Assembly: GCA_963797095.1 (NCBI GenBank) | Contig: CAWCNY010000001.1 | Coordinates: 96,001-160,000 of the forward strand | Length of the DNA stretch: 64,000 nucleotides | Direction of reading: 5' to 3' | From: an uncultured Chloroflexia bacterium | GTDB taxonomy: Bacteria > Chloroflexota > Chloroflexia > QHBQ01 > JADMIH01 | In this document: piece after piece, positions 1 through 64,000 of the stretch | Numbering within the stretch: the stretch's first letter is position 1 | How the letters are laid out: each line of letters opens with the position of its first letter | Program-made: the position numbers and the translations under genes | Notes under the pieces: model-generated | Seen by the model: the letters and a program-made list of their open reading frames with translations, nothing else | Told to the model about the DNA's origin: nothing | Database searches by the model: none

Positions 1-147
1 AGCGTTACCCATAAGAAGTGGGGCGCGGGCACTATCCAGACTATGGAGAACAACACAATTACCGTGCACTTCCCTGACGTGGGGTATAAGACGCTGGCGC
101 TGGACGTGGTACTGACGGCCGGTATCCTCTTACCATCTTTTGGCTGA
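1..147 (+). CDS. 3' end of a gene entering the window; resembles the C-terminal Tudor-like/DUF3553 domain of RecQ/UvrD-type helicases (partial)
   Basis: Frame 1 reads SVTHKKWGAGTIQTMENNTITVHFPDVGYKTLALDVVLTAGILLPSFG*; V-x-H-x-x-W-G-x-G...V-x-F-x-x-V-G-Y-K-T-L pattern. Confidence 0.6.
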   Translation, partial: SVTHKKWGAGTIQTMENNTITVHFPDVGYKTLALDVVLTAGILLPSFG

Positions 148-260
148 TTTCGGTGATGTAAGAAGCAAATCTTGCCTGAGATCAGGCATTGCAGAGTACT
201 TGACTCATCTGGTAGAATTAGGTAACAGGCGGCCACATTATATAAGGAGATATAACAGAT

Positions 261-686
261 ATGGCTATTGATCAGAAGGAATTGGTTGAGACCCAACCTG
301 AAACCCTCAGCACCGACCTCGTTAGCATAACTCCGTCGGCTGTGACGCAGCTTCAGGAGCTTCTCACTCAGCAGGAGAACGTAAGCCCACAGCTTGGTTT
401 GCGCGTTTTTGTCTATCCAGGCGGTTGCTCCGGTATGTCCTATGGTATGGCCTTCGAGGACCAGCCTGCGGATGACGATTTCACCATTGAAGTACACGGT
501 ATTAGACTGTACGTTGATGAGATGAGCGCCCAGTATGTGGGCGGCTCCAAGATCGATTATGAGGATAGCCTCATGGGCGGCGGGTTCCGCATCCTGAATC
601 CGAACGCGGTGCGCACCTGTGGCTGCGGCCACTCGTTCGACACCGGCTCGGACGGCAACTCGGCTCGCGGCTGCGGCTGCCACTAA
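261..686 (+). CDS. Iron-sulfur cluster assembly accessory protein, HesB/IscA/ErpA family
   Basis: GGCSGMSY motif and C-terminal NPNAVRTCGCGHSF; RBS AAGGAG upstream. Confidence 0.95.
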   Translation: MAIDQKELVETQPETLSTDLVSITPSAVTQLQELLTQQENVSPQLGLRVFVYPGGCSGMSYGMAFEDQPADDDFTIEVHGIRLYVDEMSAQYVGGSKIDYEDSLMGGGFRILNPNAVRTCGCGHSFDTGSDGNSARGCGCH

Positions 687-744
687 TTCTCGGATATGGA
701 TAGTCCAGGCTTCTCCTGACCGAGAGCTTACAGAGTGTTGGTTT

Positions 745-774
745 GGGAACACCCCTGAGGGGTGTTCTCTTTTT
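745..774 (+). terminator. Rho-independent terminator
   Basis: GGGAACACCCC-TGA-GGGGTGTTCTC stem followed by a T run, 60 nt after the HesB stop. Confidence 0.8.
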
Positions 775-824
775 GTAATTGACAGCTATAATGGTGGCAC
801 GAAAGTCACAAAGGGGATCGTAAT

Positions 825-1421
825 ATGGATGATACCGGCTCGTCTGCTGTACTGATAGTCGCTTGCCTGGGATTTCTGATCGTGGTGGGTGCCGTCGTAG
901 CGATCTATGTGTTTGCTCTCACCCGCAAAGCTACCGACGCGGTCAAGACGAAACCGCGCAATATCCGAAGTTTCTCCACGCCCATCCCTTACGGCGATGC
1001 GATCAATCGCCTTCTGGGCTTCGCGCCGACGCAGAGCTATAAGGTGGAGGATGTCGCCCCGGACGGCAGCAGGGTGATTCTGGGCACATCAATCACATTT
1101 TTCAGCTATGGGTTCTTCTACCCGATCTATTTCAGCGTCGAGCCGGGTGGGAGCACGATCGTTGAGGTAGGGATCGTCAGCCGGGCTTTTCAGTGGGGAC
1201 CTGTGGTGTCGTTCAACCACGATAAAGTTTTCAATATGGTACGCCAGGCCGTTTTGCCTTACGTGCCAACTGCGCAGCCTCCCTCCCCTTACTCATCTCA
1301 GCCTCCTCAACCTCCTCAGTACACAGCTTATCCGCCGAACCAACCCCCACCCCCACCGCCCGCCAATCCTCCATATCCCAGCCAGTCTCCCACCGGCGGT
1401 GGCTCGCCCACATCGGGTTGA
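825..1421 (+). CDS. Hypothetical membrane protein with N-terminal TM helix and Pro-rich tail
   Basis: ORF track; hydrophobic N-terminus, PPQP/PPPPP tail; stop overlaps the start of the next gene. Confidence 0.75.
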   Translation: MDDTGSSAVLIVACLGFLIVVGAVVAIYVFALTRKATDAVKTKPRNIRSFSTPIPYGDAINRLLGFAPTQSYKVEDVAPDGSRVILGTSITFFSYGFFYPIYFSVEPGGSTIVEVGIVSRAFQWGPVVSFNHDKVFNMVRQAVLPYVPTAQPPSPYSSQPPQPPQYTAYPPNQPPPPPPANPPYPSQSPTGGGSPTSG

Positions 1422-2233
1422 TGCTCGCTCGTATTCGCTCCGAACTTATCCCTTCACGTTCTCCCTCGCTCGATTTGTCGGGCAGGCCCGCGACCTGGCT
1501 GGCGCTCATCACTTTCGGGGTCTACTGCTTTGTCTACCCGTTCGCCGTCTTGCTCCTGTCGTTCGACTGGATGCCGTTCGGCATGGAGTGGATGAGCAGT
1601 CTACTGCTTGCGATGATGGGCCTCTCCTGCTTCGGCTGGCTGTGGGCTAATGCTGGCCGCCTGGGTGCTCTGTTGGGGGCGCTGGTCTTTTTCCTGGGTG
1701 TGGCCCTCGAATACCTGGGCGTGTTTACGGGTTTCCCGTTCGGCACCTATCGCTACACAGGTGTGCTCGTCCCTGAGCTACAGGGGGGAGTGCCCTTAGC
1801 GATCGGGTTTGCCTGGCTGCTTGTGATAGTGAGCAGCCACTTGACGGTGCGCCGCCACTTTCCCGCTCATGTAACCCCAGGCAGCATAATTGCTGTCTCA
1901 CTGGTGGGCGCGCTTCCGGCTGTTGGCCTCGATCTTCTCCTTGAACCTGTTGCTTATCACGTCAAGAATTACTGGCAATGGCTCCCCGGCGATGGAGCTT
2001 ATTATGGGATACCGGTAGTGAACTTCGTCGCCTGGTTTGTGGCCGCCGCGATCTTCAACCTGCCGCTGGCTCTTGTAATCAGGGGGGAGAAAAGCCACAT
2101 CCTGCCCTGGCTTCCTGTTGCTCTCTTCGTAATGAATGTCCTTATGTTTGGGATCGTGTGCGTGGCTCATGGCTTCTGGTTGGCCGGTCTGATCGCCCTG
2201 GTGTTGCTTGCCGCTGCGTTCCTGTCGCGCTGA
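1418..2233 (+). CDS. Carotenoid biosynthesis membrane protein, CruF-like 1',2'-hydratase family
   Basis: E-x-x-G-x-x-T-G-F-P-F-G-x-Y-x-Y, GVPLAIGFAW, DLLLEP, YYGIPVVNFVAW motifs; next to GT2, acyltransferase and desaturase genes. Confidence 0.85.
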   Translation: MMLARIRSELIPSRSPSLDLSGRPATWLALITFGVYCFVYPFAVLLLSFDWMPFGMEWMSSLLLAMMGLSCFGWLWANAGRLGALLGALVFFLGVALEYLGVFTGFPFGTYRYTGVLVPELQGGVPLAIGFAWLLVIVSSHLTVRRHFPAHVTPGSIIAVSLVGALPAVGLDLLLEPVAYHVKNYWQWLPGDGAYYGIPVVNFVAWFVAAAIFNLPLALVIRGEKSHILPWLPVALFVMNVLMFGIVCVAHGFWLAGLIALVLLAAAFLSR

Positions 2234-3406
2234 TCAGGCCCTCGTGCCCCGGCCTTTCCAGCTTCCTTTTCCTGTCCACGCCCACACCATCGAATTGATC
2301 TCAATGGCGATCATATAGGCTACCGCCAGTGGGTGCAGGAACGAACCGCGCAGAGGATAGGCGAACCTGACAGACAGCAGCAGACGTGTTTGGACGGCTA
2401 CCAGGTACATTGCCACGAAGAGCGCTCCCAGGGCCAGATTGCCCCCGAGGAACGCTCCCAGGGCCATCGGCAGCGGCAATATGTAGAGGGCGGACAGAGC
2501 GAGCACGCCCAGAGCGAGAAAATAGGGCTTGTACCCGAAGAAAGCATAAGCATTCTTCGAATAGCCGCGCCACACCTCGTTCGCACCTTCGTACATTCGC
2601 GTGTGCACAGTCGCCCCGCCATCCGCCAGGATCGCCCTGTACCCCGCCCGCTTTGTTGCACGTGCCAGGGCCACGTCCTCGAGAATCTGCGACCGCACGG
2701 CCTCATGACCGCCGGATGCCTCGTAAGCCTCTCGCTTGAAGAGCATGAACTGGCCGTTGGCGGCTGCGAAGTTTGGTCCCACTCGCGAGAAGGCTATAGG
2801 GAGAGGCAGGAAGTTGTACACGGTCCAGTGCAGCATAGTGGGCACCGCTAGCCGCTCGGCGAAACTCCCCAGCTGTTGCCTGGGAAAGATCGAGAGGAGG
2901 CCCGCATCCCATGCCTGCGCGGCAGCCACCGCGTGGCTCACCGCCCCTGTGTCGAATTCTACGTCGGCATCGGTAAAGAGGAGATAGTCAGGCTGGGCCT
3001 CCGCACTAACCATCTGATAGAGGCTGTGTAGCGCATGCGCCTTACCCAGCCACCCCGCAGGGGGTTGCTCCTTCCCCGCTATGACCCTGACCTGGGCGTT
3101 TCCGTTTTGTGCGTTGGATTGGACCACCTGCTTTGCTGTTTCCAGCGTTCCATCGTCCGAATCGTCGTCGTAGAGCCACATCATCAGGCTCGGGTAATCC
3201 TGTTTCATGAGGGAGCGCAGGCACTTCGCAATGTTGCCCTGCTCGTTGCGTACGGGAATTAGCACAGCGACGAACGGCTTATCTCCGTCCTCAAGCGGGT
3301 AACCGGTGGTGGTTGGTAACACGCGCATGTTTATGACCACAATCCCAAGGAAGGCCAGCAGCACAGCCAGCGCCACTACCGCATACACAAAGAGAGGCGT
3401 AAACAC
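2234..3406 (-). CDS. Family 2 glycosyltransferase, carotenoid glucosyltransferase-like (CruC/CrtQ type)
   Basis: IPVRNE, DDDSDDGT, GWLGK, FTDAD, AANGQF, EDVALAR motifs. Confidence 0.88.
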   Translation of the reverse strand: MFTPLFVYAVVALAVLLAFLGIVVINMRVLPTTTGYPLEDGDKPFVAVLIPVRNEQGNIAKCLRSLMKQDYPSLMMWLYDDDSDDGTLETAKQVVQSNAQNGNAQVRVIAGKEQPPAGWLGKAHALHSLYQMVSAEAQPDYLLFTDADVEFDTGAVSHAVAAAQAWDAGLLSIFPRQQLGSFAERLAVPTMLHWTVYNFLPLPIAFSRVGPNFAAANGQFMLFKREAYEASGGHEAVRSQILEDVALARATKRAGYRAILADGGATVHTRMYEGANEVWRGYSKNAYAFFGYKPYFLALGVLALSALYILPLPMALGAFLGGNLALGALFVAMYLVAVQTRLLLSVRFAYPLRGSFLHPLAVAYMIAIEINSMVWAWTGKGSWKGRGTRA

Positions 3407-4204
3407 CTAGTTTTGTGTGCCTCCAAAGAGCCGTCTTATTTTTCCAATGCCACTCATCACCCCATCCCAGAGCCTATTTACCGAGCCCCGGCCCCCCAGC
3501 ACGTGCTTGTAGCTGCTCTTATGGTATGCTGCCACATCCGCGTGCAATGCACCCGCTTCGGTTGCTATCGCTTCGCGTAATTTCTCCGTTAGAGCGCGCG
3601 ATCCTGCTGCCTCGCTTTCTTGGTCAAAAAGGATAGGCGGGCCGATCCGCACATAAGCATCGGGGGCTTGCTCTATCATGAAGTCGTATCTGATCGCTAC
3701 AGGCACGATCCAGCACTCGCCCACCCTGCGCGCTATGTTCGCCACCCCCCCGAAGAGCTTGAGGGGTCTCGCGTCGGGGTGGCGCATGGTGCCCTGCGGG
3801 AACATCCAGAGCGCCTTGTTCTCTCCGTCCGTCAATAGCGCCGTTATGTACTTGATAGAGTTGAGCGCCTTGCGCGGATCTTCCCTGTCGACCCCGAATA
3901 CCCCTGCCCATGTGAAGAAGGGGTAGCGCGATAGATTAGGCTCCTCCATCATCAAATACGCATCGTGCTCGAATACCCGCTTGTTGAGGAGGGCCGCAAT
4001 GTGCCCGTCGAACCACCCGGAATGGGTCAGGCAAAAAATCACGGGGTGAGTACCTTTGCTCCTCAACTTCAACGTTGCCGTATCTATCCTGGCGTATACC
4101 CCGCCGAACGCCCGCTTCAGCCCCGGCACGAGCAGGAGGTTGTACACTAGCCACTCGCCCGGCGGGTTCTTGTTCGCCCTGTGGAAACCTGAGCGCTGCG
4201 CCAT
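3407..4204 (-). CDS. Lysophospholipid acyltransferase family protein (carotenoid glycoside acyltransferase CruD-like)
   Basis: HSGWFD (HxxxxD) and FPQG motifs; operon context. Confidence 0.85.
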   Translation of the reverse strand: MAQRSGFHRANKNPPGEWLVYNLLLVPGLKRAFGGVYARIDTATLKLRSKGTHPVIFCLTHSGWFDGHIAALLNKRVFEHDAYLMMEEPNLSRYPFFTWAGVFGVDREDPRKALNSIKYITALLTDGENKALWMFPQGTMRHPDARPLKLFGGVANIARRVGECWIVPVAIRYDFMIEQAPDAYVRIGPPILFDQESEAAGSRALTEKLREAIATEAGALHADVAAYHKSSYKHVLGGRGSVNRLWDGVMSGIGKIRRLFGGTQN

Positions 4205-5697
4205 TATCTTGTCGCCCCCATTACCAGCCTCGCCACGAGTCGCGCCGACAGCAGCACGAGGGGAATTCCACCGCCCGGGTGCACGCTCCCGCCCACGAAA
4301 TAAAGGCCGTCTACGCCCGGCGCGCGGTTCGGCGGTCTCAGGAAGGCAGTCGCCCGGCTGTTGGACGGCAGGCCGTAGATCGAGCCACGCCAGGCATTAT
4401 ACTGCTCCCTGAAATCTTCGGGAGTGATCACCTCTTCAAAAACGATCCTATCTTTTAGCGCAGCGAGGCCCGCCGCCTCCAGCTTGCCTATGATCGCGTC
4501 TCTGTAAGGTCGTTTCCACATATCCCATTTGCTTGCTCCGTTTGCGGGCAGGGCGGGAGCATTGACAAGCACGAAGAGATTCAGATGGCCGGGCGGTGCT
4601 TGCGCGGGATCGCTTTTTGAGGTGCAGGCTACATAGATTGTCGGATCCGGCGCGGGTATTCCCCGCTCGAAGATCGCACTGAACTCGCCTTTGTAATCGC
4701 CCCCGAAGAAGATGTTGTGGTGAGACAACCTCTCGTAATCGCCCCGCACTCCCAACAGCAATACAAACCCGGAAGAAGACGGCTCCAGCCTCTTCATCCT
4801 CTTCACCAGCCGCTTGTCCTGCCGGCGTGACGGGACCAGGGCCGGATAGGCGTACATTGGGTCGGCGTTCACCACTATGTTGTCCGCGCGCACCTCTTCC
4901 GAGTTTGCCAGTCTCACGCCGACCGCCTGCGCTCCCTGAAATAGTACCTGAGTCACCTCGCAACCGGGCCGGAATTCGACCCCTAACTCCTTCGCTACGG
5001 CCAGCAATGCTTCGGCCAGCCGGTACAGGCCGCCCTGTATATACCACCCACCGCCCGCGATCTCGATATGGGGGATCATCGAGAGGGTGGCGGGCGCACG
5101 GTAGGGTGACGACCCATTATAGGTCGCGTACCTATCGAAAAGCTGCACCAATCGCCTGTCCTTGAAGAACCGGCTCACCGCCCGGTGCATACTTATGTGG
5201 GCATCGATCCTGGCAGCGTCAATCCCGCGCCTGGATAGGAGGTCGCGTGGTTTTGGCCGCTCTCTCAACAGGAAGATCGGCCCCGCCCGCTTGAAAAGTG
5301 TCCGCGAATAAGCCAGGAACCGGAATAGCCCTGTCACATCTCCAGGGGAGAGTGTTTCGACCTCTCGCGCCAATTGAGATAGGTTGGACGACATATCCAT
5401 CTCAGAGCCATCGGGGAACCTGTAGCGGCAGATGGGGTCGAGCGGAGTCAGCGCCAGGTAATCTTGCATACGCCGCCCAGCAGCCCGGAATGTGTCGGCG
5501 ATCACGCCCGGCAGCGTCACGAGCGATGGGCCTGTATCGAACCTGAAGCCTTCGCATTCCACAAGGTTGAGCTTGCCGCCCGCTCGCTCGTGCTTCTCAA
5601 GTAGAGTGACCTTGTACCCGGCTCCCGCCAGACGTACGGCGGCCCCCAGCCCTCCAAGCCCGGCCCCTACTACGATTACGCTTGGTTTAGAGTCCAA
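4204..5697 (-). CDS. Phytoene desaturase family (CrtI/CrtD-like) FAD oxidoreductase
   Basis: VVGAGLGGL dinucleotide fold, FDTGPS, RYATYNGS, GLYFVGGSVHPGGGIP; start uncertain (ORF open to 5769, TTG at 5697 preferred). Confidence 0.9.
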   Translation of the reverse strand: MDSKPSVIVVGAGLGGLGAAVRLAGAGYKVTLLEKHERAGGKLNLVECEGFRFDTGPSLVTLPGVIADTFRAAGRRMQDYLALTPLDPICRYRFPDGSEMDMSSNLSQLAREVETLSPGDVTGLFRFLAYSRTLFKRAGPIFLLRERPKPRDLLSRRGIDAARIDAHISMHRAVSRFFKDRRLVQLFDRYATYNGSSPYRAPATLSMIPHIEIAGGGWYIQGGLYRLAEALLAVAKELGVEFRPGCEVTQVLFQGAQAVGVRLANSEEVRADNIVVNADPMYAYPALVPSRRQDKRLVKRMKRLEPSSSGFVLLLGVRGDYERLSHHNIFFGGDYKGEFSAIFERGIPAPDPTIYVACTSKSDPAQAPPGHLNLFVLVNAPALPANGASKWDMWKRPYRDAIIGKLEAAGLAALKDRIVFEEVITPEDFREQYNAWRGSIYGLPSNSRATAFLRPPNRAPGVDGLYFVGGSVHPGGGIPLVLLSARLVARLVMGATR

Positions 5698-5722
5698 ATG
5701 CCTGGAAACCTCAACCCGAAAG

Positions 5723-6439
5723 CTAGAACCCGAAATCGAGGACGGAAAATCCAGCGTAGCCGTCCACAATCACATCAGCCGCCGATAGGTCTTGCTCTTC
5801 GTTGAAGCCGTTTTTCAGGCCGATGCAGAACATGCCCGCGCTCCTGGCCGACAGCACCCCGTTCTTGCTGTCCTCTATTACTACGCAATCTCCGGGTCCG
5901 ACGCTTAACTTACGGGCGGTGTACAGATAGATATCGGGTGCCGGTTTGCCCTGCCCGCCCACCTCCTCGGCGCTTACGACTACCTGGAACGCGCTCCGCA
6001 GCCGGAACCTGTCGAGCACGATCTCGATCCAGCTTCGCGGCGAAGACGAGGCCAGGGCCAGCGGCACCCCCCAACCGACCATCCTGTCAAACACGTTGCT
6101 GAAACCGGGCAGCAGCCGCGCTTTCTCACGGTAGATCTGGCCCGCGATTTCGTGGTACTGTTCCAGGAAATCCTCTCGCTTCTGCTTCATCCCGTACTCG
6201 TCCCTGAGCATGGCATACAGGTCGTCCAGGCTTCGCCCTATGATCTTGCCCTGGTCTGCCTGGGTCCACCCAGGCACGAGCGATTGCAAGAAGTAGCCTT
6301 CCAGCGATTTCCAGTGCATCTCGCTGTCGACGATTACGCCATCCATGTCGAAGATGATCGCGGCGTACGACGAAGCGCGAAAGTCGAAGGATGAGGGATA
6401 CGGTTTTATCTGGGGCTTGCTGTCGCCGGGATCGCTCAT
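5723..6439 (-). CDS. HAD family phosphatase (beta-PGM/CbbY-like)
   Basis: [27 protein letters not shown] motifs; ATG at 6439 overlaps the upstream stop. Confidence 0.9.
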
Positions 6440-6954
6440 TTGTCGAAGGTTATCAGTTCCTGGCTGTACACTTCGTACGCCCGGTCGTTGAAGCAAACGA
6501 TAGTTACCTGCTCTATGGCATCGCTCTGCCTGAGCATGGTGACGATCTCGTAAATGGCAATATGGGCGGCCTTGTCCAGTGGGAAGCCGTAAGCGCCGGT
6601 GCTAATGGATGGGAAGGCAATGGTCTTGATGTTGTACTTTTCGGCCAGGGCCATGCAGTTCCGATAGCACCGCGCCAGCAATTCGGCTTCGTGGTGCAAG
6701 CCACCTTGCCAGACGGGGCCCACCGTGTGGATCACCCACTTCGCGGGCAGATTGTGCCCCTCTGTGATTTTGGCGTCCCCGGTTTCGCAGCCGCCCAGCG
6801 TTCGACATTCCTCCAGCAAGGCCGGCCCAGCAGCACGGTGGATGGCTCCATCCACGCCTCCGCCGCCCAACAGCGAGTTTTTGGCGGCATTTACGATGGC
6901 GTCTACTCGCTGCTGGGTAATATCGCCCTGCACAACTTCAATTCTGTCTCGCAT
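6436..6954 (-). CDS. Macro domain O-acetyl-ADP-ribose deacetylase (YmdB-like)
   Basis: [42 protein letters not shown]. Confidence 0.95.
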
Positions 6955-7023
6955 AGCTGCTCCTCACCGTGTATTCATGCTGCTACAGAATACACTTTAG
7001 GCCGAGGCGTTGACAAGACGGAC

Positions 7024-8013
7024 TCAGGTAAACCAGGGAGAGTCCCTCAATTGTCTTCCGGCGCGTGGTTGCTTCTTTGCACCTTTTGCTTCTTCCGCTC
7101 CAGGCTCCTGGTCGCGCGGTATTCCCTGTTGGGCTCTCGTTTCCCCGGTTACGAATTGCGCGTTGGATGCGGGGCGCACCAGAGAGCCATATTTGTTTGT
7201 GTACACCTGAGTGAATTCGGCCCCGAAAAGGAATATCTGCGCGGAGTAGTAGATCCACACCAGCACCACTACGAGCGAGCCGGTGGCCCCAAACGCCGAG
7301 CCTACATTGCCGAATCTCAGGTATAGACCGAGGGCGAATTGTCCCAATCCGAACAGCAGCGCGCTGATCGCCGCGCCGACCCATACGTCGGTCCAGGCGA
7401 TCTTCACATCGGGCAGGAATTTGAAGAGCAGCGCGAAGACCACTGTGATCGCCAGGAACGTCAGGATCACGCTCAGTATCTGGCCCACTATATCGCCGCC
7501 GGGTAGGAGGCTCTTGAGGAACTCGCCCAGGGCAGCTACTGCTGCGTTCACCACCAGAGATACCAGGAGCAAGAAGCCTGTGCCCAGCACCATTGTGAAG
7601 GAAAGGAAGCGCTCTTTGAGCGTCGCTAGCAGGCCCCGGTTCGGTTTTGGCTCTACCTCCCAGATCGTATTCAGAGCATCCTTCAACTGGCCGAACACAC
7701 CCGACGCGCCGAGGAGAAGTGTGACGATCCCTATGGCGGTCGCGAGAATGTTGGCTCCCCCCTTGTTGGCGTTGTCTATGGTGGAGCTAATGACGTCAGC
7801 GCCATCCTGGCCGATCACTTGCGCTACAGTGCCCACGATCTGGTTCTTCGCGTTACTGAAGACAAGGCTGGCAATCGCCACCGTGATCAGCAGAAGAGGG
7901 CCGATTGAAAAGATGGTGTAGTAGGCCAGCGAAGCACCCAGCCGCGACGCTTTGTCTTCGCTCCACTCTTTGAAGGTGTCTTTGCCAAGCCCAAGAATGT
8001 CCCCTGCTCCCAT
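7024..8013 (-). CDS. YihY/virulence factor BrkB family membrane protein
   Basis: ASLAYYTIFSIGP, LKDALNTIWEV, LFKFLPD, WIYYSAQIFLFGAE. Confidence 0.92.
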   Translation of the reverse strand: MGAGDILGLGKDTFKEWSEDKASRLGASLAYYTIFSIGPLLLITVAIASLVFSNAKNQIVGTVAQVIGQDGADVISSTIDNANKGGANILATAIGIVTLLLGASGVFGQLKDALNTIWEVEPKPNRGLLATLKERFLSFTMVLGTGFLLLVSLVVNAAVAALGEFLKSLLPGGDIVGQILSVILTFLAITVVFALLFKFLPDVKIAWTDVWVGAAISALLFGLGQFALGLYLRFGNVGSAFGATGSLVVVLVWIYYSAQIFLFGAEFTQVYTNKYGSLVRPASNAQFVTGETRAQQGIPRDQEPGAEEAKGAKKQPRAGRQLRDSPWFT

Positions 8014-8150
8014 AAGAGATGCTCCCTGCAAGAAGATATGCGAACGCTATATTGCAAGGAGTATGCCGCGAGTGCGGGTGGTGGGAGTGACTGCTGCGTA
8101 CTGCGTACTGCGTACTGCTTATTCTGTTATTGGTTGGTTTTCGGGGCGAA

Positions 8151-9482
8151 TTATGTTGCAATTCTGACCACGGACTCGTAGATGGCTTTGAGGCCCAGCT
8201 CCAGATTTGGAAGCGATATGCGCTCGTCATGGGCATGCATCAACTCGGTGGGGTTGGCATCAGTCTCGTTTCTCATCGGGCCGAAGCCGTAAACGTACAC
8301 GCCGAGCGGCTCTGCGAAGCGTGCATCGCTGGCTCCTGTTGCCATGTAGGGGACCAACCCGCTTCCCGTCAACTGGAAAGTCACGTCCTTCATGATCCTG
8401 AAAAGCTCGGTATCGAACCGGCTCGATGCACCATCCCAATATTCGTAGACCTCGATCTCTACCTCATCGCCTACCGCTTTCTGTACCTCTTTAGCAAAGT
8501 CATCGAGTGTTACGTGCGGGAGCGTGCGCCCGTCGCAACTCACCCAGGCCATGGAGGGGATTACGTTGATCCGGCTGCCGGCAGGGTGCAGAATCGTGGG
8601 TGTTGCCGTGTTTCGCAACTGCGCGTTGAGCGCCAGCTTCATCGAGTGGGGGAACGGGGCGTGTTCCAGCGTTATGTAGAACAACTCGTCTCGCAGGAGG
8701 TCCTCGATCAGCCCTTTTGCGTCGTCCCAGCCATCCAGCATCTCCTCCAGCATACCGCGCACCGCGTCGGTCGGCTGCAACGGCAGCGGGTTGCTACCAA
8801 GCCTCTCGAGCGCCCTCCCAAGCTTGATGATCGCGTTGTCGTCGTGTGGTCGGGAGGCGTGCCCCGGCGAGCCGTGGGCCCGGATGTGGAACCTGCACGC
8901 TCCTTTCTCGGCGACCATGCACGGGAAGAACGAACGCTTGCCAATACGCATCTCACCGCCTGCGCCCTCGCTCAAGCCGTACTCGGCGTCGAGCCAGTGT
9001 GGCATATTCTCCGCGACCCAGCGCATGCCCTTATATGATCCATCCTCTTCGTCGGCAGCCGCCAGCAGCACAACGTCGCGCTTCAGGCGCACCCCTGACC
9101 TGGCAAGGTCAAGGAATGTGGTCAGGTGCCATGAGCACCACTGCTTCATATCCACGGCCCCGCGCCCCCATACATACCCATCCGCTACCTCGCCTGAAAA
9201 GGGCGGCCTTGACCAATATTCAGGCTCCGCGGGCACCACATCGGTGTGCGACATAAGGAGGAGCGGCCTCTCTGAGCCATCACCCTTCAGCACAGCCCGC
9301 AGATTAGCCCGACCGGGTTCCGGCTCGATTACTTCACACTCCACTCCCACCGCCTCGATCTGCTGCCTGATATATTCGGCAGCAATGATCTCGTTTCCCG
9401 GTGGATTGCTGGTATCCAGCCGGATCAACCTCTGCAAATGCCCGATGCAACCATCAAGGAGCGCCTGCCACTTCGTATCCAT
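8151..9482 (-). CDS. M20/M25/M40 family metallo-hydrolase
   Basis: SHTDVVP, GRGAVDMK, ADEE, GHAS, GASDAR, HAHDER metal-binding motifs. Confidence 0.93.
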   Translation of the reverse strand: MDTKWQALLDGCIGHLQRLIRLDTSNPPGNEIIAAEYIRQQIEAVGVECEVIEPEPGRANLRAVLKGDGSERPLLLMSHTDVVPAEPEYWSRPPFSGEVADGYVWGRGAVDMKQWCSWHLTTFLDLARSGVRLKRDVVLLAAADEEDGSYKGMRWVAENMPHWLDAEYGLSEGAGGEMRIGKRSFFPCMVAEKGACRFHIRAHGSPGHASRPHDDNAIIKLGRALERLGSNPLPLQPTDAVRGMLEEMLDGWDDAKGLIEDLLRDELFYITLEHAPFPHSMKLALNAQLRNTATPTILHPAGSRINVIPSMAWVSCDGRTLPHVTLDDFAKEVQKAVGDEVEIEVYEYWDGASSRFDTELFRIMKDVTFQLTGSGLVPYMATGASDARFAEPLGVYVYGFGPMRNETDANPTELMHAHDERISLPNLELGLKAIYESVVRIAT

Positions 9483-9550
9483 ACGCTAATTTCCTCCACC
9501 AACGAGACACCGGAACCATGGACCAGCGCCATTCGCGCCTATGGTCTACC

Positions 9551-9580
9551 TTGACACCTTTCGCGCCCGGAAGGTATAAT
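9551..9580 (+). promoter_or_regulatory. Sigma70-type promoter of tRNA-Val
   Basis: TTGACA (9551-9556), 18 bp, TATAAT (9575-9580), 9 nt before the tRNA. Confidence 0.85.
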
Positions 9581-9589
9581 TATGCGTCC

Positions 9590-9663
9590 GGGCGGTTAGC
9601 TCAGTCGGCTAGAGCGCGTCGTTGACATCGACGAGGTCGGGGGTTCGAGCCCCTCACCGCCCA
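9590..9663 (+). tRNA. tRNA-Val(GAC), CCA not encoded
   Basis: Acceptor stem GGGCGGT/ACCGCCC-A, D arm TAGCTCAGTCGGCTAGAGC, anticodon arm CGTCG-TTGACAT-CGACG, T loop GGTTCGAG. Confidence 0.96.
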
Positions 9664-9932
9664 CCCAGAAGATTGTCAGGCTTGGGATTTCGGATTGAAG
9701 GGGCCTTATCTGAAATCCGGATTCACGATTCCCAAAAATCGGGTTTCCAGGCTCCGGAATTGTCCTGATTGGTACCATACCACTATTTGTGTATAGTATC
9801 AATATCCTATAGCGTCTCCTGTCTTTGACTTCCAGAGGGTGCTATAATGAGCTTGTGCTGTGAAATGCAGACGCCTCGGCATTCGGTCCGACATTTCCAG
9901 TGTGGTGTTTCAACCTTTCTCTTTGGTGGACT

Positions 9933-11189
9933 ATGGCCGAAAGATCTAAACAAACAAAAATCCTGGACCCCCAGGTGGCGCAAGTGCAGCCCCAAACGAA
10001 GCCGCTTACTATTAGCGGCCTTACGTCGTTGGACCGCCTGACCCGCCTTTATGATGTCATCCGGTCAATTACTTCTATTACTCAGCTTGACAAGCTTCTT
10101 GACCTGATCCTTGCCTCGGCTACCGGTATGGTAGGAGCGCGCGGTGGCTTCCTTATGCTGGTCAACCCTGAGACAAACGAATTGAAGTGCGAAGTGACCT
10201 CCGGCGGGATGGCAGCCGGCCTCAGAGGCGCGGTGCTCAAAATCGATGAGAGGACTGTGCCAGGTATGGTCGCCTCCAAAGGCAAGCCCTACCGGGAGAA
10301 CGATATATCGCGCAGCCCCTTCTTCGCCTCCCAGAAGCGCAACCCCTCAGGTGACTATCCGATCCACAAGCTGATGTGCGTTCCTCTCAAAGTGCAGGAT
10401 CGGATCACAGGAGTGGTGCAAGTTCTCGACAAGACCACCGGCGAAGATTTCAACGACGACGATCTACGCCTCCTGCAAGCGATGGCCGATTCGGCAGCTA
10501 TCTCGGTTGAAAACGTGCGTCTCTACGAAGCGGAACGCAAAAAGAGCGAGTTGCTTAGCCAGGCGTATGAGGACTTGCGCGCCAACTATGACGGCACTCT
10601 GCAAGCTCTTACCGGTCTCCTAGACGCCCGCGATACCGCCACCAGAGGGCACAGCAATCGCGTGGTGGCCCTTACTATGCGTCTCGTACAGGAAATAGGT
10701 ATAACAGATCCTCATCGTGTCCGCTCTATCGAGCTTGGCTCACTATTGCATGATGTGGGTAAGATCGGCGTTCCAGATGCCATCCTCCGCAAGCCCGGCC
10801 CTCTCGATGGGGCGGAGTGGCAGCAGATGCGCGCTCACCCTGAGATCGGTTACCGGCTTCTGAAGCACATTGAATTTCTCAAGGACGCGCTGCCCGTGGT
10901 CCGCTACCACCACGAGCGCTTCAACGGCACAGGGTATCCATATGGCCTTGAAGGGAGGCAGATACCCTTTGAAGCGCGTATATTCGCTGTTGCCGATGCT
11001 TTCGATGCCATCGTCTCGGAGAGACCTTACAAGAAGCCCCGTACATACGAGGAAGCGGTCCATATCTTCACCGAGGATAAAGGCCATTTCTTCGACCCCG
11101 AAGTTGTAGAAGCGTTTCTGAGAGTTCCTAAAGAGGATTGGCTACAGATCCTCGAGGAGTCCCGCGAGACTTCGCTCTCTGAAGTCTAG
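9933..11189 (+). CDS. GAF + HD-GYP domain cyclic dinucleotide phosphodiesterase
   Basis: N-terminal GAF (CVPLKVQDRITGV...DFNDDDLRLL); HDVGKIG and HHERFNGTGYP motifs; extended -10 TGcTATAAT at 9840-9848. Confidence 0.92.
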   Translation: MAERSKQTKILDPQVAQVQPQTKPLTISGLTSLDRLTRLYDVIRSITSITQLDKLLDLILASATGMVGARGGFLMLVNPETNELKCEVTSGGMAAGLRGAVLKIDERTVPGMVASKGKPYRENDISRSPFFASQKRNPSGDYPIHKLMCVPLKVQDRITGVVQVLDKTTGEDFNDDDLRLLQAMADSAAISVENVRLYEAERKKSELLSQAYEDLRANYDGTLQALTGLLDARDTATRGHSNRVVALTMRLVQEIGITDPHRVRSIELGSLLHDVGKIGVPDAILRKPGPLDGAEWQQMRAHPEIGYRLLKHIEFLKDALPVVRYHHERFNGTGYPYGLEGRQIPFEARIFAVADAFDAIVSERPYKKPRTYEEAVHIFTEDKGHFFDPEVVEAFLRVPKEDWLQILEESRETSLSEV

Positions 11190-11290
11190 AAGAACCTGTA
11201 GCAGCGACTTTCCAGCCATTCTGCTCGGTTGTAGGGTTACTCGACCGGGCTATTGGTGTATGTGCTTTGGGTGCCTGTCTGACCTGGCTG

Positions 11291-11767
11291 TTAGTTTTTC
11301 CTCAGGGTTGTGACGAAACCGATTATATTGAACATCCCGTAGCCGATAGGCCATGTAAACGGGAAAATTGCCATGAAATATGCCACAATTGTCCAGATCA
11401 GAGATAGCCACCAACCGACCAGAATGAAATAGATTATACGCACGATCAACGGGAACTGAGTGTCGCCGCGGGCGATCCGCAGCACCCCATCGGCATCTTG
11501 TATCACGTTAATCGACTGACTGCCGGGCGAGAGAGTCATAATTTGCGGAACGCGATTGAGCATTGTAAGGCCGAGTGGTAACCCCACGATAGTGACGTTC
11601 AGCAACCAGGCAATAGCTATCCAGATTGCTGCAAGCCACCAGCCGACGAAAATGAAATAGAGGCCCCTTACGAAACACCCAGGCCCACTGGGGTTGACAA
11701 CGAACACGGTCTTCGGTATTGCTGACAACGGATCTGCCTCAGACCGTTGCGCCGGCGGTTGTGCCAT
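11291..11767 (-). CDS. YccF-like inner membrane protein (duplicated YFIxVGWW repeat)
   Basis: Two repeats 'R.lYFIfVGWWL', TIVGLPLG motif; RBS AGGAGG. Confidence 0.8.
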   Translation of the reverse strand: MAQPPAQRSEADPLSAIPKTVFVVNPSGPGCFVRGLYFIFVGWWLAAIWIAIAWLLNVTIVGLPLGLTMLNRVPQIMTLSPGSQSINVIQDADGVLRIARGDTQFPLIVRIIYFILVGWWLSLIWTIVAYFMAIFPFTWPIGYGMFNIIGFVTTLRKN

Positions 11768-12149
11768 TGATCCTGTTACCTCCTGATATCCATAATGGTG
11801 TTTGCATTACAACGAGAGTGCGAGGTGTTATCACCGCCCTGGAGATGCCTGTTTGGGCATATCAAGCTTCCCAGTCTGCTACATCTCGTCGTATGCGTAG
11901 AATAATAATATCATAGTCTGCCATCGAACCAATAATCTTTCGCAAGTACGCCTGGCGCGTACCTGTCGCCAGGCTTCCAAAAAAGAGCGTTATGCACATG
12001 GCAAGTACCTTTGGCGGCGATATCCACCCCCTAAAGTACGCTTTTTGAAGCCTATTCAAGCAACAACTTGATACGCTAAACTGAATATGCTAGCACAACA
12101 ATAGAACCTATGGTGTTACATACCATCAGATAAGACAAGGAGCAACAGG

Positions 12150-12467
12150 GTGACCAATCTAAGCGGTGTTGAAACGGCAGCCAGGCTTTCTCAGCAAACA
12201 ATCGAAGATTATATAGAAGCATGGGTAGCCAGGGAAATAGAGCGTGTAGCATTCCGCCGGGGTAAAAGCGATCCACGAAGCCTCGCACGCTCTCAAGCAA
12301 AGCTCATGTGTGCCACCCTGGAGGTTGCCAAAGACTGCACGGACGCCGATCACTATCTGGCCTGCAAACAGAGCCTGGACAGACAAGCCTACATGCTGTT
12401 GCGCATCGAGGAAAGCTATAGCTTCGCCTCTTTCCTCTCCGCACCGGAAGAAATCGCATATCGCTGA
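12150..12467 (+). CDS. Hypothetical protein
   Basis: GTG start 8 nt after AAGGAG; helical, protein-like sequence; no recognised family. Confidence 0.55.
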   Translation: MTNLSGVETAARLSQQTIEDYIEAWVAREIERVAFRRGKSDPRSLARSQAKLMCATLEVAKDCTDADHYLACKQSLDRQAYMLLRIEESYSFASFLSAPEEIAYR

Positions 12468-12672
12468 TCATGAGGGGTCGATAGTAAAGCACTTATAGTA
12501 AACGGTGCATCAGAAGAGGCTCGGAAGAGCCTCTTCTGCTTGGCCCTCGCGCACAAATCCCAATCGATCTCGTGTCGAACCTCTGATCGCCCTATGGCCA
12601 CCTAATTGCATATTATGATTGACTCTCACCCATACGCGTGCTAAAATAGTAGTGATAGCGAGAGGGAAAGCA

Positions 12673-13308
12673 ATGGGCGAGCACATCGGTGGGCGACGTT
12701 TACGCGCTGCGGAAGGGTCGCGCTTCTATGTCGACCTGTTACGTGCGGCGGGGTTGGCTGTTGTCCTGGGCCTCATAATGGAGGCTTTGCTGGTAGTCGG
12801 TGGTCAGGAACCCGCCAATCTCACCAGTCTTCTCGATAACGGCCTGTGGCCTTTGCTGGTTTGTATGACGCTTGCCGTAGGTCAGGCGATTTCTTCTGCC
12901 AACCCATCCACCGCGGGTACATTTTCCCTCTTGATCACCCCTCTGGCGTTCCTGGTCGCCAAAATCGCCCCAAAAGGCGTGCGCGATCTCCTGGCAGGCG
13001 TCTCCCTTGGAAACTACCTCTCTGCCGATCTTCTTCTGGAAGCGGGATTGCGTGCTATTGAATATGCTGTGCTGGCGGCAGTTCTCGCCTACTTCTGGCG
13101 GCAACAAGGGGCAGGCATATTAATGCATCTTGGCCTGGGCCTGGGAATTGGTGTTCTGTTCGGCCTCTTTATCGCGGCCTTTGTATCACCGCCCTCTTTC
13201 CTCAACTGGGTTGAGGCGGAGGTGGTCTTTCCTACCGGCTGCGCCTTGATCGTCTACGTGTCGCAGACCCCAACCCAATTGTTACCAGACGACGATATGC
13301 TTACCTGA
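12673..13308 (+). CDS. Hypothetical multi-pass membrane protein
   Basis: About 6 hydrophobic segments; RBS GAGGG before ATG 12673. Confidence 0.7.
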   Translation: MGEHIGGRRLRAAEGSRFYVDLLRAAGLAVVLGLIMEALLVVGGQEPANLTSLLDNGLWPLLVCMTLAVGQAISSANPSTAGTFSLLITPLAFLVAKIAPKGVRDLLAGVSLGNYLSADLLLEAGLRAIEYAVLAAVLAYFWRQQGAGILMHLGLGLGIGVLFGLFIAAFVSPPSFLNWVEAEVVFPTGCALIVYVSQTPTQLLPDDDMLT

Positions 13309-13351
13309 AAAGGCGAGCAAACACAGAATACCTTTCATGCCGGAATCGGGT

Positions 13352-13397
13352 AAAACAAAAGACCCGAACAGTCCTTGCGGATCGTCCGGGCTTTTGT
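13352..13397. terminator. Bidirectional intrinsic terminator
   Basis: ACAAAAGACCCGAACAGTCC-TTGC-GGATCGTCCGGGCTTTTGT hairpin with A/T tracts on both sides, between convergent units. Confidence 0.8.
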
Positions 13398-13648
13398 CCT
13401 TCAAGAGGTCTGCAAACTGAGCAGGCGCGCCACCTGAACCGAAGTCCCTGTGAAGTCCACCTTTCAATGGACCTGCGACCCGTACTCACATAACCGATGA
13501 GCCGTCTCCGAAGAGCGATCTCTCACGACCCCCGTCTCCGGTGCGTTCCCGGCGAACCGTTCACGCGCTCCGGCGGGTGGTCCGGTACTTCTCTCTGCGC
13601 CGTCGAAGCGGCTAGCCGTCTGTACCGCAGTCCCTGTAGTTCCGAAGT
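13352..13648 (-). ncRNA. Candidate structured non-coding RNA (~300 nt), family not recognised
   Basis: Own consensus promoter upstream and terminator downstream, no credible ORF, several UUCG/GAAA-capped stems and 5'/3' end pairing. Confidence 0.7.
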
Positions 13649-13654
13649 AGCTTG

Positions 13655-13683
13655 ATTATAGAGCGGCTCCAACTCGCTGTCAA
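13655..13683 (-). promoter_or_regulatory. Perfect sigma70 promoter driving the candidate ncRNA
   Basis: Minus strand TTGACA (13683-13678), 17 bp, TATAAT (13660-13655). Confidence 0.88.
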
Positions 13684-13754
13684 TGCCCATCCTCCAAAGT
13701 TTTCCACATCCGTGCAACCCCTGGAAGACCGGCATTGGCAGCTTGCAATAGTGT

Positions 13755-15131
13755 CTAGTTCGTGATGTCGCTGGCTCCGGAGGGCCACGCCTGCAAGGTC
13801 AGTGTCAGGTCCTGGTGCTGACCATCCCGAACGATAGTGAGGGTAACTTTGTCGCCGGGCTGCTTGTTGTTCAGGTAGCTGGTCAGGTCGCTGACCGCCC
13901 CTACCTTCTGACCGTCGATAGCTACGATTATGTCTCCTATCTGAGTGGTTGAGGTAGCTCCGGGTTGGCCTGTGCCTCCCTCGATACCCGAGATAGTAGA
14001 AGCCTTGAGTCCTGCCTGGGCAGCGGGGCTATTGGCTGTGACATCCATTACCAGCACGCCCCGGCTCACCGGCAGATTGTATTCCTGTTGTAGATCCTGG
14101 CTGATCTCAAGCCCTGCGATACCGATCCATGGCCTTTGTACCTGGCCGCCCTGCTCGAGCTGGCTCAGCAGTGACTTTACCTGGTTGATAGGTATAGCCA
14201 GTCCCACTCCGGTGAAGCCTTCTACCGGGCTTTCGATCATGGTGTTGATGCCTATTACTTCACCTTCGCTATTGAGGAGCGGTCCGCCGCTATTGCCGGG
14301 GTTGATTGCCGCATCCACCTGGATCAGGCCGTTCAGCGACCTGCTGCCGGTGGATCCTGCATCAGTTCGGTTCAGGCCACTCACGATACCCGACGATACG
14401 CTCTGATCGAGGCCGTAAGGGTAGCCTATGGCGATCACCTCGTCTCCCACCTGTGCGGTGGACGAGTCGCCCAGCGTTGCAGGCACCAGCAGGTCGCTCG
14501 GGGCGTCAACCTTGATCACCGCCAGATCGTCCTGCGGCGCGGTTCCTACTACTGTCGCGTCGTACTCACTGCCGTTGGAAAACTCCACCTTGATCGATGT
14601 GCCATTGTCGATCACGTGGTTGTTGGTGACGATGTAGCCGTTCGTATCGATGATTATGCCTGTGCCTGTGGCTTCGCCGCTGGCCGCAAACCTGCCGTTA
14701 CCGCTGCGCACGATAGAGGTAATCCGCACTACGGACGGTGATACCTTCTGGTATACACTGCCGATGGTGATCGTGTTGCTCTGTGCCACCGTCTCTGAAC
14801 TGCCGCTCGTGGCTATTTCGCTATTGCTGGCGGTCGATGTCGGAGCTGTAGCCACCGCATTGGAGTTCGCGTTGGTTGCCAGCATGACGGCCTCGGCTCC
14901 CGCGCCGCCCAGCACTGTTCCGAGTACGAGGGCACCGGAAACCATGAGGCCGAGCACAAGCGGTTGCTTCTTGCTCTGTTTCTGTGGGTGTATGATTGCG
15001 GCTTCTTCATGGTGTTCCGGCATGTATGGCCGTCGAATATAGTTCGGCTCCAGGGGGGTGGTTTGTGGCCCCCCTGAGCCGGTATTGCTGTAAATCTCGT
15101 TCTGAGTATTTTGCGTGTTATCGCTGTCCAT
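13755..15131 (-). CDS. htrA: HtrA/DegP-like S1C serine protease with PDZ domain and N-terminal TM anchor
   Basis: TNNHV, DLAVIK, AINPGNSGGPL catalytic triad motifs; C-terminal PDZ. Confidence 0.95.
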   Translation of the reverse strand: MDSDNTQNTQNEIYSNTGSGGPQTTPLEPNYIRRPYMPEHHEEAAIIHPQKQSKKQPLVLGLMVSGALVLGTVLGGAGAEAVMLATNANSNAVATAPTSTASNSEIATSGSSETVAQSNTITIGSVYQKVSPSVVRITSIVRSGNGRFAASGEATGTGIIIDTNGYIVTNNHVIDNGTSIKVEFSNGSEYDATVVGTAPQDDLAVIKVDAPSDLLVPATLGDSSTAQVGDEVIAIGYPYGLDQSVSSGIVSGLNRTDAGSTGSRSLNGLIQVDAAINPGNSGGPLLNSEGEVIGINTMIESPVEGFTGVGLAIPINQVKSLLSQLEQGGQVQRPWIGIAGLEISQDLQQEYNLPVSRGVLVMDVTANSPAAQAGLKASTISGIEGGTGQPGATSTTQIGDIIVAIDGQKVGAVSDLTSYLNNKQPGDKVTLTIVRDGQHQDLTLTLQAWPSGASDITN

Positions 15132-15439
15132 TATTCTAATCTCCGTTTCTGTTCCTGTTTATAGCTTGATCTCATGTTCAAGACCGATTGCTATGTTCTC
15201 TCTATATCTATCTTACAGCGTAAGGCTTAATGTTAGCTGATTCATTTATTAATGTTTGGTGTAGAACCTACCCTGCGAGGGCGCTTGGATCAGCTACTAT
15301 TGGCCGTATGACGTTACATCGGGCGGTGCGGTATAATCAATTCAGGAACACAACATATCAAGGATCTCAAAATAGAAGCGCACAGCGCGAAACGTCCTAA
15401 ATGGGAATGGTAAGATAGGGTACAGGAGAAGCAGTACAT

Positions 15440-15877
15440 ATGATGCGAACAGTTTGCAAATCGAAGATTCATGGGGCAACCGTCACGGAAGCCAACCTCA
15501 ATTACGTAGGTAGCTGCACCATCGATCCCACCCTGATGAAAGCCGCCAATATTGTTCCTTACGAGTGGCTTCACGTGGTCAACGTCAATACAGGCTCTCG
15601 CTTCCAGACCTATGCTATACCGGGCGAAGCAAGCTCAGGCATAATCGCTCTGAATGGGGCTGCTGCCCGCCTCGGGCACCCCGGCGACAAAGTGATCATC
15701 ATGTGCGCGGCCTCTATCACCGAAGAAGAGCTTACAACGTTTCGCCCGCACCTGGTTTTCGTGGACGACCACAACCGGATAATCACCCCTACTGTAGGGG
15801 ACCGCTCCTGGAACCTTGACGACCTGGGCGCGGAATCGGAGATCAATGACGCTCTGCGCGAGATGTCGCAGGCGTGA
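15440..15877 (+). CDS. panD: Aspartate 1-decarboxylase
   Basis: KSKIHGATVTEANLNYVGSCTID (G-S autocleavage site), RFQTYAI, NGAAAR. Confidence 0.96.
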   Translation: MMRTVCKSKIHGATVTEANLNYVGSCTIDPTLMKAANIVPYEWLHVVNVNTGSRFQTYAIPGEASSGIIALNGAAARLGHPGDKVIIMCAASITEEELTTFRPHLVFVDDHNRIITPTVGDRSWNLDDLGAESEINDALREMSQA

Positions 15878-15953
15878 CTAGTGGCGAGTGACGAGTGGCG
15901 AGAATTGAGCTCTGTTTGGTGCTTATTCGCTTGCTGGGTATCAGGTATCACGT

Positions 15954-17153
15954 ATGAATGATGACCAAATCCAAAGTTCGATATCTAAGAGCCGCAATCT
16001 CAACACTCGGCTCATACATGCTGCCCACGAGGCCAACTCAACTGCGGCTGTCAGCCCGCCTATATACCAGACCAGCACCTATCGCCTTGCCTCTCCTGAG
16101 GAGGGAGCCGAGATAGCGCACGCCACCGCCCCCGCCGAGTTCTACACCCGGTACGGCTCGCCGAACAACAAGCAGGTCGAGCTGATGCTGGCGGCGCTGG
16201 AAGGCTCGGAGGGGGCGCTTGCCATCGGGTCGGGGGCGGCGGCTATCACGGTTGCGCTGATGTCCAACCTGGCTGCCGGGGATCATGTCATAGCGCAGAA
16301 CGTCCATTACACTTCGGCTATGACCCTGCTGACGTCCACTCTCCCCCGGTACGGGGTGGAGGTGACGATGGTGGACCAGACCGACATTGACGCGTTCGCA
16401 TACGCGCTTCGCCCGAACACGAAGGTTATCTACACCGAATCGCCTACCAATCCTACTATCGCCCTCACGGACCTGCGTGGTACTGCCGATCTGGCCCACT
16501 CGGTTGGCGCGCTGGCGATTACCGACAATACCTTCGCATCCTCGTTCAACCAGCAACCTCTCGCGCTTGGCTACGACCTGGTGTTGCACAGCGCCACCAA
16601 GTACCTGAATGGGCACGCCGACGTGACGGCGGGTGCGCTGATGGGGTCACGCGAACTGATCGACCGGGCGTGGGATTGGATGAGGGTGTACGGGCAGGTG
16701 CTGCACCCGTTTGAGGCGTGGCTGCTGCGGCGCGGGCTGATTACATATCCCCTGCGGATGGCCGTTCACAATTCGAATGCGCTGGCGGTGGCCCGGGCCC
16801 TGGAAGCGCACCAAGGGGTTGAGAGGGTGTATTATCCCGGTTTGGCGTCGCACGCGCAGCATGAGCTTGCGCTGGCGCAGATGCCGGGTGGGTTCGGGGG
16901 GATGGTGTCGTTCGAGGTGAAGGGCGGGTTCGACGCGGTGTACCGGCTGATCGGGCGCACGCAGGTGTGCGTGCTGGCGGTTAGCCTGGGCGGGGCAGAG
17001 TCGCTGATTACGCACCCGGCCTCTATGATCCACTCGCGGCAATCGGACGAAGAGCGCGAGGCAGCCGGGATCTCGCCGGGGCTGATACGGTTGTCAGTTG
17101 GGTTGGAGGCCGCCGAGGATATTATCGCGGACCTGGACCAGGCGCTCAGTTAG
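15954..17153 (+). CDS. PLP-dependent trans-sulfuration enzyme (cystathionine gamma-synthase/methionine gamma-lyase family)
   Basis: PPIYQTSTY, YTRYGSP, ESPTNP, DNTFAS, HSATKYLNGH, VSLGGAESLI, LIRLSVGLE. Confidence 0.93.
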   Translation: MNDDQIQSSISKSRNLNTRLIHAAHEANSTAAVSPPIYQTSTYRLASPEEGAEIAHATAPAEFYTRYGSPNNKQVELMLAALEGSEGALAIGSGAAAITVALMSNLAAGDHVIAQNVHYTSAMTLLTSTLPRYGVEVTMVDQTDIDAFAYALRPNTKVIYTESPTNPTIALTDLRGTADLAHSVGALAITDNTFASSFNQQPLALGYDLVLHSATKYLNGHADVTAGALMGSRELIDRAWDWMRVYGQVLHPFEAWLLRRGLITYPLRMAVHNSNALAVARALEAHQGVERVYYPGLASHAQHELALAQMPGGFGGMVSFEVKGGFDAVYRLIGRTQVCVLAVSLGGAESLITHPASMIHSRQSDEEREAAGISPGLIRLSVGLEAAEDIIADLDQALS

Positions 17154-18169
17154 GAGTTCTCTTCGGCCAGGGCCGCCCGCACTTCCTCGGCTTGAGATCT
17201 GGCCGCGCCGGTTGGGTTGTCGCCCAGGTTTGCCAGCACGCCTTCGAGGGCCATTCTGTGGGCCAGTTTCAGGGCGTCTTCTTGAGGGACGGCTATATCA
17301 GGCTCGACGCCTGTGCCCTCCCAGTTTGTGCCGCTGATGGCGTTGATGGGGCGTCCTATTGGCACGAATACGCGGAAATGGGGTGTTATTTGCACATCGC
17401 CGCCGGGGTGGGCACCTCCTCCCGTGGTCTCGCCGATTAGGGTGGCGCGTTTGAGGTTCTTCAGGTTGTAGGCGAACTCCTCCGCTCCTGAGAATGTGTT
17501 TTTGCCGGTGAGGACGTAGACGGGCTTACCGGGCATGCGCTTGCCGGGTATGTAGGGGAAGGTCCAGGTTTGGGTGGTCTTGTCCTCGCTGCGGTTGTAG
17601 AAGCTGTTGAGGTGGACGGGATCAGGGTCTAGCAGGTAGCTGGTGAGGAGAGCCACCATAGAGGGGGTACCTCCATTGTTCCGGCGCAGGTCTATTATCA
17701 GGGCCTCGGTGTGGTAGAGGAGGCTCATGGCGGCAGCGGCGGTGTCGCCCGCGCCCTCCCACCCGGCGTCCCAGAGGTTGCGAAGGTCGAGGTAGCCGAT
17801 GTTGCCCGCGAGGCGCTCGACCCGGTAGAACCCGAAGTTTTGCCTGCGGGCCATATCGATGTAGGCAGCGATTTCCTCCGGCGAGTAGTCCTCGCGGGGG
17901 GCAGTGACGGGCCTTGCCTCCTCGTTGTAGCGCACCCTCACGTGTTTGTCGCGGTTGACGGCCTGGAGGTCGGATGTGAGCCGCTCGCAGAGGCTCTCAG
18001 GGCTGTCCAGAGGGTTGTAATCGCCTCGCGCCAGGGCATCGAGGATGGCCTGGCCCATCTTTGCCCCGATCTCAGGGAAGACGTAGTAATCGATGAGAGT
18101 GTGGGCTACGCTTTCTGTTACCTGGCGCTTTGTGGCTTCGTCCACAACTAGCTGGGTGTGTGTATCCAT
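17150..18169 (-). CDS. S41 family peptidase (IRBP-like)
   Basis: GNIGYLDL, IIDLRRNNGG, TFSGAEEFAY, GETTGGG, WEGTGVEPD. Confidence 0.92.
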   Translation of the reverse strand: MDTHTQLVVDEATKRQVTESVAHTLIDYYVFPEIGAKMGQAILDALARGDYNPLDSPESLCERLTSDLQAVNRDKHVRVRYNEEARPVTAPREDYSPEEIAAYIDMARRQNFGFYRVERLAGNIGYLDLRNLWDAGWEGAGDTAAAAMSLLYHTEALIIDLRRNNGGTPSMVALLTSYLLDPDPVHLNSFYNRSEDKTTQTWTFPYIPGKRMPGKPVYVLTGKNTFSGAEEFAYNLKNLKRATLIGETTGGGAHPGGDVQITPHFRVFVPIGRPINAISGTNWEGTGVEPDIAVPQEDALKLAHRMALEGVLANLGDNPTGAARSQAEEVRAALAEENS

Positions 18170-18699
18170 TGAGAAAGCTCTCTTTCTGGTCAGTGACGAG
18201 TGACGAGTGACGAGTGACGAGTGGAGGGCAAGCGGTGATTCTTTGTTGTCTGTATACAGGGGCACCGGAGGGTGCGCTTCCGGTTCTCCGGTGGTAGCCA
18301 TGCTCTCTTTCGTGTGCCTTTCTTTGCATCATATTAGCATGGCGTTTTGTTTTGTGTCGAGGTGCGCGGAATGCGGAGTGGTTTTTGAGATTGTGGTGTG
18401 GCCTGCGGCCTTGGCCGCTGTGTGCTTTTTGTTTGTTGGCCTGATAAGGTGCTTCTGTATCTGATGTTAGCGCGTCTGTTTGTACCTGGATACGCACAAA
18501 TGGGTAGTTTTCGGGGGGATTTTGATGGGTGGGTGTTGTTGTTTAGGGTGCAAGGTATGGTGGGTAGGGTGCATGGGCCCTGGGGGTCATGCACCCTGTT
18601 GGTTGTTCTCCTTTTTGTTGCTTGTAGGGATAGGTGTCCCTTTGCGCAACTGGTCCGTGTGCCGTGTGGGCAGCAGGGGACTATTCCGGTTCCTAGCAA

Positions 18700-19610
18700 G
18701 CGATGTGTGGGCAGTAGGAGGTTATGATGACCAGCCTGGTACTCCCTTCCAGACGCTGGTCGAGCACTGGGATGGCACTTCCTGGAGCATCGCGAGTAGC
18801 CCCAGTATCGGCACCGCGGACAACTACCTGGTCGCGGTGTCGGCTGATTCGGGCAACGATGTTTGGGCGGCGGGCTACTACGATGCGAACTCCCCACAGC
18901 CATTGATGTTGCGGTACCAACCCTGTGCTTCCACACCTACACCTACGCCTAAGCCGAGCGCCACGCCAAGGGTCGTGGTCACACCCACGCCTGCGCCAAC
19001 CTACCCACCCGCCGACATCCCTGGCTCAAATAGCCGCTTCTTCCCCCAAACAGGCAAGACCGTCAGAGGTATCTTCCTCGACTACTGGAACACCCATGGC
19101 GGGCTCGCCCAACAGGGTTATCCCATCTCCGACATGTTCGGCGAGGTTTCCGATCTCAACGGACAAGTGTACACTGTGCAGTACTTCGAGCGAGCCGTGT
19201 TCGAGTACCACCCTGAGAATGCCCCTCCCAACGACGTATTGCTCTCGCTCCTCGGCTACTACACCTATAAGCAGAAGTACCCTGGACCGGAAGGTGCTCC
19301 ATACCAGAACAACAGCCCACCGGCAGGTGCCATGCTTTTCCCGGAGACGGGCAAATGGGTAGCAGGGGGGTTCCTGGTTTAGGCAGGGGGGTTCCTGGTT
19401 TATTGGAAATCACATGGTGGGCTGGCGCAGCAGGGCTACCCCATCTCCAACGAGTTCCAGGAGAAGTCGGCCACGGACGGGAGGGTGTACAGTGTACAGT
19501 ACTTCCAGCGAGCGGTGTTCGAGTACCACCCTGAGTACAAGGGCACACCAAACGAGGTGCTGCTGTCGCTGCTTGGCGCCTTCAGGTACAACGACATGTA
19601 TCCGGAGTAG
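18700..19610 (+). pseudogene. Remnant of a secreted/surface protein (beta-propeller fragment, PT linker, two FPETG/HGGLAQQGYPIS repeats); 5' truncated, in-frame TAG at 19380-19382
   Basis: DVWAVG...TLVEHWDGTSWS repeats; the frame continues after the TAG as YWKSHGGLAQQGYPISNEFQE...QYFQRAVFEYHPE to the stop at 19610. Confidence 0.75.
19362..19402 (+). repeat. Tandem duplication (21-bp period) creating a stop codon
   Basis: GCAGGGGGGTTCCTGGTTTA-G-GCAGGGGGGTTCCTGGTTTA. Confidence 0.9.
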
Positions 19611-19715
19611 TGCGCCCGTGCGCCCGGCACGGCGCCACGGCCTGCTCCTAAGGCGTGCGACTTGATACTACCCGGCCCTACAGCCAGCCTGGCGTGTCTC
19701 AGTTGGCGGCTCGTA

Positions 19716-19755
19716 TGGAAAGGCTCTCTCTCAACTGGAAAGGCTCTCTCTCAAC
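19716..19755 (+). repeat. Perfect 20-bp tandem duplication
   Basis: TGGAAAGGCTCTCTCTCAAC x2. Confidence 0.9.
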
Positions 19756-19928
19756 GCCTATTCAGGGTAACATCAGAGGGCGCGCCGAAATCGCCACGGC
19801 TACCACGGCTACCAGGGCTAAAAAGAACCCAGCACTAGCACCAAGCACAGATTGGTTCATATCTGAACGATCCTTCTGACCTCGCAAACCCATAGGCACG
19901 TATACAACAGGCAGAACAAGTCTACGGA

Positions 19929-20423
19929 TTAGGGTCTGATTGTCGCAACTAGAGTCTGTGGCTGTTTGAGTTGGTACTTGTCGAAAGTGATAAGGGGTAA
20001 GTTGAGCTGTCTGGCTAGTGCCAAAAACAGAGCATCGGCTCCTCTGATCCTGTAGTCTGCGGCCAAGTCAGTGGCCTCATCAACAAGTGCCTGGTCTATA
20101 GGTACGAGTCGCATGATGGGTAGAGCGTAAAGCTGGCTGACCGCCTTATGCGCATCGGCCTGAGGGTTGTTGGGCGGTAGGGTTTCACGGGCAATCACCG
20201 ATGCTACCTCGATCACGAAGATCATGGGAGCCACAAATGAGCCACCATTAAGTATGTATCTGTCTATCCATGTGCGGGCAACCTGGTGGTTGGAGTCGTG
20301 AGGCAGTAGCCTGCTCGCCCAAACACTTGTGTCTATGATGACCGATACTCCCGCTGCTCCCGAAAACGCCGAAGGCGCAGAAATCGCTCGGGGACTGGGA
20401 TTGGTTGGGCTAGCGCCGGTCAT
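19929..20423 (-). CDS. vapC: PIN domain toxin, VapC family
   Basis: VIIDTSVW, EVASVI, RGADALFLALA, LITFD acidic PIN residues; overlaps antitoxin. Confidence 0.9.
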   Translation of the reverse strand: MTGASPTNPSPRAISAPSAFSGAAGVSVIIDTSVWASRLLPHDSNHQVARTWIDRYILNGGSFVAPMIFVIEVASVIARETLPPNNPQADAHKAVSQLYALPIMRLVPIDQALVDEATDLAADYRIRGADALFLALARQLNLPLITFDKYQLKQPQTLVATIRP

Positions 20424-20658
20424 TGCTGATTGTTTCAGCCACGTCGCTCAGCTGAGTGTGGTGGCCTATTTCAGCAGCCAAGCTGTTCAGGTCTTGCACT
20501 ATTGCCCGTCGCACTTCAATGCTCACATCTCGGTTCACGGGTACTACCCTTGCCACTGTGCGCCCACGCTTGGTTATCTCAATCACCTCGCCCCGCTCTA
20601 CTTCTTCTATGGTTTCGCTCAGGTGATCCTTCAATTCTCGCAACCCTATGCTCTTCAT
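20410..20658 (-). CDS. Phd/YefM family antitoxin
   Basis: SIGLRELKDHLSETIEEVERGEVIEITKRGRTVARVVP; RBS AAGGAG. Confidence 0.92.
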   Translation of the reverse strand: MKSIGLRELKDHLSETIEEVERGEVIEITKRGRTVARVVPVNRDVSIEVRRAIVQDLNSLAAEIGHHTQLSDVAETISNDRR

Positions 20659-20685
20659 ACACACACTCCTTCCTTGACAGCAGAC

Positions 20686-20749
20686 CTATACTACATGAGG
20701 CCTCAGAAGAGGCCTCATGTAGTATAGCAGCGCCAGTTAGGCTTGGCAA
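20686..20749 (-). promoter_or_regulatory. TA operon promoter with 19-bp perfect inverted-repeat operator
   Basis: Minus strand TTGCCA (20749-20744), 17 bp, TATACT (20726-20721); CTATACTACATGAGGCCTC-AGAA-GAGGCCTCATGTAGTATAG spans 20686-20727. Confidence 0.8.
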
Positions 20750-20920
20750 GGTCGAAGAAAGAATAGGAAAGAGACATTTCTTTCTGTTGTATACTTCTTT
20801 GAGGCAATCGTCCATGCCTAGCGGGGGCTATCTGGGCATCTGCTAAGGAGCAAGAATAACAGCGGGAAATATCTCCCGGTGCTATTGGCGGGGCATTGGC
20901 GGTAGATTGAGAGGGAAAGG

Positions 20921-22087
20921 ATGGCGGAAATGGAACCAGTGAAACCGGTCATACCGGTCATTCCAATCAGGAAGAGTCATATGAAGTGGACTCAAGAGCG
21001 GCTGTCGGAGCAGCTAGAGCAGTGGCGCCGGTCGCTGCAAGAGCAGGATCGATCCGCTGGCACCGTTGAGAAGTATGTGGAGGCGGTGCTGCGCTTTCTC
21101 GCCTGGTACGAGCAGGAAGAAGGAGGCGGTGCTCCATTGCAGTTGGAGGCCCTGACGCCGATTGCCCTGATTGGCTATCGGAGCTACCTGCAGCACGAGC
21201 AGCAGAAGTCGGTCAGCACCATCAACCTGCGTATCAGTGCCCTTCGTGCCTGGTGCGGCTGGTTGGTTGATAGGGGCCACCTGACTTCCGACCCGTCATC
21301 TCGCGTAAAGTTGGTGAGCACGAACAAGGACGGAGGTGGTGCTTCCGGTCATAACTCCAAACGGGAGGGGCTCACCGGTTCCCAGGTCAATGCTCTTCTC
21401 AGGCAGGCGCAGGCCTCCGGAGAGGGGGAGCGCAATTACGCAATCCTGCAAGTATTGCTGCAGACAGGCATCCGACTAAGCGAGTGCAGCGGCCTGCGCT
21501 TCGGAGACATCACTTTCGGGGAACGCAGTGGCATGCTTCTGGCGCGGGCAGGCAAGGGTAACAAAGCTCGCTCCGTGCCGCTCAATTCTTCAGCGCGAGA
21601 AGCGTTGGCAGTTTACGTTGCGCCTCGCTTGGGTTGGAGAGGTGTGGGAGAGGAAAAGACGATGTCGCTGAAGGTGCTCCTCAAGGTAGTTGCTGCTAAA
21701 TGGCCCAGGCCTGGGACGTCGCAAGCCTTTGAGCCGGTGTGGCTGAGCCGTAAAGTGTCTATTCTGCCCGCCCTGGCGGCCTCTATTCTGCAGGAACCTG
21801 TGCGGATAAAGGGTCGCGACAACCAGTCATACGTCGTCCTTACGCTGTGCCGCATGATGTATACGTTGCACCATGGCACAGTCGCTTCAAAGGCGGTTTC
21901 GGCACGCTGGGCGCAGGAAACATTGGATAGACGGTGGGGGCCGTTGATTGAGCGAGCGTTGGCTGAGCGGCACAATCCGGGAGCAGCAACGCCGGCCGAG
22001 GATGTAGAGGGAACATTAGAATTCATCCTCTATGCCCTGGAACGCAGTCAGGCGTTATCCCCAGCTTCGCACCTCATGTTATCATGA
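20921..22087 (+). pseudogene. Truncated tyrosine recombinase fused in frame to an AadA C-terminal/DUF4111-like domain
   Basis: SAM-like N domain, TGIRLSE (catalytic Arg) and GKGNK present; HxxR/H/Y box absent and replaced after VWLSRK by ...SYVVLTLCRMMYTLHHGTVASKAVSARWAQ... Confidence 0.75.
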
Positions 22088-22478
22088 CGCACGTGGGGAT
22101 TGGGAACAGGCTTTGGACACTAGCCTGGGTTGATTGGTTCCAACCGTTCAACCACTCATGCGAAGCGACCTCGTATCGCACGGGACACTCAAAATTTGAA
22201 GTGACAGAAAACGTCCCGGCAACCGTTGGCATGACGATACGTAACAAGAACCGACGATCCCCTAGACGGGCATGACGGGTTGCCATCATGGCAACAGGCG
22301 AAATGGCGCCAGTCCGGTGTGCGGCTATGCCGACATGGCAACCGTGTCTCACCAGAGTGGAGAAACCGAGAAAGACCCCAACTCCTGAAGCACAGCGGGT
22401 AGATGTTCACGAAACGATGCATGATCCCATTTGGTCGCCAGGTCGTCCAGTTCCTCACACATTCCCGGAATCGGTCGT

Positions 22479-25400
22479 CTATGAGACTCTGAGATTTGGT
22501 ACCAGAACTCCTCTATATTTGTGCAGGGCGTACTCGACGGCTTCCGCCAGGCTCAGCGCTTCGCCCACTGCCCAGGCGCGGGCGAATATGCCCTTGTCGA
22601 GCAGCGCACGGGCCTGCGCCACGCTCTGCTCGTACGTCCTACGGTCGACGCGGTCCAGCACGGCGCCCAGGCTCGATACCAGCCGGTCCACAGCACCCAG
22701 CAGCATCGCCGCCCCCTCTCCCCGACCCTCGTGTGCGGCCAGCCCGCCCAAGCCGGCCAGCCCTGCCAGGGCCCCTTTCCGGTTGCCCATATCCGCAGTC
22801 AGCGTGAGGCTCTGGGCGAGCAGAGCCCTTGCCCGGGCATAATCTCCCCGTTCCATAGCCAGCAGCCCGAGCCGGCCGGTGGGCCAGGCCATCCCCAGCT
22901 TGCTGCCCACCTCTCTATTGCCCGCCAGCCCCTCCTCGTAGAGCGTCTCGGCGAGAGCGTAATCGCCTTCGCCGTGGGCCACACCGCCGAGGAAAGCCAG
23001 ACACCAGGCCACCGTCTGCTTATCGCCCACCTCTCGGAGCAGTAGCAAGGCTTCACCGAACAAGGACCTGGCGTGGACCGCCTCGCCTTCTTCCATGGCG
23101 ACCACCGCAAGCTGGTGCAGGCTCAAGCCGATACTCCCCTTATCGCCAAACTCCCGGCGGAGGGCCAGGCTCTCCTCGTAGAGTGCGCGGGCGCGAGCAT
23201 ATTCGCCCTGCTCCCTGGCCACAACGCCCAGGTTGTGCAGGCTCATCGCGATCCCTGGACGATCCCCAAGCTCCCGGCGGAGCGCCAGGCTCTCCTCGTA
23301 GAGCGCGCGGGCCGTGGCGTAATCGCTCAGTTGCTTGGCCACGAAGCCGAGGTTGTGCAGGGCCGTGCTGAGGCCGATCTTGTCCCCGAGCTCCCAGCGG
23401 AGCGCTAGGCTCTCTTCGAACAGCGCGCGGGAGGCATAGAAGTCGCCTTGCTCGTTGGCCACGATGCCCAGCCCGTTCAGCGCATTCGCGACGCCCCATT
23501 GATTGCCCAGTTCCCGCTGCACTACGAGACTCTCCTCGAACAGCACGCGGGCTGCAGAGTAGTCGCCCGCATCAAAGGCCAGCCTCGCCAGGTGGCCCAG
23601 CGAAGCGGAGATGCTGGACCCGTCCCCGGTCGCTTGCCCCAGCGCCAGCGCCGCCTCCAGCGCAGTGCGTGCGGCCGCCGCATCGCCCTGCCACCCGGCG
23701 AGGGAGCCTGCAGCATTCAGCGCTTTAGCCTTGATTCGGACCATGTCCGCATGATGTGGCGGGGGCGAGCCGTCTCCGAGCCCGGCCGGGCCCCTGCCCG
23801 CGTCCGCAGCCACAGCCCGTTCTTGGGACTCCAGTCCCAATTCAGGCTCCTTGCCCCGCTCGACGTTCGCCCATACAGACAGTGCTTTCTGCAAGTGGTC
23901 TCTTCCCTCGGTGTACAGGCCCTTTGTGTGCCAGAAGCGATAGAGGGTGGCTCCCAGCCGCAGTCCCAACTCTGCTGCTTCGGCTACTTCCTCGCCTTGT
24001 ACCACTGTGGCCTGGACCGCGGACCGGCCATCGGTATTCCCCGCCGTTGCCTGTTCACCAGCCCACACCAGCACCGCCCGGAGGTTTTCATGCTCATCTT
24101 CCAGCCGGGCGAGCCACTCCTGCTGCTCTTTGCCGGTGAGGTGCGGCTCCGCTTCCTCGGCTAGCCCCAAGAAGTAGCGGGCATGCTCCCGGGCCAGCAC
24201 AGCGGCTTCCCCGCTCTCCGCTAGCTTCTCCCGGGCGTATTCGTGGATCGTCTCCAGCATCCAAAAGCGCGGCTCGCCGGCGCGGCCTGTGGCCTGCCGC
24301 AGCAAGTTCTTGCTCAACAGGGCTTCGACCCCCTCGAAGACGTCGATCCCCAAGCGTCCATCCCAGTTGCAGACGGCTTCCAGCGCTTCCATGCTCCGCC
24401 CACCCGTGAAAGGAGCCATCCTGCGGAAGAGCTGCTGCTCGCCCGAGTCCAGCAGGTCATAGCTCCACTCAATCGTCCTACGCATCGTCTGCTGGCGAGC
24501 CGGGGCGTCTCGGGCGCCCTCAGTTAGCAGACTCAGCCGCCTGCTCAGCCGGGCGAGCAGGAGCGGGGGCGGGAGCATGCGCACGCGGGCCGCGGCCAGC
24601 TCGATCGCCAGCGGCAGCCCGTCCAGCCGGACGCAGATCTCCGCGACGGCTCGCGCATTCCCGGCGGTCAGCCGGAAGTCCGGCCGGACATCGGTCGCCC
24701 GCTCGACAAAGAGGCGCATCGCTTCGTACTGGGCCAGCTGCTCCAGGGGTGGCAATTGCCGCAAATCGGGAAGCGACAGCGGCGGCACCGGGTACTCCCG
24801 CTCGCCCCGCACGCCGAGGGGCACGCGGCTTGTCACCAGTACCTTCAGACCAGGGCATGAGGAAAGCAAATGGCTCACCTGGGGGCCGGCATCTACCACC
24901 TGCTCGAAGTTGTCCAGCAGAAACAGCACCTGCTTGTCCCGCAGATACGCAGCGATACTGTCCAGCACTCCCTCTATCCCCGGCAGCCGCTGATCTTTGA
25001 TCCCCAGCGCCTTGGCGATTGCGGCGACCACCAGCTCGGGGTCGGTCAGCGGGGCCAGGTCGACAAAGCATGCGCGGTCGGAGAAGTGCTCCTGCACGCC
25101 GGCCGCCGCATTCAGTGCGACCCGGGTCTTGCCGACTCCGCCCGGCCCCGTCACCGTGAGCAGCCGCACCGCGTCCTGCAGCAGGCGCTCACCGACCGCA
25201 GTCACCTCGGCCTCCCGCCCGATCAGCGGCGTTGCCGCGGCGGGCAGAAAGCTCGTGCCCCCCAACGGCGGCTCCGGGTGCACTTCGTGCGCGGCGTCGC
25301 GGATGCGTTCGTATAGGGCGCTTGTCTCGCGGGCCGGTTCGAGGCCCAGTTCGGCGGCCAGCGTCCGCCGGCAGGCTTCGTACTGGGCGAGCGCCGCGCT

Positions 25401-26150
25401 GCGCTGTCCCGTGCGCGAGAGGAGCCGCATCGCCTGGCGGTGGGCCTCTTCGCGCCAGGGTTCCAACTTCAACTGCCACAACGCGAAGTGCAACGATTGC
25501 TCGTGTTCGCCCACCTCCTCGTGAAAGTCCGCCAGGCGCTCGAGGGCATGCATCATCTGGCGATGGTGCGTCTCCCGCTCTAGCAGCAGCCACTCCTCAA
25601 ACGCCCCGGTATCCGGGACGAGGAACCCTTGCAAGAAATCGCCCCGGTACAGGGTGGCCGCCTCGTGAAAGTGGTCGATACATTCGGCACAGTGATCTGG
25701 ATGCCCGGATTGATGCTGATGCGCCTGGCAGGCCGCGAGGAGTTGGGTGAAGACCGCGACATCGCACCAGGTATCGCTCGCCGGGTTGAGTTGCACGGTC
25801 TGGCGGGTGACGAGCAAGGGGCTGGTGCCGTTGGGGTCGTCCTCATCGGGCTCCCGCAGAGCCTGCCCTGGGCTTGTCGAAGGGTCACAATTCGCTCCGA
25901 CACCACTCCCGGTGCTACTAAGGATCCGGCGCAGGACGTAAAGGGTCTGGCGCAGGCTATGCCGGGCCTCTTGGTCTGGCTGCTCGGGCCACAGGAGAGC
26001 CGCCAGGGCATCGCGGCGGTGGGGCCGGCCCCGCTCGATAAGCAGATAGGCCAGAAGCGCGCGCATTTTATCCGACTCAAAGCCGGTAACACTCACGCTA
26101 TTGCGCGTGAGGTGGAAGGGGCCGAGAAAATAAGTACACAGTTGCGACAT
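22479..26150 (-). CDS. AfsR/SARP-type regulator: wHTH-BTAD + STAND NTPase + TPR repeats
   Basis: LGPF, RALLAYL, LWP, LYRGDFL, EPWREEAHRQAM; Walker A GPGGVGKT, LLDNFE, LDGLPLAIELAA; tandem ARALYEESLALRRELGD repeats. Confidence 0.93.
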   Translation of the reverse strand: MSQLCTYFLGPFHLTRNSVSVTGFESDKMRALLAYLLIERGRPHRRDALAALLWPEQPDQEARHSLRQTLYVLRRILSSTGSGVGANCDPSTSPGQALREPDEDDPNGTSPLLVTRQTVQLNPASDTWCDVAVFTQLLAACQAHQHQSGHPDHCAECIDHFHEAATLYRGDFLQGFLVPDTGAFEEWLLLERETHHRQMMHALERLADFHEEVGEHEQSLHFALWQLKLEPWREEAHRQAMRLLSRTGQRSAALAQYEACRRTLAAELGLEPARETSALYERIRDAAHEVHPEPPLGGTSFLPAAATPLIGREAEVTAVGERLLQDAVRLLTVTGPGGVGKTRVALNAAAGVQEHFSDRACFVDLAPLTDPELVVAAIAKALGIKDQRLPGIEGVLDSIAAYLRDKQVLFLLDNFEQVVDAGPQVSHLLSSCPGLKVLVTSRVPLGVRGEREYPVPPLSLPDLRQLPPLEQLAQYEAMRLFVERATDVRPDFRLTAGNARAVAEICVRLDGLPLAIELAAARVRMLPPPLLLARLSRRLSLLTEGARDAPARQQTMRRTIEWSYDLLDSGEQQLFRRMAPFTGGRSMEALEAVCNWDGRLGIDVFEGVEALLSKNLLRQATGRAGEPRFWMLETIHEYAREKLAESGEAAVLAREHARYFLGLAEEAEPHLTGKEQQEWLARLEDEHENLRAVLVWAGEQATAGNTDGRSAVQATVVQGEEVAEAAELGLRLGATLYRFWHTKGLYTEGRDHLQKALSVWANVERGKEPELGLESQERAVAADAGRGPAGLGDGSPPPHHADMVRIKAKALNAAGSLAGWQGDAAAARTALEAALALGQATGDGSSISASLGHLARLAFDAGDYSAARVLFEESLVVQRELGNQWGVANALNGLGIVANEQGDFYASRALFEESLALRWELGDKIGLSTALHNLGFVAKQLSDYATARALYEESLALRRELGDRPGIAMSLHNLGVVAREQGEYARARALYEESLALRREFGDKGSIGLSLHQLAVVAMEEGEAVHARSLFGEALLLLREVGDKQTVAWCLAFLGGVAHGEGDYALAETLYEEGLAGNREVGSKLGMAWPTGRLGLLAMERGDYARARALLAQSLTLTADMGNRKGALAGLAGLGGLAAHEGRGEGAAMLLGAVDRLVSSLGAVLDRVDRRTYEQSVAQARALLDKGIFARAWAVGEALSLAEAVEYALHKYRGVLVPNLRVS

Positions 26151-26330
26151 TGCCGGACCTGTTGCTACATTAACTAGCCAGCTGTCCTCTATCATACCGC
26201 ACGCCCGACGTACGTGCAATCGGCCCAGCAGCGGGCCAGCAGTAGGTCTGTTCAGTTGCCAGACAACAGCATCGCATAGCCGTGCCCCGCAGCCGACGTC
26301 GTGTTGCTCCCGCGCCGGGTTTGCCGCCTG

Positions 26331-26378
26331 TCTCATGACGGATCTCATGACGATCTAATGACGGTTGGCTGCTACCCT
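26331..26378 (+). promoter_or_regulatory. Putative SARP-binding direct repeats upstream of an extended -10
   Basis: TCTCATGACG (26331), TCTCATGACG (26343), TCTAATGACG (26354), then TGcTACCCT (26370-26378). Confidence 0.6.
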
Positions 26379-26409
26379 GTTACCAACCCTGACTGAACTG
26401 GAGACGACA

Positions 26410-26628
26410 TTGCCGAACTCACCAGACGATCGTGAACCACACTATCTGTCCTATCTGCTCAGGCTATGGAGCAAAACGGACAATCAGGGCCAGCAGGTGT
26501 GGTGCGCGTCTCTGGAGACGCCTGGCAGCCACAAGACGGTGCGCTTTGGGGACCTACCCGCGCTGTTTACCTTCCTGCAAACCCAAGTAGGAACTGCACC
26601 GCAAGGGGGATTGGACCAAGAGGAGTAA
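26410..26628 (+). CDS. Small hypothetical protein (YLSYLLRLW...WxASLE...F-x-D-L-x-x-L-F-x-F-L)
   Basis: TTG start after TGGAG; first gene of the operon divergent from the SARP-STAND gene. Confidence 0.7.
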   Translation: MPNSPDDREPHYLSYLLRLWSKTDNQGQQVWCASLETPGSHKTVRFGDLPALFTFLQTQVGTAPQGGLDQEE

Positions 26629-26706
26629 CAGGCCCATGAGGAACCGTCCTCGTGACGGAGTTCCAAGTTGCATAGCTGTTTAGCGTCTGCCTGAAAGGAG
26701 GAATAC

Positions 26707-27015
26707 ATGTACGTAGTAATCAACCATTTGCACCTTGATATACCAGTAGATCAGATACTCGACACGGTGCGAGAGGAGTTCGTGCCTTCACTCGCCGCCT
26801 TGAAAGGCTTTCATCACTACTACCTGGTAAAAGAAGCCGAAGACCGAGCCACTGTGCTGGCATTCTATGAGAGCGCCGAAGATGCGGCTAGCGGGGCCGC
26901 TGCTATCGGCCCAACATACTTTGCCAAGCACATAGCCCCGCATCTCGCCAGCGAACAGGTGCGCACCGTGGGCGAAGTGGTAGTTCAGGCAAGTGGTAAT
27001 CCGGGCAAGGGATAG
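26707..27015 (+). CDS. ABM-like dimeric alpha/beta barrel protein
   Basis: RBS AAGGAGG; GFHHYYLV...FYESAEDA pattern. Confidence 0.75.
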   Translation: MYVVINHLHLDIPVDQILDTVREEFVPSLAALKGFHHYYLVKEAEDRATVLAFYESAEDAASGAAAIGPTYFAKHIAPHLASEQVRTVGEVVVQASGNPGKG

Positions 27016-27137
27016 TCTAGTTGCTTCGAAAGGAGGTATCGACAACTCGCATAACCAATCTCTTGCACGGTATGGATCGCACACCCTACAAACAAATGAG
27101 AGTACCCGATGTCAAAACAAACAAAGGAGATTAAGCA

Positions 27138-27566
27138 ATGTCAACTGAACAGAACAAGGCGGTTGTCCGCCGATTCATGGTGGAAGTGTTGACCGGTCGC
27201 AACGTGGGCCTGGCCGACGAACTACTAGCGCCGAACTACGTGAACCGCATGACAGGTGCCGACCTGCCTGCCTTTAAGGGGTTTCTCACCGGCATGGCGT
27301 CTGCGCTCAGCGACCTCCGGTTTGAAATCGATGATCTGCTGGCCGAAGGGGATGCGGTGGTGGCCCGCTGGAAGATGGAGGCAAACCACACCGGTTCGCT
27401 GATGGGAGAATCGCCCACGGGGAAGAAGATATCAGCTCGTGGCCTGACTTACTACCGCCTGGACAACGGCCGGATCGTGGAAGATGATCCGCTATCGACG
27501 CCCGATCTGTTGCAGGAACTCGGCGCACAGGTGCCTGCGCAGGCGGGCGCTGTCGCAGCAGGTTAA
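27138..27566 (+). CDS. SnoaL-like ester cyclase
   Basis: STEQNKAVVRRF, IDDLLAEGDAVV, HTG..MG..PTGK, RLDNGRIVE. Confidence 0.9.
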   Translation: MSTEQNKAVVRRFMVEVLTGRNVGLADELLAPNYVNRMTGADLPAFKGFLTGMASALSDLRFEIDDLLAEGDAVVARWKMEANHTGSLMGESPTGKKISARGLTYYRLDNGRIVEDDPLSTPDLLQELGAQVPAQAGAVAAG

Positions 27567-27576
27567 GGAGGAAATC

Positions 27577-27996
27577 ATGGACAGCGCTACCTCAATCCGA
27601 CGCCTCTACGACCTCATCAACGCCGGTGATATCGACGGTTTCGGCCAGCAACTCGCCGACGACTTCGTCGAGCGCGCCGAAATACCCGGAATCCCGCCCA
27701 CGAAAGCCGGCGTGGTCCAGTACTTTCGGATGCTAATCGCAGCGTTCCCGGACTTACGGATGGACGTCGAAGACGTGATTGCGAGCGGCAACAAGGCAGT
27801 TGCGCGTGTGCGAGTGACCGGGACGCATAAAGGTGAGTTTATAGGAATGCCGCCGACGGGCAGATCTGTCGCGGTGGACCTCATCGACATCACTCGCTTT
27901 GGCGATGACGGGCTGGCACACGAGCACTGGGGAGTGTCCGACCAACTCGCTCTGCTCCAGCAACTCGGCGCGATCCCGGCAGGGGCTCCAGCCTAG
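27577..27996 (+). CDS. SnoaL-like ester cyclase
   Basis: AFPDL, GTHKGEFIGMPPTGR, EHWG..DQLALLQQLG; RBS AAGGAGG. Confidence 0.92.
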   Translation: MDSATSIRRLYDLINAGDIDGFGQQLADDFVERAEIPGIPPTKAGVVQYFRMLIAAFPDLRMDVEDVIASGNKAVARVRVTGTHKGEFIGMPPTGRSVAVDLIDITRFGDDGLAHEHWGVSDQLALLQQLGAIPAGAPA

Positions 27997-28048
27997 CTGG
28001 TCGCAGTGCGAATCGGTCTGGGAGACATCGCAGAAAGGAGCTAAGGCA

Positions 28049-28342
28049 GTGGCAATCAAGGTGATCGTGGAACTACAGGCCAAACCGGGCAAGCGGGCTG
28101 AACTCAAGGATCTGCTGGAGAGCGTTGCGGCGAAGCTTGGACCGGGCGAGCCCGGTTTCCTGGGCAGCACACGCTACGAGGTACTCGATAGTCCCGACGT
28201 ACTGGTTGAGATTGCCGATTGGCAGTCGGCCGAGGTGCGCGCGAGGGCTATGCAGGAGGCTATGGCCAGCGGCGCCTACGCACCTCTGATGGATCTGTTA
28301 GCCGCGCCCTTCAAGGCGCTAGTCATCAGGGAACTGCCCTGA
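28049..28342 (+). CDS. Antibiotic biosynthesis monooxygenase (ABM) family protein
   Basis: VIVELQAKPGK...EPGFLG...IADWQS; GTG after AAGGAG. Confidence 0.85.
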   Translation: MAIKVIVELQAKPGKRAELKDLLESVAAKLGPGEPGFLGSTRYEVLDSPDVLVEIADWQSAEVRARAMQEAMASGAYAPLMDLLAAPFKALVIRELP

Positions 28343-28449
28343 CGGGCGGACGACGTCGCCGTCGTCGCCTTCAGCAGGACGCGGCCGGCGCGCTGCGCCT
28401 GCAACCCCTGTCAATCATACGTGTTTAGCAAAATCAAGGAGAATCAACC

Positions 28450-28882
28450 ATGTCAGCAGAAAACGATGTCCGACAGGCATCAGCACAATTCTACGCCGCA
28501 TTGAACAGTATGGCCAACGGGGATGCCAGCTCAATGCCTGACATCTGGTCCCACAGCGCGACCGTCACGACCATGCACCCGATCGGCGGTCGGGAAGTCG
28601 GCTGGGAAGAAGTCAAGGAGCCGTGGGGCCAGGTAGGCCAACTGGCCTCAGGCGGGCAGATTTAACCTGAACGAACAACTCATTCAGGTTTCCGGCGATA
28701 TTGCCTATGAAGTGGGACTCGAACAAGGTCAGTTTACACTGGCCGGAGAGCCGGTCGCCATCGATCACCGCGTCACAAACATCTACCGCCGCGAGAACGG
28801 GGCCTGGAAGATCGTCCATCACCATGCTGATACTTCTCCTGCCATGCTGGACATTCTCAGCCGTTTGCAGGCCAGGGCGTAG
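28450..28882 (+). pseudogene. NTF2/SnoaL_3 (DUF4440-like) protein with +1 frameshift
   Basis: Extra T at about 28661-28663 (CAG ATT T AAC); removing it joins HPIGGREVGWEEV to DIAYEVGLE...RVTNIYRRENGAWKIVHHHAD, stop 28882. Confidence 0.85.
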
Positions 28883-28972
28883 TTCTGAGGGGAGCCCCAT
28901 CCACTTCTGAAGCTTATGGATCTTATGGATGCTCACTATCCAGATCTAGCATGGAGGTTCAAACCAGTGCAA

Positions 28973-30244
28973 ATGAAGATCAGACGTTTCATTATGACAA
29001 TCGTAGCTTTCGCTCTGCTCATAGTCGTGACGGTGGGGGCTACCGGAAAGGCCACAGCCGCGCCGAACCGCCAGGCAGGTCCGCAAACCTGGACCGTGTT
29101 GGTAGGCGCGCAGGCCGAGATTGAACAGACCGATATGGGCCCGGCGGGTGCCTGGCAACTCATGAAGTTCTATCCGGACAAACTGACCATCAACGAAGGC
29201 GACACGGTGGTGTGGAAGATCAACTCGGCAGAGTTTCATGACGTAATCTTTGCGCCTCCCGGCCAGGCCTTCGTGCCGCTCACTACCGCCGAAGGGGGCC
29301 AGAACGGTCCGCCTACAGTGGTCATAAGTCCTCTATTTGCGGCGCCTTCAGGAGGCCCGAATTACGATGGCACAACCCTGGCCAATTCGGGCGAGCTGGC
29401 CATGGCCGCGCCGGGCTCACCGGAATTCCGCCTTACCTTTCCCAAGGCAGGCAGCTACGACTACTACTGCAACATCCATTCGGCTCCGCTTCCTGACGGA
29501 CAGATCGCAGGCATGACCGGCAACATCACTGTCCGGGCTGCCGGTTCGGCGCTTGCCAGCACTCCCGACCAGGTAAGCGCGGACGCCCAGGCCGCCATCG
29601 CTGCCGACCAGCAGGCTGCCACGGCAGAAGATACCCAGGTTAAGCAGGCGATTCCTCCTACGTCGAACTCTGATGGCACGATGACCTACCACATAAAGGC
29701 CGGCTTCGACACGCAGACGGCCGCGTATATGCGTTTCACCCCTTCGGACATCACGATCCACGCGGGTGATACAGTAACTTGGCAGCAGAATTCCGCCGTC
29801 TCGCCCCACACCTTTACACTTACATCAGGGGCAAAAGATCCCGATCTGGTGGTGGCGCTACCTCGATCATCCGGCCCGCCCAAGCTTATTCTCAATCCAC
29901 AGGTTTTGCTGCCTGCCGGTGGCACGACCTACGACGGGCAAGGCTTCTTCAGTTCAGGCTTTGTTCCCGGTACGCAGGATCCCACTCCCGGCCCTCGGAC
30001 TTACAGCCTCAAGTTCTCCACGCCCGGAACCTATGAATATATCTGCATACTGCATGATGACATGGGAATGAATGGGCACATCACTGTGCTGGCCGCCGGG
30101 GACGCCGGAACGACGCCGGGTATGCCCTCCACCGGGCGATCCGGTAGCGAGGGCGCGCTGCTGTTGGCTGCCGGGTTGGCTGGTCTGGTGCTCCTTTTGG
30201 CTGGTTTCACTCTTCGCCATAAGGTCATAAGCTTGCGCCGGTAA
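28973..30244 (+). CDS. Secreted tandem cupredoxin (plastocyanin/azurin-like) protein with LPxTG-like anchor
   Basis: Signal peptide; two type-1 Cu ligand sets (H...YYCNIH...GM; H...YICILHDDMGM); C-terminal MPSTG + TM + basic tail. Confidence 0.88.
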   Translation: MKIRRFIMTIVAFALLIVVTVGATGKATAAPNRQAGPQTWTVLVGAQAEIEQTDMGPAGAWQLMKFYPDKLTINEGDTVVWKINSAEFHDVIFAPPGQAFVPLTTAEGGQNGPPTVVISPLFAAPSGGPNYDGTTLANSGELAMAAPGSPEFRLTFPKAGSYDYYCNIHSAPLPDGQIAGMTGNITVRAAGSALASTPDQVSADAQAAIAADQQAATAEDTQVKQAIPPTSNSDGTMTYHIKAGFDTQTAAYMRFTPSDITIHAGDTVTWQQNSAVSPHTFTLTSGAKDPDLVVALPRSSGPPKLILNPQVLLPAGGTTYDGQGFFSSGFVPGTQDPTPGPRTYSLKFSTPGTYEYICILHDDMGMNGHITVLAAGDAGTTPGMPSTGRSGSEGALLLAAGLAGLVLLLAGFTLRHKVISLRR

Positions 30245-30517
30245 ACAAGACGAACTGAGAGGACGATGAGCGGATTCGCCTTTGTCAAGCGGGTTCGCTC
30301 CTTCTCCGGTGGCCAACAGATGACAGTTGATAGTGCCAGAAGCAGCTGGCTGGCTCGGCTTAGCTGATTGGGACGATGAGACCTTGCTAGGCATCAATTA
30401 GGTCTTCCCCATATCGGGGATCAGCGTATTCCTCGTGTCCACGGGTCCACGCGTCCACTTTGTATGGCGAATGCCACGTTGCTCGTTACGCAGTGCGTAG
30501 TTACAGGAGAGCATTGA

Positions 30518-33500
30518 ATGGAGTGCCCGAATTGTAAGACACGAAATCCCGAAGGCGCCAGGTTCTGCTTCAACTGCGGCGCCCCGCTGCCAATAGCCTG
30601 TCGAAATTGCGGTACGAGCCTCGTGCAGGGCGCGAAGTTCTGCTTCAACTGTGGAACGCCGGTGGTATCGACGACCGACCATCGACCACCGACCACCGAC
30701 AATGGAGGGCGAGTGGCTGATGACGAGATGCAACCATCATCTGTGCAGCCCTATCCGTCCTCCGTACACACCTTGGAAGAGGAAGCCGTTGGGGGTCGGT
30801 CGTCGGTGGTCGACCGTCTGGAGCAATATATCCCCAAAGAGTTACTGGCCAAGCTGGAGCGGGCGCGGGCCAACCGCAGCATGGCGGGGGAGCGGCGCAT
30901 CGTAACGATGCTCTTTTGCGACGTGAAGGGCTCAACCAGCCTTGCCGAGATGCTCGACCCAGAGGAGTGGGCGGAGATCATGAACGGAGCGTTCAAGTAT
31001 CTCATCGAGCCGGTGTATCGCTACGAAGGCACTCTCGCCCGGCTCATGGGCGATGCTATCCTGGCATTTTTCGGCGCGCCGATCGGGCATGAGGACGACC
31101 CGCAGCGGGCGGTGCTGGCAGCCCTCGACATCGTAGAGGGCATGAAGGTCTACAGCGAGCAGATCAAGCGCGAGCGCAACCTGGAGCTCAATGTGCGCAT
31201 CGGCATCAACACCGGTCTCGTCGTCGTGGGTGAGGTGGGCTCCGACCTACGCGTCGAGTACACGGCCATGGGGGACGCCGTCAATGTGGCCTCGCGCATG
31301 GAGCAAACTGCCGAGCCGGGTACCCTACAAGTCTCCGCCAGCACATACAAATCGATATCGAATCTCTTCGAGTTCAAATCGCTTGGTGACATAGAGGTGA
31401 AGGGCAAGAGCGAGCCGGTAGCCGCCTTCCAAGTGCTCAGAGCCATAGACGGTGCTGTGCCTATGCGCGGAATCGAGGGGTTGAAGACTCCTTTCGTGGG
31501 GCGCGAGCGCGAATTGTCACAGCTGCGGTCAGTCCTCGACAATCTATTGCAGGGCCAAGGGCAGATCGTATCAGTAATGGGCGAGGCCGGCCTGGGCAAG
31601 TCGAGGCTGATCGGCGAAATGCGGAATTCGGAGTTTGGAGTTCAGAATGCCACGGACTCAAACATCCCGCATTTTGCATCCCACATTTCGCATTGGTATG
31701 AGGGGCGCTCCCTTTCGTATGAGACTGCCACTCCTTACGCTCCGTTCGTCGACATGCTCGGCACGCTCTTTGGCCTGCGCGACGAGGATACCGGCGAGGA
31801 AAAGTACAGCAAGCTCAAGGCGAAACTCGCGGAGCTAGTTGCGAGTAATACGGGGTACGAAAGACTGCCAGCTATCAACTCGCAACCTTCATCTCCCAAC
31901 TACCTTAGGGAAATCGCTCCTTACCTCTCGACTCTGTTCGGCATAAATCTCTCGGGGGAAGACGCGGAGCGGGTGAAGTATCTCGAGCCGCTTGCCCTGC
32001 GAGGGCGCGTATTCTACGCGATCGCCACTCTCGTTGGGGCGCTGGCAAGCTCGGGGCCTTGCGTGCTGACCTTTGAGGACCTTCACTGGACTGATCCCAC
32101 TTCCCTCGAATTGATCGAGAGCCTACTGCCGCTCATAAGGAGGGCGCCTCTCCTGATCCTGGCCATCTTCCGGCCTCAGCCGCAAGACCCGTCCTGGCGC
32201 TTCCACGAGATCGCTTCTAGCGATTACGCGCAGAGCTACACGCCTATCATCTTGCAGCCGCTCGATGAAGAGCAATCTCGCCAGCTTGTGGCCAATCTCC
32301 TGGAGATCGAAGACCTGCCGGAAAAGGTGCGCGCGCTCATTCTGCAGAAGGCAGAGGGGAATCCATTCTACGTAGAAGAGGTTATCCGCTCCCTTCTAGA
32401 CGCCGGGTTGGTGGTGCGAGTGGACGGCCACTGGCGGGCCACCCGCGAGATCGAGAATATAGCAGTGCCCGATACCCTGGCCGGTGTAATCACTGCGCGT
32501 CTCGACAGACTGGACGACGAATCGAAGTATGTAGCCCAGACCGCGTCGGTCATCGGCAGGGAGTTTCAGTACGATGTGTTAGGGGACGTCTACGAAGCCC
32601 CGCAAGAGATCGATCGGGCTCTCTCTACGTTGCAGCAAAGAGAGTTGGTGCGCGAGAAGAGCCAGGTTCTTGCTGCGCAATTCAGGCCCAGGCGTGCCTA
32701 CCTCTTCAAACATGTGCTCACCCAGGAGACCGCTTACGCATCAGTGCTCCTGAGCAGGCGTAGAGAGCTGCACCGCAAAGTAGCCGAGTATCTGGAGCGA
32801 GTAGAGCCCGAACGCGCCAGCGAGATCGGGAGACACTTCCTGCAAGCGCGGCAACAGGCACGCGCCCTGCCCTACCTGCTGGAGGCGGGAGACCGGGCTC
32901 TTCGCTCGGGGGCACGCGCAGAGGCTGCCAGCTATTACACGAAGATAATCGAGGCGCTACCGCAGGCGGACAACCTTGAAATTGGGCGGCGCGCTTACGA
33001 GGGTTTGGGCAAGGCGCGGGAGTTCACCATGGACGTGCCGGGTGCGATAGAGAGCTACAATGCCATGCTGCAATTCGGCCGGCAGCACGGCGATGCGCCT
33101 GTGCAGGTCTCTGCCCTGAACAAGTTATCGCTTATCGAAGTGATGATGCTTGGACAATACGACGAGGCAGAAAAGCACCTGGCCGAATCGGAAGAACTTG
33201 CCCTCGAAAATGAAGAAGTGCCCGGGTTGGTCGAGTTGTACACGGTGCGCTGTGGTATGTGCTCGGCGGTGGCCGACTTCGGCAACGCGAGTAGGTACCT
33301 GAGTGAGGCAGCCCAGCTCGGGAGCAAGATGGACGATATACAGACTATCGCCTATGGGTTGGCCCACAAGTCGAATATGCTCACCCACATGACCGAATAC
33401 GAAGAGGCATGGGAGACTGCTCAGGAGGGCTTGAAGGTAGCCGAGGAAGCCAATAACTTGGAACGTCGCGCCGAAATCCTTACCTATAGTGTCCCTGTTT

Positions 33501-34387
33501 ACCATATGCGTAACGGCCAGCTTACCGAGGCACAGCAGGCTGCGGAAGAGGGCTATGAGATTGCGGTGAGGATCGGCACTACTTACCCGCCTTTGCTGGG
33601 AGCAATTATGCTTGGCTACCTCGCTCAGATGCAAGGTGACTACGAAGCCGCCATACAGTGGTTCGAGCGTGCCCTGGAGCGCGCTCGCCCGTTGATCGAG
33701 GTCGTGCCGTTCATGACCGCCATTCCCTTGGGCGGACTCGGCTCGGTATGTCTGAACATCAGCACCAAAATGGTAGACAAAGTAGTAAAGCTGCATGCGC
33801 AAGCTCTGGAGATTTTGCGCACGCCCACAGGCGCGCTCGCCGGAGGCAATGGGTGGGCCGACCTGGGCTTCTGCGCCCTCGAGTTGGGCCAGATAGAGCA
33901 TGCCGACGAGTACTTTCAGAACGGTTTGCATGGCCCATCCATACAGATGTATGTGCAGCGCCCCAGATTGCTGGCAGGAGCGGCGCTGGTAGCTCTAGCG
34001 AAAAACCGTGTGGATGAAGCAGCAAAGTTGGTGGGCGAGGCGCGACACTACGCCGAAGAACGCCGCATGAAATCTGACTATCCTCTCGTCAGTATCGTCG
34101 ACGCGAAAGTGAGCGCAGCCCGAGGAGACACCGAAGCCGCTCTGAGGCTCTACAGAGAAGCGGTCAGCCTGGCTCTGGAGATGAAGATGCTCCCCATTGC
34201 GCTGCAGGCCCGCCTGGGCGCGCTGGCAGTACTGGCGGACTGTGGGCAATTGTCAGAGGCTGCTCAGCTCCGCCACGATGCCCAATCCACAATCGATGTA
34301 ATGGCAGGGTCGTTCAAGAGCGACGAGTACCGCAAGATGTTTGTCGAAAGCGCTGGCGAGAAGCTGGCGAGAAGCTGGCGAACGTAA
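30518..34387 (+). CDS. Double zinc ribbon + class III adenylate/guanylate cyclase + AAA/STAND + TPR protein
   Basis: CPNC/FCFNCG x2; LFCDVKGST, MGDAILAFFG, GDAVNVASRME; GEAGLGKS, FEDLHW, GNPFY, YLFKH. Confidence 0.94.
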   Translation: MECPNCKTRNPEGARFCFNCGAPLPIACRNCGTSLVQGAKFCFNCGTPVVSTTDHRPPTTDNGGRVADDEMQPSSVQPYPSSVHTLEEEAVGGRSSVVDRLEQYIPKELLAKLERARANRSMAGERRIVTMLFCDVKGSTSLAEMLDPEEWAEIMNGAFKYLIEPVYRYEGTLARLMGDAILAFFGAPIGHEDDPQRAVLAALDIVEGMKVYSEQIKRERNLELNVRIGINTGLVVVGEVGSDLRVEYTAMGDAVNVASRMEQTAEPGTLQVSASTYKSISNLFEFKSLGDIEVKGKSEPVAAFQVLRAIDGAVPMRGIEGLKTPFVGRERELSQLRSVLDNLLQGQGQIVSVMGEAGLGKSRLIGEMRNSEFGVQNATDSNIPHFASHISHWYEGRSLSYETATPYAPFVDMLGTLFGLRDEDTGEEKYSKLKAKLAELVASNTGYERLPAINSQPSSPNYLREIAPYLSTLFGINLSGEDAERVKYLEPLALRGRVFYAIATLVGALASSGPCVLTFEDLHWTDPTSLELIESLLPLIRRAPLLILAIFRPQPQDPSWRFHEIASSDYAQSYTPIILQPLDEEQSRQLVANLLEIEDLPEKVRALILQKAEGNPFYVEEVIRSLLDAGLVVRVDGHWRATREIENIAVPDTLAGVITARLDRLDDESKYVAQTASVIGREFQYDVLGDVYEAPQEIDRALSTLQQRELVREKSQVLAAQFRPRRAYLFKHVLTQETAYASVLLSRRRELHRKVAEYLERVEPERASEIGRHFLQARQQARALPYLLEAGDRALRSGARAEAASYYTKIIEALPQADNLEIGRRAYEGLGKAREFTMDVPGAIESYNAMLQFGRQHGDAPVQVSALNKLSLIEVMMLGQYDEAEKHLAESEELALENEEVPGLVELYTVRCGMCSAVADFGNASRYLSEAAQLGSKMDDIQTIAYGLAHKSNMLTHMTEYEEAWETAQEGLKVAEEANNLERRAEILTYSVPVYHMRNGQLTEAQQAAEEGYEIAVRIGTTYPPLLGAIMLGYLAQMQGDYEAAIQWFERALERARPLIEVVPFMTAIPLGGLGSVCLNISTKMVDKVVKLHAQALEILRTPTGALAGGNGWADLGFCALELGQIEHADEYFQNGLHGPSIQMYVQRPRLLAGAALVALAKNRVDEAAKLVGEARHYAEERRMKSDYPLVSIVDAKVSAARGDTEAALRLYREAVSLALEMKMLPIALQARLGALAVLADCGQLSEAAQLRHDAQSTIDVMAGSFKSDEYRKMFVESAGEKLARSWRT

Positions 34388-34560
34388 CGAGTATTTCGTC
34401 TTGGATGTGTCAGAAACCGGACCACAGGGTGGCAGGAAGGGAGTAATAGGTAGTTTATCATTGGTAAATTACACCAATCGAAACTCTACCTGGCAAGAAC
34501 TGCTGTCCGACGAAGTTGTGGTCATCAGAAAGCACACAGCACCGTCCCCGCTCTCCACTA

Positions 34561-34959
34561 TTATTGGGCTCTCCCGCCCCGCGGGCGCAGTTGTTCGAGA
34601 CGGATGTCGTGCTGCCAGAAGTCGTGCATGTCATACTCGTACTCGAAGCGTTCACCCGGCCGCAGCTTGAAATCGGAGAGCTTCACGTGAGAGGGATTGT
34701 CATCGAACAAGATACCACCGTCTCGGTAAATGCCAGCCTCTTTGCCAAAGATGAGAAAGCGATGCAAATGCAAGTTCTCCCAGCCCATGGCTATCTGGAG
34801 AATGCTGTGCAGTTGGGCGATGGTCGTATCGCTGGTCACCAGGAGGCGGCGCCAGATCATGGGACTGCAATGGCGCAGCACCACCTTGAGTTGATAGACC
34901 TGGCCGTCGGCTTGCGTTTGATCATCGCTCACAAAAGCGGAAGAGGAGCAATTCTCCAT
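34561..34959 (-). pseudogene. Plasmid pRiA4b ORF-3 family protein, C-terminally truncated
   Basis: VYQLKV.L....PMIWRR..V, LHSILQIAMGWENLHLHRF, YEYDMHDFWQHDIRLE; lacks the usual Cys/PPED C-terminal part. Confidence 0.8.
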
Positions 34960-35151
34960 ACATATCGCCTATATCGCCAATGACAGAGACTCGACGTGGG
35001 TGGCGATACCCCGACTTTTAGTGCTCTCTGGCCAGTGACGCCCCGCTTGCTCTGGCGTATTGCGTAGATACTGAGCGCCAGACATAGGATTACGAGCCAG
35101 AGAGCCACTGTGAACAAACCTGTTCGTTTGTTTTGCACAGTGACCCGCAGG

Positions 35152-36888
35152 CTAGTCATTGAATAAATCCTCCAGCGAGACTTTAGCTTTATCGGCGCGG
35201 GCGAGGTTTTGGTCGATTTGGCGGGCGGGTTTGGTGGGGGTGGATTTGAGGTCGTTGTAGAAGGTGGTGTCGAAGGTGCGGACGCGGAGGACTACTTCCA
35301 TGGGGACGGCGTGGCCCATTAGCATGACTTCTTGCTTGGAGTTGAGGGTGGCGAGGAGGTTTTTTAGCTGGGTGCCGCCCCGGATACCTGTGAAGACGGA
35401 GTCGATGTCGCGTTCGTCGTTGAGGAGGGCGGTTATGCGCGTGCCTAATTGGCTCATTACTTCATCGTCTATGCCGGACGGGCGCTGGTCGATGACCATG
35501 AGGGTGACGAGGTATTTGCGCATTTCGCGGGCGATGGTGCCGAAGATGGTGGCGGAGTTGCGGGAGAGGAATTTGTGGGCTTCTTCGATGGTGATCATGA
35601 GGGGTTTGGGGGGTTCGGCTTTGCCGTCTTCGTGGTCTTCGGACCAGCTGACCCAGGAGTTGTGGATGCGTTTGGTGAGGATGTTGGCGACGAGCATGTA
35701 GGCGAGGGTGGAGCGGTGCTGGCCGAACATGAGGATAACGTGCTTGTCCGATTTGAGGTCGGAGATGAGGCCTTCGATGCCGGTGCCGACGCGCTGGGAG
35801 GAGCGGGTGACGAAGGCAAGGTCGGCGATGGTTTCGAGCTTGCGTTTGAGGCCTTCGAGGGAGCCTGTGTGAGCGCCTGTTTCTTTGGCGAAGTCGTTGA
35901 GGTCTTCGGAGGACATGGAGATGAGGCGTTCAATCCAGCCGGAACCGAGCTTGCGGTGGGCCTGGCGGGCGGTGATGATGGCGGCTGAGCCTTCGCCCAT
36001 TTTTAGCTCGGAGGCGAGGGCTTCGATGTCGTCGATGGTGATGTCGGAGAGGGGGATGCGGATGGTGCCGTCGGCCCCGCCGCCACGACGGGAGGCTTCT
36101 TCGTCCATTGTGTAGAGGGCGACGCGGGATTTGCCGAAGAGATCGCGGAGGCCGCGTGCGACTGTGTTGTTTTCGAGGCGCTTTTCGGAGGCGTACTCGG
36201 AGTGCATGTCGAAGATGAGGTTGGTGGAGGCGTTGGAGGCGATGAGGCCGGAGAGGAGGAGGCGGGCGAGGACGGATTTGCCGGTGCCTGAGCGTCCGAA
36301 GATGCCGTTGGAGCGTTCGACGAAGCGGCGGAGGTCGATGCAGATGGGGGCGGCGAGGGCGTCGGCTTCGTCGAGCTCGCGGGGGTAGCCCACGATGAAG
36401 TGGTGTTTATCGGGCTGGCCGAATACGAGGCCGTAGTCGGTGGTGCCTGCGGAGTAGGAGGGGGAGAAGGGGCCGGGGATGGTGCGGGCGGGGCGGGGGG
36501 TGCCTTCGGGGGAGAGCTCGAGGGCGAGGCGGACGTTGCATTCGGCGTAGGTGGCGGAGCGGGAGAGGGTTTCGTGGATTAGTGATTTTGGATTTTGGAT
36601 TTTGGATTTTGGATCTGAGTAAGTGTCGGGGGGGTCCATGGCTATGGTGGGGTCGGTGGAGGCGAGGCGGAAGGAGCTGATGGTGCCGAAGAAGCGGACG
36701 TGGCGGCCTTCTACTACTACGAATTGACCCTGGCGCAGTAGCTCGACTGCCTGGTCGCGGTGGAGGTGGATGGTGACGCCGCGCTCGGTGTCGGCGGCGG
36801 TTACCTGGCCCAGGAGGTGGCGCTCGCCTGGGGTTGGTTGGTGGTTTTTTGAGAGGAGTTGGGAGACTAGGGAGCCGTTGTTTTCCAT
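35152..36888 (-). CDS. herA: HerA-family DNA translocase/helicase (HAS barrel + DUF87 ATPase)
   Basis: GIFGRSGTGKS Walker A, IFDMHSEY, IEEAHKF, IAREMRKY, DQRPS; operon with nurA. Confidence 0.9.
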   Translation of the reverse strand: MENNGSLVSQLLSKNHQPTPGERHLLGQVTAADTERGVTIHLHRDQAVELLRQGQFVVVEGRHVRFFGTISSFRLASTDPTIAMDPPDTYSDPKSKIQNPKSLIHETLSRSATYAECNVRLALELSPEGTPRPARTIPGPFSPSYSAGTTDYGLVFGQPDKHHFIVGYPRELDEADALAAPICIDLRRFVERSNGIFGRSGTGKSVLARLLLSGLIASNASTNLIFDMHSEYASEKRLENNTVARGLRDLFGKSRVALYTMDEEASRRGGGADGTIRIPLSDITIDDIEALASELKMGEGSAAIITARQAHRKLGSGWIERLISMSSEDLNDFAKETGAHTGSLEGLKRKLETIADLAFVTRSSQRVGTGIEGLISDLKSDKHVILMFGQHRSTLAYMLVANILTKRIHNSWVSWSEDHEDGKAEPPKPLMITIEEAHKFLSRNSATIFGTIAREMRKYLVTLMVIDQRPSGIDDEVMSQLGTRITALLNDERDIDSVFTGIRGGTQLKNLLATLNSKQEVMLMGHAVPMEVVLRVRTFDTTFYNDLKSTPTKPARQIDQNLARADKAKVSLEDLFND

Positions 36889-37037
36889 ATGTTATCTCTT
36901 TTCTTTTGGAACACGAAGACACGAAGGAGAGCGAAGGGCACGAAGGATTCTTTTTGTTTATTTCCCGCAGAGGCGCAGAGAGCGCGGAGGTTGTTGATGA
37001 ACCACAGAGGCACAGAGGCACAGAGGCACGGAGGCTT

Positions 37038-37724
37038 TTAGAGTTTGACGTTGCCGACTGAGGATGCGATGCCGATGCCATTGCCGTTGGTGGGTTGAGG
37101 TGTGGGTGGGGTTGTAGGAGTGGTGAGGGTGTCGAGGGTTTTTAGGATGGCGAGGAGGCGGTCGTACTGGCCTTTTAGCTGGCGGCCCAGGTATTCGGCT
37201 GTGGATTGGAGCCAGGGGTGGTCGGATTGGCGGGCGTGGTAGGCGCGGAGGAGGAGGTGGACGAGCACCTGGTCGATGGCGGCGGGTGGGGCGTCGGTGG
37301 TGTAGAGGAGGAGGCGGAGGTAGTCGGGTTGGGCGGTGAAGGCGATTAACTCGTCGTCGGTGGCGAGGTAGGCTTTGTAGTGGACGCGGGGAGGGGTGGA
37401 GGGGAAGGAGTATGCGATTTCTGCCTTCTGCTTACTGCCTTCTGCCTTTTGGTCCGGGTAGCAGCCTACGGTGATGGCGGTGAAGTTGGTGCGGAGGGTG
37501 CGTTGGAGGTCGGGGTATAGGTTGTAGACGCCGCCATCGTCGTCGGAGGGGGAGCCTTTGGCAGAGATGGGGCCGAGGCCCTCGGTGCGGGCGGAGGCTA
37601 CTACGCCGAGGACGTTTTCGGCGATGACGAGGCCGCCGAGAGGGGGCGTGGCGTTTAGCTCGTAGGATTCGACTGTGAAGTTGCTGTAGGAGGTGGCGAT
37701 TATTTCGCCTAGTTGTTGTCTCAT
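37038..37724 (-). CDS. Stand-alone HAS-barrel-like protein associated with HerA/NurA
   Basis: LGEIIAT...F..E.Y.L..TPPLGGLV, PPRVH, F...PDYLRLL; position between nurA and herA. Confidence 0.7.
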   Translation of the reverse strand: MRQQLGEIIATSYSNFTVESYELNATPPLGGLVIAENVLGVVASARTEGLGPISAKGSPSDDDGGVYNLYPDLQRTLRTNFTAITVGCYPDQKAEGSKQKAEIAYSFPSTPPRVHYKAYLATDDELIAFTAQPDYLRLLLYTTDAPPAAIDQVLVHLLLRAYHARQSDHPWLQSTAEYLGRQLKGQYDRLLAILKTLDTLTTPTTPPTPQPTNGNGIGIASSVGNVKL

Positions 37725-37743
37725 GGGTTTGTTGCCGGGGTGG

Positions 37744-38328
37744 TTATTTTTTGTGGCCGGGTTTCCAGTGCTTGCCCAGGGGCTTTTGCGGCTTGCCGGA
37801 GCGTCCGGTGGGGCGGCCTTTTGGTCTGCCTGTGGGGCCTACGGGTCGGGTGGGGTTGGTGGGGTTGGTGGGGTTGGGGAGGAGGTTATCGGTGGCCTTG
37901 AGGGTATTGTATATCGACATGGCCCAGGTGTTGACGTTCTGCACGTAGTTTTGGGGGCCGAGGGCTACTACGTCGGCGGTGGTCATGGGCCATACGATGG
38001 GGTGTTTGTAGGTGCCGCGCGAGCCGTCGTCGGAGGTGACTTTGAAGCGGCGGCGATTGGCGTTGAGGCGGTCTTTTTCGCGACGGCGGACCTGTTCGGG
38101 GGTTATGTTGGTTTCGATGAACTCGGTGAGGAGCTTGATGGCGCCTTCTAGCCCTTCCTGGGAGTAGATGGAGGGGTGCTGGAGGTGGTAGGAGAGGACG
38201 GAGAGGTGGTGGACGGCCCAGCGGGATTCGTCCTCGGTTTCCCAGGCGAGGAGGGTGTTGAAGTCGTCGTTGCAGGTTTGGTTGGGGGAGGGGTGCTTGG
38301 CACCGCATTCGGGGCAGGTAGTTGTCAT
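37744..38328 (-). CDS. DUF5946-like protein
   Basis: CPECGA, HHLSVLSYHLQHP, MTTADV...Y...V.TWA pattern. Confidence 0.75.
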   Translation of the reverse strand: MTTTCPECGAKHPSPNQTCNDDFNTLLAWETEDESRWAVHHLSVLSYHLQHPSIYSQEGLEGAIKLLTEFIETNITPEQVRRREKDRLNANRRRFKVTSDDGSRGTYKHPIVWPMTTADVVALGPQNYVQNVNTWAMSIYNTLKATDNLLPNPTNPTNPTRPVGPTGRPKGRPTGRSGKPQKPLGKHWKPGHKK

Positions 38329-38500
38329 GTTAGTTCCAGGTTTCAGGTGTTGCGAGTTGGGTGGTTGGTTGCCATATTTTGGATCATAGTGTTTGTTGTG
38401 TCTAGCGTGTTGGGATAAGCCTAGTGTGGTCTTGCTTCATGAAAAATGACACTTAGGGGCCTCTGATCCAGGTGAGTAGAATCGGGTAAGGACGTGCAGA

Positions 38501-38529
38501 TCAGATGGCCTGCCTGATCATGCGCTTGC
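38501..38529 (-). repeat. Diverged copy of the nurA 3' end (encodes KRMIRQAI*)
   Basis: 22/29 nt match to 46371-46399, stop codon in the same position. Confidence 0.75.
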
Positions 38530-38927
38530 TAGGGCATTTGCTTGTACTTACTGTATTCTTGGATCCAACCATCTTCCCCGAATAATTCTCCGTGAATTCC
38601 ATCACTTTCCTCTTCTACATTCCTTCCGTCTACAATTATCTGGATGCTATTCTCAAAGTCGGCCTGTTCTTGTAGTTTGAATAAGAGATCGTGAATTCCA
38701 CCGTCGAGCGATGAGATCAAACATTCTCTTAGAACTACTCTCTGCTCATCTGTGAGATTGAGGGCCGCGATTCGCGCCTGAAGGCTATCGTTTGCACAGC
38801 GTGCCGCCATAGTCATGTCATAGCTGTGCATAACGCTATCACGAAGGTGCTCCACGAGGAACTTACCGAACTTTGCGAGAGGATCTAGATCCTCATACCC
38901 TTTCAAGGATCGATAACGGTTATTCAT
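38529..38927 (-). CDS. Hypothetical acidic protein resembling polymorphic-toxin immunity proteins
   Basis: AT-rich; LAKFGKFLVEHLRD...IHDLLFKLQE...SDGIHGELFGEDGWIQEYSK; RBS GAGGGG. Confidence 0.7.
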   Translation of the reverse strand: MNNRYRSLKGYEDLDPLAKFGKFLVEHLRDSVMHSYDMTMAARCANDSLQARIAALNLTDEQRVVLRECLISSLDGGIHDLLFKLQEQADFENSIQIIVDGRNVEEESDGIHGELFGEDGWIQEYSKYKQMP

Positions 38928-38939
38928 ATTTAGCCCCTC

Positions 38940-38995
38940 TTAGATAGCCTGCTCGATCATCCTCTTGCCCCCAGCTTTTTCGGCGTGGCGCGGAG
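38940..38995 (-). repeat. Diverged copy of the nurA 3' end (encodes ...AEKAGGKRMIEQAI*)
   Basis: Aligns with 46371-46427 (LHAPTEKARGKRMIGQAI*), many differences synonymous. Confidence 0.85.
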
Positions 38996-39417
38996 ATGCC
39001 GGATTAGTTGGGTAAGATAGTTTGGATCGGGCTGAATAGGTCTAGCAGGCGAGCGCCATCCTGTGGGGTGAGAAATACCTGTACCTCGTCCTCTTCATTC
39101 TGCCCTTCGATAGCTATCCTAAGCATCAGGAACGTGCTGGGTTCCCACACTTATGACAAACTCCGACTGCAAAAGCTCATATTCGCTTTGTATGGATTCC
39201 GTCCACATGGATTGTCTGCTTGGATCATCGACTACGAGTTGCAGAGCATTACTCCAAGCCAAGCGCAGGCGGCTCCATTGTTCTTTTGCCAGGCAAACTT
39301 AAACGTCGGCGCCATGTTCAGCCGTGACAAGGAGGCATATTGATCCCTCCTCAGTGCGGAGCATAAAGAAGACCTTGTCGGAGGAAAAAGCGTCAACAAT
39401 CTCCAGTGTGGCGAAAA

Positions 39418-42273
39418 TCATATATCTTTCGCAATCGAATGCCGGGATGATGCCGGGTAAGCCCCGGACATTGGTAGTGAAGCGATGGGGGGCGGTTGCG
39501 TGCAGGCCTGGATTGTTGAGGGCTGCTGTAGTCCGGATGGGCGCGCCGGCGGCGTGAAGGTTGGCACGGGAGTACAACTCTGCTGCCGCATGGATAGGGT
39601 GTAATCTCCGTAGCAGACGCCACCGGTGCAGAGGGCAGAGCTGGTGCTGTACTGGGTGACTACCACGTAGTAGTAACCTGCCACAACGTTAGCCTGCACC
39701 TGGGAAGCTGAGCCGCAGAAGTCGTCGTTGGCTGCGGTGGCGACGGTACAGCCGTTGGGCACGAAGCCGGGCATCTGTGCCCCACCGGGTGCTTGATAGA
39801 TCGCTACGAAGGTGTCGAAGTTGGCTGACCCTCCGCCCGCAGCGCACAGGCTGGCCATGATGGTGGATGCCGAGGCCTGATTGAATTCGTACACATCGTA
39901 ATGGACACCCGCGCCGGTGGAACTGGTGGTGCAACTGCCACCTTGTGTGAAGGTGTTGGGCCGCTGGAATGTGGGGTCGGTGGTTGTTATGGACCCTGAG
40001 AAGGTGCCCAGGGGTTGGAACGGGCAGGGCGTGGCGGTGGCGGTAGCGGTAAGCGTGGGTGTGGATGTGCGGGTTGGGGTGGCAGTTGGCACGCAGGTTT
40101 GTGTGGTGATCGATAGATTGTAATCACCGTAGCAGAGGCCGCCTGTGCAGAGGGCAGAGCTGGTGCTGTACTGGGTGACTACCACGTAGTAGTAACCTGC
40201 CACAACGTTAGCCTGCACCTGGGAGGCTGAGCCGCAGAAGTCGTCGTTGGCTGCGGTGGCGAGGGTACAGCCGTTGGGCACGAAGCCGGGCATCTGTGCC
40301 CCACCGGGTGCTTGATAGATCGCTATGAAGGTGTCGAAGTTGGCTGACCCTCCGCCCGTAGCGCATAGACTTGCTTGCACTGACTGAGCGGAAGGCACTG
40401 TAAGTTCATATACATCGTAGTGGACACCCGCGCCGGTGGAACTGGTGGTGCAACTGCCACCTTGTGTGAAGGTGTTGGGCCGCTGGAATGTGGGGTCGGT
40501 GGTTGTTATGGACCCGGAGAAGACCAACGAGCATACGGTGCTGGTGGCGGTTGGAGTGTTGGTGGCGGTTGGAGTGTTGGTGGCGGTGGCTGTATGGGTT
40601 GGGCTGTTTGTTGGGGTGGTGGTTGAAGTACTTGTAGAGGTGTTGGTCCGTGTTGGTGTAGGGGTAGAGGTGCTGGTTCTGGTAGGTGTGTTAGTGGGTG
40701 TATTCGTGCTGGTGGCGGTTGATGTGCTGCTCGGTGTGCTGGTGTTAGTCAAGGTCGCGGTAGGGGTGGACGTGCCGGTCCTGGTGGGTGTGTTGGTGGG
40801 CGTATTGGTAAAGGTGCTTGTTGAGGTAACGGTCGGGGTGCCGGTGGGTGTGTTGGTCGCCGTGCTTGTGAGTGTGGGGGTGCGGGTGTGAGTAGCAGTG
40901 GGGGTGGATGTGCTTGTGGAAGTAATGGTAAGTGTGGGGGTGCGGGTGGACGTGCCGGTGCTTGTGGGCGTGTTGGTCGGTGTGTTGGTCGGTGTGTTGG
41001 TGGAGGTAGGGGTGGATGTAGATGTACTGGTGGACGTGTGGGTGGCCGTATGGGTGGCGGTGGCCGTATGGGTGGCGGTCGCGGTGCGTGTGGGGGTCGA
41101 GGTGTTAGTTGGGGTGTTAGACGGTGTATTTGTGATGGTGGGGGTATGAGTGCTGGTGTTTGTAGGTGCGGGAGTAATGGTACCGCTTGCTGTGTTTGTG
41201 GGGGTGGGAGTGACGGTGGGAGTGGAAGTTGAAGTCGAGGTGGAAGTGGAGGTGGATGTTGCGGTAAATGTCGACGCGGAAGTGGGGGTGGAGGTGCTGG
41301 TGGGAGCGGCGGTAATGACGGGGGTGCCGGTGGGCAGGATGTTCGGAGTGGGTGTGTATGTTGCGGTGTTGGTGGGGGTGCCGGTGGGCGTGGGGGTGCC
41401 GGTTGGTTGTAGGGTGAAGGTTGCCGATGGAGCTACAGCCAGAGTGGGGGTCGGGGTGGGGGTTAGCGCGGGGCAAAGCCCGAAGGTGTTGACCACTATT
41501 TTGGAGGTCTGGCCCCTGGTTACATCGCTGGTCCACCTGAAGTAGGGGCGGTTGTCGGGGGGCACGCAGGGCTCGCCGGGGCTACCGCATGGGTAGCCTT
41601 GCATGATGTTCCTCTCGGCGAGGTTTTCGATCCAGAGGTAGAAGGGGTTGCCCGGAGGCACATCTTCGAAGATGTGGGCGGTGACAGGCTGGTTGAAGCC
41701 GGCACTTTCGGCGACTATTTTGGAGAGCTGCCCTCTGGTGGCGTGGTTATTGGACCTGTAGTAGGGGCGGTTGTCGGGGGGCACGCAGGGCTCGCCCGGA
41801 CCGCTGCATGGGTAGCCGCTGATGACGCCACGTTCGGCGAGGTCCTGGATGTAGATGTAGAAGGTGCTGCCGGGCGGGATGTCTTCGAAGAGTTGGGGGC
41901 CGCCTGGGGAGCCGCCAAAGCCGGCGGCGAGGTCGACGATCTTGGCTATCTGACCTCTTGTGACGGGGTTGTTGGGCCGGAAGGTGCCATCGGGGTAGCC
42001 CTGGACGATGCCCTGGCACGCGAGGCAGGTGATGAAGGTGTAGAAGGTGTGATCGGCGGGTACGTCGGTGAAGGTTGGGCAAGCGCCCGCGGGATCGGTT
42101 TGGTAGCTGACGGTGCGAATAGAGGCCGGAGTCTTGCCTTGCACCGTGCCTGCCCAGAGCGCGCCGGCCAGGAGAAAGAGCAAGGCATCGACCAGGAGAA
42201 AAGTAGCCAGGATCTCTCGGCGGAGGTGCGATGACCGAGGGGCCGCAGGGTAGGCAAAGAGTGGCTGTCTCAT
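39418..42273 (-). CDS. S-layer homology (SLH) domain surface protein with long Thr/Pro linker and duplicated Cys-rich C-terminal domain
   Basis: Three SLH repeats ([22 protein letters not shown]); TPT linker; two near-identical [15 protein letters not shown]...CYGDY domains. Confidence 0.88.
39611..40520. repeat. Internal domain duplication (~390-bp units, ~519-bp offset)
   Basis: About 39611-40000 vs 40130-40520 share long identical stretches such as GCAGAGGGCAGAGCTGGTGCTGTACTGGGTGACTACCACG. Confidence 0.85.
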
Positions 42274-42770
42274 AGGTGAGCTCCTGGGGTGCTGCAACTG
42301 TCGATAGCCGAAACGAAGAGCGGGTTTTGTTGGAAGGTGAAAGACTTTGTGACTACTGGTGTTTGTAGCCATGCTGGTGAAAGGTCCCAGGCAAAGCGAT
42401 TCGACCTGCATCTAAAGTCAATAGACCGGGAGCTGGAATGGTGCGCGTGGCCAGCGCGACACGAGCAGAGACGAACACCCCAAGTATAGCAGGGCGCTGG
42501 GCCAGGCGCAATAGGTTGGCGCTAACGATCTGTATTTCGTTGCCTGCGGATCTACTTTTCTGGAGGCGGATCAGCCCGTTATACTATGAGAAATCAGGGT
42601 TTTCTGCGTGCGCTTTTGTGAAGTAAGCCCAGCTATATTGTGGATCATGATCCTTACTGTGTCTACTGCGTTGGAGCGATCCCTGTTTCTTTTGTGTCCA
42701 CTTCTCCGCAGATAGACCGATCCTTTATACTACGAAAAAGTGATTTAGATACTCAGGTAGGAGTACAGCT

Positions 42771-43388
42771 ATGGCGATTGACTTAGGGGCACCGGAGTTG
42801 CGCATTGTGGCTGCCGATAACGATACAATCCTCGATCTTGATGCTATGCAGGGGTTGTGGACCGAGGAGCAGTATCTGCGGCTGACCGATCATAGTCACC
42901 GGTTGCTTGAGTTTTCAGATGGCTCTATCGAGGTGTTGCCGATGCCTACGGACAAACATCAGGTTATATCTCGGTTCCTGCTGCTGGCCTTCCTGCCATT
43001 CATAGAGAAATTGGGCGGAACTATCCTGTACGCGCCGATTCGGTTACGGATACGAGAGGGGAAGTATCGCGAACCGGACCTTCTCTTGATGTTAGATGCC
43101 GATGATCCCCGCAGGCAAGACGCTTACTGGCTGGGAGCCGACCTGGTTGTTGAGATCGTCAGCCCGGACGATCCTGAGCGGGATACGAGGGTGAAGCGCA
43201 GAGAGTACGCGCAGGCCGGAATACCGGAATATTGGATAGTGAACCCACAGGATGAGAGTGTGACTGTGCTACGCTTGGCGGGTAGTCGCTACGCTGAGCA
43301 CGGCACCTATCGGCGGGGTGACACCGCTAACTCCGCGCTTCTAGCGGGCTTCACGCTGTCTGTGAGCGATTTGTTCGATGCTCGTTGA
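42771..43388 (+). CDS. Uma2 family (DUF820) endonuclease
   Basis: LEFSDGSI, PTDKHQ, REPDL, DLVVEIVSP, KRREYAQAGIPEYWIVNP. Confidence 0.95.
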   Translation: MAIDLGAPELRIVAADNDTILDLDAMQGLWTEEQYLRLTDHSHRLLEFSDGSIEVLPMPTDKHQVISRFLLLAFLPFIEKLGGTILYAPIRLRIREGKYREPDLLLMLDADDPRRQDAYWLGADLVVEIVSPDDPERDTRVKRREYAQAGIPEYWIVNPQDESVTVLRLAGSRYAEHGTYRRGDTANSALLAGFTLSVSDLFDAR

Positions 43389-44521
43389 TGGATTGAGGGA
43401 GCAGTTGTAGCAGAAGCGGCCTTCTGAGTGGGTGGCTTGGCATTCGAGGCAGTTCCACATAGTGAGACTCGTTTTCTTGAGTAATCTTCAGGCTACTCTA
43501 GAAAGTGCCAACTCAAAGCAAATCTCCCAACTGCTTCTGCCATCTAAAGGGAACTCTCCCTCTGCCTATGGTGATACTAGCACTAGCATATATGATGTTT
43601 TCTACTACTTGTACGGAGTCACCATTAGGATCATAAACCTCAACTTTCGCATTTTTCACGTCAAAAACGGACTCGTCTCTAGCACTAATCGAACAGGTAC
43701 CGCTGGCATAGACCTTGACCTCAACGCGCGGTGCATCCCCTAACCTGATCGTCCTGAATGCTCGGTAATTTAGACTATAACTTGTGGCTAGGATATCGGT
43801 ATTCTCTGTGAGGAAAGGCGATATCTTATGCTCAGTTATCTCCTGCAATTCGAATCCAAGAGTTGAATCAGTCTTCGAGAGCTTTTTGCTCATATCTTGG
43901 AGGTGAGTTCTGATAATGCGATCAATCTGCGTGGCAATCCGCTCAAGATTGAGGGTAGGAATTTGTTCTCTCAGTGCCTCCAAATAGGTCGCAAGTTCGT
44001 AGTAAACCACAACGCCACCTCCAGCACTGGCGATATCATCTCTCAAATTTTGAGCCAACCCTTTTCTTGGATCCCTATCCTGGAAGAACGCCTTGTCTTC
44101 TGTGACAAAAACGACCTCAAATGAACGCGCGAGTTCAAGAATCGCTTCCCATATTGCCAAATCTTTGAACTGCTGATTCTTAAATCCATTTGGTGGGCTT
44201 TCTTCCATTACTCGCCTGAGTGAGGATTCAGCGTGTTCAAAAGTAAATGGAATGCGTACAATTCTGACCCGTTCCTCAATAAAGTCAAGTCTAGTCTGGA
44301 CGCTCTGCTTCAAGTCCTCATCTGTTGGTACTATATAGTCATCTCTCGAACCCATCAGCATAGTAATTGTTTCGAAGTTGTCTTTGATTTTTTCTACGGC
44401 ATCATGCCCAGCCAGAATCGCATCTCTATCTTTGCACATTTCAAAGTGAATGATTGAAGGCATAGGGCCTATCGGGTATAAGAGGGTTGCGAACACCAAT
44501 CCTTACCCGAGGAGGACCACT

Positions 44522-46059
44522 ATGCCTACCCCCATTATATGCGCCGATGGGAGCGTGCGCTACTTCGCCCAGACCTTCCGTCACTGCTTCAGCAAGCCTC
44601 AATTCCAGTACTTTGTTACCGTACTGCTGGCTCTGCTGTTGTGCATGGAAGCTCGTACCCTGTGTGGACTGCACCGTGCTGTGTGCGGAGGCGGAGTACG
44701 CACCCGCGCTCGCGCTTACTGTGGCCTGAGCCGCTTCTTGAGCCGCGCTCCTTGGGAAGGGCAGGCTGTTGTGGCTGCCTGGTGTGCCCGTTTCCGAGCA
44801 CAACTTGCCCCCCAGGTAGCCCAAGAGCGTGCCACCTTGCGTAGTCACCACCGACGCTACACCGGTCGGGGTCGTAAGGGTCGCCTTCCTGCTCGTGTAA
44901 CCTCTGTGACCGGTTCTTGATTGGAGACGACTCCACCATGCACAAGCCCAAAGGCCGCAAGATGGCTGGGATAGGCCGCCACTTCTCCTCGACGGTGGGG
45001 CACCCGGTGCAAGGGCACAACATGTTGACCACCCTGTATGTGTTGCCTACGTTGGATAGGTGCTGTCCCCAGGCTCCTTGTCTGTATCGGCAGCGAGAGG
45101 TCTGTGAGCGAGAGGGTGTGCCCTTCAAGAGCAAGGTTGACCTGCTGGTGGAGCAGATTGAGAGTTTCGAGCCGGTGGAAGGGACCGACACCCATGTGCT
45201 GGTGGACAGTTGGTTTGGGTGCAAGGCGGTATGGAAGGCGGCTCGGCAGCGAGCCTTCCATATTACCAGTGGGCTGAAAGCCAATCGCTCCATCCGAGTA
45301 GAGCAGCTTGTCGGCGGTACGAGTGCCGCCAGTGCCGCCAGTGCCGCCAGTGCCGCCAGTGCCGCCAGTGCCGCCAGTGCCGCCAGTGCCGCCAGTGCCG
45401 CCAGTGCCGCCAGTGCCGCCAGTGCCGCCAGTGCCGCCAGTGCCGCCAGTGCCGCCAGTGCTGCAGACTGGTGTTGGCAGCCTCTGCCGGAATATGTGGC
45501 GGGCTTGAGCGAGGCCGATTACGTGCTGGTACGCTGGCCCAGAAGCGAACTCGGTTGCGGTCGCGATGCCGATGCCAAAGGGGAGGTGAGCACTGTGTAC
45601 GCGCATGCGATTACCACAATGGTGCGTAAGCTGTACAAGTGCCAGGTGCTGGTAGTGAGGCACAGCCTGGGTGCTCCTGTGTCCGAGACCAGATACTGGG
45701 CATCGAGTGACTTGGGGGCAAGTGTGGAGCAGTTGCTGCAATATGTAGCGGCACGCTGGGACATCGAGGTGCTGTTTGCCGACTGCAAGGAGTTGATGGG
45801 GCTTGACCACTACCAAGTGATGAGCGCCCCGGCTATCGAGCGGTTCTGGACGTTGGTGTTGGCGGCGTACCTGCTCTTGGACGAGGAGCGTGCCCGTTTG
45901 CAGGCCACCACGACCGAGACTGAACATGTTCGTGTGACCATCGGGGATGCGCGCCGAGAAATGCAGCGAGTGCATCGGCGGCACTTGCTGGATTGGCTGC
46001 ATAAGCAGTTTGTGGCGGGTGTTGCTCAGGAGCATCTGTATGACCTATTCGCCGCTTGA
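44522..46059 (+). pseudogene. IS701-family DDE transposase, frameshifted near 44914
   Basis: F.HCFSKPQFQYFVTVL N-terminus; IGDDS, VDSWF, RWDIEVLFADCKELMG; one missing T turns VTGFLIGDDS into VTGS*. Confidence 0.88.
45322..45465 (+). repeat. 9-bp tandem repeat (AGTGCCGCC)15 plus one degenerate unit, in frame in the transposase
   Basis: Direct count; encodes (SAA)16. Confidence 0.95.
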
Positions 46060-46370
46060 CGGGCCAGTTCTAAAATCTGCAAAGATAGAGATCGCATGTT
46101 TGATAACTTCTTGCTCGATAATAGTCGGCAATCCAAATATACCTTTCATTCGCATTAGTGCATACATCAAGGCTGGACCTAATCCGGTCCTCAGTAGCCT
46201 TGTGCTAAGCCACACGTTTGCATCCAATACTACACAGGAAGGTTTCCGATGGTCTCGATCCTCAAATTCAACACTACGAACCATACCCTTCCCCCAAAAT
46301 GCTACTAGTTGGTACTCTACTTTCGGTCCCAAGGATTATCAACGATAAGCATTCAGGCGCGAGAGTTGGG

Positions 46371-47501
46371 CTAAATCGCCTGGCCGATCATGCGTTTGCC
46401 CCTGGCTTTTTCGGTGGGGGCGTGGAGTAGCCCGGCGCGTTCGAGTAGGTAGTAATAGGATTCGCGGTCGGTGTTGTGGAGGACGGCGAACTGGTGGGCG
46501 AGGGTTAGGGCGTTGGGATAGCCTTTGCCGAGGACGGATTGGTGGAGGATGATCTCTATGGTGCGCTCTAGCTGGCCTTGCTGGGCCACCCAGAGGGGGA
46601 ATTCGAGGCGGGCGATCTCGTACTGGGTGCCGAGGTAGGCGAAGGTTAGCTCTTTGGCGATGCCGGAGTTTTCGGAGACGAGGTAGGTGAAGACGGCCTC
46701 GAAGAGGGGGGATAGCTCGCCGTCGTCGAGGAGGGTCCAGAACAGGTCGGCGTCGTTGATGCTCCAGAGGGGGGAGCAGGTGCACGGCTCGGTGGGGCGC
46801 TGCTCGTGGGGGGTGGGCTGCTCGCAGGCGAGGAGGCGGATGGCGCGCATGACCATGCCGGAGTCGGGGCGTGAGATGTAGCCGACGACGGGGACGGAGA
46901 TGCGCTCGAAGTCGCGGAGGACCTGGAGGTAGTCGGCCATTAGCTCGGAGACGGCCCGTTCGTTGGAGAGCATGTAGACAAGCTGCATCAGGGAACCGTC
47001 GAGGAGGGCCACGTCGGCGCGGTACTGGCGGGACCAGTTGTATAGCTCGCGCAGCTCGTGGAGGGCGCAGCGCGCGCCGAGGACGCGGGCGGAGTAGAGT
47101 TCTTCGCTGTCGGCGGGGAGCTCGGGGTAGTGGGTGGGGGTGTTGTCGATCTCGGCGGAGGGGAGGTGGCCGTACTGGATCATGACGCGGCCCACGTTGA
47201 TGAGGTAGCAGAGAGCGCCGCGGTGCTTGTCGGGAGCGATGAAGGAGGAGTCGGTGGCGACTACGCGGTAGGAGGGAGGGTGGGGGGCATGCTGGGGGAA
47301 GGTGTGGAGGGGGGAGAGGGGGGCGGCTACCCAGCGGCGGGCGGCAGCATCGCGCACCCGAAGCTCCCATTCGGTTTCGCCGACGGCGTTGTAGATGCGG
47401 CGGGCAAGCTCGATGGCTTCGGCGCGGGCGTTGGCCTCGGCCTGGGAACCGGATTTGGACTGTTCGATCTGGTGGGCTACTTCGGCGGCGTTGAAAGGCA
47501 T
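46371..47501 (-). CDS. nurA: NurA nuclease (DNA double-strand break repair)
   Basis: VVATDSS, ALLDGSL, VGYISRP, RLEFPLW, GKGYPNALTLAH motifs. Confidence 0.9.
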   Translation of the reverse strand: MPFNAAEVAHQIEQSKSGSQAEANARAEAIELARRIYNAVGETEWELRVRDAAARRWVAAPLSPLHTFPQHAPHPPSYRVVATDSSFIAPDKHRGALCYLINVGRVMIQYGHLPSAEIDNTPTHYPELPADSEELYSARVLGARCALHELRELYNWSRQYRADVALLDGSLMQLVYMLSNERAVSELMADYLQVLRDFERISVPVVGYISRPDSGMVMRAIRLLACEQPTPHEQRPTEPCTCSPLWSINDADLFWTLLDDGELSPLFEAVFTYLVSENSGIAKELTFAYLGTQYEIARLEFPLWVAQQGQLERTIEIILHQSVLGKGYPNALTLAHQFAVLHNTDRESYYYLLERAGLLHAPTEKARGKRMIGQAI

Positions 47502-47760
47502 GGTTGGATTTCGGATTTTCGATTTCGGATTGCGGATTTATTGTTTGATTTTTGATTTTGGTACAGGAAGGGTTGGTGATTGGCGCGAAGGGCTTTGTTT
47601 TGTTTGCACCGCAGAGGGGTAGAGGGCGCGGAGGGTTGAAGAGGATTGGGATTGTATGGAAGTACAGTACAATAGTTCGGGGGGAGTGGGCAAGTTTTTC
47701 CACTTCCTGTTCGGGTTTCGGCCTGTGAGATAGGATTATAGGGGCATTTTGCAGGCTCAA

Positions 47761-48261
47761 TCAGGGGGTGTTGGGGTGGTTACGTTTGAGGCGGGGGAAC
47801 CAGCGGGGAACCTGGGATTTGTAGGTGAGATAGGCGGGGCCGAAGCGTTCTTCGAGGCCGGGTTCTTCGGAGAGGATGAAGTAGGCGTGGTTGAGCGTGA
47901 AGACGAAGAGCGCCCAGATGGCGATGGGCCAGGAGCCGAAGAAGAGGGATTCGCCGATTAGCATGGTGATGACGCCGCTGATCATGGGGTTGCGGACGTA
48001 GCGGTAGGGACCCGCGGCGACGAGGGACTGGGTGGGGTCCCATGGGGCGAGGGTGCCGCGACCTACGCGGGCGAAGAGGGTTACGCACCAGAGGAAGAGG
48101 GCAAAGCCCGCGGCGAATATTAGCAGGCCGAGTATGCGCGCGGGCCATTCGATGAGGTTATTGGTCCAGCGCGATTCTGCGGGCGCGAGGAGCCCCCACG
48201 GGATCAGCACGACCACCGTGAAGGGTAGGAGCAATATCGCGAGCAGATGACGGAGTATCAT
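47761..48261 (-). CDS. Isoprenylcysteine carboxylmethyltransferase/PEMT family membrane protein
   Basis: GRGTLAPWDP, GPYRYVRNPM, EEPGLEERFG.AY.TY...VPRW. Confidence 0.92.
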   Translation of the reverse strand: MILRHLLAILLLPFTVVVLIPWGLLAPAESRWTNNLIEWPARILGLLIFAAGFALFLWCVTLFARVGRGTLAPWDPTQSLVAAGPYRYVRNPMISGVITMLIGESLFFGSWPIAIWALFVFTLNHAYFILSEEPGLEERFGPAYLTYKSQVPRWFPRLKRNHPNTP

Positions 48262-48986
48262 CTTCTAGCCATGGATTCTGGCTCCTTGATGCAGGTGTAG
48301 GCGGCGCGGACATGGAGGCGGTCGCGCTCGGTATGGAGAATCCGGAAGCCTGCCTGGGCGAGCATCGGTTCGAGGAGCCAGTTGAAGGTGCTGTATTCTT
48401 CTTGGAGGTGGGTTTCCAGCTCGGGGCGGGTCCAGCCGAGGTCGGGAGTGGGGCTGGCGTTGGCGAGCCAGGCTTCGATTGCGGAGGGGGCTTCGGTGGG
48501 GGTGAAGGAGTAGATGAGGTCGCGGAGGAAGAAGACGCCGCCCGGTTGGAGGATGTCGGCGATGCGCCGGAGGGCGATGGCCTTCCAGAAGTCGGGCAGA
48601 TGGTGGAGGGCGTGGCGGGAGTAGACGAAGGCGGCGGGGTCGCCGTGATGCTGATAGGTGAGGAAGCCGCCCTGGACGCATTCGACGTTGTCGATGCGAA
48701 GTTGGGCGGCTTTTTCGCGCAGGGCCGCGAGCATGACGGGGGAGATATCGACGGCTACGACGCGGCGGCAGAGCGGGGCGACGGCCAGGGCGAAGGTGCC
48801 TGTGCCCGCGCCGAGGTCTACGAGGGTGTGGGTGCTGTTGAGGCCGAGGTCGCACAGGATGGCGAGGTCTTCGGCGGGGTCGGTGGCGGCTTTGGCGTCA
48901 TAGGTGGGGACGTAGGTTGGCTCGAGGTGCTCAGGGCCCGCGTGGGAAAGCTCGTCTGGGAACCAGGAAGGGGATGGCGTGTTCAT
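48258..48986 (-). CDS. Class I SAM-dependent methyltransferase
   Basis: VDLGAGTG motif I, VVAVDIS, ALHHLPD, LQPGG; ATG at 48986 overlaps the upstream stop. Confidence 0.9.
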   Translation of the reverse strand: MNTPSPSWFPDELSHAGPEHLEPTYVPTYDAKAATDPAEDLAILCDLGLNSTHTLVDLGAGTGTFALAVAPLCRRVVAVDISPVMLAALREKAAQLRIDNVECVQGGFLTYQHHGDPAAFVYSRHALHHLPDFWKAIALRRIADILQPGGVFFLRDLIYSFTPTEAPSAIEAWLANASPTPDLGWTRPELETHLQEEYSTFNWLLEPMLAQAGFRILHTERDRLHVRAAYTCIKEPESMARR

Positions 48987-49942
48987 TGGAGTACCTGCGG
49001 GTTGATGATGTTGGTGGGGTGGCCGGAGGCGAAGGCGTTGATCTGGTCGAAGGCTGCGCCGAAGTATAACTCGTAGCTGTCTTCTTCTACGTAGCCGAGG
49101 TGGGGGGTGCAGATGGCGTTGGGGAGGTGGAGGAGGGGGTGGTCGGTTAGAGGCTCGGACTGGTAGACATCGACGGCGCCGAAGCCGGGACGCCCTGATT
49201 TGAGGGCGGCTTCGAGAGCACCGGGGGCGATTAGCTCGGCGCGGGCGGTGTTGACCAGGAGGGCGGTGGGTTTCATGAGGGCGAGATGGTGGGGGGTGAC
49301 TATAGCGCGTGTGTCGTCGGATAGCTTTGCGTGGAGGCAGAGGACATCGGATTGCTCGAAGAGGGTGTCGAGGTCGGGGGCGGTTTGGAAGCCGTCGGAT
49401 CGGGCGCGGGAGAGGGAGCCTTGGCGGCCCCAGGCGATTACGTTCATGCCGAAAGCGCGGCCATAATTGGCGACCACGCTGCCGATCCTGCCATAGCCGA
49501 GGATGCCGAGGGTGCGGCCACGGAGGCCGGTGCCGAGGGTGGTTTGCCAGGTGCCCTGTTTGAGGGCGGCGATCTCCTGGGGGAGGTGGCGCATGGAGGC
49601 GAGGACGAGGGCCCAGGTTAGCTCGGCGGCGGCATGGGGGGAGCCTCCGCCTACGGCCACGGTCACGCGGTGGCGGGTGCAGGCGTCGAGGTCGATGTGG
49701 GGGATGCCGCGGCCTGTCTGGCTGATGAGCTTGAGGTTGGGGAGGAGGGAGAGGAGAGGCTCGGTGATGGCGGTGCGCTCGCGGATGAGGACCAGGGCGT
49801 CGGCCTGGCGGAAGCGAGCGCCGAGGGTGGGGGTGTCTTTTACGGTGTCGTTGTAGATGGTGACGTGGTGGGCGGCGAGCTTGCTGAAGCAATCGAGGGT
49901 GCGGACTGCGTCCTGGTAGTCGTCGGGGATTACTATTTTCAT
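48983..49942 (-). CDS. D-2-hydroxyacid dehydrogenase family protein
   Basis: [43 protein letters not shown]. Confidence 0.93.
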
Positions 49943-49963
49943 GACGATAGTATAATACTTGCT
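49943..49963. promoter_or_regulatory. Bidirectional overlapping -10 elements for two leaderless genes
   Basis: 21-bp gap; TATAAT (49951-49956, +) 7 nt before the rsmI ATG; TATACT (49954-49949, -) 6 nt before the dehydrogenase ATG. Confidence 0.65.
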
Positions 49964-50641
49964 ATGCTTTATCTTGTCGCTACGCCTATTGGCAATTTGG
50001 GAGATATGACTTTGCGGGCTATTGAGACTTTGAAGTCGGTGGACTTGATCGCCAGCGAGGATACCCGCAAGACCGGGATGCTGCTGAAGCACTTTGGGAT
50101 CGAGAAGCAGCAGATGCCGTTCCACGAGCACAATGAGGAGAGGGCCGGGGGGCGGATTATCGAGTTGTTGAAGTACGGGAAGAATGTGGCGTTGGTGACG
50201 GATGCGGGCACGCCGGGGATCTCGGACCCGGGGTTCTCGGTGGTGAGGCGGGCGCTGGCGGAGGGGTTGGAGGTTACGATGGTGCCGGGGGCGGCGGCTT
50301 TTGTGATGGCGGTGGTGCTGTCGGGGTTGCCTGTGCACAGCTTTACGTTCAAAGGGTTCGGGCCGCGCAAGCCGGGGCCGCGCAAGAAGTGGATGGCGGT
50401 GGATGCGGAGTCGCCGCATACGCTGGTGTTCTATGAGAGTCCGTACAGACTGAAGGCGTTTCTGGAGGATGCGCTGGAGGTTTACGGGGACAGGCAGGCG
50501 GCGCTGGCCCACGAGTTGACCAAGATGTTCGAGTCGGTGGAGCGCGGGACGATCTCGGAGTTGCTGGCGGGGTTGACGGAACAGAAGTTGCGGGGGGAGC
50601 ATGTGGTGGTGATTGGTGGGTTGGTAGTCGGCAGCCGGTAG
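49964..50641 (+). CDS. rsmI: 16S rRNA (cytidine1402-2'-O)-methyltransferase
   Basis: [42 protein letters not shown]. Confidence 0.95.
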
Positions 50642-50761
50642 TCGGTAGTCGGTAGTCGGTAGTCGGAGTTAGAGTTTCTAGCTCCTGGTTCCTGGTTCCT
50701 GGTTCGGGCTGTAAGGTATCGTTTAAGGTTTACCGGCTACTGATTGTGAGGAGTGAGAGAT

Positions 50762-51718
50762 ATGAGTTGGGGACGATTTTTCAAGCTGATACAGTTGGCG
50801 TTTAAGGAGTGGAGCGAGGACAATGCGCCTGTGCTTGGGGCGGCTCTGGCTTATTACACTATCTTTTCTATTGGACCGCTGCTGGTGGCTGTGATCGGGA
50901 TCATCGGGTTGGTGCTTGGGCCGGACGCGGCTTCGGGGAAGGTAGCGGATACGCTGACGCAGTACCTGGGCGCGAGCGGTGCCGAAACAGTGCAGGGGAT
51001 TATCGCGGGGGCGAGCAAGCCGACGGAGGGGATTATCGCGACTGTGATCGGGTCGATTGGGGTGGTGTTCGGGGCGATGGCGATCTTCGGGCAGTTGAAG
51101 AACGCGCTTAATGTGATATGGGAGGCACCTAAGCGGGAAGGGGGCGGGATCGGGGCGACGATCGCTCAGAACGTGGCGATGTTCGCGCTGGTGGTGGCTT
51201 CGGCGCTGGTGTTGTTGCTGTCGCTGGCGGCTACGGCGGTTATCTCGTCGATTGAAAAGATCGTGGGGCAGGTGCTGCCGGGCGGGCCGGTTGTATGGCA
51301 ATTGCTGAATTACGTGGTGTCGCTGGGGTTAGTGACCGTGATGTTCGCGATCATCTTCAAGGTGCTGCCGGATGTGAGTATCGCGTGGAAGGATGTGTGG
51401 CTTGGGAGTTTTATCACGGCGCTGCTGTTTTTGGTGGGGCAGATATTGATCGGGATATATGTGGCGTTGACCAATGTGGGGTCGTCGTATGGGGCGGCTA
51501 GCTCGCTGGTGGCGATCCTTGTGTACATTTATTACTCGGCGCAGATTGTGTTCCTGGGGGCAGAGATCACGCAGGTGTACGCGAATATGTTCGGGTCGCA
51601 CGTGGGGCTGAAGAAGGAGTGGGGGTTCAGGTTGCAGATGCTTCGGCGCAAAGGTGGGGATCAGGAGGAGGCGAAAGAGAAGCGGCCTGTGAGGTCGTCG
51701 CCGTGGTTTGGGGGGTAG
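50762..51718 (+). CDS. YihY/virulence factor BrkB family membrane protein (second paralog)
   Basis: AALAYYTIFSIGP, QLKNALNVIWE, FKVLPD, YYSAQIVFLGAE. Confidence 0.92.
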   Translation: MSWGRFFKLIQLAFKEWSEDNAPVLGAALAYYTIFSIGPLLVAVIGIIGLVLGPDAASGKVADTLTQYLGASGAETVQGIIAGASKPTEGIIATVIGSIGVVFGAMAIFGQLKNALNVIWEAPKREGGGIGATIAQNVAMFALVVASALVLLLSLAATAVISSIEKIVGQVLPGGPVVWQLLNYVVSLGLVTVMFAIIFKVLPDVSIAWKDVWLGSFITALLFLVGQILIGIYVALTNVGSSYGAASSLVAILVYIYYSAQIVFLGAEITQVYANMFGSHVGLKKEWGFRLQMLRRKGGDQEEAKEKRPVRSSPWFGG

Positions 51719-51853
51719 GGTTGTTCTAACATCCGATTTACGTATATCACGTTCATAGGCGAACAACAGTGGATGTTGCAGCAGTGGCTTGGTGCCTTGC
51801 AATATAGGCTGACGACAGACTGAAGATATTCGCAAGCCTGGGCTAAGGCTTAG

Positions 51854-52400
51854 CTAATCCTGCTTGAACAGAACAGAGTTGGGAAGCTTGCGTGCCCCGT
51901 ATCCTGACATATCCGCCAATGCTACAATTTTGGCAATCTGCCCCCTCGTAGCCGAGTTTGCAGGTCCAAACGTGCCAACTCCATACCCGTCCACTATTCC
52001 CTGGGCGTGAGCGGTTTCTATGTACTGGTAGAAAGTGCTACCTGTTGGTGCATCAGTGAATGTGGGAGAGGGAGGGTCGTGGAGAGGCCAGCCCCACGCC
52101 AGCGCCACAATCTTGCTCATCTGTCCTCTTGTTGTGGTGGCGTAGGGTCTGTACGTGCTATCAGGGTACCCGCTCACCGCTCCTCGGCAGTACAGATACT
52201 GCACTCCTTCGTAGAAGTAGTCGGAGGGAGATACATCCGTGAACGGCAGCACACAGATAGTAGCTACAGGTGTTGAGCTAGGTATGGCGGTGGCTGTGGG
52301 GCTGGGTGCGGTAGCCGTTTCTGTACCTGTAGCTGTGGTTGTCGGGATAAGAGTTTGTGTACGAGTGGGTATGTTGTGAGTATTCGGGGTATTGGAAGGG
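51854..52400 (-). pseudogene. Fragment of an SLH-domain protein
   Basis: FTDVSPSDYFYEGVQYL..RGAVSGYPD, TRGQMSKIV, FYQYIETA; no plausible N-terminus. Confidence 0.7.
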
Positions 52401-52584
52401 GCACCAAGAGGCGTGGAGGTGGAGGCCGGTATAGAACTTGGTGGAGGATTTGGAGCGGGTAGCCGAGGCGCTCGGAGGCGGCAGCTATCTGGAGGGTGCA
52501 GCCGGGCCGGAACATGTCGTCGCGTGCCACGAAGTTGGGGACGGTGCGGGGGGCTAGCAGTTCCCATCCCCCAAACAGCGCGTT

Positions 52585-53274
52585 GGCGATGATCGGCGGA
52601 TCGGCGTCTCTCAGGTGATAGAAGAGAACAAGGGCAGCGCGCGAGTGCGTAAAGTTATCGAGTCCCCGCACTTTCACTCTGTATCTGAGGCTGCTGTTGG
52701 ACTTGTGGTTCGGCGGCAGCGCCACCACCGACTTGAACGCCCGCGCCTGGGGCGACCAGATCAGCTTCTTCGCCACCGTGATCGTAGTGGGCTTTGAGGA
52801 AGTGGGCGAGGCATTCAGCCGGGATCTGATCGGCGGCTTGAGCTGGGCGCTTGGAGCAAGCATTACTGCGGGCGTGCTGGTAGCGTACCACCTCACGACG
52901 ATGATAGGCGACCAGCGGGCCAGAGTGCTTGTGCCCTTGCCCATATGTATACCGAGCGTGGGCGAGCCTGTGGAGGAAGTTGGGCCGAAGGCCGTGCCTG
53001 AGTTTGGGCCAATAGAGGTAGATGGAGCAGAGGCAGCGATCCTGTTGCTGCGCGGCAAGCATTCCGCCGACGTAGCTCGGGCATCGCAGCGTTGCAAGAG
53101 CAGCTACCTGATGATTTCAGCCTCGATGTGCTCCCCGTCCCAGGCATTACTCCAGCCGAACTGGCTGCATGGCTCGCCCTCCGCCAGCCCGAACTGAACG
53201 CTGGCCCAACCTATCCCTCTCCTACGCCTCCTATGCCTCCTACCCCCGCGGCCGCGGTGCCTACCAGAATGTAG
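52585..53274 (+). pseudogene. Decayed membrane-protein gene (DUF5671-like fragments)
   Basis: Hydrophobic pieces (AWGDQISFFATVIVVG, LSWALGASITAGVLVAYHL) spread over broken frames. Confidence 0.4.
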
Positions 53275-53611
53275 GAGGCGGTACTCATCGGCGGCACGAT
53301 GAGCACCAGTTGGCCCGTGTCGCTGCGGCACCAGTGCTAGTAGAGCCATCGTGCGAAATGCAGGCGGCGGTCGTCATCAGGCCATTCGGTCAGGTCTAAC
53401 GCTGCTTCGCCTCAATGAGCGCTTCGACCTCGCCGGATGCAAACCCCTCGTGTACCAGATAGTGGATCATCGACAAGCGCTCACGCCGCACCTCAAGCCC
53501 AGCGTGCGCCCCAAGCTCGATCTTGTGGCCATCCCTGTTGCTTTCTCTGGCGCCTTTCCTGCTGCTCTTCGTGAAACCACCTGAACATCTCATGCCTCCT
53601 GGGGGCCTTAC

Positions 53612-54118
53612 CTACACACCTATCTCTGGTGCCGGGGTATATTCATCGCTGGAGTGCTGAAGCGGACGCGATTGCCCAATACGCGACTGTTGTGCAGCGT
53701 GTTGAACATCAACGCCGTCGGGCTGATAGCTCTGGGCGATTGCCACGTTATCTATGCCTTCGTCCCCATAGAGGAACCAGGCGACCGTACGCGCCTCCAC
53801 GATCGAGATAGGTGATAGCGCCTCGATTGGCCCGGTGTACCTGGAACGTTGAAGCCATCCCCCTGGCACGGCTGGGGCAGTGTAAAGCTCGCCATCCGTA
53901 GCTAGCGCGACCCATTCGAGAATGAAAGGCTCCGCAGTATCGAGGAAGACGAGGGGAGCTGGAGCGGTTCGAAATTGCCCTTCGTAGCACCCATCGCATC
54001 CGTAACATCCGTAGCACCCGTAATATTCGTGATATTCGCGATATGCCAGCATCGACATAGGGCTCCTCCTTTCCTTATGTGGTGGGCTCCCATGAGCGAA
54101 TGAGTCATGTGCCCGCAT
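53612..54118 (-). CDS. Hypothetical protein
   Basis: Core ILEWVALATDGELYTAPAVPGGWLQRSRYTG looks protein-like; start probably ATG near 54058 after AAGGAGG. Confidence 0.5.
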   Translation of the reverse strand: MRAHDSFAHGSPPHKERRSPMSMLAYREYHEYYGCYGCYGCDGCYEGQFRTAPAPLVFLDTAEPFILEWVALATDGELYTAPAVPGGWLQRSRYTGPIEALSPISIVEARTVAWFLYGDEGIDNVAIAQSYQPDGVDVQHAAQQSRIGQSRPLQHSSDEYTPAPEIGV

Positions 54119-55229
54119 CTGTGGTTACCCAGCCTGCTGCGTCGAGGGAATGAGAGAGGATAAGCTGGCCAATTCGGCCGGGGCTAAGGTAAGGGAGCGA
54201 AAGCGCGAGAGGAGCGGATGATGCCAGCAGCAAAGCCCGCATGCCCGTAAGGGTTCTTCGGCAGTACTTCTTACCTCGCATCTGCAAAGTAGGTACTGAA
54301 CCGGTATTTGAGAGTGTAGCTGATGGAGGTGGCAAATGGCGTAAAAAGAGGTTGCAGGCTGGTGAATAAGCGCGCCCACCGACGTGATGGTGCCAGGAAT
54401 TTGCAGACGCCGCGCTCTAGCCCGCCTGATGCAACAACGGGTAGCTGGGCCAGCGCGCTTGAGGATAATTGGGAGTGAGAGAACTTCGAGTTCAGCCTTT
54501 CACGATCCGGTAATATACCCGGGGGGGTTTGTGGGCCAGGTACATTATCGTGGACCGGGCCAACCGGCGTACAGGAGCGGCCGAGACTATTTTACGGTGC
54601 CGCTACTATTCGCAAGCGTGGCGGAAGCCAAAGCATCCGCTGTGGGTTATGAAGAGGCCAAGTCAAAGCCGGCCTGCGTGTCGCGCACATTGGAGGCTCG
54701 GCAAAAGCGGTCGAAGAGCTGCGATTGCTGCGATTGCTGCCCTTTGGCTATACCCAGGCCATAGTCGCACACCGAGTTCACGGCGTATGGGGAAGACGCC
54801 CCTACACGAGGAGGTCAGTGCTGACCTCGATCCTGCCAAGGAAGCCGCTCGGAGTGGCAATTACAGCAGAACAAATGCTCGCCGGCCAAAGTTGAAACTG
54901 CACGGACTTTCCTTTTCCCGCCGCGATTATTTTAAGCTCAACTTTTACCTATTTACACCTTGTTCGTCACCTCTGTGCGCTAGGATGGATGGTACAAAGC
55001 GGTCGTGCGCTGGCTCTAAGCCGACCAATCTGCACAGTTCGCGGTGTGGGGCAACCAGCCCGGACAGTCCGGACTGTCCGGACTGTCCGATTCTGCCACA
55101 AGCGCTTTCTTGCGTTATTAGTTCGCGCTAATGCGTTCGCATCGGAGCGACATCGACATCTCACCAGCGGGAGGTAACACCGATGCGAACCCTGAGAGCG
55201 TCAAATCCAGACGGGTAATTGGTGGTCGT

Positions 55230-56546
55230 ATGATTGTATCCGGTTTGATAACGCCCGGGCGGGATACGCAAGGACGCCCTGTCGAATCGGCGCGGCATGT
55301 TTGGATACTCCACTACACATGCGCCCCGATCATCGGCGGTGTTGAGAGCGTCATGTCCGAGCATGCTCGTGTAATATCATCCCACGGCCACAGTGTAAAT
55401 CTGATCGCGGGTCGTGGCGCGCCGCAGATCATGATACCCGAGATCAACTCGCTCCATCCGTCTGTGCTGGCCGCGCAGAACGATCTCGCCTCAGGGCTGG
55501 TAACGCCCGAGTTTGAATTGTTGCGCGCTCGAATACGAGGCGTGCTGGCCGCGAAGCTGTCTGCTATCGATGCGCCCGTAGCGCCGGTGGTGTTCGCACA
55601 CAATGTCTTCACGCTGCACAAGAACCTGGCGCTTACTGCTGCCCTGGCCGACCTGGCCAGGGAGGGACGAGCGCAGTTTGTCGCATGGTGCCACGACCTG
55701 GCGTGGACCAACCCCCTCTATCTCTCCGCCCTTCACGAGGGGTTGCCCTGGGATCTGTTGCGGACCCCCTGCCCGGGTGTCGAGTATGTGACGATCTCTG
55801 ACACGCGCAGGCTGGAGTTGGCCGACCTGTTCGGATGGCCGCCGGAGCGGATCAGGTGCGTACCAAATGGGCTGGACGCGACCAGATTCCTGTCGGCGAG
55901 CCAGCAGATGCGCCTGTTGCTCAGGCGCATCGATTGGTGGGAGCGCGACGTGGTGCTGCTGGCTCCTGTGCGCATGACGCAGCGCAAGAACCTGGAGCTT
56001 GCCATTGGCGTGGCGGCCGCCCTGAAAGCGGCGGGGCGCCGTCCTCTGCTGCTGATCACAGGCCCGCCGGGACCCCACAACCCGCGCCACGACTACGCTG
56101 CGTTTCTCTGGGACGTGCGCCAGCGCCTGGGCTTGGAAGACGAGGTGCGCTTCCTCTCAAAGGGATCGTGGCTTCTGAACGGCGTTAGCGACGAGCTTAT
56201 GGGCGAGCTTTACAGGTGGGCTGATGCGCTCATCTTCCCGAGCCTGCAAGAGGGGTTCGGGCTGCCGCTACTGGAGGCGGGGCTGGCCCGGTTGCCCGTG
56301 TTTTGCAGCGACCTGCCGGTGCTGCGCGAGATAGGCGGAGAGGACGTGCACTATTTCGCCCCGGACGCATCGCCCGATTCCGTTGCCTGCCAGGTGCAGA
56401 CGGTACTCGCTGCCCCAGGTGTGGCGGCCTTGCGCCGTCGTGTACTGAGAGAATACCGATGGGAGGAGATCTATCGGGAGGGATTGCAGCCGTTCTTGAG
56501 CCAGGAGGGAGGGGCCGTACATGACAAGTGTTCTACTGTTGCTTGA
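55230..56546 (+). CDS. Family 4 glycosyltransferase, possibly mannosylglucosylglycerate-synthase-like
   Basis: HY..P..GGVE, HN..TLHKN, WCHD, RKNLE, FPSLQEGFGLPLLEAG; directly upstream of GpgS; start uncertain. Confidence 0.85.
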   Translation: MIVSGLITPGRDTQGRPVESARHVWILHYTCAPIIGGVESVMSEHARVISSHGHSVNLIAGRGAPQIMIPEINSLHPSVLAAQNDLASGLVTPEFELLRARIRGVLAAKLSAIDAPVAPVVFAHNVFTLHKNLALTAALADLAREGRAQFVAWCHDLAWTNPLYLSALHEGLPWDLLRTPCPGVEYVTISDTRRLELADLFGWPPERIRCVPNGLDATRFLSASQQMRLLLRRIDWWERDVVLLAPVRMTQRKNLELAIGVAAALKAAGRRPLLLITGPPGPHNPRHDYAAFLWDVRQRLGLEDEVRFLSKGSWLLNGVSDELMGELYRWADALIFPSLQEGFGLPLLEAGLARLPVFCSDLPVLREIGGEDVHYFAPDASPDSVACQVQTVLAAPGVAALRRRVLREYRWEEIYREGLQPFLSQEGGAVHDKCSTVA

Positions 56547-58799
56547 CAGCATCGCGCGTAGTGGGTTAGTGTCCCTCGACGTAAGCGCAATCGACAGCTA
56601 TGAGGTCCATGGGAACCGCACGAACGACGCATGCAGCGTAAGCGCTCCCGGCGCGTTCGGACTCCTGCTTGACCTGGCATGCTCGCTGGCCGCGGATTTG
56701 GGCGCCAATGTGAGGGTGCTCTCGGTGATCGAAGCGCAGGCAAACGAGTCGCTCAGCATGAGCGCCCTGGCCGCGCAGCATCGCCGCCAGCAGATCGTAA
56801 GCTGGATACGCACAACCGCCCGGGCTCTCAACGAACAGTGGGCAACTACCGATAGGAGGGGGGCAACCGGGACCCCGACGGAAGAGGAGCGCGAAGCCCA
56901 GAGTGAGCGTGGAGAAAAGGGCGAGGGAAAGGGCGAGGATGGACCCTCGGAAAATGTCCGGGGCGAGTCGGGAAGCCCGCTGCTACCGGACATCCAGCCC
57001 CTGGTGAGCGTCAGCGCCGCAGGTAGCTACCGGCGCGAGGTAGCCGAGGCGATACGACGACACGATGGACGCTTGCTCGTGTCAGCCTGGGGAGAGGAGG
57101 GGGCTACCGCCGGCGGTTCAGCCAACGGCTCAGCCTTTATGCAGAGCGAATTCCCTTGCGATATCGTTATGGTACGGCCCGCGAAATGCGACTCGGAAGG
57201 CAAGAGCGAGGGGAGGAACGAGGCAATCCGTGGCAATGGCAGTTGCGCCGGGGATGGGCAGGAGGTGCGGCACCTCGGGCAGGCGCGGATACTGGTACCT
57301 GCCCGCGGCGGCCCGCACGCGGGCCTGGCTGTGCGGGTAGCGGCCTCGCTGGAGAGCCACCGGGGTGGCGAACTTGCCTTGCTACACGTCTTGGAACAGG
57401 ATCTGCCCGAACGACAGCGTCTGCGGGAGGAACGGCCATTCCGAGCGATGCTGGAGCAGGCCAACCTGCCTGCAGATACGCCGCAGTTGTGGGCGGTGGG
57501 CCGGTCCATCCCAGGTGCTATTCTCCAGCACGCACGTAACTTCGATGTGCTGGTTTTGGGTGCTCCCACCGTGCTGCTCGGCGACAAACGGACCCTTGGG
57601 CCCGTCGTTTCGGCAGTGCTCAAGAGAGCCAGCGTGACCGTCATGGTAGTGAACACGGCCACACCTGCCGAGGCTGCTATTCGGTCTCAATTGCGGAGTC
57701 GTGCGTTCGACCGTGACCTCGACCCTGAGGCCTTGTCGATGGTGGTGGATAAGTGGTTCGCGGAGAACAACTTCAACGCCGAAGAGTACTCCGATCTTGA
57801 GCGCCTGCTTGAGTGGAAACGGCAGCGCAGGCTCACCATCAGCCTGGGCCTTCCCACCCTGAACGAGGAGGCCACAATCGGCGGCGTGATAACCGCGCTG
57901 AAAGGTGCACTCTTCGATGATGTGCCGCTCCTGGACGAGCTCGTGGTGATAGACAGTCGGTCCACCGACCGCACCAGGGAGATCGCGCAATCGCTCGGGG
58001 TACCTGTCGTGGTTCACCAGGATATTCTGCGGGAGGCGGGGCCGCCTCTGCGCGGCAAAGGTGAGGCGCTCTGGAAGAGCCTGCATGTGCTCAAAGGAGA
58101 CCTCATCGCCTGGGTTTATACCGACGTTTCGAATATGCACCCCAGGTTCGTTTACGGGTTGCTTGGACCATTGCTGCAGGAGCCTCGCCTGGCCTATGTG
58201 AAAGGCTACTACCACCGGCCACTTGTGGTCGGGGACAAGCTGGAGCTCGAGGGCGGAGGCAGGGTTACGGAGCTAACGGTGCGCCCCCTGTTCAACCTCT
58301 TCTTCCCTATGCTCTCCGGTTTCGTGCAGCCGCTGGCCGGCGAGTATGCAGGGAGGCGCGACGTACTGGAGAGGCTGCCTTTTTCAGCGGCTACGGTGTG
58401 GAGACCGGCCTGTTGATAGACCTGCTCGAAGAGTACGGCCTGTCGACCATCGGGCAGGTCAACCTTGGCGAGCGGGTGCACCGGAACCAGAGCCTGCCCA
58501 ACCTGAGCCTGATGGCATTCGCGCTCGTGCAGGTGATCCTCAGCCGTTTGGAGGAGCAGGCGCGCGTGAGCCTGATCGAGGAAGTGAACAGGAGCATGAA
58601 GCTCATTCGCTTTGCGCCCAACCAACTCTCGCTCGAACTACGCTACGTCTCGGACGTTGAGCGCCCACCGATCCATACCATCTCCGCATACCGCAAGGCC
58701 ATGGCTGCCCACAGGCTACAGCGGTCGCAGGGTGCCGCCCCGGTTGAGACCGGGCTGCGCCGAGATCTGCCCGCTCGGCGCAACTCCGTAGTGACGTGA
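56521..58799 (+). pseudogene. gpgS: Universal-stress-protein domains fused to glucosyl-3-phosphoglycerate synthase; frameshift near 58381 and broken DxD motif
   Basis: ILVPARGGPHA USP; LPTLNEE, GKGEALW, GGRVTEL, QPLAGEYAGRR; LPF|FSGYGVETGLL split by one missing T; WVYTD in place of WVDTD. Confidence 0.85.
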
Positions 58800-59683
58800 T
58801 CATAGCATGTTGGGCACTGGGCTATGAATTGGATATCGAAAGGAGTGCATGAAAATGAAAGGTAACGAGAAGCTGCTAACGGTGCTCAACCATCTGCTGG
58901 CCGATGAGCTAACTGCCATCAGCCAGCAGATGGTGCACTCAGAGATGTGCGAGAGTTGGGGCTACGGCAAACTGCACGAAGCCATTGAGCACCAGGCTAT
59001 CGACGAGATGCACCATGCCGAATGGCTTATCCAGCGCATCATCTTCCTGGAGGGCACCCCCGTCGTGTCCCAACTCAACCCGATACAGATCGGTAAGAGT
59101 GTGGCGGAATTTATCGGCAATGACACTGAAGCTGAAGTGGGGGCGGTGCGCGCCTACAATGCGGCCATCCGGCTGGCACGTGAGGCCGAAGACCAGGCTA
59201 CCGCTGACTTGCTAATCACAATCCTCAAGATGGAAGAGGGTCATCTGGACTGGGGGGAGAAGCAGCGGGCCCAAATCGAGCAGATGGGACTTGAGAGCTA
59301 CCTGAGCACCCAGCTGACGTAGCGGCGCGACCCCGGCGGCGCTTACTACCTGGCCACCGTCATCCCCCGGCGCAACCGAATGGTTCTATGTGCCGAGGTG
59401 CGCCCGCACTAAGGAGGGTTACGGGCCGTGCGCGCCATACGCCGGGACCGGCATCCTGGGAATACCACGCCACCTGCGCCTGTTGGAATGGATCCCCGAG
59501 CCGGTCCTGAAGTTAGGCTTTCGCCTCTGCTTCGACGCTTACCGCATGGCATGGCAGCCCGCAGGCTACAGCGGTCGCAGGGTGCTACCCCGGTTGAGAC
59601 CGGACCACGCTGGGACTTGCCGGCCCGGAGCCACTCCATCGTGAGGTAACTCTGGCATGTCGACCTGGGAATCGAAAGGAGTG
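58686..59683 (+). repeat. Diverged ~150-bp direct repeats flanking bfr (58686-58847 and 59537-59683)
   Basis: Both contain CAGGCTACAGCGGTCGCAGGGTGC...CCCCGGTTGAGACCGG and end in ATCGAAAGGAGTG. Confidence 0.85.
58849..59322 (+). CDS. bfr: Bacterioferritin
   Basis: MKG, ELTA, DEMHHAE (heme Met), RIIFLEG, EEGH ferroxidase residues; usual QY is QQ. Confidence 0.93.
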   Translation: MKMKGNEKLLTVLNHLLADELTAISQQMVHSEMCESWGYGKLHEAIEHQAIDEMHHAEWLIQRIIFLEGTPVVSQLNPIQIGKSVAEFIGNDTEAEVGAVRAYNAAIRLAREAEDQATADLLITILKMEEGHLDWGEKQRAQIEQMGLESYLSTQLT

Positions 59684-59757
59684 AATTGGTCACCGAGTAG
59701 GCGTGAAGTGAAGGGGCCGCATTGTGGCAGTGAGAGTCTCAGAAGAGAAAGGTAAAG

Positions 59758-62700
59758 GTGCCTGAATTGCCTGCTAGATCCGACCATACCGGTACATCCG
59801 CCGCGACAGAGGCGTCCGGTGCCCGCTCGGCCAGGCAGGCAGTGGAGTGGCACGCTATAGAGGCTGCCGAAGCCCTGCGAAAGCTGGAGAGCGAGCCGCA
59901 TCAGGGGCTAACCGAGGAGGAAGCCGGTCGCCGGCGCGCGGAACATGGGCCGAACGAACTGGTCGAGCGCGAGGGCAAGAGTCCGTGGCTCATGTTGTGG
60001 GAGGAGCTCACCGCCACCATGGTGCTCATTCTTATTGCCGCCGCTGCCGTATCGGGGCTGCTGGGCGACTACAAGGACGCTGGAGTGATCGCCGCTATCG
60101 TAGTGATAAACGCGCTGCTCGGCTTCAGCCAGGAGTACCGTGCCGAGAAGGCGGTGGCCGCGCTCAAGCGCCTGGCAGTGCCCATGGTGAGGGCGCGCCG
60201 AGGCGGCACGGTGCGGGAGATCCAGGCGAGAGAGCTGGTGCCCGGCGATATAGTGCTGCTGGAGGCAGGCGGGCTGGTGCCCGCCGATTGCCGTCTGCTG
60301 GAGAGCAACAGCCTACGCGCCCAGGAATCCGTGCTTACCGGCGAGTCCGAACCCGTGGAAAAGGTGGTCGAGCCGCTCCCTACGGATACGGGTGTAGATA
60401 TCCCCATCCCTGACAGGCTGAACATGGTGTACATGGGCACGGTCGTCACGTATGGTCGTGGGCTAGGGGTGATCACCGCGACGGGTATGGAGACCGAGCT
60501 TGGCAGGATCGCCTCTATGATTCAGGTCGTTCGGCGCGAAGCCACCCCCCTCCAGCGCAGGCTGGACCAGCTTGGGAAATGGTTGGTGCTTGCGGCTCTT
60601 GCCGTGGTCGCAGCGATTTTCGTGCTGGGCCTGCTGCGGGGCGAGGAGGCGCACCTGATGTTTCTCACCGCAGTGAGCATCGCGGTGGCCGCTGTGCCCG
60701 AGGGTCTTCCCGCTGTGGTAACGGTGGCGCTGGCGCTTGGCGCGCAGAGGATGCTGAAGCGCAACGCTCTCATCCGTAAGCTCCCAGCAGTCGAGACGCT
60801 AGGCTCGGTAACCGCCATTTGCTCCGACAAGACGGGCACTCTCACCGAGAACCGCATGACTGTGGTGGTGCTCGACGTGGCGGGCGACCATCTGGACTTA
60901 ACCGAAAATCAGAGTGGTGAGCAAGAATGGCAGGAGTGGCAGCAACAGGTATCTGAGCGGCCATCCCTGGCTCTCCTCGTTGCGGCGAGCGCGCTCTGTA
61001 GCGATGCCGAACTGAGGCCGGAACCGGGGGGCGAAGAGCCTGGCGCAATGCGCGCCATCGGCGACCCGACCGAGGGGGCTCTGGTGGTGGCCGCGGCCCG
61101 CCTGGGTCTTTCAAAAACAGCCCTGGAAGAGTTGCTCCCTCGCAAGGCCGAGATACCTTTCGACTCGCATCGCAAACGGATGACTACTCTGCATGAGCTT
61201 GCGCTCTCGCCCGGCGAAAACACCACGGGAGCTCGGATGCTCAAACCTCTCCGCGTGCTTATCACCATCCACGACGGTCGCAATAACGGCCGCCACCATA
61301 CAGCGAGCGCACACGAAGCCGAAAGCCCTACCCCTTATGTGGCGTTCACCAAAGGAGCAATCGACAGCCTGCTGGGCATCTCCACCAGGGTGTGGGTCGG
61401 GGATGGAGCAGTGACTTTGACCGATGATTGGCGCTTGAGGATAGTTGAGGCTCATGACCGCCTCGCAGGCAGCGGCAGACGCGTGCTGGGAGTGGCCGTC
61501 AGACCTGTTGATTCGCTTGCCGAGTGCGGCATAAGATCGGTGGGTGGAAGGGTGGAGGTAGCGGCGCCCGATTGCATGGAGTGCGACCTGATATTCCTGG
61601 GGCTGGTGGGGATGGTGGACCCTCCAAGGCCCGAGGTGAAGGAGGCGGTGCGGATATGCAAGGAGGCCGGGGTGCACGTATTTATGCTCACCGGCGACCA
61701 CCCTCTCACCGCCGAGTACATAGCTCAGCAGCTGGGCATAACGGGGATCGCCAGCGCTGTGCCGGGCGCCGATATTGGCGCGCATGAAAGCCCGCGCACG
61801 ATTGGTAATGTGGCCCTGGCTCAAACAAGTACTAGAGGCCCTGAGGGCACGGAGGGCAGCGGGAGCACCGGCAGAAGCACGGCGATTAACGCAGGCGCCG
61901 GGGGTCGCCTGGCAACCGGGCAAGACCTCAGCAATCTTACTGCGGACGATCTATCAGGGGTGGTCGAGCAGGTGCCGGTATACGCTCGAATCTCGCCTGA
62001 GCACAAACTCAGGATTGTTGAAGCGCTACAGAACCACGGGCAGATAGTGGCTATGACCGGGGACGGTGTAAACGATGCGCCCGCCTTGAGGAAAGCCGAT
62101 ATCGGAGTGGCGATGGGAGTTACGGGCACCGATGTGTGCAAAGAGACGGCCGATATGGTGTTGCTTGACGACAACTTCGCCACAATTGTGGCGGCGGTCA
62201 GGGAGGGGCGAGCCATATACGACAACATCCGCAAGTTTATACGGTACATCCTCACCGGCAACTCCGGCGAGTTGTGGGTGATGCTCCTCGCGCCGCTGAT
62301 AGGCATGCCTCTGCCTTTGCTTCCGCTGCAGATACTCTGGGTCAACCTGGTCACCGATGGGCTGCCCGCGCTCGCCCTCGGGGTGGAGCCCGCGGAGCAA
62401 GATGTCATGCGCCGCTCACCCTACCCGCCGAGCGAGAGCATTCTGAGCCGCGGGATGGGCTGGCAGATCCTGGGCAACGGGCTGCTGGTCGGGCTGGTGT
62501 CGCTAGGTGCCGGCTACTGGTACTGGCGAAGCGCACAACCCGAGTGGCAGACGATGACCTTTACCGTGCTCACCTTCGCGCAGCTGGCACTGGCGTTGGC
62601 GTTCCGCTCGGAGCGGTACTCCCTGTTTCGGATAGGGCTGTTTTCAAACATGCTGTTGCTCGCCGCAGTCGCGCTGACGTTTATCCTTCAGCTCGCGGTG

Positions 62701-62853
62701 GTGTACCTGCCGTTCCTCCAAGACCTGTTCGATAGTGTGCCGCTAAGCCCCCTTGAGCTGGCACTGTGTCTGCTGCTGGGGCTGGCCGTGTTCATCAGCG
62801 TAGAGATGGAGAAATGGCTGATGCGCAGGGCGCGAGTTCGCCAGGCACAATAA
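59758..62853 (+). CDS. Cation (Ca2+-type, P2A) transporting P-type ATPase
   Basis: [52 protein letters not shown]. Confidence 0.95.
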
Positions 62854-62894
62854 GGGCGAAAAGGGCGAAAAGCACTAGAGGAAATGGTATCCGG

Positions 62895-63400
62895 ATGATT
62901 GTTTGGCTCGAATTCCTCCTCTGTACAGCCGTCGTAGTGGTTGCGGTCAGTATGCTTTGGCGATACGGTGATGTTATCGCCGAGAAGAGCGGGCTGGGCA
63001 GGATATGGGTAGGGGTGCTGCTCATAGCTTCAGTTACCTCACTTCCCGGATTGATCAGGGGCATAAGCTCGGCCGACATGTTCGACCTGCCCGATATGGC
63101 AGCGGGTGGCGTGCCGGGCAGCAAGTTGTTCAACGTTGCGATAGTTGGGATAGAGGACATGGTGTACTTGAAAGGTGCTGTGGTCCAGTAGATAATAAAC
63201 CAGAGCCACGCGGTGACGGCAATGGCCGCCATGATGATGACCGCCATCGTGATTCCAGGGCTGATCTACAGGAGGAGTGGCAGGGTGCTCGTGATTGACT
63301 GGGAGTGGTTGGGAATGGCTCCGAGTTCCGAGTTTTGGCCAATGTCGTGTTGCTAGTGGCGGAGTGAGACGTGGCCCGGCTGTGACCTGCTGGAAGGAAG
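62895..63400 (+). pseudogene. Decayed sodium:calcium exchanger family gene
   Basis: YGDVIAEKSGLG..WVGVLL.A.VTSLPG (normally TSLPE), degenerate G..GSxLFN; premature stop at 63191 and apparent internal deletion. Confidence 0.75.
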
Positions 63401-63405
63401 CGCAT

Positions 63406-64000
63406 ATGCCCGCATTTGAGATGGTGATTATCGTGCTGCTGATGCTCGCTAACGGCTTCTTCGCCACCTCGGAGATAGCAGTGGTATCGGCTCGCAAAGG
63501 GAGATCTCGGCAGCGCGCCGAAGAGGGACACCGGGGGCGGCGCTAGCTCTGGATCTTGCGGCCAACCCCAATCGCTTTCTCTCCACGGTGCAGGTCGGTA
63601 TAACTCTGATAAGCACTTTTGCCGCCGCGTTCGGTGGCGAGAGCCTGGCCGAGGAGTTGGAGAGTACGCCTAACACGGTGCCTGTCTTGGCGCCATATGC
63701 AGGTGGCATAGCGCTGGTAGTGGTGGTTGCATTCATATCCTATCTGTCACTCATCCTGGGCGAGCTTGTGCCGAAGAGGCTGGCTCTGCAGAACGCCGAG
63801 GGGGTAGCCTCAGCCATAGCTCCCGTGATGCGTTTCGTGTCCCGGGTAGCCGGGCCGGTTGTTGGCTTTCTGAGCCTCTCGACTGAAGTGGTCTTGTGGG
63901 TATTACATGGCCGCAATGTCGAGGAAATTCGCGTCGGCGAGGAGGATGTGATCGCATTGGCTCGCGAGGGAGTGGCAGCGGGTACGCTGGAGGCTACCGA
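63406..64000 (+). pseudogene. Hemolysin/CNNM (DUF21-CBS, HlyC/CorC) family gene, frameshift near 63535, runs off the window
   Basis: LMLANGFFATSEIAVVSARK; shifted frame continues AALALDLAANPNRFLSTVQVGIT...GELVPKRLAL; one G missing in a G run. Confidence 0.85.

Follow-up and report, generated by a model that had tools for sequence, protein, structure and literature searches.

The locus examined here lies on the minus strand of the window, a 64,000-nt stretch of DNA from an uncultured Chloroflexia bacterium (genome G000; GTDB class Chloroflexia), and raises the question of what kind of gene occupies an interval that a first-pass annotation had proposed as an RNA of a new class. As had been proposed, the interval encodes a structured non-coding RNA as a stand-alone unit with its own promoter and its own terminator, and the next ORF (12619-13308) is convergent with it. 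Features are listed in Table 1. The perfect minus-strand promoter that had been claimed was present at 13683..13655 and was the sole perfect site among five promoter-like sites found when 12500-15500 was scanned (shuffles predict 1.3). Genome-wide, G000 contained 35 perfect TTGACA-17-TATAAT sites, against a chance estimate from base composition of about 0.2. The start suggested near 13648 is consistent with an A at that predicted position, 7 nt past the -10 element, which opens the ACUUCGG 5' end common to the whole family described below. The 5' ACUUCGGAAcUACAGGGA was conserved in 8/8 long forms of the RNA, and the 3' end is predicted to fall in the U-tract at about 13356-13350. The strong terminator previously placed at 13397-13352 was recovered as a hairpin at 13400-13352 followed by a U-tract. 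It consists of an A-tract, a 12-bp stem with one A.C mismatch, a GCAA loop and a U-tract which re-pairs with the A-tract; a simple terminator scanner omitted it because of the internal mismatch in the stem. In 14 short forms of the family this 3' hairpin comprised 21 pairs, 12 of which showed compensatory changes.

Table 1. Features of the RNA locus and its surroundings (window positions; strand as annotated).
Feature	Position	Strand	Basis or remark
Distal promoter element CTTCC (about -80)	13723..13727	-	Column consensus ccCTTCCa, 20 family promoters
Upstream box GGATGTGGAAAAC	13699..13711	-	Contains TGTGGAAAA; ends 15 nt before -35
Sigma-70-type promoter TTGACA-17-TATAAT	13655..13683	-	12/12 matches
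Predicted transcript, ~295 nt	13350..13648	-	-10 distance, conserved 5' ACUUCGGAAcUACAGGGA, terminator
P1, 5' strand CUUCGG	13642..13647	-	Pairs with UUGAAG 13399-13404; 93.8% of cells paired, 8 sequences
P2, 5' strand CUACAG	13634..13639	-	Pairs with UUGCAG 13410-13415; one mismatch in window copy
Domain I: closing helix GACUG/CGGUU and three arms	13492..13632	-	Compensatory changes in every arm (RNAalifold, 5 sequences); counts on 8 sequences
Domain II: closing helices, GNRA-capped hairpin and GGAC-UUCG-GUUC hairpin	13419..13487	-	RNAalifold columns 165-235
Conserved 3' hairpin and intrinsic terminator	13352..13400	-	-27.2 kcal/mol; covariation in short forms
htrA-type serine protease gene, outside the RNA gene	13755..15131	-	Pfam Trypsin_2 4e-36 and PDZ
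panD (aspartate decarboxylase), conserved divergent neighbor of the long RNA	15440..15877	+	Locus comparison
Cys/Met PLP-enzyme gene, next after panD	15954-17153		

With respect to known RNAs, the sole result of a search of Rfam 15 with 13250-13800, at gathering thresholds and at E<=10, was mir-3927 across the promoter, at 18 bits (E 1.9) a junk match. For nine loci of the family to which the RNA belongs, Rfam gave nothing beyond junk miRNA and a weak match of ctRNA_p42d (30 bits against a cut-off of 50) to the terminator of a single body type. The Rfam comparison which had been called for was thus without any matching family, and the claim of a new class held in part: the RNA falls outside all Rfam 15 families, but it is not isolated, being one member of a multi-copy family. 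It had also been said to lack the hallmarks of RNase P, SRP and tmRNA, and no Rfam match to these was found here. Candidates for rnpB, ssrA, ffs and ssrS, the four genes recommended for checking, were all located elsewhere in the genome: RNase P RNA at C3:144530-144902 (69.3 bits, full length, below the 100-bit cut-off), tmRNA at C6:160403-160749 (161.3 bits), SRP RNA at C2:371769-371868 (73 bits) and a full-length 6S candidate at C5:51445-51627 (42 bits, E 9.4e-7, narrowly short of the 46.4-bit cut-off). The RNA differs from bacterial Y RNA of the YrlA type in that it is not beside rsr (Ro60) and has no tRNA-like match; the only TROVE gene in G000 (C2:1277668-1278558) has its own tRNA-like elements adjacent. 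Among the structured RNA candidates that Weinberg et al. 2010 (PMC2864571) give for Chloroflexi are the Chloroflexi-1 (RF01698) and pan (RF01749) motifs. The pan motif is associated with pantothenate genes. The window RNA shares this link, insofar as it adjoins panD, but it is divergent from panD and not in the panD leader. Neither RF01698 nor RF01749 matched in the window or in the nine family loci.

The fold of the long RNA was evaluated by energy and by comparison. Its minimum free energy was -126.1 versus -113.6 +/- 4.3 in shuffles (z -2.95; 0/100 shuffles as good). The long form is represented by nine distinct sequences, seven from genomes of one genus and two from metagenomes (three contigs). 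The homologue search and covariation check which had been suggested yielded eight distinct homologues, with compensatory changes supporting most of the helices listed. RNAalifold on the five closest sequences gave 79 pairs, 21 with compensatory changes, in about ten helices. This was the better model, as RNAalifold on all eight long forms mis-paired the long arm; the 8-sequence alignment was poor in the middle. Across the eight long forms 91.4% of cells were paired versus 32-50% once the alignment was slid, and 19 pairs carried double changes versus 10.0 +/- 2.0 in shuffles (0/500 as high), a control which overstates the support because the long-form sequences are related. Among 395 cells, 55 were G.U and 13 A.C; this favors a minus-strand RNA, although there is some circularity in the count, since the fold on which it was made had itself been predicted for that strand.

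Comparative support, in both the 5- and the 8-sequence sets, was obtained for five of the elements drawn in the first-pass annotation. Three of these lie in Domain I, which is closed by a conserved GACUG/CGGUy pairing. Arm 1 is CGGUAC..GUACCG around an inner hairpin with a GCCG/CGGC stem, arm 2 is long and nested and has the retained apex of the family, CGG-UUCG-CCG, at its tip, and arm 3 is UGAG..CUCA with a CUC-UUCG-GAG apex. The other two are the Domain II hairpins, AGGUCCAUU-GAAA-GGUGGACUU and GGAC-UUCG-GUUC. The GNRA loop is GAAA in the window copy and GCAA in relatives, and G000 fits the consensus of the Domain II closing helix worse than its relatives do. Two proposed helices did not withstand comparison: for GCUCA/UGAGU, homologues pair CUCA with an upstream UGAG instead, and the local CAGGUG/CGCCUG hairpin was without homologue support. 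Pairing of the 5' and 3' ends is conserved as CUUCGG/UUGAAG (P1) and CUACAG/yUGUAG (P2), but not in the exact register proposed. The homologue of P1 in short forms showed double changes at 4/6 pairs, and P2 changed from CUAC/GUAG to AUAC/GUAU in G004, which is compensatory. Compact and with about ten covarying helices, the long RNA would be a sensible choice for structure determination.

The 3' part of the window RNA (13441-13350) matched model R1 of the multi-copy family with 57.2 bits (E 2.4e-11). A basic member is about 95 nt long and consists of P1, a small UUCG-capped P2 hairpin and a conserved 21-bp A-tract/U-tract terminator hairpin, and members have promoter architecture, 5' end and terminator in common with the window RNA. 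The family was present in 26/26 genomes of the genus at 4-16 copies each; model R1 matched 25/25 of the other genus genomes (22/22 without the unpublished G016, G021 and G022), likewise at 4-16 copies, and 36/40 genomes of the order. At the level of the class, 23 of the 121 genomes matched at E<=1e-5, all from the order of the window, and none of 92 sampled genomes from 12 other families of the class did so. When the R1-matching 3' part was used in blastn, family members were found in 22 of 41 related genomes. The family loci retrieved contained 79 distinct members. Pairing in the short forms extended to 88.8% of cells, with 17 double-change pairs versus 8.0 +/- 1.8 shuffled (0/500 as high), and the body sequence ACUUCG..GGUUCGCC..GGAGGAAC was conserved across the family. 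A first loose motif scan gave 511 hits and was uninformative; the promoter pattern box-15 nt-TTGAC-18 nt-TATAMT was found at five loci of G000, in each case driving an RNA of the family, and a sixth, more diverged body type was located in G000 at C5:90050. Five short paralogues of the window RNA lie in G000 at C1:213152, C3:1060743, C4:451457, C4:543091 and C5:90120.

At the window locus TGTGnAwAAC precedes TTGAC by 15-16 nt, followed after 18 nt by TAtAmT (13708-13655). The RNA has the ACUUCG 5' end and a P1 with a GRAGG-type strand just before the terminator, and its terminator comprises the A-tract, CCCGGAyGnUCC, a 4-5-nt loop, GGAyuGUyyGGG and a U-tract pairing with the A-tract. It departs from the family pattern in the body. 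Whereas the body of a typical member measures about 40 nt and has one UUCG-capped P2 of 4-5 bp (~95 nt in total), that of the window RNA is about 250 nt, with the GGUUCGCC apex kept within the long arm of Domain I, and the window RNA was therefore filed as an expanded variant and not as a typical member. The 24-nt terminator core had two near matches in G000, both of them sRNAs, and is therefore no general terminator of the REP- or uptake-sequence type. A phage or mobile origin was considered and rejected, as the promoter-plus-5'-end pattern had no matches in viral contigs. The hosts of the family are soil Chloroflexia. Almost nothing is known of riboregulation in Chloroflexota, and a literature search found no sRNA family from this phylum; an order-wide multi-copy family with an unusually uniform promoter-to-terminator layout provides a handle for finding a regulator and a partner.

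The description of the RNA gene as downstream of htrA is correct for its position here but incidental, since htrA between the RNA and panD is an insertion particular to the window genome and is absent from homologous loci elsewhere. Synteny with htrA was rejected, as htrA and the downstream 229-aa ORF were found only at the window's own loci. The conserved neighbor is panD. The panD-adjacent locus carried an 84-nt form in G024, a form of about 175 nt with a different insert in G002, and forms of 277-296 nt in G000, G017, G014, G015, G018, G004 and G041; in these seven genomes a two-domain fold of about 215 nt and about ten helices has developed from the small hairpin of the panD-linked copy. 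A group I intron or other spliced insert was rejected as its source, with no match to Intron_gpI or another ribozyme and the R-like string lying in a local UUCG hairpin. This size series at one locus (84, about 175 and about 290 nt) points to a large structured RNA arising from a small one via helix accretion, a step which to our knowledge is rarely documented for bacterial ncRNAs.

The box upstream of the promoter contains TGTGGAAAA, which we take to fit the DnaA-box consensus. It occurred at a fixed spacing of 15-16 nt at five sRNA promoters of G000 and across the family. TGTGGAAAAC was found 30 times in G000 versus 7.3 expected, and the same box 9-mer, together with TGTGGATAA, lies just upstream of dnaA. 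Judged from the presumed consensus and these two dnaA-upstream boxes, the upstream box is a putative DnaA-box-like element, and DnaA would be its binder. The box was also present at two SOS-type promoters, and given these occurrences it may instead be an activator or UP-like element of a general kind. Clusters of at least four strict boxes within 400 nt were absent from G000, and when the box cluster at C6:341302 was assessed as a possible oriC by cumulative GC skew, the extremes fell elsewhere on the contig. The distal ccCTTCCa consensus was obtained from promoters aligned on the box, and 3/20 rows came from the unpublished genomes G021 and G022. The promoter element offers a testable link between a DnaA-box-like sequence and small-RNA transcription.

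In the reading we favor, to which we assign a probability of roughly 0.55, the window RNA is a stand-alone structured RNA of about 295 nt, an expanded panD-linked paralogue within an order-wide and apparently undescribed Chloroflexia family of ~95-nt multi-copy sRNAs, with a trans-acting payload and co-regulation through the box. Transcription would proceed from the consensus sigma-70 promoter and be ended by the RNA's own intrinsic terminator, and the product is presumably abundant. Family promoters carry a DnaA-box-like element that precedes the -35 element by one or two turns of the helix, and the shared box would co-regulate transcription of all members. Within the genus, one subclade added helices to P2 of the copy linked to panD, which gave the two-domain fold; the expansion left in place the 3' hairpin, P1, the original GGUUCGCC apex, the promoter and the 5' end. 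P1 and the 3' hairpin may form a common module for stability and termination, and possibly for protein recognition as well. The expanded domain would be the payload, binding a protein or ligand rather than acting as a linear antisense seed. The RNA is probably a protein-binding structured RNA that would act in trans.

The strongest alternative, which we nevertheless consider unlikely, is that the members are base-pairing sibling sRNAs, antisense regulators of mRNAs with family-specific seeds (for example the 5' CUUC or the SD-like GGAGG) under one regulator. Such families include Qrr1-5 of Vibrio, csRNA1-5 of Streptococcus (CiaR), LhrC1-5 of Listeria and OmrA/B. Like these, the Chloroflexia family consists of paralogous stand-alone genes of about 100 nt, several per genome and some in tandem, with a common regulatory promoter element, a similar terminator and diverged bodies, and nearly all members carry the SD-like GGAGG/GAAGG and the complementary CUUC. 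The candidate seeds, however, pair with each other in P1, with covariation, and almost no conserved single-stranded stretch is left; the UUCG and GNRA loops would make poor kissing loops. About 215 nt of conserved multi-helix fold in the long form would not be needed for base-pairing. The family is also unlike these siblings in being unrelated in sequence (Rfam negative), in having no evident seed, in the order-wide conservation of its terminator hairpin sequence and in the expansion of one paralogue to a ~295-nt multi-domain RNA. Neither Hfq nor CsrA was found in G000, which is 93% complete. An RNA that is almost fully paired speaks against a classical seed, yet it points to no specific protein.

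A bolder version of the favored reading would make the long form a new class of large, complex-folded ncRNA that evolved from a 95-nt sRNA by the addition of about ten helices and took on a new protein-binding, ligand-binding or catalytic function, and would make the approximately ten genes per genome a DnaA-driven regulon acting through the box at -55. We regard this combination as decidedly doubtful. If true, it would give a set of small RNAs coupled to the replication cycle. Among the large structured ncRNAs of bacteria that have no known function and are flanked by a promoter and a terminator of their own are the raiA motif RNA, OLE, ROOL and GOLLD, with which the window RNA shares a stand-alone gene, a complex covarying multi-helix fold and UUCG and GNRA loops. 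It differs in matching no Rfam model at E<=10, in its demonstrable descent from a small sRNA of that locus, and in the much narrower distribution of the long form (seven genomes of one genus and three metagenome contigs). This narrow distribution, together with the lack of a functional clue, limits its present impact.

We give a low probability to a function at the level of DNA, in which the loci would be cassettes of a box for DnaA or another factor, a strong promoter and a bidirectional terminator, serving initiator titration, local supercoiling, domain organization or termination of convergent genes, with the RNA as a by-product. The promoter region to about -80 and the terminator are the most conserved parts of the family, the box is identical to 9-mers upstream of dnaA, and the A-tract/U-tract symmetry suits bidirectional termination at the half of members that face a convergent gene. 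Yet P1, P2 and about ten insert helices keep their pairing via compensatory changes and many G.U pairs, which indicates selection on the RNA and not on the DNA, and the ACUUCG-to-GGAGGAAC body is itself conserved.

A cis-acting leader or attenuator, riboswitch-like and governing read-through into a downstream gene, is very improbable. A downstream ORF was called for 64 members; in 32 it was co-oriented, mostly at a distance of 10-320 nt, and in 32 convergent (crude ORF calls; 15 more members were without a called neighbor). In one cluster every sRNA precedes co-oriented genes, and at both loci examined (L161 and L113) a response-regulator gene follows the more diverged body type. With a convergent gene opposite half of the family, the RNA does not qualify as a cis leader. 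No co-oriented gene directly follows the long form at the window or in G017, where the next gene is a convergent response-regulator gene. No conserved alternative anti-terminator pairing was seen, and every member has a 21-bp terminator hairpin of the perfect type. Read-through effects are conceivable at the co-oriented members with a gene within about 300 nt (32/64).

The first-pass annotation had offered, as an alternative to a new class, an RNA-polymerase-binding RNA of a divergent 6S- or Ms1-like kind, a suggestion which now has very little to commend it. A strong promoter, a high structure content and the look of an abundant stand-alone RNA would suit it, as would a length of about 300 nt, presumably similar to that of Ms1. 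The 6S covariance model (RF00013) found no match in 13250-13800 at E<=10, however, nor did any other Rfam model apart from the junk hit, and the full-length sequence on C5 is a better 6S candidate. Whereas 6S is an irregular rod with a central open-promoter-like bubble, the window RNA is a stalk with two multi-arm domains, and it descends from a 95-nt two-hairpin RNA.

A small-protein gene or chance structure in an intergenic spacer is highly improbable: sense-strand ORFs of 46-70 codons are possible, but two window ORFs tested had no Pfam match, no ORF was conserved in the eight homologues, consistent with the earlier claim that no RBS-led ORF is present, the longest ORFs vary in position, frame, start and length and several cross the terminator, indels are not multiples of three, and substitutions in the helices are compensatory.

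The flagged minus-strand locus is very probably (about 0.9) a genuine conserved structured ncRNA gene, best described as the expanded member of an sRNA family that is new and specific to one order. Coordinates are presented in the table. The promoter is the sole perfect site of five promoter-like sites in 12500-15500 (shuffles: 1.3), and since G000, the window's own genome, holds 35 perfect TTGACA-17-TATAAT sites against about 0.2 by chance (our estimate from base composition), the organism clearly uses consensus promoters. The terminator hairpin was absent from the list of a simple terminator scanner. The 306-nt stretch had an MFE of -126.1 kcal/mol compared with -113.6 +/- 4.3 for shuffles (z -2.95; 0/100 as good), and no conserved ORF was found among eight homologues. 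The perfect promoter, the strong terminator and most of the stems claimed in the first-pass annotation were confirmed.

Features of the RNA gene, its neighbours in the window and housekeeping RNAs elsewhere in G000 (contigs C2, C3, C5 and C6)
Feature	Position	Strand	Remarks
Promoter TTGACA-17-TATAAT	13683-13655	minus	12/12 positions match
Predicted start (A), opens ACUUCGG	13648	minus	7 bases after -10
Stem P1	13647-13642 with 13404-13399	minus	
Stem P2		 	CUACAG/CUGUAG; five-sequence model
Domain I	13632-13492	minus	three arms; five-sequence model
Domain II	13487-13419	minus	GNRA-capped and UUCG-capped hairpins; five-sequence model
Terminator hairpin, then U-tract	13400-13352	minus	-27.2 kcal/mol
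htrA	13755-15131		without conserved linkage to RNA
panD	15440-15877		
Cys/Met PLP-enzyme gene	15954-17153		
RNase P	C3:144530-144902		69.3 bits, full length, under 100-bit cut-off
6S candidate	C5:51445-51627		42 bits, cut-off 46.4
SRP	C2:371769-371868		73 bits
tmRNA	C6:160403-160749		161.3 bits

With Rfam 15 at gathering thresholds, the whole window yielded a tRNA at 9590-9663 and nothing else, and the sole hit in 13250-13800 at E<=10 was to a miRNA, a junk match that overlies the promoter. Neither Chloroflexi-1 (RF01698) nor pan (RF01749), Chloroflexi motifs named in PMC2864571, matched the RNA. Searches of literature listings and abstracts yielded no description of such an sRNA family. RNase P, the 6S candidate, SRP and tmRNA all lie away from the window locus. 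The flagged RNA is new to the databases searched; it belongs to a multi-copy family with 10 copies in G000 matching R1, the family covariance model.

When the 351-nt locus was compared by blastn with 41 related genomes, full-length matches were observed only in G017 (83%), G015 (72%) and G014 (70%). Any match was found in 22/41, many being the terminator alone, and the terminator-matching loci, once read, were ~95-nt genes of common layout: from 5' to 3', ccCTTCCa, about 10 nt, GGATGTGnAaAAC, 15 nt, TTGAC, 18 nt, TATAcT, 6 nt and ACUUCG (consensus of 20 family promoters, three rows being from unpublished G021/G022). These short RNAs fold as P1, a short UUCG-capped P2, a linker and a 21-bp hairpin pairing an A-tract with a U-tract. 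In alignment A1 of 14 short forms, 88.8% of cells were paired versus 37-53% when slid, and both-side changes occurred at 17/31 pairs (shuffles 8.0 +/- 1.8, 0/500 as high). The exact promoter pattern occurs at five G000 loci, all five driving family RNAs. The sixth body type in this genome is more diverged: at C5:90050-90180 (L161 551-680), a member of about 75 nt has the same promoter box and a TTGATT/TATACT promoter, its first hairpin differs and GCAA caps its terminator, and an OmpR-type response-regulator gene follows about 75 nt downstream, an arrangement shared by L113. Clusters of 3-4 family genes in 4-9 kb, with protein genes interleaved, were seen at L168 (G007 C24:6500-17000) and L169 (G005 C23:50500-56000). 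Same-genome copy pairs can be almost identical over the ~100 nt compared; in L169, the copies at 4286 and 2209 have about 10 differences, most of them 3' of the terminator. As read from sequence, such pairs suggest recent duplication or conversion.

R1 detected 4-16 copies in all 25 other genomes of the genus (22/22 without unpublished G016, G021 and G022) and matched 36/40 genomes of the order. In the class sample (E<=1e-5) 23/121 genomes matched, every one in the window's order; the 92 genomes from 12 other families gave none, which, because the sample is a draw, means 'not found in those searched'. The three unpublished genomes were counted in the blastn, R1 genus, order and class, and panD tallies; alignments and R1 were built without them. 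A promoter-pattern scan of 185,579 species genomes gave at least 116 stretches. Among the 80 matches listed, 46 were Chloroflexia, Chloroflexota or Chloroflexi MAGs, which carry the RNA, and those in Firmicutes and Patescibacteria lacked it. The promoter pattern extended by the 5' end had no match in viral contigs. The window holds one family member only, the flagged RNA.

The long form shares with the family its promoter, 5' ACUUCGG, P1, 3' hairpin (57.2 bits against R1, E 2.4e-11) and the GGUUCGCC apex, which now tips a long arm. The alignment of long forms comprises eight distinct sequences (G000, G017, G015, G014, G004, G018 and two from metagenomes, where the pattern scan gave three contigs, two identical over the RNA); a ninth, in G041, stands outside this alignment. 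Their first 19 nt are invariant but for one position. Among the eight, 91.4% of cells were paired versus 32-50% when slid, and both-side changes occurred at 19/65 pairs (shuffles 10.0 +/- 2.0, 0/500), a control that ignores kinship and scores a structure derived from the very same sequences. The cleanest fold model, from the five closest sequences, has 79 pairs, 21 with compensatory changes. G.U pairs exceeded A.C mismatches (55 versus 13 of 395 cells), which under this modelling fits transcription of the minus strand. The GCUCA/UGAGU helix, the local CAGGUG/CGCCUG helix and the exact 5'/3' pairing register proposed earlier are not kept in homologues.

The RNA had been placed downstream of htrA, which is not a conserved neighbour. 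All other long-form loci have the RNA oriented divergently to panD and the Cys/Met PLP-enzyme gene; from where these two genes lie in the window, htrA was inserted between the RNA and panD. A panD search through the genus matched 18/26 genomes. G024 has an 84-nt RNA at panD and G002 one of ~175 nt whose insert is unrelated; the RNA measures 277-296 nt in G017, G014, G018, G015, G004, G041 and G000; in G001 the promoter is cut by the contig end. The patterns used recognised no family RNA at the remaining panD loci, four of which carry a panD paralogue of 50-54% identity. From this series, the long RNA therefore arose there by growth of P2.

Family promoters carry a box upstream of -35. In G000, TGTGGAAAAC occurs 30 times versus 7.3 expected and the 13-mer GGATGTGGAAAAC 10 times. 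The box 9-mer agrees with TTWTNCACA, the DnaA-box consensus; TGTGGATAA and TGTGGAAAA are found immediately upstream of dnaA, spaced 25 nt apart. Only 6 of 93 TTGAC-18-TATAMT sites in G000 have the box <=32 nt upstream. It stands 4 nt before -35 in family f2, and in f3 boxes occupy both positions, separated by one helical turn. Our best guess from these motifs is that DnaA would bind the box; alternatively, an UP-like element or other activator may account for it. The box is not exclusive to the family, because TGTGGAAAAC also lies 4-5 nt upstream of -35 at C2:169083(+) and C2:410109(-), two promoters outside the window with a GAAC-N4-GTTC SOS (Cheo-box-like) operator in spacers or starts. Four DnaA-box-like 9-mers (TGTGGAAAA twice, TGGGGATAA, TGTGGATAA) fall within 70 nt at C6:341302-341370, outside the window and far from dnaA (C2:768667-769149), and are a possible oriC or titration site. 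Several family promoters (L002 about 1900-1945, L013, L007) are directly preceded by tandem heptanucleotide repeats (ACTGACA about 6x; GGTGGTC, GTGAAAC and CCCTAAC 3x each).

A cis-leader is spoken against by the downstream ORFs of the 79 distinct members read in fetched loci (crude longest-ORF calls), which were co-oriented in 32, convergent in 32 and absent in 15, and by the convergent ORFs 3' of the long form in the window and in G017, there a response-regulator gene. The window ORF (12619-13308, plus strand, 229 aa) converges on the RNA terminator and has no Pfam match; in G017 a 148-aa response-regulator receiver gene takes the homologous position.

Our tentative reading of the mode of action, at rather less than even odds, is a structured RNA that acts in trans and binds a protein or ligand. 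Searches of the 93%-complete G000 genome found neither Hfq nor CsrA. Outside the window, the locus C2:1277668-1283700 (L025 and L028) holds a Ro60/TROVE gene (142.9 bits), far from the family members looked at, with its own tRNA-like RNAs adjoining. These two ~120-nt elements score 45 and 42 bits with the tRNA model, neither being called by ARAGORN, and are candidate YrlA-type Y RNAs. Adjoining them, at least 21 tRNA genes are arrayed over about 3 kb.
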